From Polymyxa betae A26-41 (lineage: Eukaryota > Protista > Endomyxa: Phytomyxea): 34,497 bases of DNA. Both the position numbers and the translations under genes were made by a program. Each line of letters opens with the position of its first letter. Position 1 is the first letter of the stretch. Location: NCBI GenBank assembly GCA_003693705.1, contig RBZT01000371.1, forward strand, positions 1 through 34,497. The letters are read 5' to 3'. Shown piece by piece: positions 1 through 34,497 of the stretch. The notes below the pieces were generated by a model. The model was given only the letters and a program-made list of their open reading frames with translations. It did no database searches and was not told the DNA's origin.

Positions 1-1778
1 TCTACACCACGGGGACATCCACTGCTCAGTTTTCAGGATCAGATGGAGGTCTCTACATCGATCAAGATCTCGCTTCCATGACGACCGCGAATGGATGGGC
101 TGACGTTTGGGACTCTACTGCTAATGCATCGGTTCTGTACAAAGACAGTTCCCAGCTTCTGGTCACTTACGATTCAAAATCGGCAGCTATCGCTAAAGCA
201 AAATGGGTCGTGTCTAACGGGATTGCTGGTGTTGCCTTGCAGGATGTCAATGGCGATATGATCGCGAACAGATTAGGCACAACATTACTGCAGACCCTAC
301 AATCTCAAAGACCATGTCACATTTCAAAAGCGACCACAAAAAATCCTTCTACCAAGAAATTTATGAGATCAACAAGGATACAATCAAAAATAACCACGAG
401 GGCAGTGACTTCAAAAAAATGGGAAATAGCGTCGAGGAAAGCGACAACAGAACTACTGAAAACAGCTAGACATAGGTCGAGTTTGATAGAATCAACCCCA
501 ACCTCGAAGGTTTTGTTTAGCAAAAAACACACCAGTAGCTCCATGATTCTGCCTAGAATGACAAGCATCAAGGTGTCCATAATATTACTATCAATTTACA
601 GTTCTGACCTTCATTTTTAGAGATCCAATACAGAAATGGGGACTACAGAAACATCGACTACCTTTCTAGGATCAACCACAAAAGCTACCATGGCTTTTAG
701 TAAGTTGCTATCAGGACTGCAATCAGATCGCCCAACATCTGAACATACAACTCAAGCAATAGAGACAATAACTTTTAGAGATTCATCAACCCCATTTAGA
801 ACCACTTTAATGAGTGAAAGCGTCCCCAAGACATTATCAAGCTTGGCTAAAACGACATCGTTAACGGCAACTGGAATACCATCGGCCTCTATTGCGATTC
901 CGAGAACCATTATGTAAGTCCAAAATGGTGATGTTCTTTAAACAATGATACCTGCTTCAAGGATATTCCCTGACATCATCTCAATTGGCGCTGGATTTAG
1001 CTCTTGGAGTGTTTCTGTGTCTGTTTCTCTAGACACCACGTCTTATTCCATAACTGAACGTCAAAAACAAATTTCTTTTCTGTCTCAAAAGACAGCCCTG
1101 TTTTTGAAAATCAGCGATGATCGAATTGCGAACCTGCAGCTGATTTCCAATGATGATCACACAACGACAGTATTTTTCCTGATTCTTCCTCGAATATCAT
1201 CTGACGTCCTTGAAGGTGACGAAATTGCCTTCCTTTTTTCTTCACAAATGCAAGATATGTCAAGCGATTTAAGACAAAATAATATTTTACAATATGCTAG
1301 CCCGCCGCCCACTCATGTCACAATATTAACTGTGTTCGTTCGTCATTGTGATAACGACACTTATCAAGTCGTTGACAACCAGAAAGAACAATGTACCGTC
1401 GCTGCTCTACAATCGGCAACACCATTCTATATGCACAAGGGTGTAATCATGATTGTTGCAGGATCTACTTTGATCGTAATATGTTGTACAATTTTATATT
1501 GTGTCTTTAAGCAGTCCAGAACGATCAAGACTCTAGAGTCCCCTACTGCAATGACTTATGATAGTCGTCTAGTTGATGCCAATCCAGTCCAAACTGTACA
1601 ATCTGTATCTAGCCGAGAAGGTGGATTCCAAACGATAGCAACAGGTCTGAGGACTACTGCAAAAGATGGCTCGGTTACCTTCGGGACTGCTGATTCATAT
1701 CCGGAACCATGGGGACTTCCAACGTACTTTCACCAGCCGACATCCAGACCCAGAGGATTTGATGGCAACTCCTTATAA
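1..1778 (+). CDS. Membrane-anchored GH18 chitinase-like protein, 5' end outside the window. Order: GH18 C-terminal barrel, Ser/Thr-rich stalk, small juxtamembrane domain, TM helix, cytoplasmic tail
   Basis: WDSTANASVLY..TYDSKSAAIAKAKWVVSNGIAGVALQDVNGD resembles the GH18 beta7/beta8 end (YD..S...K..(Y/W)V...GLGG.M.W....D). Three ORFs are joined by short GT-AG introns (~572-620, ~914-961). Hydrophobic segment GVIMIVAGSTLIVICCTILYCVF. Confidence 0.65.
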
Positions 1779-1944
1779 ATCAATATTAATATCACTATCT
1801 AACTTAGGATTATACATACACTGAATCAACTTCCTTGTCTTCATGAAATGATGGTTTTAACAGCCAACTGCCAGCATAAAAGAATGCTATATTGAAGTCT
1901 ATGCTACAATTGGTATATTGAATATAGCTCGGAAAATTGATTTA

Positions 1945-3116
1945 TTAAATTACAGGATAGCGAGATGGATTTAGACTGACATCGCTCATTCTGAGCCTTT
2001 TACTTCGGCTTCTGAAAAGCCTAGACCGATACAACTTAGTGAATTGATGAAATAACAAGAAAATGCCCTACGTTCCCGAAGAAATTCACCTGTCAGTTCA
2101 TTTGCTGATTCTTCTTGATCCTTCAGTTTATCATACTTCGAAAATCAGTTTTGCATGAATGCATTTTTTAGCACACTACCTGCTCTGACGCACGGCGCTG
2201 ACGAGCCCGGCTGGCATACTCTAAATCAAACGACTCCGAGCTTGGCAATTCACGGTCATCTTCGTCATGAATAAAGATACAGCGCAAGCCAAAAGGGCAA
2301 CTTCCTGGCCAAGCCTCAGAATTTACGTCTGGCTCCGTTAGTCGCTACCAACCAGCAGTGTGGAATTTCTCGCATTTCGTGGTTTTGTAGTTTTTGTGAC
2401 GTTGAACAGGTCGCATTTCTTCATCTCCATGCCTAGATGGAAAGATTCCTTTAAAATCATATCACAGCAAGCATCAAAAGACGTACGCGAATTGGCATTT
2501 GATTCCGTATGGACATGACCCGATCGAAGCGAATGATCGGCATAGTTCAGTCTTGTACAGAATTATTGCTTTCTCTCCGGCGACGACAGCTGATTTGGAC
2601 GATGCATCACCTTCCTTATCTTTGTTGGAAGGTGAGCTGGACCACTGACGAGGAAATGTGTTATTGATAGGTTTAGAATCAGAGGACAAAGGGGTAGGAG
2701 CTGCCTTCGAAGAAAACAGACGTCCAGCTGCCTGCATACTGACGACAACGGCGTTAACCTGAAGTAAACGATTCAGTGGAAATCAACAAGCAGCGATGAG
2801 GTCAGATACCGATTGGCGACGGTTCGAGGGAGTTTGGGTTGAAACTCTCAGTTCCTTTGTTCCATGTGCAAATAGACATTTCGAATTGTATGGACATGTT
2901 CCTAGAACCAATTATTCAACAATAGATAAATCAGCAGCATTAAGGCGACTTACCAGTCTGCTCAAACGTTTTACAGATCTGGGTCTTATATTTAGCTGCG
3001 TTAACTGGCGATTGAACAGCACTAGAATTCTTCGATGATGGAGAAGATGATAGCGAAGCAGGTTTGGAGAATCGAGGTAAAGACGCCTTCTCGTTTGGGG
3101 AAAGGGGCTCAGACAT
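1945..3116 (-). CDS. TIS11/ZFP36-like CCCH zinc-finger RNA-binding protein (three fingers, several introns; start may lie further upstream at ~3233)
   Basis: Spliced translation gives KYKTQIC..CPYNSKCLFAHG, LYKTELC..CPYGIKCQFAHG and NYKTTKC..CPFGLRCIFIH, each with a YKT lead-in. Confidence 0.85.
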
Positions 3117-3554
3117 TTTTGCAAGTTTTCCTCAGATTACAGAAGTGAGCAAATCCTGAATTTTCCTCTTGTGTTATAACAAGAACGACGTTGCAAAATG
3201 CACAATGAGCCCATCTTCGAGCTGGTCTGTCATCAAGAGTCTTGATAGGCACACGACCAGAAAACGGCACGCGTCAGGGCCACATGACATCGTCGACATG
3301 CTGTGTTAGCCCACGAACGTTTCAGCTTCTGGCTGTACCCGAAAATCAGTTTAGATTTTGAAAGCTTCAGAACTAAGATGCATATCGACGCTAATAGGAT
3401 TTCTATTGGTAGCAATAAACCATCCATCTTTTGTTCAGTCTCAATAAAACAGAGCAATCAAAAACCTCAGAAAAGGATTTAGATTATGGTCTAGATTGTT
3501 GCCGCTTTAATCCTTCATTCGAGAATATCTTTCTCATTCGGGTTCATTCATTCG

Positions 3555-3563
3555 TTAGGGTTT
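3555..3563 (-). promoter_or_regulatory. Telo-box-like motif (AAACCCTAA) in the divergent CCCH/P4-ATPase intergenic region
   Basis: TTAGGGTTT on the + strand between two divergent genes. Confidence 0.25.
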
Positions 3564-3878
3564 CTGTCGTTAGCATTTGTCGCCCTCTGGCGGTCTTGAA
3601 CATCATTAATCCTCGGTAATATGAGGATTTCTCATTGATTGAGATGAAATGAGAGAGCAGGGAAGAGCCCGTGGGGTAGAAACTTGTTCAATACTACTAC
3701 ATATTTGCTGTTGTAGATTAAGTGTGTTTTATCTGCTGTTACATATCGCATAAGTATATAGATAGGTGGGAGCCTTCACTCCCTTCACTTCACATTCTCT
3801 CACAAATCGTCATGCCATAGACATCCCTGCTGATCACAGATATTTGCCCCGATCCTGGTACGGCTGGCAACACTGGCA

Positions 3879-6800
3879 ATGGCGACAGATTCGGCCGGGT
3901 TTCCCCGCCGAATTACGGTGCAACGAACACCACCAGATGGGGATCTGAAGCCCACAATTATCTCAAAATTGGAGCCATGCGATAACACGATCCGCACATC
4001 TCGATATACCTTGCTAACATTTCTGCCCATGAATCTATTTGAGCAATTTATGCACCCTGCGAATTTCTTCTTTCTAGTCGTTGGTGTGTTGCAATCGCTG
4101 AGAGCTGTCAGCACAACTGAAGGAGTTCCAACAATTGCTATTCCTTTAACTGTAGTGCTTTGTGTAAGTGGGATTCGTGCTGCTGTTGAGGATTATAGAA
4201 GGTCTCTATGTTTCTTTAATACTATGAGTGCTGTTAAAAAGTCTGCTTATTAGACATCGAAGCGATAATGAGCAAGCCAGACGAAAATACTTGCACTGTA
4301 GTGAAATGCTGCCTTCGTCGAATGTCAAGTTTATCCCCATCGAATCGGGTCATATTATACCGGGTCATCTAATCAAAGTTGAGGCAGGTTGATGCTCTTA
4401 AAGCCTGGTTGTATCTTTATTGATATGACATAGGGCAGGACATGCCTGCCGATTTAGTATTCCTTCGTTCTTCTCATCCGAGAGGTCATTGTTTTGTTGA
4501 AACTTCTAATTTGGATGGAGAGACGACCCTGAAGGTATGACCTGCTATATCCCATTTTTTAAACGTTATTGACACATCTTAATTTGTCAAGGTGAAGTCC
4601 TCGGTGCTGCCAATGCATGCAGATAATTGGTTGAACTTTGATTATCTCAACATGGCCGTTGAAGATCCCAATCCTGATCTGGACTCTTTCAAAGGCGAAT
4701 TAGTAATATCATACTCTAAGGAAGGCGAACAATCCCAGGTCTTGCAAATCTGTGAATTTGGGCCTGTCCTGAAATAGTATTAACAGCTCACCCAACGAGT
4801 TCAGCTGACGCCGCAAAATATTTTGCTTCGGGGAACTTTACTAAAGAATACAGATTATATCATCGGTAAGCTCTATAAAATCTCAAAACTTTGTTGCTTA
4901 TTTTCATGAAGGCGTCGTTGTATATACTGGCGAGCAAACCAAGATTCGCTGTAGCTCGTCGACTTTGAGTAAAGGCATCAAAGGCTTAAAGATGTCTACA
5001 CAATCAATTGTTGCTAACAAGTATGTATCAGCTCTTCAAGTTATATTCGTTCTGAGTTTAGTTTTAAACAAGGATGATGCTTCGGATGTTTTCACTTCAG
5101 ATTCTATTATGTGCTATTGCTGCTGTGGCAAGCCAGGTGGATCCTCGGATTCTCTTGGTTGCATTTTCTTAATTATTTCTAGATATGGATGTCGACTACA
5201 TTGATAGAGCACAGATATTTGCTCATTAATCGGCACGATTTACATTTGGAAGGTGCCAAGCGACTGTTCACTTACTTCATTTTGTTATCGCAAATGGTTC
5301 CAATATCATTTGTGGTATGCCCAATCAGAAGGCGTGTTATCCATAGCTTATCTTGTTAAGGTTACTATCGAAATGGTGAAAGCATTACAGGTTCTTCTCA
5401 TTATGGCCGACTACTCTTTCAAAAATACGGTTGTCAAAACCAGCGCTTTGACGGACGAATTAGGTCAGATCGGCTTCGTCGTTTCGGACAAAACCGGGAC
5501 ATTAACAGAGTATGAATAATGGTCAGCATACTGCTGTTCATGTTCACTGAAATGTCTGAATTTTTTAGAAACCGCATGCAGCTCAGACAGATCATATGTG
5601 GAGCCTCTCTTCGAAGTTTCGGTTCTGGAACTTCTGTAACCACCCGATCGCCTTTCCGGCTCTATATATTTATTAAAGTTCAACTCAGGAGATCCATGCG
5701 AGGTTGACAGCTGCTGACGGCTGTGATAACGATGCCAATCTAAAATTGCGTTGGTCTCATATTTTACGAACTCAAATTAGTGCAAGACGACGTTGCTCAG
5801 TGTCCTCTGGAGTCGACAATGATATTGGTATTCATTGTACGAGCGTTTCCACACTTTTTTCATTTCAGGTTGTTCTAGATTCCAGGAATATCAACACCTT
5901 TGATGGCCGTAATGAATTGAACGCTGCAATTTCTAGACAGGATACTGATGCCATCAGAATGCTGATGCATTGTGCGTTAAGCAACACTATCACCCCGGTC
6001 CAGGATAACGTTTCTAAAGCTGACAAATCTGTAAACTCTTTGATCGTGACATCGAATCTGTTCATTATCCTGCTGTTAGATAATTTATCAATCAAGCTCT
6101 CCTGATGAACTAGAACTTTGTGAATTTGCTCGCTCGATGGGGTATGAATTACTCAGAACTAACCCTGACACGATCATGAAGCTGCCCAGTTCTGGGAGCG
6201 AAACGCTTGTTTATAAACCCCTCCGCCTTGCTGCTCTAGGTAAATTCTTTATTACTGTTTTTTTTGTGGCTGAAAATCAACCAGAGTTCAATAGCAAACG
6301 AAAAAGAGTCACTATCATTTACAAACATACTGATTCAATAACAATCATGACGAAGGGTAGTTTGCCTATGCTAAGCAATTGATTTTCGTGCTCAGTAACA
6401 CGTGGTATTAGGTGCTGATAATGTCATTTTGCCGTTATTGTCTGAACCATGTCCTGATGACCTCCCTCAACATTTAGCTTTACTTGCCGAACGCGGCCTA
6501 AGGACATTAGGTTACATTATTCGCCTACATTTATGTGAATCTAATATCAGTCACTCAGTTTTTGCTGAAGGACATCAACCAAGCTCATGGTGGGACAAGT
6601 GGAATCAAATATGGGAGCAGACGTGCCAATTGCCGGAAGATAGTCACGAGCAGGGTCATTCACGTGGAAGGTGACTGTTTTATTAACGACATTTGTTATA
6701 TTGATAGTTAATAGTTGTACCGATAAATGTCGGATCTGTGATATCGCTGCACAAATCGAGCGTGACGCGGGTCTGAAATTTGTGGGAGGAACCGGATTGG

Positions 6801-8662
6801 AAGATTCATTACAGGTTTGTCGTTGTTTTTGTGTGTATCAGTATGTCGTTGATCCAGAATAAAGTTTTTGGTTCCAGAAACGGTTGCTCAGTTGCGTCAA
6901 GCTGGTATTCGATTGGTTATGCTAACGGGAGATAAACCTGAAACGGCCTTCTCGATCGCGTTGGCTGCAAGTTTCATTGCAAGAAGGACTCTTACGATCG
7001 CATTTCTCAATGAAAGCACCGACTCTTTCGTTAACACCTTAAATGAGGTTTGATCCCCCGTAATATCCTGATCAGACATTGATGCAAAGTGCTTAGGCCG
7101 AAAAATCCTTAGAACAGCAGCCGTCACGTCATTTTGCCATGACTATCGAAGGTGCAGCACTTCATGCTCTGCTTGAACAAGATCAAAAGGTTATTGATCG
7201 ATTCCTCAGGTTTGTTTGTCTGAATGTCTCAATCCATTACTCTCAATAATCGCTATACTAGGCTACATGCACATCCGTGTTGCCAAGCATTGATTTGTGC
7301 TCGAGCGACTCCAGCGTTGAAAGCAGCCGTGGTTCTGCATCTTCGACGATATCATAAGCGTAACTTGGGCTCTGTTCTGGCAATTGTATGTATAATCGCT
7401 CTTCGCAAGCGCCATTCAGTCTTAAGTTTCTTAGGGAGATGGGGCTAACGATGAAGAAATGATAATACGCGCTGACGTTGGTATCGGAATTTCAGGCCTT
7501 GAAGTACTTCATCGACATTCGCCAATCTATATCATTTGACCCCTTACAATTTTACAGGGTTCGGCTGCAGCGCGTGCAGCCGATTTCAGTATTAACTCGT
7601 TCAGGGAGCTGCACACATTATTGTTTGTACATGGTGCCTGGAACTATGATCGAATCTCTAAAGTCTCACATTTCATTTTCTATAAGGTGGGTGAGCACGT
7701 CTGCAGTGTTAGTTAACCTAGTAAATTGCTTGCTTTAGTCTGCACTTATTCCCATAGGAATGTTCGTTTTCGGCATGGTCTCTGCTTATAGCGGGACGCA
7801 GCTGTATCCAGAAGGACTGAACACAGTAAACAGTGTTTTCTTCACAGGTGCAGTACTCCAGTACTCTCTCTTTGATATATCACCAATCGTCTCTAGGGTT
7901 GCCTATTATCGTGATCGGAGTATTTGATCGTTTCCTAGATCGGCAGCAGCTAGAAGACTTCTCCTCAGAGATGTATGTATGTCATTTACCACTAAGCAGT
8001 ATCTTACTGGTGATTCTAGTTATCGATCCATCCGAAGATCGGCCTTATTCAACGAGTGGAGTTTTCTCAGGTGGTTTATTAGCAGTTGCTTTGATGGAAT
8101 CATTGTGTTTGCTCTGGTCTTCTATGTGACGGATAATGGCGATCTCTCTGGGAACAGTATTGAGGCTTCTTCAACAGCAGCGTTTACAGCATTGTTCTTA
8201 ATCGTATGGGAACGAATTACAATATGTTTCTCCTTTTGACGAAATATCTCGTAGGTTACTCTAAGATGCCTGATTTTATCCTCATCGATAACTTTTCTTC
8301 ATATTTTCGCATGCGCCATTTGTGTGACGTTGTATGTGATGGTCTGCTTCACATTAAGTAAACGAGACAAAATGTGCTCACTCACACGATTTTAAGTTTG
8401 AAATTGACAGATCGCCTTTCATTTTCCGGAATCTACGGAGTCGTTCATCACCTTTTAACAAGGCGTTTCGCTCCTTTTGTATTCTTTACCATTTTTCTTA
8501 CCGTTGCAATCTCAATACTATCGTACATGTCAGTTTTAGCTTTGGATGTTTTTTTGCATAAGAGCAGACTAGAAGAAGTAAGTTATTGCTAGCGCTGTTT
8601 CTTGAATAAATCTAAGTGGTCTGTAACAGGTTAGGAGAGTAGTCGCGACGCAGTCAATATAA
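3879..8662 (+). CDS. P4-type ATPase (phospholipid flippase), about 24 short introns
   Basis: Motifs recovered across exons: [89 protein letters not shown]-terminal TM helices follow. Confidence 0.95.
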
Positions 8663-8715
8663 TGCAAAGACCTCCCTACAGCTACAAGTATAATAAATTA
8701 TTAATAGTACAAAGT

Positions 8716-9370
8716 TTATTCATTTGGGAACGGTGGCATGCAATCACCAAGCGATTTGAACGTAGGATCGAGATTGATTTCAAGGACTACCCCATCTAGA
8801 GTTGACTTAGATCCTTGTTCCAAAATCTTTTTCGCATCAGCTTCGCTTGAGAAAGTGACCGTTGCCTTTCTCATACTAGCACCATGCCTTACAAACAGAT
8901 GCGTATTGATTATGGAGCCGAATTGAGAGAAGTACCGAGTAAGTTGCTCTTCGGTCGTCGACGGAGATAAATTTTGGATGAACAGACGAGTCCCATGACC
9001 TTCTATAGGGAACCCGAAACGATGTTTTGTCCATTTTCGCGATAGATCACTCCAGACGTGTATCGGCGTTCCATCCAAAAGATATTTCTCCCTTCGACCG
9101 ATTTTGAAAGCAACTCCGACTGATTCGTAAAGAAAAAACTGAAGTAATCAACAAAGGCGACAGATTCTTGTCCGATCATACCTTGATTTGAACTTGAGGA
9201 CTCCGCCTACCGACCTCGTCATAACTAAAACAGACCGTCCTAACGGGCCCACAGGGGCTGAACAAAGCAACAATTTGCTGTGCCCTAGCCGTGCTTGGAA
9301 CAGGGTAGATTGTGACCACTTTGGTTAAAAGCTCAACTGATAATCGATTAAATGCCGAGCAGGTCGGCAT
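8716..9370 (-). CDS. RRM-domain protein (~203 aa; intron 9139-9181)
   Basis: RLFIQNLSPSTTEEQLTRYFSQFGSI is an RNP2/helix signature. A 43-nt GT-AG intron joins the upstream divergent RRM-like exon in frame. Confidence 0.8.
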
Positions 9371-9543
9371 GGATGTGGTCAGGTCAGGTTGAGATGGTTT
9401 GATGTGGCGCAGCCTTCTTCAAATACAGTCTGCCATCTTGCTCGTTAGCCCTGTCGATTTCGCAGGAGACCCAACCATCAAGCATCATCGAGGCCAACCA
9501 GTAGCTGAAATCCACAGGAGAACACAGGAATTTTATTTTTTTA

Positions 9544-9853
9544 GGCTATTATGGCATTCTACTTCATGAAGACGACATGGAGCCTTGTCACTCGCTGCCT
9601 TCTTGACCTAAAGTATGCTCATCCATGTGACCGAGGAACATGCAGAGAGGCCTCCTGAGTCTGCTTGAAGAGAACACCAAGGATATTCCAATTTGAAGGC
9701 AGTCTCTCTTGATCATACATTAAGGGCAGAGGTCTCCCTCAGCCTGGCCTCTTACAGCCGCAGCGTGACTTGAAGAACCGAAGGTGAATCGGTCGAACGG
9801 GTGCTTCGAGCCCTTGTGATTGTAATGATCAGTCTGTAGCCGAATTCGGTTAG
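9544..9853 (+). other. Candidate structured RNA element or small ncRNA (~300 nt), unassigned
   Basis: No ORF. Helices 9544-49/9836-41, 9595-602/9695-702, 9710-16/9825-31, 9721-27/9810-16, 9728-34/9746-52 and 9777-81/9789-93, with G-U pairs on the + strand. Confidence 0.35.
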
Positions 9854-10031
9854 TGTGTGTTGTGATGCTTGAACTTTTATAAGCCCAAGTCTATTTTATC
9901 CAATAATCAGTCTTGTGCCTTGTTTGTGTTCTGTTCCTGTGCCTTTAATATTTGCGCGACTGCGCAGATATTTTCTGCGAATTTCACGACGCAGATCTGT
10001 CCTTCTTGTAATTTCATTTCTATCATCTTGA

Positions 10032-11195
10032 ATGGCTGCTATAGCTCATCCTCCTCAAACTGGCATTCTCCGAACGAAATCGGAATCCGATGCCGGTGTC
10101 GCTGGCCGCGATATTCATGGCCGTCGAAATGCGATCTGCTTCCCGACTTCACCAAGGCGACTTGAACGTCGGAATGCCATTTGCGAGGCGTTGGATTTGG
10201 TGTCAGTTCATTGCCTTTTGGAATTTCGATTAGGACGTATGCCGTTATGGATATCGGAAGGCGTCGAGGAGACCCCAGTAGGATTTGACGGAATAGCGTT
10301 TGATGCATTCTCGTGGTCGGAAGACGACATTTGCAGATGCTTGAAATGGATTCTCTGCGATTCGGATCTGTTTGGGAAATATGATTTTGATGAAGGTCTT
10401 GTTACATCGTTTATCAATCAAGTTCGAATGGGTTATGCTAAGTATTCCAATCCCTATCACTGCTTTCGACATGCATTCGATGTGACCCAATTCTGCTATG
10501 TGCTATTATCTGTTGGCAAAGCCAGCTGTATTTTAACTCAAGACGAGGCTCTTGGTTTGATTATTGCAGCTATCTGTCATGATCTTGAGCATCCAGGCAC
10601 CGATTTTGCCTTTCAATCTGCTATTGGATCTCATCTTTCCAACACATATCTCGGATACGAATCACCACTCGAAGCCCATCATCTCACCTGCGCTTTAATG
10701 ATTCTTAACGATCCTGGCTCCAATATCTTCTGCCATCTTCCTGAAGAACGTCGTCGTCTTATATTGGATATTGTCAGGGAGTGTATTCTAGCTACTGATA
10801 TGGCTCGTCATAACGATATTCTTGCCGACTGGCGTAGCCGATCTCCAGATGAACGTGGGTCGCTGAATATGCTGCTGCTTCGTCTGCTGATTAAGATGGC
10901 CGATATCTCCAACGTCTGCAGGCCATGGCCAATCAGCGTTCAATGGTCGCAGAAGCTAATCGATGAGCTCATGCGAGTTCATGATTCGGTGATCGGTCTG
11001 GGCCACGTCCCAAACAGTTTCCTCAGCAGCATCGCTTCTGAACCCGACAGGGTCGTCAGGTCGTTCGCACTGAACTGTGCCCGTCCTTTGCTAGAAACAA
11101 TTATCGAGGTCCTGCCGTTAACCAGGCCACTGCAATCTGTCCTTGATTCCAACGCTGCTCAATGGAATCATGGTAATCGCGATCCGCCTGAATGA
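10032..11195 (+). CDS. Class I cyclic-nucleotide phosphodiesterase-like protein (PDEase_I/HD domain), intronless and atypical
   Basis: NPYHCFRHAFDV, AICHDLEHPG, LEAHH, ILATDMARH, IKMADISNVCRP. The metal-ligand His/His/Asp/Asp residues are present. Confidence 0.92.
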   Translation: MAAIAHPPQTGILRTKSESDAGVAGRDIHGRRNAICFPTSPRRLERRNAICEALDLVSVHCLLEFRLGRMPLWISEGVEETPVGFDGIAFDAFSWSEDDICRCLKWILCDSDLFGKYDFDEGLVTSFINQVRMGYAKYSNPYHCFRHAFDVTQFCYVLLSVGKASCILTQDEALGLIIAAICHDLEHPGTDFAFQSAIGSHLSNTYLGYESPLEAHHLTCALMILNDPGSNIFCHLPEERRRLILDIVRECILATDMARHNDILADWRSRSPDERGSLNMLLLRLLIKMADISNVCRPWPISVQWSQKLIDELMRVHDSVIGLGHVPNSFLSSIASEPDRVVRSFALNCARPLLETIIEVLPLTRPLQSVLDSNAAQWNHGNRDPPE

Positions 11196-11690
11196 ATTGT
11201 GTTCGTGAATGTGAAGGGTTTGTGTGAACAATATCGTCATGAAGGCAATCTAATTCAATGTCGGATCTCATCATGACGTGATGCTTCGCTGTTATATAGT
11301 GTCAAGCGTTTTATTTGTATTATCAGATCTTCGTCTTAACCTGCTCTCAAATAAATCTATTTATTATCATCATTTGGAAAGGTGCTGTTATTAATTTGCT
11401 AGAACGAGATGTTCCTTTTACCGTTGTGTGATGATATTCTTCAAATATCACTGGTATAGCAGAGATAGTATGGATAGATGGCCCGACATTAACAGTCGTT
11501 TTAGATCTGTTTCCACGATTCTTCGTAGCTTGTCGTCTTCAGATTGCTTGAGACCTGCTTGCTGAACAATCTGTAGTTAGATGAGTTTTATGATCAATTA
11601 TTCGAATTCCAAAGAACAAAGATCATCTCTGAGCTCAACATCCAGTGCAATTACATTTAGATCGTTCAGCATAACTTCGAACTTGTTAGT

Positions 11691-14004
11691 TTAACAAGTT
11701 TCAGAATCATCATTATGTTCATCTCCTTCGTTGTGTAACTCTCGATCATCATCTTCATGTTCATCATCATCCTCTTCATGCAATAAATCAGTAGTGTGAT
11801 GTCCATTAGCTCCATCATCTTCATGACAATTAATAATCATATCTTCTTCATGTTCTGGTGGTCTTGTATATCGCTTATGAACTCCTTTACTTTTAATAAC
11901 ATTCATAACTCCAAATACATCCGCTGTTCTCTTTGCTGCTTTATTGGCTGTCATACCAAACACATCTTCAATGATCTGATCAAGTTCCTTTTTAGCAATC
12001 CGTTTCTCCACTGATCGAATTCCATCACGAATTTGCTGTCCTGTAATCTTGCCATCATTGGACTGCTCAGCAGCGTTATCCAGCACCGCTTTGATCTCGC
12101 CATAATAAGCGATGATTTCTGACAGATACTGATCTCGAAGACATTCAGCAAATGGACCTTGATCGCCATCACGATTCTCTTCGAATAGACGTTCATAGGC
12201 GACCTGACCCTGATTACAGTTCTGCTTCTCTCTTTCTAATGATTTCACCAATAGTCTCATATTCGGCTTCGGTTTACCCGGGAACATCTTCAGCAGAATC
12301 TTGACGAATGTTCTCCTATCAATATATCCAGATCTACTGGAATCTCGAGTTGCACACACTTCTAATAGATGCTGCACAACCCGGCTTTGATCATCATGAA
12401 CATCCTCACTAACTTCACCTCGTAGTACCATATCAAATAATCGAATATCAGCATCATATTCATAGGCTTTCAATGCTTCAATTAAGCTGTATCCCCATTC
12501 TTGAAGGACGCTTGCAGCTCCGTATTTAGTAGATAGATACGTGTAGACATAATCAGCAAGTTTCGAGCGAATACCACGTTGCTTATCAAATGATCTCTTC
12601 ATAAGCCAGACATCACGAACAGTTAATTCAGCCTGACGTTTAGTAAGGACACGACGTCGTACCTTGCCTGAGACACGAAGGTATCTTGGAATGGATTCTG
12701 CTGTACCTAATCCTTCAATATATTCGGTGGCGTCTTCGACATAAGACTGGCGAGTACGACGTTGTGTCTCTGCTGCATCAGCAGCAAGCATCTCTTCACG
12801 TTCAAGCAGGCGAATCTTCATGTTCCGGGTTGCCAATGTTTGTACGAGAACGTCAACGGCTTGGACTGTCGACATCTGAGACACTTCTAGATGTGCTCGT
12901 CGTGCAATCTTCTGCCAATCTGGACGTGGTGTTAGAGATCGGGTATCTGGTTCAGGTGGAAGTGATAGAGGGGCGTGTCGATGATTTCCATGAAATGATG
13001 GACGGCGTGGGATTGATGAACGTGATCGTGGCAGCTGCATTATTGACATTCGCCTCTACACCAATATTCAATAAGGAAGATCTGAAGCGATTTCACGAAA
13101 ATATGAACATGAACATGAAAGAGAAATTTGTATGAGAAATGCTACTTACAGGTCGAGCTATTGATTGCTCTTCAATCTGTTTCTGTAGGGCGACCTTCGC
13201 TTCCATTGTCTGATTCAGAAGCTCCAGTGATTCAACGTTCTCCTTGCGTTGATGGGCGTACTGGACCTTGAGCTGATCCAGCTCCCGCTGTAGTACACTA
13301 TTCATAACGCGCGTATCAGCAGCTCGATTGAGCTCAATGTGAAGGTTCTCGACCGATTGTGATGCTGATTGCAATAGAGCTTTGAGTTTTGCAATAGATT
13401 CAGTTTGTTGGCGGATCTGTGTATCACGACCACGAATTTGAATGTTGGCATGAGCAAGACGTTCCTGCAGCGATTCTATCTGTGATGTCAGATCATGGTT
13501 GATGCCGTTTAGCTTCTGGATCTGAGCTCGAAGATCAGTTATGGTGATGTTATTGTTCTTGTTATCAAGTGATATAACAGCCATCATCTCATAATAAAGC
13601 AGATGTGATTCACCATCAAATGCACCTCGCTCAAATATATCTGCAAGACGTTGCAGCACGTGTTCGAACTGACCGGCATAGGTGCCAATCTTTCGAAGTA
13701 GCTGAAGGGATGGATTTAAAACTTCACGATGTGGCCGATCTTGACCGAGTTCACGATCTAGATTCATAATTGATATCAAGTCGAATTCGGCTTCGAGATG
13801 ATAGGCTCGGTAATAGCGAGCAGTCTTGGGAACGTCATCGCGAACGGCAACGATTTGATCGAAGTTGATGCGAGCATGGTTTGGCACAATCGTGACCTTC
13901 TTTGCCTCAGGTTCTAATTCCAGCTTGGAAGGTTCGTTAAAATACGGAGCTGGTTGAAAACGTTGTTTCCGACGCCATCTGTAGTAGGGGATTGGCTCTC
14001 CCAT
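11691..14004 (-). CDS. Translin-associated factor X-interacting protein 1 (TSNAXIP1)-like coiled-coil, cilia-associated protein (intron ~13056-13149)
   Basis: N-terminal coiled coil, then PRYLRVSGKVRRRVLTKRQAE, YEYDADIRLFDMVLRGEVSEDV, an EF-hand-like DSSRSGYID and LFEENRDGDQGPFAECLRDQ, matching my recollection of the family. Confidence 0.7.
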
Positions 14005-14141
14005 GTCAAAGATGCCATAAAAGATATTTCGAAAACAAGAAATATCGAAGATTTTGTACCAAGTATCAAATGAAGATCTTCAGAGAGAGCAATGACAGAT
14101 TTGATATCAACTTTAAAAGAGAGTTCGGGATTTATTGTCGA

Positions 14142-15266
14142 TTAAAGTTCATCTTTCTCATCGTCGTTAGTGGTCTCCACGCTGGGTTCGGTTACTCCTT
14201 TCAGCTGCTTCAAAATAGTGAGACGATACAAGGCGTTCAGTTTGGGCTCTTCACCCATCTTGTTTTGAAGTAGTTTCTCCAACCGTCCCGGCTCCGTCTC
14301 CAAGAACTGGGGCTTATCCATAGCCTTCTTCATAAGCTTTGGGTAGAAATGGGCATACTTGGCGAATCGACCAGCAGCACTCTTAGCGGCGTCTTTGGCT
14401 TTCTCGACGACTGATGCTTTCTCAGTTTTGTCAGCTTTGCGGAACTGAGCGATTAGATTCTTGATCTCATCGGAAGGCCAGGCACCAGTATCGAAGCCAC
14501 CATCAACGGTACGATGTGTTCCGACATGCTTATTGATAAAGTCCAGCATGTCTTGAGGCTCTCGGGCGGATTCAAACGGGACAGTTGTTTTGTCTTTGTC
14601 AGCCAAAAATAGCTTCAGTGTAGGGTATCCTTGCACATCATATTTCGAACCGACTTCGCTATGCTTGTTGGCGTCAATCTTAACGATTTCGATTGTGTCA
14701 TCGCCAGCAAATGCTTCAACCAGTTGGGGAAGCTTAGGCATAAGAGACTTACAATGGCCACACCATGATGCGTGAAATATGACAAAGTAGTTCTTCTTAC
14801 CGCTTTGAACATCGGATTTGAAGCTATCACTGTCAAGCTCACGAACAGGGTCGACAGGTTTTTTAACTTTAACGTTCAACCCGGTTTGCTGATTGACAAA
14901 CTCGACAAAATCTTCGGTCGAGCGACCGCCTTCATAGTCAGTAGGCTTTTCGCCCTTTCCAGGGAAGTATTTGATTGTCGGAAATCCCTTGATCTCGTAT
15001 TTGGCCCCGGTGTCCTTGTGCTCATCACAATCAACCGAGCCAATGAGAATATCGTTATGATTAGCATAGCTTTCAGCCAACTTCTCCCAATCCGGTTTCG
15101 TTCGCTTGCAATGCCCACACCAAGGTGCAAAGAACATCACAAAGGACGGTTGCTTGCCGACCTCATCCTCGAAATTGGCATCGCTGAGATCAACGGTTCT
15201 GGCATAAATAGACGACGCCAGAAGCAAGACGCCAGTAAAGATATAGATCGGAAATGTCGTCCTCAT
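14142..15266 (-). CDS. Protein disulfide isomerase, a-a'-D type (ERp38/PDIL2-1-like) with signal peptide and C-terminal KDEL
   Basis: Two WCGHCK thioredoxin sites, an ERp29C-like helical tail, signal peptide MRTTFPIYIFTGVLLLASSIYA, ends in EKDEL. Intronless. Confidence 0.93.
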   Translation of the reverse strand: MRTTFPIYIFTGVLLLASSIYARTVDLSDANFEDEVGKQPSFVMFFAPWCGHCKRTKPDWEKLAESYANHNDILIGSVDCDEHKDTGAKYEIKGFPTIKYFPGKGEKPTDYEGGRSTEDFVEFVNQQTGLNVKVKKPVDPVRELDSDSFKSDVQSGKKNYFVIFHASWCGHCKSLMPKLPQLVEAFAGDDTIEIVKIDANKHSEVGSKYDVQGYPTLKLFLADKDKTTVPFESAREPQDMLDFINKHVGTHRTVDGGFDTGAWPSDEIKNLIAQFRKADKTEKASVVEKAKDAAKSAAGRFAKYAHFYPKLMKKAMDKPQFLETEPGRLEKLLQNKMGEEPKLNALYRLTILKQLKGVTEPSVETTNDDEKDEL

Positions 15267-15726
15267 CTCGAACAACAAGCTAATAATGATTATGGAAAGC
15301 CACGTCACTCTGATTGAGCTTTCCGTATGTAACATTAGCCATTAGCCAACATGATTCATAAGTAGCGCAACCTCCTGGGCAACAACACGCAGTCAATTAA
15401 TCGATACGATATCGGGTTTAAGAAAGATGCTCCAAGGATGATCGGATTTTTCATTCTTTTTTTATAAGTTATCTGGTGGAAGGTGCCAAATTCATGCTGA
15501 AGCCATGACATCGTTAGAGCTACAACAATCGGTCGACGACCTAAAAGTTCAAAAGCGATATTCATCCAAAGCATCCTTCAAATACTATTGAAGATCAGTA
15601 CTCTGCAGCGTTAACTCTAGAGGTATTTGAATTAAACTAAGCGACTATACGGCCGAACTACTAAGAAATCCCTGAAAGTGACAAACAACATTGTCTCGCA
15701 GTTTCATTTGATGGGACTTCAGCGCA

Positions 15727-16606
15727 ATGAAATCGTCGCCGGCTGATCAGGCGGATCCGGATCTCCTTGTTGCCATCATTGATTGCAACCCGTTGTCATG
15801 GCGGGCGATCTCTGATCGGGCGCCGCTTGCCTCTACCCTACACGATCTATTTGTATTCTTCAACTCATTTCGGGCCCTGCAAGCCAGCAACGAGCTTGTC
15901 GTCATCGGGGCACATTCGGCTGGTGCCGTATTTCTCTATAGCAACGAACCCGGGCAGAACGTCGCGTCAATCATTAAAGATCGCATGGCGAAGGTACCGG
16001 TTGGCGCCGGCGTCACACAGCTTAGTTCGGCCATGTCACTGGCCATGTGCTACATCCACCGTATAAATCAAGAGAAGTCGTCGATTCGTCGTAGGATGAT
16101 GGTAGTTCAGGCTGTAGCCGATGTTTCCATCCAATACACAGCGACCATGAACTGCATTTTCTCAGCTCAAAAGCTTGCTGTTCCCGTCGATATTGTAGTC
16201 CTGACGACAACCGATTCGTTGCTGCTGCAACAAGCCGCTCATTTCTCAAATGGCATATATTATCGTGTCGCCAATCCCGTCAAAGACCTGCTTTCGATTC
16301 TGCTTATGCTGTTTCTTGCAGGAGCTTTCGACCGTCAAATTCTGAGCATGCCGCATCAGGCTCAAATTGACTATCGTGCTACATGCTTCTGCCATAAGCA
16401 AGTTCAAGACACTGGATATACTTGCCCTGTATGCTTATCAGGTCGTTTTCAGAAATTTTCTTGGTAGCTTGAAGTTGATATATGTTATAGTTTTCTGCAA
16501 ACCGGCATTATCGTGCCCAACTTGCTTTACGAGGTTTCCTCGTCCGGCTCGAAAACCAAGGCCACCAACTGTGGGAGAACGTCGCACAGCGAATTCTGAA
16601 TTCTAG
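15727..16606 (+). CDS. GTF2H3: TFIIH subunit p34/Tfb4 (intron ~16442-16490)
   Basis: LLVAIIDCNP..W, QYTATMNCIFSAQK, LLQQAAHFSNGIY, DYRATCFCHKQ..GYTCPVCLS|VFC....CPTC. Confidence 0.93.
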
Positions 16607-16844
16607 ATTGCTTTCGTCTATGTTCGCTAATTCCAACATATAGACATTGAGAAACTATGGAAATTTAATTCTTTACAGTATCTTGCTTGATAAACTGTTA
16701 CAATGATATTAGTGCCTCAGAAGGCTTTGTACAATGACCTTTGATATTAGATGATTTTCACCAGCATGAGCATCAAGCATCCATCAGACTGCATGAGAAC
16801 AGGATCGACAGTATTGGTGGCGAAGTCGAATTTGAGCATAACCT

Positions 16845-17703
16845 TCCTTCTCTGTAAACGGAAAGGTAAACCGGAGAGGCCATGGGCGGCGTTACAGCAG
16901 AATCTGTGAGGATCAGGTCTGGCGGGGCGATACTTGAATGCATGGGTCTGACTCTTGGGACGACAGGAGCACGGCAGCAGACCATGAATACAGCCCGTCT
17001 CCAAAGCAATACGACAATGAAGTGAATGTGAGAGCGACGGCCAGAGCCCAGAAGCCCCCAGTATTAGATGAGTCCCGGTGTCAGTGTTACCTTCCGATCA
17101 ATGCGACACAGGCGTAACATCACTTTAAGTCAGTGACACCATTATGGGCCCACTCCCGATCCCATCAGCCCAGGAGTCCTGCGTGCGAGGTACAAATTCC
17201 TGCAAGTCTGCAACATCCAGGCTGCGCCTCTCTGTAACAGGCTTTCGGACTTGCGGACTTACCACTCACAGGCACTGCCCACTCCAGTGATCTCTTTCGT
17301 CGAACGTTTTCAGTCTTGTGTTTCATTGTCAGAAACCAGAACGGTTGCGTTTGAGATCCGCGATCCGGTCTGACTTTCGGCCGAGTGACTCGAAACTGCT
17401 TTTGTTGGTTGTCAGATCAGAGCTGTTGCGTTTGAGAAGAGCCGGATAGATGGGATTGGAGCCCAAGGCCTGATCGGGAACCATTCCCTTCCATATCTTC
17501 AGGTGCTCTTACTTCCAGACATCAGAGCGTTACATCATTTCACCCATTTGTGAAGGGTTCTGCTGCATCGTCCTACTTGCAGGGCTCAAGAAACCCTCGA
17601 TAGGGTGGGATAGGCGGCCACAGCGACTCGAACTCATGATCCTATCCCTTTTAACACTCCCCTACTGGGATTCCAGCTTTGTCTTAACCATGAGTTTGCT
17701 GTG
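16845..17703 (+). ncRNA. Candidate large structured non-coding RNA, unassigned
   Basis: Lies in a ~1.3-kb gap between convergent genes with no credible ORF. Nested long-range helices have + strand G-U pairs (details in findings). Confidence 0.5.
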
Positions 17704-17954
17704 TTACAGAGTGAGAAGAGCATGGATAATTTCCACTTCAGACTCTAAATCGTATTTTCTTGTCGCGACATTTCTAAGTGCATATTGCGCCGTATTCGTG
17801 GTTCGGAAAGCGTTATTTGTTCGAATTAATTAATTCCAAATTTGGAATAAACCTACAAACCCTTTAGCAATCGGCTTCGAGTCCCTTAGAATGTAGCTTA
17901 ATCGTAAATGGCTTGATGTTTTTTGTACGAAGACAATTGTTACCTCATCTTTAT

Positions 17955-19137
17955 TCACTTAAAAATTTTTGTTTTTCCATCTTCTAAAATATCCATATCG
18001 TCATCGGTGTCAACTGCAGCGTACTTTGGCACATTCAAAGGTTTGGCTTGCATCTCTGCATCGCGAACCCATCCGTAGAAGAACGACCCGAAAATAACCA
18101 GAAATAACCCAACAGCTCCCTCGAAGGAAATGGGCTCCCGTAGGAACACAATAGCCATTAACGACTGAACTGCTGATTTCGCGGTTCCACTAATATTGTG
18201 AGTTAATGGGCTCGTCGCTTGAATCTGGGCGTACGTTGCAATGTTGATCAAGAATCCTAAATCGTAAATCAGGTTGAAGTTAAGTTGCATTCCTTTGGTG
18301 CTGACCGAATATTCCTGCCATGCCAATGTAGCTGATCCAGAAAGAGATTGTGTAGACGGCATCGGAGGAAGAAATAACAGGTGCCTCGTTAAACAGCAGG
18401 ATTAACGGTGGCATTAAGAAGCTCGCTAGAACATTGTTATAAATCATCAAAGTCCATTTGTTATTGTCCACAGCAGCCAACGCTTTCTTGACGTTGATGG
18501 CGTACAGAGACACAAAAACGGAAGCCAAGACTCCAAATACTGATCCTCGAACGGAAAGCTCTTTCATTGACAACTCAGCCGACGAGCCAATGATGTACCC
18601 TATGACAACACCAGCAACACATGCCAGAGCTTTTGTTGAAGTTTTTTGCCCCATTAATACATATGTAAAGATGACGTTAAAAACGATGGTCAGAGACCTG
18701 GCCACTTGATAAAACGACACATTAACATATTGTAAACAGAGGTTGTTGAATGTGATCATAGCGATGAAGGTCAATGTTAATGGCAGTACCTTCAATGCAA
18801 CATCAGTTCGAATTTGAAATTCAGGAAAGAAGTTGAGCATTGGACTGGAGTTACGGAACATGCTCAATACATAGCATCCGAAAACAGCATAAACAAGCTG
18901 TGTCCAAGTGATGAAAATAGGCGCATCTAACTACAAAAAGTCACCAGAACGAAGAAGGACCATTTCATGTTCTACCCTATTCATGGACTCCTTGTTGAGA
19001 AATACAAGCGAGATCGACACGATCCAGTAAAAGCCGACCGCCCATACAACCGAATGCCGTTGCTGAGCCAGGGCGGCGGCGGCAGCCGGGCTGATGGACC
19101 CATTTGATGAGCTGTGTCCCTTCATGGGGATAGACAT
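17955..19137 (-). CDS. Nucleotide-sugar transporter, GDP-fucose transporter (SLC35C1)-like, 2 introns
   Basis: YWIVSISLVFLNK, APIFITWTQ, MITFNNLCLQYVNVSFYQVARSLT, QIQATSPLTHNISGTAK. Confidence 0.88.
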
Positions 19138-19642
19138 GCCGGGGCCACGAGCGAAAATGCGGAAAATTTGTCAAGCCTTGACGCCCTTCGTTTGCAGAGA
19201 GAAAGTGTTGTGCAACTATGACCCAGTACTACACAAATAATAAATGCAGACAAGCGTGTAGTCGTGATGACTGCACTTCCAGCAACTTGACGACGAGGCC
19301 GCACCCCTGACTCGGAGTCGCTGGCCGCTGCCAATTCGGGACGCTCATGGGGGCACACGTTACAGTAGTGCAGCTATGCCAAAGGAAACATTGCACAGGC
19401 GTCAATAATGTCAATATCCGGTTAATCATGGCATTATCTGTTACGACGGAATCTGAAAATTCTCTCAGAAGTCTCAGCAAAAGTTGCCGAAAATTCTTTA
19501 AAAAAAAAATGTTTTTTTTCTCTCTACTTCACCGGCAAAACAACAAAAACTTTGATAGAAACTGCGCCTAAACTTGCCGCGACCGCCGAAGTCCGTGAAA
19601 AATTTCCTGGATCCTTCTTGATCATTGCTTGCAGGTTCAGCC

Positions 19643-20524
19643 ATGGTAAGTTGCTGTGTCTTCCTGCTGTTATCCATCCCCTGAATCTCATTCACAGCCG
19701 CAAAACGAGCATATTGAACTGCATAGAAAGCGATTTGGACGCCAATTCAATCATGAAGAGCGAATGTGAGAGGTTGAATCTTATAACAAAATCCATGCTG
19801 ATAGCTCTTCAGTCGCAAGAAGGAGGCGCGTACCGCCCATAAGCAGGCTGAATTCTCACAGAAGGTTCGAGGAATAAAGGCCAAGTTACACAATGCGAAA
19901 CGATTCAAAGAAAAGGCGGCTATGAAGAAGACCATTAATATGCATAGCGAGCGTGATAAAAAGCAGGCGTCGGAAGCAGACCTGCAAGAAGGCGCCGTTC
20001 CCGCCTATTTGATGGATCGTGAAGGCAATAATCGATCCAAGGTTCTTAGTAACACTGTCAAACAAAAGCGTAAAGAAAAGGCTGGTAAATGGGACGTACC
20101 GATCCCGAAAGTTAAGCCGGTCGCCGACGACGAGATCTTTAAGGTGATGCGCTCTGGAAAACGCCAAAAGAAAATGTGGAAGCGAATGGTCACGAAAGTT
20201 ACGTTCGTTGGTCCGACGTTCACTCGTAAACCTCCCAAATATGAACGGTTTATTCGGCCATCTGCACTGCGTTTCAAGAAAGCGCACGTGGTCCATCCAG
20301 ATCTGCAAACGACTTTCCATCTGGACATTCTCGGCGTCAAGAAGAACCCGCATTCCCCATTATATTCTTCGTTGGGCGTTATCACTAAAGGGACAATCAT
20401 CGAAGTGAATGTTAGCGATCTGGGTCTGGTCACGACCACAGGTAAAGTAGTTTGGGGGAAATTCGCCCAAGTCACCAACAATCCTGAACTCGACGGATGT
20501 ATCAATGCTGTCATGCTCGTTTAA
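19643..20524 (+). CDS. NSA2: Ribosome biogenesis protein NSA2 (first coding exon is ATG only)
   Basis: ATG|gtaagt..cag|[14 protein letters not shown], then [57 protein letters not shown]. Confidence 0.97.
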
Positions 20525-20637
20525 TAAATTATTTCTCTCAACCCAATGTCATAACTTCGCCGGGATAAAGCATCAAACGCAATGTAAGCTCGTTTCGCCG
20601 CCAGAGATCGTTACGAGAGGGTTGTTGTGCCTGCGGT

Positions 20638-21739
20638 TTATTTCGATTTCTTCAAGCTTTCCACAAAATCATCGACTACAGAAGGCCATGCTCCAGATTC
20701 GTCAAAGTTGGATAAATCTTTGTCGGTGTCACGAACGAATTCAAAGCTCTGGTACCAGAGATCTTTGTTGAACACAATCAGTGAGGCGTTCTGAACGCAA
20801 ATTGTTCATCAGATCTGAAATGCAGTTCTATTAGCTTTACTTACATTCGAGATGAAGTCCATGTAGGCTTCAAGCAGAGGGAACTTATTCTTATCAAGGA
20901 CAATATTCCAGACATGCAAAGCGAGCTCACTCGGGATGGTCCGTTTCTTCTCGTCTTCCTTCAGATAATCGAAAAGCCTGTCAGTCATTTAGCCCAGTTT
21001 AAATAAACAGTGCTAAAGAAACGCGCACTACCAACGATAAAACTGAATAAAGTCGATATCGTTTCTTAAACGATTCCCCATATCAGAACCGGTTGTTTTT
21101 GCCATATCCTTAATACTAAAGCAACCAAGCTTAGCAAATCCTTCGATGAATTCATTGCGGGTTAGTATTCCCATTCTTGAAGCACCCAGCTTCCTGAACC
21201 AACGTCAGTCAGAATAAAACGTTCAAAACAAAGCATACCACATCAGAGCAAGCGAGTGGAGGCCTTCTGGTTCGCATCCGATGTCTTTCAAAAATTGTTC
21301 CATGTATTCTGCCACACACTGCAACCAATAATCAGAAAACTGGAATTCAGACAAAAAATATATACAGACAACGTCCTTGTCCTCGGGGTCTTCATACTTA
21401 TCAAAAATTTCTGATAGCGAGTTTAAATCGCTCTTGGAACCGGATATGGTTTGTTGAGTCTGAGAAAATATAATTTTAACAACAATTTTTTCAGCTGATA
21501 CTCACTTACGGAATTGCTGTTATTCTCCCGAAAATATGCATCAATGGCGATATTTAAATTCCAGTCATATTGTTTCAGATAATTCCTTGAAATTTTTTCC
21601 CTATCATACAATTGAATACCCATTAGTAGGTCAAATAAATTTGGCCAAGTTCGATAGTCGAAGATAAACAGATAAAAAGCACCAACGTCGTATGGCAGAC
21701 ACTACGAAACTCTTTGAGTTTCTCTTTCTGAGTCGTCAT
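20638..21739 (-). CDS. DCUN1D1: DCN1-like cullin neddylation E3 (UBA-like + PONY domain), multi-intron
   Basis: YLKQYDWNLNIAIDAYF UBA-like segment, KLGASRMGILTRNEFIEGF, and C-terminal GAWPSVVDDFVE (W-P-x-x-x-D-x-F-V motif). Confidence 0.85.
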
Positions 21740-22073
21740 CGCTGTTGCAGTTGGGGAATCGAGGGCGATTAGAGTGAAAGCCAGACGGGCTGATGATAAA
21801 GTAGGACGACAGATTCGTTGTCGGTTGGTACAACCGGCTCTAAACAGAAAGGTACAACAGTATTGAGCTGCAGATCAGCGGACTAATTCGACGATTTCGC
21901 CGATATACCGGTTAGATGGAAATCTCCAGTATGATACCATTTTCGAAATCCCATCCACCATGCGAAACTGAAACCGCGTTATTTTTTATCAGCTTTATTC
22001 GTTTTGGAATACCTCTTTCAATGTCCGTCTTATGCAATCGCTTAATGTTGCACCGTTAACGAGAGTACAATTA

Positions 22074-23420
22074 TTAAAGAGTTTTAGGGTAGGATTTGCG
22101 CTTTTTGGAGCTGCAGCATCGATCTTGAAGGGACTTTGTTAAAACAATGGTAGAATCAATAACCCGTAAGAATGACAACTTCACGTAGTTCCATAAAGAT
22201 GATCCATTGGGGTCAGGCTTGTCAGCGTAAAGGTCAAGGCCATTCTTGAGGAACCCATCCAGCTTCTTTCTGCAAGTTGGTCAGTAGGCGAATCCAAATG
22301 AAGCCTTTCTGTCACCTAATACATTCGTTAGCTTCAAGTTCAGCTTGCTTCACCTCTCGAATTGCATCGCGAACAAGCAGGTTAGGCTCGATCGTATGAG
22401 CTTTTCGGAGATCCTTTAGAGCAACAGCGTATTCTTCTCGTCTACCGTACGCCAAACCTCTTCGATACAGGCATTTGACATTGTTTGGCTCAAGTGTAAG
22501 CGCTTTAGTGCCTGTGCCCTTTTAAACTTTGCCTGGTCAAAACCCAGCTACATACAGCTAAAAATTGCTTCGTCCCAGTTTTGCAATCGGATATGGCACG
22601 CCCCAGCGTTGCTTAGGCACAGAAACAGCAGATGCTTGGATTCTTTGAGATCTGCAGGAGGCAGTGGATCCTTTTGCTCGTTTATTGCCCTATAAACATT
22701 TGGTCAGGGTAAGGCAAAACATATCTTTTCAAGTACAACTCTATCGCATCAGTTGCCCGCTTGTAGGTTTTCAAGCTTGTTCGATATTTCTGCTCGCTGT
22801 ATTGCTGGTTTCCAAGTTGATGCTGCTTTTGTGCAAAATCTACTTTCGCATGGTTGGATACAGTCCAGATGTTGATCTCCTGTGTACGCCATTAATCCTG
22901 ACATTGGACTTCTTTAAATTCGCATACATGCTCCCACCGAAGTAAATCTACTTCAAATATCAAAGTATCGTTGATTGCAGACTCTGGAAATTCTGTTGGT
23001 CGGTTTAACTTGTTGAATCCATGGCTAGGCTTGACTTCGATCAGAGCGCTTTCACCAGGTTTCATCGTAGCCAAGGCTATCTCCAGCCCTCGAGCTGTCT
23101 CTGCGCGTCCCAAACAAAACTCCACTTCTTCGACCGTAGATTCAAACAAGACCACATCAGCATTCGACTTTCTCGATATCTTTAAATGCACCGACACACG
23201 ACTCAACGGAGGCGGGCATTCTACTAAATCGCTCTGCATACACCTGCTGAGCAGCATCGCAAAAGCTGTCCTCAAAGCACCTAACCTCAACAATTGTCAA
23301 ACACGTTTTAACGATAGATCCATCCTCGGTAATGCGAATAGATTGGCCGGGTAACCCTCGAGCCGATCCTGGCTTGATGGGTCCATCACATTCGCCTTCA
23401 ACGATGTCTGCTACTGCCAT
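22074..23420 (-). CDS. FKBP-like domain + TPR co-chaperone (immunophilin), multi-intron
   Basis: ITEDGSIVK, EFCLG..ARGLEIALATMKPGESALIEVKPSHGF, TLIFEVDLL, then TPR-like CLSNAGACHIRLQNW and NNVKCLYRRGLAY. Confidence 0.85.
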
Positions 23421-23556
23421 ACTAAAAAGAATGACAAAACAATGTAGATTGGATAAGAGTGGGCTAGGAATACGTTACGACAAGTCACGAACAAAGGGAG
23501 GTGTACTTAGAATTCTGGAAGCGTCATGCCGGAAGGTAACTGACCAACTGGCAGCC

Positions 23557-23565
23557 AAACCCTAA
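23557..23565 (+). promoter_or_regulatory. Telo-box-like motif AAACCCTAA in the divergent FKBP/PARN promoter
   Basis: Exact AAACCCTAA between two divergent starts. Confidence 0.25.
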
Positions 23566-23755
23566 CGCCTAATTATAGCGTCTATACCGAATTTCGCCCA
23601 GGGATTACAGTTTGTCATGCTGATCGATCGATACTTCAACTTGATTGATTACGTATTTTTTTTAAGCGCTCTGTTTCAAAAAATAAAAAAGTTATGGTGG
23701 TTTTCGCATTTGTCGTCAAGAACATCGGGCAATATAAGGTAGTCAAAGCGGAAAT

Positions 23756-25180
23756 ATGACGGCGGAAGTCCAGATGCTGCAGCAACTGCTGCCGACCGCT
23801 GAGTTCATTGCGATCGACCTCGAATTTACTGGCCTGAATCCGTATCAAGACACGATGCCTCGGTATTTTGACACCATCGACCTGCGATACCAGCAAGCCA
23901 AGTATGGATGCAATGCTGTTGTGGATATTGTCTGATACCATTCTGGTTTAGAGATGTTGCTGATGTTTTCACTGTGATTCAGCTGGGGCTCTGCGTTTTC
24001 AATCGGGCTCGTGATGGCATTCTTTCCGCATATCCAATGTCGTTTTTAATTCGACCTTCTAACGGGATATTTTCTTGCCAGACAACTTCAAGTCAGCATT
24101 TTGATAATTCACAAAGCTTTGCTGAAAGTCTGCAGTTCGGTTTCTTGTTGATGATGGACAATTCGATTTTAACGAATTGTTTCGTAATGGTATGCCGTCT
24201 TTCGCTCTCATTAAAAATCCTTCATTATGTATCCAGGGCTTCCCAGTAATACTTCAGGCCGAGAGATTATGAGGCAAATCAGCGAATCGAAAGTGCCTTT
24301 AGTAATGCATAACGGTCTACTGGACCTAATGTTCATTATCAAGACGTTTTTCGAGCCAATCGCAAAAACGCTACTCTCGTTCAAAGAGCAGTGCAGACGA
24401 TTGTTCCCGACCGTTTTCGATTCGAAGCTTGTATGCAGCAAAAGCGAGCATCTTAGAGGGACATTCGGGAGCTTCTGGCTAGAAAAGGTCTTTGAGCATG
24501 TTAACACGGACGATCAGTTCATGGATCTGCCTCCTATTCGGATTGTAAACAGAAACCTGCATCAAAATTAGATTTTCTTAGTTCTTTTTCAGATGACACC
24601 CGGTTTTGAAGAGAAACAGCACCACGATGCAGCATTTGATGCTTATATGACAGGTGTCGTTTTCGCTCGAGCCCGTCATTTCATTCAGTATTCGTCATCG
24701 AAGTCCATTATGCAGACAGAAAACTGGCTTGTTGAAAGTATCGATTGGAGCACTTCTGACATTATGCACTTTGCCAACAGTAAGGTTCTGCTTTAATGAT
24801 CAAATCTTTTACATGAGAATTCACTAGGAATCTGCTTAAATCGCTGCATTCAGCATTTAAATCTCACAAGTGGTGATGTGCCTTCTTTTCGTGGTGTTTT
24901 GAAGGTAAGTTTGTCTCGATGTTCGCTTTTTGAGCGTAACCGTTCGTATTAGGTCGCCATTCAGGAGTCGTTGTCGATCCGTGTTCGAACTTCTCATATA
25001 GTGGATGTTTTAAAGCCCGTAATTCGGCAAGACCGTATGAAATTGTTATGGGACGATGACAAAACTGCATTCGCGATCCTGGGCGCCCAGTTTCATGACC
25101 GCTTACAATGGATAGCTACCACTGTAAACAATGCCACACGAATGGCTGGTTTCACTGTTGAACCGTTTTATGGTATATAA
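23756..25180 (+). CDS. PARN: Poly(A)-specific ribonuclease PARN-like (CAF1/DEDD family), compact form, multi-intron; start approximate
   Basis: AEFIAIDLEFTGL, FDTIDLRYQQ, FTVIQLGLCVF, PLVMHNGLLDLMF, FPTVFDSK, HDAAFDAYMTG. The DEDD residues are intact. Confidence 0.88.
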
Positions 25181-25583
25181 AATAATATTATCAAGGTGTT
25201 GGGCGTGATCCGGTTCCTATGCTAAGCTTGGGGTCAATGCCCACTGTTGACTTCTCGAAAGAAACCGTAATTCTTCAGATAATGTTAAAATTCCTGAACT
25301 TTCCAGCAGTTTCTGTTTTGTAACCTGCATACCCGTTTGCAAGCGATCCGAGTGCACAAATGAGGCAGCAACCAGATGAGATCAAAAGATGCAAATTGCC
25401 CATACAACAGCGCCACGCCAATATTCAATCATCTAAATGGCCGATCAGCCTAACATTGTGGCTCAATCCTAAGCTGAACAAAGCCAAGATCCACGAAATC
25501 ACACCACGATCCAAAACGATGTTGGTGAACTGCAAATTGAAATGAGTTCTGGGCTTCTGGCAACTGGACTTGCCAATCTCATC

Positions 25584-25636
25584 CGCATATTTTGTAATTT
25601 AAAGTGCGCATATTTTGTAATTAAAGTGCGCATATT
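25584..25636. repeat. Short tandem duplication, 22-23-nt unit, about 2.3 copies (CGCATATTTTGTAATT(T)AAAGTG)
   Basis: Directly visible, about 40 nt upstream of the ATG at 25678. Confidence 0.85.
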
Positions 25637-25677
25637 CTCCAAGAGAGCATTTGAAGTCGTGGCTCAGTCTGTCTAAG

Positions 25678-26010
25678 ATGAGTTTGGTGTCTCGTATTAT
25701 CAATTATCTCGCCCAGGAGCTCATTGTCAACAATCTGGGTAAGCAAATCTCTGTCGTCCGTGTTTCTTTCGATGATAGTACTTCAGCTAACAGTCGAGCG
25801 TTCCAACGAGGAGCATTGCGCATGCATGAAGTGGTTACGGAATCGAAACAGAAGGCGAATCAACTTCTGCAAGAGGCACAGAAAAGACTTGAACAGAGTG
25901 AGGCTGGAGCCCGTCAAAATCAGGCTTTAACTTTCTTCAATACGCTCAAGAGAAGCATGATGGAGGACATCGAAGCCATTAAACGCCAAGCCAATCAGAG
26001 ATCTCGTTAA
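25678..26010 (+). CDS. Small NCBP2-AS2/Mrx7-like protein (intron ~25739-25787)
   Basis: Spliced MSLVSRIINYLAQELIVNNL|ANSRAFQRGALRMH followed by a coiled coil. Family assignment is from memory. Confidence 0.6.
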   Translation: MSLVSRIINYLAQELIVNNLGKQISVVRVSFDDSTSANSRAFQRGALRMHEVVTESKQKANQLLQEAQKRLEQSEAGARQNQALTFFNTLKRSMMEDIEAIKRQANQRSR

Positions 26011-26096
26011 ATTTGTATTGTTCAGATGTCCTATAGAGTTCAGTACATATTGCTATAGTTTTTAGTAGATTTCTCTTTCAATTATAGAACTCTATT

Positions 26097-26981
26097 CTAA
26101 ACGCAGCTCGCCTGTCAGCTTTTCTTGCTGGTGATGATAAACCAATGCAACCATTCTCATGCAACTTTCGTATTTCACTGTACGTATATTAAGAGTTTTA
26201 TTAACTATACCGTTTAATGGCAGATGCCAGCTCCTTTAGCTGTTGGTAACTGGATGTGAATTTCAGGACCAGACGCGGTTGTTATTCTTGGATCTGGCAC
26301 ACGTGCATGCACGACCGGCTGATAACGGTGATTCTTTTTCAGGAACGGCTCAAAAGTCTTGATCGCTGGCCTTTTCAAAAAGAACCCATTCATGTAATTA
26401 GGGCGGGCCGGTACGCTCTGCTTGTGTTTTTGCCCCTGGAGCTCTTCCTGTGTCGCCCCTGTTGGTTATCAGATATGGTTTGGGAACGTATTATGTAAGC
26501 AACCTGGTACAGATCCGGTGGATCTGCTACGAACATGTCTGGGAATGCTAAGCCGATCCCAGATTTTCCCACGCTTCCTGATATCGTCGTCATTGTCAGT
26601 ATCTTCGCCAAGCGATTGTCGCGACTGACGATTATATGCCGATCCTAATGTTTTCCTGCTAATCTGGTGCGTTTGACTCCCATATGCATCAAAAACCTGA
26701 TGCTAATTAGCTCCTTTGTTATCGGCTATCAAATTGCCCACCTCTGATAGAGATTTACTCGTGCTAGATGACTTCGCCGATTGAACCCGACATAATTTCG
26801 ACTGCACTTCATCATCAATGCCAATTTTCTCATTCGATTGCTGCTGTTTCTTTCGATTCTTCTTTTTGCTATTACGTCCGTTGTTAGATTGTCTTCGCAA
26901 TCCTTCGATTGCTCGGTCGTTGTAGATTGCAACTGCGGGCAGAAATGAACTATTATGCCATCGAAAGCTGCTCACACCCAT
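26097..26981 (-). CDS. Hypothetical low-complexity, basic/Ser-rich protein with introns; ends uncertain
   Basis: Open frames MGVSSFRWHNSSFLP..KKKNRKKQQQ..; RKRGKIWDRLSIP, joined by plausible GT-AG introns. No family recognised. Confidence 0.45.
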
Positions 26982-27093
26982 GAATTGTGAGTTCCGTTGT
27001 AGCTGCAGCAATTCACCTCGACTCTAATAAATCTGATTTAATAAGTATGGTACGATCGGTACATTTCAGTAATATTTAGGTAGTATAAAATAA

Positions 27094-27496
27094 TTATTCA
27101 TAACCGTCTTCGTCGTCAGCTGGAGCAGCTCCGCTGAGATTAATGGCATAACATCCTCGAACAAGCGAATCTGAGAGAGCTGTTCAATAGAAGCAAGTAA
27201 CCATAGAAGGCATTACACACCAATCTGTTGATATCTTGCAACCCAGCTATCTTTGGGGTTAATTAAGGCAATCATTCTACATTTTCGCATTAAGAATGAA
27301 GCAAAGAGCGAAAAAATGCAACAAACCCGTCGAAAGATGGCGTTGTGTATCTGGTTATCCTATCGATATCACCATCCAGTCCTAGATCAGGGCAGTTCTC
27401 ACAACCGTGTTCTCTGAATTCGCTCAGGTTCTTGATTAGCCTGCATTGCAAGCAAGCACGCAGGTTCCTCATGCTAGTCGGAGCCGGTGCAGCCAT
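27094..27496 (-). CDS. SPT4: Transcription elongation factor SPT4, 2 introns
   Basis: LRACLQCRLIK..F...GCENC..TTPSFDG|MIALINPKDSWVARYQ..|GCYAI. Confidence 0.96.
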
Positions 27497-27949
27497 CTTA
27501 TCTCGTCAAATCTATGGCGTCTTCCGTCCTGGCAATTGATCAAGTTATGCGCTCGCAATTCCCGTCGAATCTCATTCACCGCTGAACGAGCCCGGACGAT
27601 TTGAAGTCTCTGAACCTACGACTACTGTACCTAAATGCCAATAAAGAGGCGTAGTTGGGAATGTTTTAAACTTTCTGTCATAAGCGAATCGCAAAAGGAT
27701 TTTCTCGTCAATCATATCTCTGTGTGTCTTAAAATCAGCAACTCTCACATTGTGAAATGGGACCAGCTCTAATCTTATATATTCTATTTGTGAATTTGTA
27801 GCTATGCCCCTAGGTGAGTGAACATTCACAAATTCCAATTTTGTTTCGAGTGCAAACTGCAAACAAAAAGGTGGCGCAGCCCTCCACTAAGGTATCGTTC
27901 GTTGTTTTCTTAAATCTTGAGCATTCGACTTATTGCAGGGTTGCTGAGT

Positions 27950-29128
27950 ATGGGACGTGATGGAATGCGATCCTACTTCCAGACGAAGATCGACGAGCTC
28001 GATCTGGTTGTCCAGGCCAGAAGTATGAACCTTCTTAGGCTCGAGGCCCAGCGCAACGATCTTAACGCCCGCGTTCGGCGGCTTCGTGACGAGCTCCAGC
28101 TCCTTCACGAACCGGCATCGTACGTTGGCGAAGTTGTCAAAGTCATGGGTAAAAACAAGATTCTGGTCAAAGTGCATCCAGAAGGAAAATACGTTGTTGA
28201 CCTTGACAAGTCTCTACAAACCAGTGATATCAAAGAAAACGCTCGGGTCGCTCTTCGAAATGACAGTTATACTCTTCACAAGGTCCTCCCGACAAAAGTC
28301 GACCCATTAGTTAGTTTAATGAGAGTGGAGAAAGTTCCTGACGCTACTTACGATATGGTCGGAGGTCTCGATAAGCAGATTAAAGAAATCAAAGAAGTTA
28401 TCGAGCTGCCGATCAAACATCCTGAGTTATTTGAAAGTCTTGGAATTGCTCAGCCTAAAGGTGTTCTGCTATATGGCCCTCCTGGAACAGGAAAGACGCT
28501 TCTGGCCCGAGCTGTCGCTCATCACACCGATTGCTGTTTCATTCGTGTTTCCGGTTCTGAGCTTGTCCAGAAATATATCGGAGAAGGGTCACGAATGGTT
28601 CGCGAATTATTCGTTATGGCACGGCAGCATGCTCCATCGATTATATTTATGGATGAAATCGACTCCATTGGTGGAACCCGAATTGATTCTACACGAGGTG
28701 GCGACTCGGAAGTTCAGCGAACAATGCTTGAACTACTGAACCAGCTGGACGGTTTTGAACCCACTCAGAGCATTAAAATTCTAATGGCCACGAATCGAAT
28801 TGATATCTTGGATCCGGCGCTCCTTCGTCCAGGCCGTATCGACCGTAAGATAGAATTCCCTAATCCTGGAGAAGACGCGCGATTACATATTCTGAAGATC
28901 CACTCCAGAAAGATGAACCTGATGCGAGGCATCGATTTAAAGAAGGTCGCTGCACATATGGGTGGTGCTTCTGGTGCTGAATCTAAGGCCGTCTGTACTG
29001 AAGCTGGTATGTTCGCTCTTCGAGAGCGGCGCATTCACGTGACGCAGGAGGATTTCGAGATGGCAGTTGCTAAAATTATGCAAAAAGACACCGACAAAGA
29101 AACTTCGCTCCAGATGCTCTGGAAATAA
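27950..29128 (+). CDS. PSMC5: 26S proteasome AAA-ATPase subunit RPT6 (intronless)
   Basis: [52 protein letters not shown]-terminal LWK. Confidence 0.98.
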
Positions 29129-29383
29129 ACTCAACAATTTCCGACTTTAGTTGTAAAATCTGCTTCGTCAATGTTGAAGCAATTGAACTCGATCGGACCG
29201 ATTCCTATAAGAAACGTAAATGTCTGCTGTGACTTATAGAGACAAAACTGTAAGGTGTAACTGCTGATAGGAACATCCCCCATAGTACCGACCACGTGAA
29301 TGTTTCCGACCCGAGCAAACACACGACCTGATATTTTGACTAAAACCACTGGAATTTACTCATTTGTTAAATACTGCTGGATC

Positions 29384-30211
29384 TTATGGATAGTCCGGTG
29401 TGATATGTGATTGGGACATTCGCATCAGTAAGTAGATGCCTGTTGATTCGTCCCGATGGGGTTTGAACGCAGTTGGGGCGATCACCCGCTGTGGCTCAGG
29501 TTCCTGACTCTGCCGCTTGCGCTTCATTCGGGACCATTTGATTTTAAGCCCATCGCAAGTCCGAGATTTTAATTGTTCGCTGAAACTTTCATCGCTCAGA
29601 ATCGCCTTCCAATTCGTCCCGTACTTGGCCTTTAGTTAGGGTTTATAATCGATTACTCTCTATGCATTATTTGTTACCATTCCCGACATTAAAGCTGCTT
29701 TTTCTGTTGAATCCCAATGTTTCCGGGAATGACTGTTTGCCCTTAAAGTCGTTTTCTCATTGTCCCGGGAATTTGCCCCTTCTGCATTGCCACTACATGT
29801 TTTCACTCGCTTGGCATACTGCCTAAACGAAAATTGGCCATAACAAAAATCTTTAAAACGGGCCAGCTACCTAATTCCATTATAGATTTGGGCCGCTTCG
29901 GCCGTTTTAACTAGGTCTGGCTCTTCATTTGATAATTCGTTTTGTGGATTTTTTATCGCTCCTTCCTGGTCCATATATTGTCGTTTATAAAGGTGTAATG
30001 CAGTCACTGCAGTGCGTCAGCGACTAGAAGCCAGCACAGAATTTCCAATCTATATTAAAGCTAGAACAGGAAACATACGATCCGTCTGAGTTATGGCCAG
30101 TCTAATATCATAGACCCTGGTTCCGATCTGTAGTGTTAGCTGCCACACGTAAACTTGGCTCTGACAATCGCCGAACCAATAATTGTTCTCATGATCAAAA
30201 CGGAGGTCCAT
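29384..30211 (-). CDS. Single Myb/SANT protein of the telobox (TRF/TRB)-like type; both ends uncertain
   Basis: Spliced RKHWDSTEKAALMSGM|AKYGTNWKAILSDESFSEQLKSRTCDGLKIKWSRM follows the W..E...L..G..KYG..W..IL....F....RT...LK.KW pattern. Confidence 0.7.
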
Positions 30212-30398
30212 TGCTCTCTCTCCTTTTCATTTGTAAGAACTACTCAGTTAGGATTATCTTCACCTTGCAGGATAATTCGAGCCGTGAGTGCGAATGTTTA
30301 TTGTATCCTTTGGGTCTGCACCTTGCGAATCTAAGCCATATAACAACTTTAATATTGTCAATTTACGATCTCAAAGCAACGTTCAAGTTCTTTCAAAC

Positions 30399-31963
30399 TC
30401 AGCCGCGACGTTTCACATCGCAAATAGTCTCCAGGACACTATTTGCAATGCTAAGGAGTTTAATCAAACTTAACTGCCCCAGAAGATCTCACTCGGAATC
30501 ATTCAAAGATTCGAAAATCTCGGTGATCGATTGTGTCATAGCTTCAGAAAATGCAGATAACGAGCTTCGAAGTTCAAGAATTTCACGATTGGCGTCACGA
30601 AACTCGCGTCTCAGTGTCAATACTTCCTATAATCACATATCAATAAAATGCACAGTTAGGATAAATGCTATGATACCTCCAAAACTGTTGACGTTTTGGA
30701 AGAGACAATGGGATGCATGTCGTATCGAGGTTCTTTCGGTAGAAAGTCCATTATCTTCGACTTCGTCACCGTTATGATATTGCCTTCAGGCCGAACATGA
30801 TCCAAATCTTTCTGGAATTCATCACGATCTAAACCGCCAGAGTAAACTCAGATTTTCATCTCTCAATGTCTTACCAGAACATTCTCTGCCTGCTTCAGAA
30901 TGAATCATCTCGCCCACTTCCGAATTGCCCGAATCTGCATTGTTTGAAATGAACCTTCTGGCAACCACATCATGCTCCGAGGCTATAAGGAGCGTGAAAA
31001 CGGCATCGGAAGAAATGGGACAGAGATCGACGACAGTTTCAGTGAAGTCGTACGACGACTCACAGTTGAGCAGATCACGAAGGGTTGGACAACGTATTTC
31101 GCCATCATTCCCAGCATAATAAGGCCATAACATAATGCCTGTTCTTGTCTGCACGATTACTACATGGTCGGAAGGGAATGTTTCGTGATTAAACAGCTCC
31201 AGCGGTAACGACCTGAGAATCTCATGCGTGGTTGAAGACTGTAACTGATGTTTAACTGGCCCAATAAGACGCTGAATTGAATCACAGGCAAGAATCCTGC
31301 TTTGTAGTTTTCCAGAGATATTGTAGACGCTGATTGACCCATTATCATGTCCAACAATAAGAGAAAGAGAAGCGAATAACAACGAAGCCACTGATGAGCA
31401 CGAATTGGACCACTGAATACGGTTTCCCTGAAATAACGTGACTTCATCAAGCGATGCAATTGCAAAATATCCTGTTGTAATGGCTGCGGTACGTGCTGGC
31501 ATATTCAAGTCTTTTATCGATCCATTGGTGATGACAAATGCTCGATCTGCACAGACAAGGCAGATTTCAGGAGAGATCAGCAAGCACGTCGGAGCGTGAT
31601 CAAGACGGAAGCTACCAAAGCAGTTCACAATCATTGCTGCATTGTCCACAGAACGTAAGCGTATTCGAAAGAGTTTCATGCAATAGCTATCATCGAATAT
31701 TGCCAAACTAAAAAGATACGAAGTCAGTGGTGACAATGCAATACTGTGTACAGCTCCATCTGTTTCAATTCTGCCTCGAAGCGTCACATCAAACTGGGCC
31801 TAGAGCCGGTTACCAGATCGAGCGTTAAACCAGCTCATTAACCTACAACTGTGAAAACTGAGACGGCATCATAATCGACGGCGGCTACGACATTTCCAGA
31901 TGAAACCAGCAGATGTGTACGAAGCTTTAAACGATGATCGACAATCTCTAATCGAGACGACAT
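30399..31963 (-). CDS. Divergent WD40-like beta-propeller protein with C-terminal coiled coil
   Basis: 321-aa beta-rich exon (LIVGHDNGSISVYN). A later exon encodes EVLTLRREFRDANREILELRSSL heptads. Confidence 0.55.
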
Positions 31964-32072
31964 TACAGATATGACAGATGACAGAGTCTGTGTCTAGTGA
32001 GGGTGGGTGGTTGCTGCTCTTTTCCTATCTAAATCAAAAACATACGTTAATGATAATACAATCAGATAGTTA

Positions 32073-32469
32073 TTATGACTTATAGATAAACTTTTCCAGA
32101 TCTTGCAGATGTTTATGGATTAGCGAGGCTTGTTTGGAAGCTGACAATAGGTCGGCGTAAGCAAGGTATAGTTCAGTGTTATTGTATTCGGTGGGTTTCG
32201 GGCACGAAGCAACCATCGTGGTCAGATTAGATCGCAGAGCTTCGACCTGACCGACAAATGACTTCCACATCAAGACAGATCTGTTGACGGCATCGCCATC
32301 GAGGCCGTCCATGACATTCAGAGCGCTTGCTGCCGTGTCTAGAGCTTGGGCGACGTCCTAAGCAAACAACATGGTCAGTTTAGAGAGCCTACAATGCATA
32401 TACACTGACATTCTCCAGATCGGTTAACGACTTGGATATGTCTGACTCTGGAATATCTGATCTTGACAT
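32073..32469 (-). CDS. Small helical protein, possibly Mediator subunit 11-like
   Basis: MSRSDIPESDISKSLTDLENVS|DVAQALDTAASALNVM..FVGQVEALRSNLT has Med11-like size and helix pattern. Not confirmed. Confidence 0.45.
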
Positions 32470-33559
32470 TTATAAACGTCTCTACGCAGATTGCCCATAT
32501 AGATACCAGTATGCGATTTATAAATTTACAACGTCTGTCTATCAATAGGAATGCATATTGATAGCTCATGACAATAGTTTTTGTAGCAACGTTAAACAGG
32601 GTTGGAGGAAATTGCTCTAATGACGAACGATTTCGTTCGCTGCAATTCCGAATGATTTCAAGTTGATTTCATGATATTATGTGTTAACTTGAGGTCGTAC
32701 GATTGCACTAAATTTCAGCATCACTGAAATAATTCTCGAAATCCTGTCTATCCAGATGGTACCGGTAGCATAACATGAACATACAAATGCAGGACCTGGA
32801 CCTGACGAAATGCAGAAAAGTGCGAGGTATCGTTCCACGCCGTTTTGAACCGAATCTTTATTTTTCTCCTCCTCCTCCTGCTTAATTATTCTCTCTGATC
32901 CAGTCCGTGCTCTCTACTCCTTCCACTTCCTCCTTCTGAACATTTAGGGAGTTCTCGGTTTATTACATCTATGTCTGTTGGGCACTCCGAGGAGCTGTTG
33001 CCGATATCGCCAGCTGGCCTTAAACCTATTCAAAGAATTCATAAGGCACTCATGGTTTTAGAATGCAGTTTGAAATCGATAGTTCTTCTACGAAGTGATA
33101 GTATTTGGTTTTTGAAAAGTTCTGCATGGATGCGAGCGGAATTGATCTTTAATCGTGGTCTGCCGTGTAAATTTGCCGCTGGCAGAGCTCTATCCTTATT
33201 TTTGGTGTCAGCGCTTTGGTGGGTCAGCTCTGCCCATTGCTGAAGATATTGTCGAAAAAAATGAGAAGCAGTCCGAGATTACCGGGAGTCCGTCCAGTCC
33301 CACCATGAATCAGGGAATATCCTCTCGAAAGGAATTGCAAAAACTCCATTGACCGGCAGTATTCCTTTAGACAGGTTCTACTGTAACATGATAGAACTGC
33401 ACTTCATCCCTACCAGTCACACAAAACGTCCCATTCCGGAAGTATGGTTCCCACGGTCTTAAACAGCCAAACTTTAGATTAGGGAAGCCCATAAAGATTA
33501 AAATCACCCAAATGCCGCACCACGGGACAAAAACTTCATTCTTCGAAAGATAAAATGTA

Positions 33560-34300
33560 ATCGACAGCAAGCTTTAACTTCAGTTTAATAAAAACAAGTA
33601 CGTGGTGCAGCAAATTTCCAACGAGGAACACCTTCCAACTGCAGAAACCCTGACGTTATGCTGTTTGTCATCAGCCATTGACAGCCATAACACTGTGAGA
33701 CGGCCGAACGACCATTCCACAGATTCTCTGACAAAACTCGTGATCCTGCACCTGCATTCGGGAACAGAGAGCATAGTTTATCAGAGCATCCGTACGCAGG
33801 ATCCCCATAGATTTGTTTTCCGTTGAGTTGCCTGTCAGTCTAAGCCGATCCACGATTCCGCTCATGGATGATATGATCCTGTCATGACGCCACAAACCTC
33901 CAAAGATGCTGGCAAACAAACCTCCAGAGTCGTGAATCCCTGATAAGTTGAGCAGTGTTGAGGATGGCCGTTGTACACAGGAGGCTCTCATTCGAAACAT
34001 CACCGGAGCTCGTTGGGCTAAATCTACAAATATACTGCCGTATACCACCGAACAAAACCCAAACGCAATTAAGCGGGCATTGTGCAGCAATTACGCCAGC
34101 GTAATCAGTTAAGCGCTCCTTGATCAATGTTTCAATAAAATAGTCTGTATCTTTGTGCTGGATACACAACAAGTAAACGGTAGGAGATAATTCTGGAGAT
34201 TGCAGACTCCAAATTCATTTAAATAACGAGGGGTGAGATCACTCGGTCAAGATATCGACTGCCCATTGGTTTTTAATTTGTTTACTTGGTCGGTCGCCCA
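33560..34300 (-). mobile_element. Decayed PIF/Harbinger (HARBI1/DDE_Tnp_4-type) transposase pseudogene
   Basis: Motifs in the expected order but in different frames: PLNCVW..GGIRQYICR (~34040-34078), YNGHP (~33964-76), RHD (33881-89), IYGDPAYG (~33790-813), SFVRESVEWSFG (~33703-738). Confidence 0.85.
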
Positions 34301-34497
34301 GTTCAGAGCTAAAACGAATGGACAACGCTCTGCAATCGGATTTGTAGGCATTCTATGTTGTAGGCTCTTAATTTGTAGGCGAGGCTCGGGTCGATCTCAG
34401 GGCCAACCTAAAGCGATTCGGTACTGATCCGAAGAACTGCAACCGCACCATCCATACTAATCAAGAAACGATTAGGATAAACCAGCAAGAATTTTCT

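Follow-up and report, generated by a model that had tools for sequence, protein, structure and literature searches.

A Polymyxa betae phosphodiesterase with tandem N-terminal motifs that resemble PKA pseudosubstrate sites

Plasmodiophorids, soil-borne parasites of plant roots, cannot be cultured, and their zoospore and plasmodium transitions are still little understood. In one of them, Polymyxa betae A26-41, a gene for a cyclic nucleotide phosphodiesterase (PDE) encodes the hexapeptide RRNAIC twice in the N-terminal extension that precedes its catalytic domain, and the hexapeptide looks like a PKA pseudosubstrate site. Why would a PDE carry such a sequence, and what might it bind? The answer favored here, with a probability of roughly 60%, is that the PDE docks onto PKA/PKG-type kinases through an R-subunit-type pseudosubstrate, as a feedback module resembling PDE7A1. 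The gene lies in a window of 34,497 nucleotides (the whole stretch of DNA that was analyzed, contig RBZT01000371.1), in which the following features matter to the argument.

10029..10031, + strand: in-frame TGA abutting the start codon (TGAATG), from reading of the sequence
10032..11195, + strand: intronless PDE gene, 387 amino acids plus stop (open reading frame, Pfam PDEase_I, Spongospora orthologue)
10068..10088, + strand: LR[TS][KR]SES block, residues 13-19, a possible basophilic-kinase phosphosite (three-genus alignment)
10107..10139, + strand: copy 1, RD[IL]HG-RRNAIC, residues 26-36, with the core R31 R32 N33 A34 I35 C36 (alignment)
10167..10184, + strand: copy 2, RRNAIC, residues 46-51 (translation of the frame, Spongospora alignment)
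10185..10235, + strand: segment EAL..SV.CL.EFRLG after copy 2, residues 52-68 (conserved between Polymyxa betae and Spongospora)
10455..11132, + strand: PDEase_I catalytic domain, residues 142-367 (Pfam)
11055..11057, + strand: codon of Val342, at the position of the invariant purine-recognizing Gln of class I PDEs (PDE2A alignment)

What kind of PDE is this? The frame matches the Pfam family PDEase_I (PF00233) over residues 142-367 with an E value of 7.5e-54 and 183 bits, against a cutoff of 24.8 bits. The metal-site residues H143, H147, H183, D184, H187, E214, H217, T255, D256, and D291 align to those of PDE2A and are invariant in the orthologues. By domain and metal site, as read from sequence, the gene is a class I 3',5'-cyclic nucleotide phosphodiesterase that lacks the purine-recognizing Gln of its class: in the PDE2A alignment "rvvrsF" lies opposite "elqisF," which puts Val342 at the Gln position. 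V341, V342, and F345 are invariant in three orthologues, the clamp Phe345 being retained three residues past the Gln position. Because Val342 replaces the pocket Gln, PDE activity and nucleotide specificity are uncertain. The initial annotation had called the protein a cAMP-PKA silencer, a label that is too narrow in view of Val342 and of the fact that the partner could be either the PKA catalytic subunit (PKA-C) or a single-chain kinase with cyclic nucleotide-binding domains (CNB-kinase).

The best phmmer matches in the PDB are PDE2A (3e-35) and PDE9A (4e-33), with PDE7A at 3e-27. PDE7A chains align over residues 123-317 only and fall below PDE2A, PDE9A, kinetoplastid PDEB1, PDE1B, and PDE5, and orthology to PDE7 was rejected on this ranking. 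Database matches outside the plasmodiophorids are mostly PDE9-like. The PDB alignments begin at residue 85, which leaves residues 1-84 outside the catalytic fold. An AF2 model of the whole PDE, built from three sequences, has a mean pLDDT of 43.8, too low to inform on how exposed the motif is.

Is the N-terminal extension part of the protein at all? The TGA directly 5' of the ATG at 10032 means that only an intron could carry the frame beyond it, so that Met1 is the most upstream start possible in this exon. The other way to read the extension is that translation starts at Met70, the preceding 69 residues are untranslated, and the motifs belong to the 5' untranslated region. A prokaryote-style gene call on a GC-rich relative did begin just past the motif. 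That frame is open upstream of the call, and translation from the ATG at L006:5857 yields LRSRSES and RDLHGRRNAIC in the N terminus. In Polymyxa betae the frame is open from the ATG at 10032, and the Spongospora protein begins with the same MAA and is 55% identical over residues 1-84, similar to the remainder of the protein. The motif differences between genera are synonymous. A downstream start was named at the outset as something that would undo the proposal; what was found is a conserved peptide before Met70 and a Met70 that is not conserved, and a start there is close to refuted. An Rfam search of positions 9300-10100 gave no match. One root-metatranscriptome contig spans positions 9699-9855 only, upstream of the PDE frame; two raw RNA runs contained no reads from the organism, and the runs in which the stretch does occur behave like the source of the DNA.

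A host-secreted effector was also considered and rejected. The first 40 residues contain no hydrophobic stretch resembling a signal peptide (the maximum 10-residue Kyte-Doolittle mean is 0.36), and the suggestion that the protein might be a host-directed factor is thus left unsupported.

As for the motifs themselves, the translation of the frame and a genome-wide pattern search agree with the initial annotation in placing RRNAIC at residues 31-36 (nucleotides 10122-10139) and 46-51, a spacing of 15 residues. Given the PDE's own composition, a protein of its length should contain about 1.8e-5 RRNAIC, and chance does not account for a pair spaced by 15 residues. Both copies have what a pseudosubstrate consensus calls for: a basic pair at P-3/P-2 (Arg-Arg), a nonphosphorylatable residue at P0 (Ala), and a hydrophobic residue at P+1 (Ile). 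The best reading of the sequence is a pseudosubstrate site for an AGC kinase of the cyclic nucleotide-dependent kind. Residues 52-68, which follow copy 2, are predicted with low confidence to form a short helix (AF2).

If the motifs do something, they should be visible to selection, and here three further plasmodiophorid sequences are informative. The Spongospora subterranea orthologue (P0002) is 59% identical by BLASTP (61% in alignments) at 99% coverage. The next homologue comes from the GC-rich plasmodiophorid of Logan run SRR20204233 (P0003, contig L006), and P0047, the fourth sequence, was taken from a run with a neighboring accession number, SRR20204235. RRNAI is the sole invariant run of the N-terminal extension across all four sequences. 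Spongospora keeps both RRNAIC copies around a spacer that has diverged in sequence and length, while the GC-rich relative has one RRNAIC, both copy 2 and the stretch that follows being absent. This single copy in an orthologue indicates that the tandem arrangement is not essential. P0047 has a single RRRNAIAVEL followed by a segment resembling that after copy 2, and its catalytic domain is degenerate, with ATN for ATD and two deletions; since its best match in the Polymyxa betae genome is the PDE at 10032-11195, it is taken to be a lineage-specific paralogue from the GC-rich relative. The Cys at P+2 is kept in all five orthologue copies of the motif and is Ala in P0047. Further orthologues were sought in metagenomes by a scan with the PDE alignment and by a degenerate DNA pattern built on CHDLEHPGTDFAFQ; neither gave a match.

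At the codon level, the two 18-nucleotide copies in Polymyxa betae differ at three positions, every one a synonymous third position. In the copy-1 block, three genera agree at 10 of 11 residues (R26, D27, H29, and G30 to C36 are invariant), with five of the 11 codons differing synonymously from the GC-rich relative and one nonsynonymously; within RRNAI itself, codon changes across genera are all synonymous. Identity to the GC-rich relative is 22% in the N-terminal extension versus 54% in the remainder of the PDE. The motif is thus kept while its flanks diverge, which is the pattern that had been proposed as a check; absence from close orthologues had been named as refuting, and the orthologues do carry the motif. 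Selection at the peptide level, first suggested by the synonymous differences between the copies, is supported by these sequence comparisons.

The term "PKI-type," by contrast, does not survive the comparison. PKI owes its high affinity to an Arg at P-6 and a Phe at P-11 in an N-terminal amphipathic helix. Copy 2 of the Polymyxa betae PDE does have Arg43 at P-6 and Phe37 at P-12, as had been pointed out. The PKI-style Arg at P-6 occurs only in this one copy, and both it and the aromatic are absent in Spongospora; only the RRxAI core common to R subunits and PKI is conserved. As the P-6 Arg and P-11 Phe are not conserved, affinity for a kinase may be modest.

Could the motif then bring a kinase to the PDE, instead of stopping it? 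RRNAIC might be a kinase-recruitment site at which PKA or PKG docks transiently and phosphorylates the LR[TS][KR]SES block to regulate the PDE, with negligible inhibition of the kinase. L13, R14, S17, E18, and S19 of this block are invariant in three genera, and four of its seven codons differ synonymously from the GC-rich relative. Ser17, with Arg at -3, is a possible basophilic-kinase phosphosite that lies in a block 12 to 14 residues upstream of copy 1. Regulatory phosphorylation of the N terminus at PKA/PKG sites is established for several animal PDEs, which counts for recruitment, as does the lack of conserved PKI-type high-affinity determinants. Yet a pseudosubstrate bound in the cleft blocks the very site that the substrate serine needs, making phosphorylation in cis sterically awkward, and P0047 retains RRNAI without the SES block. 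The equivalent repeats of PDE7A1 inhibit (PMC6143667, PMC12174393). Recruitment is accordingly judged improbable, and the preferred reading remains that of a PDE that docks onto a kinase as a pseudosubstrate.

Does Polymyxa betae use such a site elsewhere, and does it have kinases that could be addressed by one? The 27-Mb assembly (1001 contigs, about 43% GC) was searched with a degenerate RRNAIC pattern, which gave eight matches against one for the reversed control pattern. Six of the eight encode Arg-Arg: two are those of the PDE, another belongs to a PKA-R-like gene, and the remaining three, about as many as chance would give, fall in short frames. The match in the R-like gene, C728:36029, adjoins a cluster of cNMP-binding domains. 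Contig C728 (L030) there carries three tandem PKA-R-like units, each with an inhibitor-site exon directly before a cNMP-binding domain.

PKA-R-like unit 1, contig C728: inhibitor-site exon KARRRTAVSAEPV
PKA-R-like unit 2, contig C728: inhibitor-site exon MRRRRTAVSSEPV
PKA-R-like unit 3, contig C728: inhibitor-site exon PTGRRNAICAEPTSG

The inhibitor site reads GRRNAICAEP in one of these genes and RRRTAVSAEP or RRRTAVSSEP in its two tandem paralogues. Unit 3 and CNB-A, the first cNMP-binding domain of unit 2, are homologous (37% and 46% identity, E values of 2e-17 and 9e-14), and the exons of unit 3, read by eye from an ATG at L030:5903, join in frame via GT..AG introns of about 46 nucleotides. 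A cross-species search with the CNB exon frame of unit 3, restricted by a protein-length window, found no homologues, and in the canonical R gene Pfam detected no RIIa domain in exon 1. GRRNAIC is identical over all seven residues between PDE copy 1 and the inhibitor-site position of the R-like gene, and its occurrence at that position suggests that GRRNAIC is a native R-type pseudosubstrate site of Polymyxa betae. This comparison within one genome is the strongest argument for reading the PDE motifs as pseudosubstrates, and it supports that reading well.

The kinases are there as well. A single-chain CNB-kinase on contig C505 is encoded by one open frame of 542 amino acids, with cNMP-binding domains of the cAMP-like PRAA[ST] type and a complete kinase domain, upstream of which it carries FAKRNAISAEK. 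Two PKA-C-like genes (C535, C883), located by a DFGFAK pattern, carry DFGFAK and TLCGTPEY and end in FADF and FEAF; a search with PF00433 (Pkinase_C) returned only hydrophobic-motif AGC kinases and no PKA-C. With two PKA-C genes and a CNB-kinase in the genome, kinases that such a site could address are present. This kinase-regulator set is unusual in combining a tandem R-like array with differing inhibitor sites, a single-chain CNB-kinase, and two PKA-C genes.

How would the N terminus meet one of these kinases? Because introns interrupt the PKA-C genes of the organism itself, the CNB-kinase served as the modeled partner: residues 1-80 of the PDE were predicted in complex with the C505 kinase catalytic domain (residues 215-542 of L036:379-2004). 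The PKA-C representatives at hand were set aside, P0071 being foreign and P0052, P0055, and P0164 having faulty ends. The complex scored 0.64 (runs 0.63, 0.72, and 0.64), with 0.02 for the best control, and so passed the mark for predicted binding; among solved complexes 51 of 78 pass that mark, among mismatched pairs two of 108. Agreement among the three runs is at least 30% of contacts, with a partner pLDDT of about 41 to 46. Copy 1 is modeled in the catalytic cleft in the canonical register, with the following contacts.

R31: kinase F320, near E318, the equivalent of PKA E127
R32: kinase K359 and E361, the equivalent of PKA E170
A34: kinase D357 and F378, the equivalents of PKA D166 and F187
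I35: kinase T392 and P393, in the P+1 loop T388-D394
C36: kinase C390 (TLC390GTP, P+1 loop), the equivalent of PKA Cys199

In the best run, PDE residues 57-66 also contact the large lobe of the kinase. The initial annotation had proposed modeling with the PKA C subunit; here copy 1 is placed in the cleft of the CNB-kinase. Since PKA-PKI and PKA-R complexes have been solved many times, this result may reflect the model's memory of the motif. The prediction shows a likeness rather than binding by this copy, and it does not choose between PKA-C and the CNB-kinase.

These results also bear on a simpler explanation, namely, that RRNAIC is a lineage-specific short linear motif with some other role, such as PDE autoregulation, oligomerization, or localization, and that its likeness to a pseudosubstrate is coincidental. 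The case for binding rests, after all, on sequence and prediction; the three further RRNAIC matches in short, unremarkable frames indicate that the hexamer arises by chance in six-frame space; and the conserved block takes in the upstream RD.HG and the Cys, neither of which is required of a pseudosubstrate. Coincidence would have to account, however, for a seven-residue identity with an R-like inhibitor site of the same genome, for a fit to the R/PKI consensus at every position, and for modeled docking in canonical register while the controls stay near zero. An unrelated role is unlikely, and its likelihood differs little from that of recruitment.

Returning to the pseudosubstrate reading, how might such a module work? 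The N-terminal extension would supply one or two R-subunit-type sites, with Arg-Arg at P-3/P-2, Ala at the phospho-acceptor position, and Ile at P+1. A cyclic nucleotide-dependent AGC kinase of the cell, be it PKA-C or the single-chain CNB-kinase, would receive these sites in its substrate cleft. This would tether the PDE to the active kinase, whose active site would be occupied for as long as binding lasts, and cyclic nucleotide hydrolysis would be positioned beside the kinase. The outcome would be negative feedback that ends the signal in the manner of PDE7A1. Binding, inhibition, the identity of the kinase partner, and the nucleotide hydrolyzed are all things that we infer, and the net effect may be to inhibit the kinase, to scaffold it, or to recruit it so that the LR..SES serines are phosphorylated.

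A bolder variant holds that the PDE lineage is the PKI substitute of Rhizaria, a scaffold that would capture active PKA/PKG-type kinases stoichiometrically and independently of cyclic nucleotides. It is prompted by P0047, in which RRNAI is retained in front of a decaying catalytic domain (ATN for ATD, deletions), and by the conserved P+2 Cys, whose modeled position beside kinase C390 would make a redox-locked disulfide possible. A disulfide between chains, joining Cys97 of RII and Cys199 of C, was reportedly described in the literature of the 1980s. The redox link that had been raised at the outset gains something from the Cys in the five orthologue copies and from the modeled proximity of Cys36 and Cys390, and loses something to the Ala in P0047; a Cys36-Cys390 disulfide is a low-probability proposal drawn from the model. 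The substitute role as a whole is doubtful, somewhat more so than recruitment.

What would follow from the feedback module if the binding is real? The fusion of a PKA pseudosubstrate with a PDE would have at least two origins, one among animals (PDE7A1) and one among Rhizaria, with a different catalytic lineage involved each time. A PDE that plugs a kinase would be a general way to terminate cAMP/cGMP signals, beyond mammals. It would also be a first handle on plasmodiophorid cyclic nucleotide signaling, in which the PDE and the kinase-regulator set form a testable module.

How does the Polymyxa betae protein compare with systems already known? The inhibitor site of PKA R subunits (RRxAI-S-AE, including the R-like gene on C728) has the same core, GRRNAIC, with Arg-Arg at P-3/P-2, Ala at P0, and Ile at P+1. 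Type II R subunits likewise have a Cys at P+2. Unlike R, the PDE has its motif duplicated, with no "AEP" continuation and no cNMP-binding domain after it, and release by cyclic nucleotide in the style of an R subunit therefore cannot work. PKI shares the core RRNAI. The PDE differs from it in being a protein of 387 amino acids rather than small and free-standing, in having no conserved aromatic or helix N-terminal to the site, and in not being homologous. Two further animal proteins that are neither R nor PKI, ARHGAP36 and Smoothened, block PKA-C by an embedded pseudosubstrate (PMC5059767, PMC13186710). They are unrelated host proteins, neither is a PDE, and both are metazoan.

In the literature, which was covered incompletely, PKA-C pseudosubstrate inhibitors besides R and PKI were found in animals only (PDE7A1, ARHGAP36, and Smoothened), and nothing was found on a plasmodiophorid PDE or PKA. 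The initial annotation knew of no such PDE outside animals, and none came to light within that coverage.

The closest relative in design is PDE7A1, whose pseudosubstrate motif is RRGAI. Its N terminus is a tandem PKA pseudosubstrate that binds and inhibits C (PMC6143667, PMC12174393, citing Han et al. 2006). The analogy drawn at the outset holds in architecture: both proteins are class I PDEs whose N-terminal region bears two RRxAI pseudosubstrate copies. The Polymyxa betae protein differs in having RRNAIC as its motif, Val in place of the pocket Gln, and a catalytic domain nearer to PDE2A and PDE9A. Because this domain is nearer to PDE2 and PDE9 than to PDE7, the resemblance looks convergent, as had been proposed; with the Rhizaria lineage and the differences from PDE7A1 taken together, the architecture most likely arose independently. 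Convergence with PDE7A1 is apparently the simplest reading of a PDE with tandem pseudosubstrates, and what is new, going by the sequences, is that another eukaryotic supergroup has a variant of the PDE7A1 principle, apparently a convergent one.

A GC-rich plasmodiophorid relative carries a second protein related to the phosphodiesterase (PDE) encoded in the window, listed here with two loci from P. betae's own assembly (G000).

L041 3001-4038 (Logan run SRR20204235): P0047, a paralogue of the window PDE from a GC-rich plasmodiophorid relative
G000:C728:32500-36800 (L030 2766-6773): PKA-R-like tandem array of three units
G000:C505:11868-14060 (L036): single-chain cyclic-nucleotide-dependent kinase

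The catalytic domain of P0047 is degenerate, in that ATD has become ATN, 14 residues are deleted after HDLDHP, and the IDELMRV block is missing, although RRRNAIA is kept. P0047 may be a pseudo-PDE retained for the sake of its N-terminus.

The inhibitor sites of the three C728 units differ, reading RRRTAVSAEP, RRRTAVSSEP, and RRNAICAEP. Unit 3 looks like a mini-R that has a short N-terminus and one divergent cNMP-binding domain, in which the cyclic-nucleotide phosphate-binding motif is FGDNAL..KRAES. The array may represent three genes or else one multi-unit gene. In the C505 kinase, a cNMP-binding domain is followed by the pseudosubstrate KRNAISAE, two further cNMP-binding domains that both carry the cAMP-type motif PRAA[ST], and, last, a complete kinase domain with WDADF at its end. 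The PKA-C-like protein P0055 (687 aa) is 74% identical to the exon on P. betae's own contig C883. Its C-tail contains an insertion of about 500 residues separating SSDDT from NFDKYPDS, which could be either an inserted element or intron read-through in a genome rich in GC.

Within the window, the surroundings of the PDE gene and one codon inside it are as follows.

8716-9370, minus strand: RRM-domain protein gene with at least two exons (Pfam RRM_1, E 2.7e-14)
9699-9855: non-coding stretch exactly matched by a 157-nt root-metatranscriptome contig (run X1)
11055-11057: codon for Val342, at the position where class I PDEs have an invariant purine-binding Gln
11691-14004, minus strand: two ORFs, one with no Pfam family and the other with only weak coiled-coil-type Pfam matches under curated cut-offs

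The PDE begins about 180 nt downstream of the X1 match, and nothing from that run covers the PDE ORF itself. A search of 9300-10100 against Rfam gave no match. The matched stretch may represent a small RNA, or else belong to the minus-strand RRM neighbor as a UTR or its first exon.

As for the substrate pocket, each of the three plasmodiophorid orthologues (the window PDE, the Spongospora subterranea protein, and that of the GC-rich relative) has Val where class I PDEs invariably have the purine-binding Gln, while the metal ligands and clamp Phe are retained. The enzyme may act on an unusual substrate or bind with low affinity.
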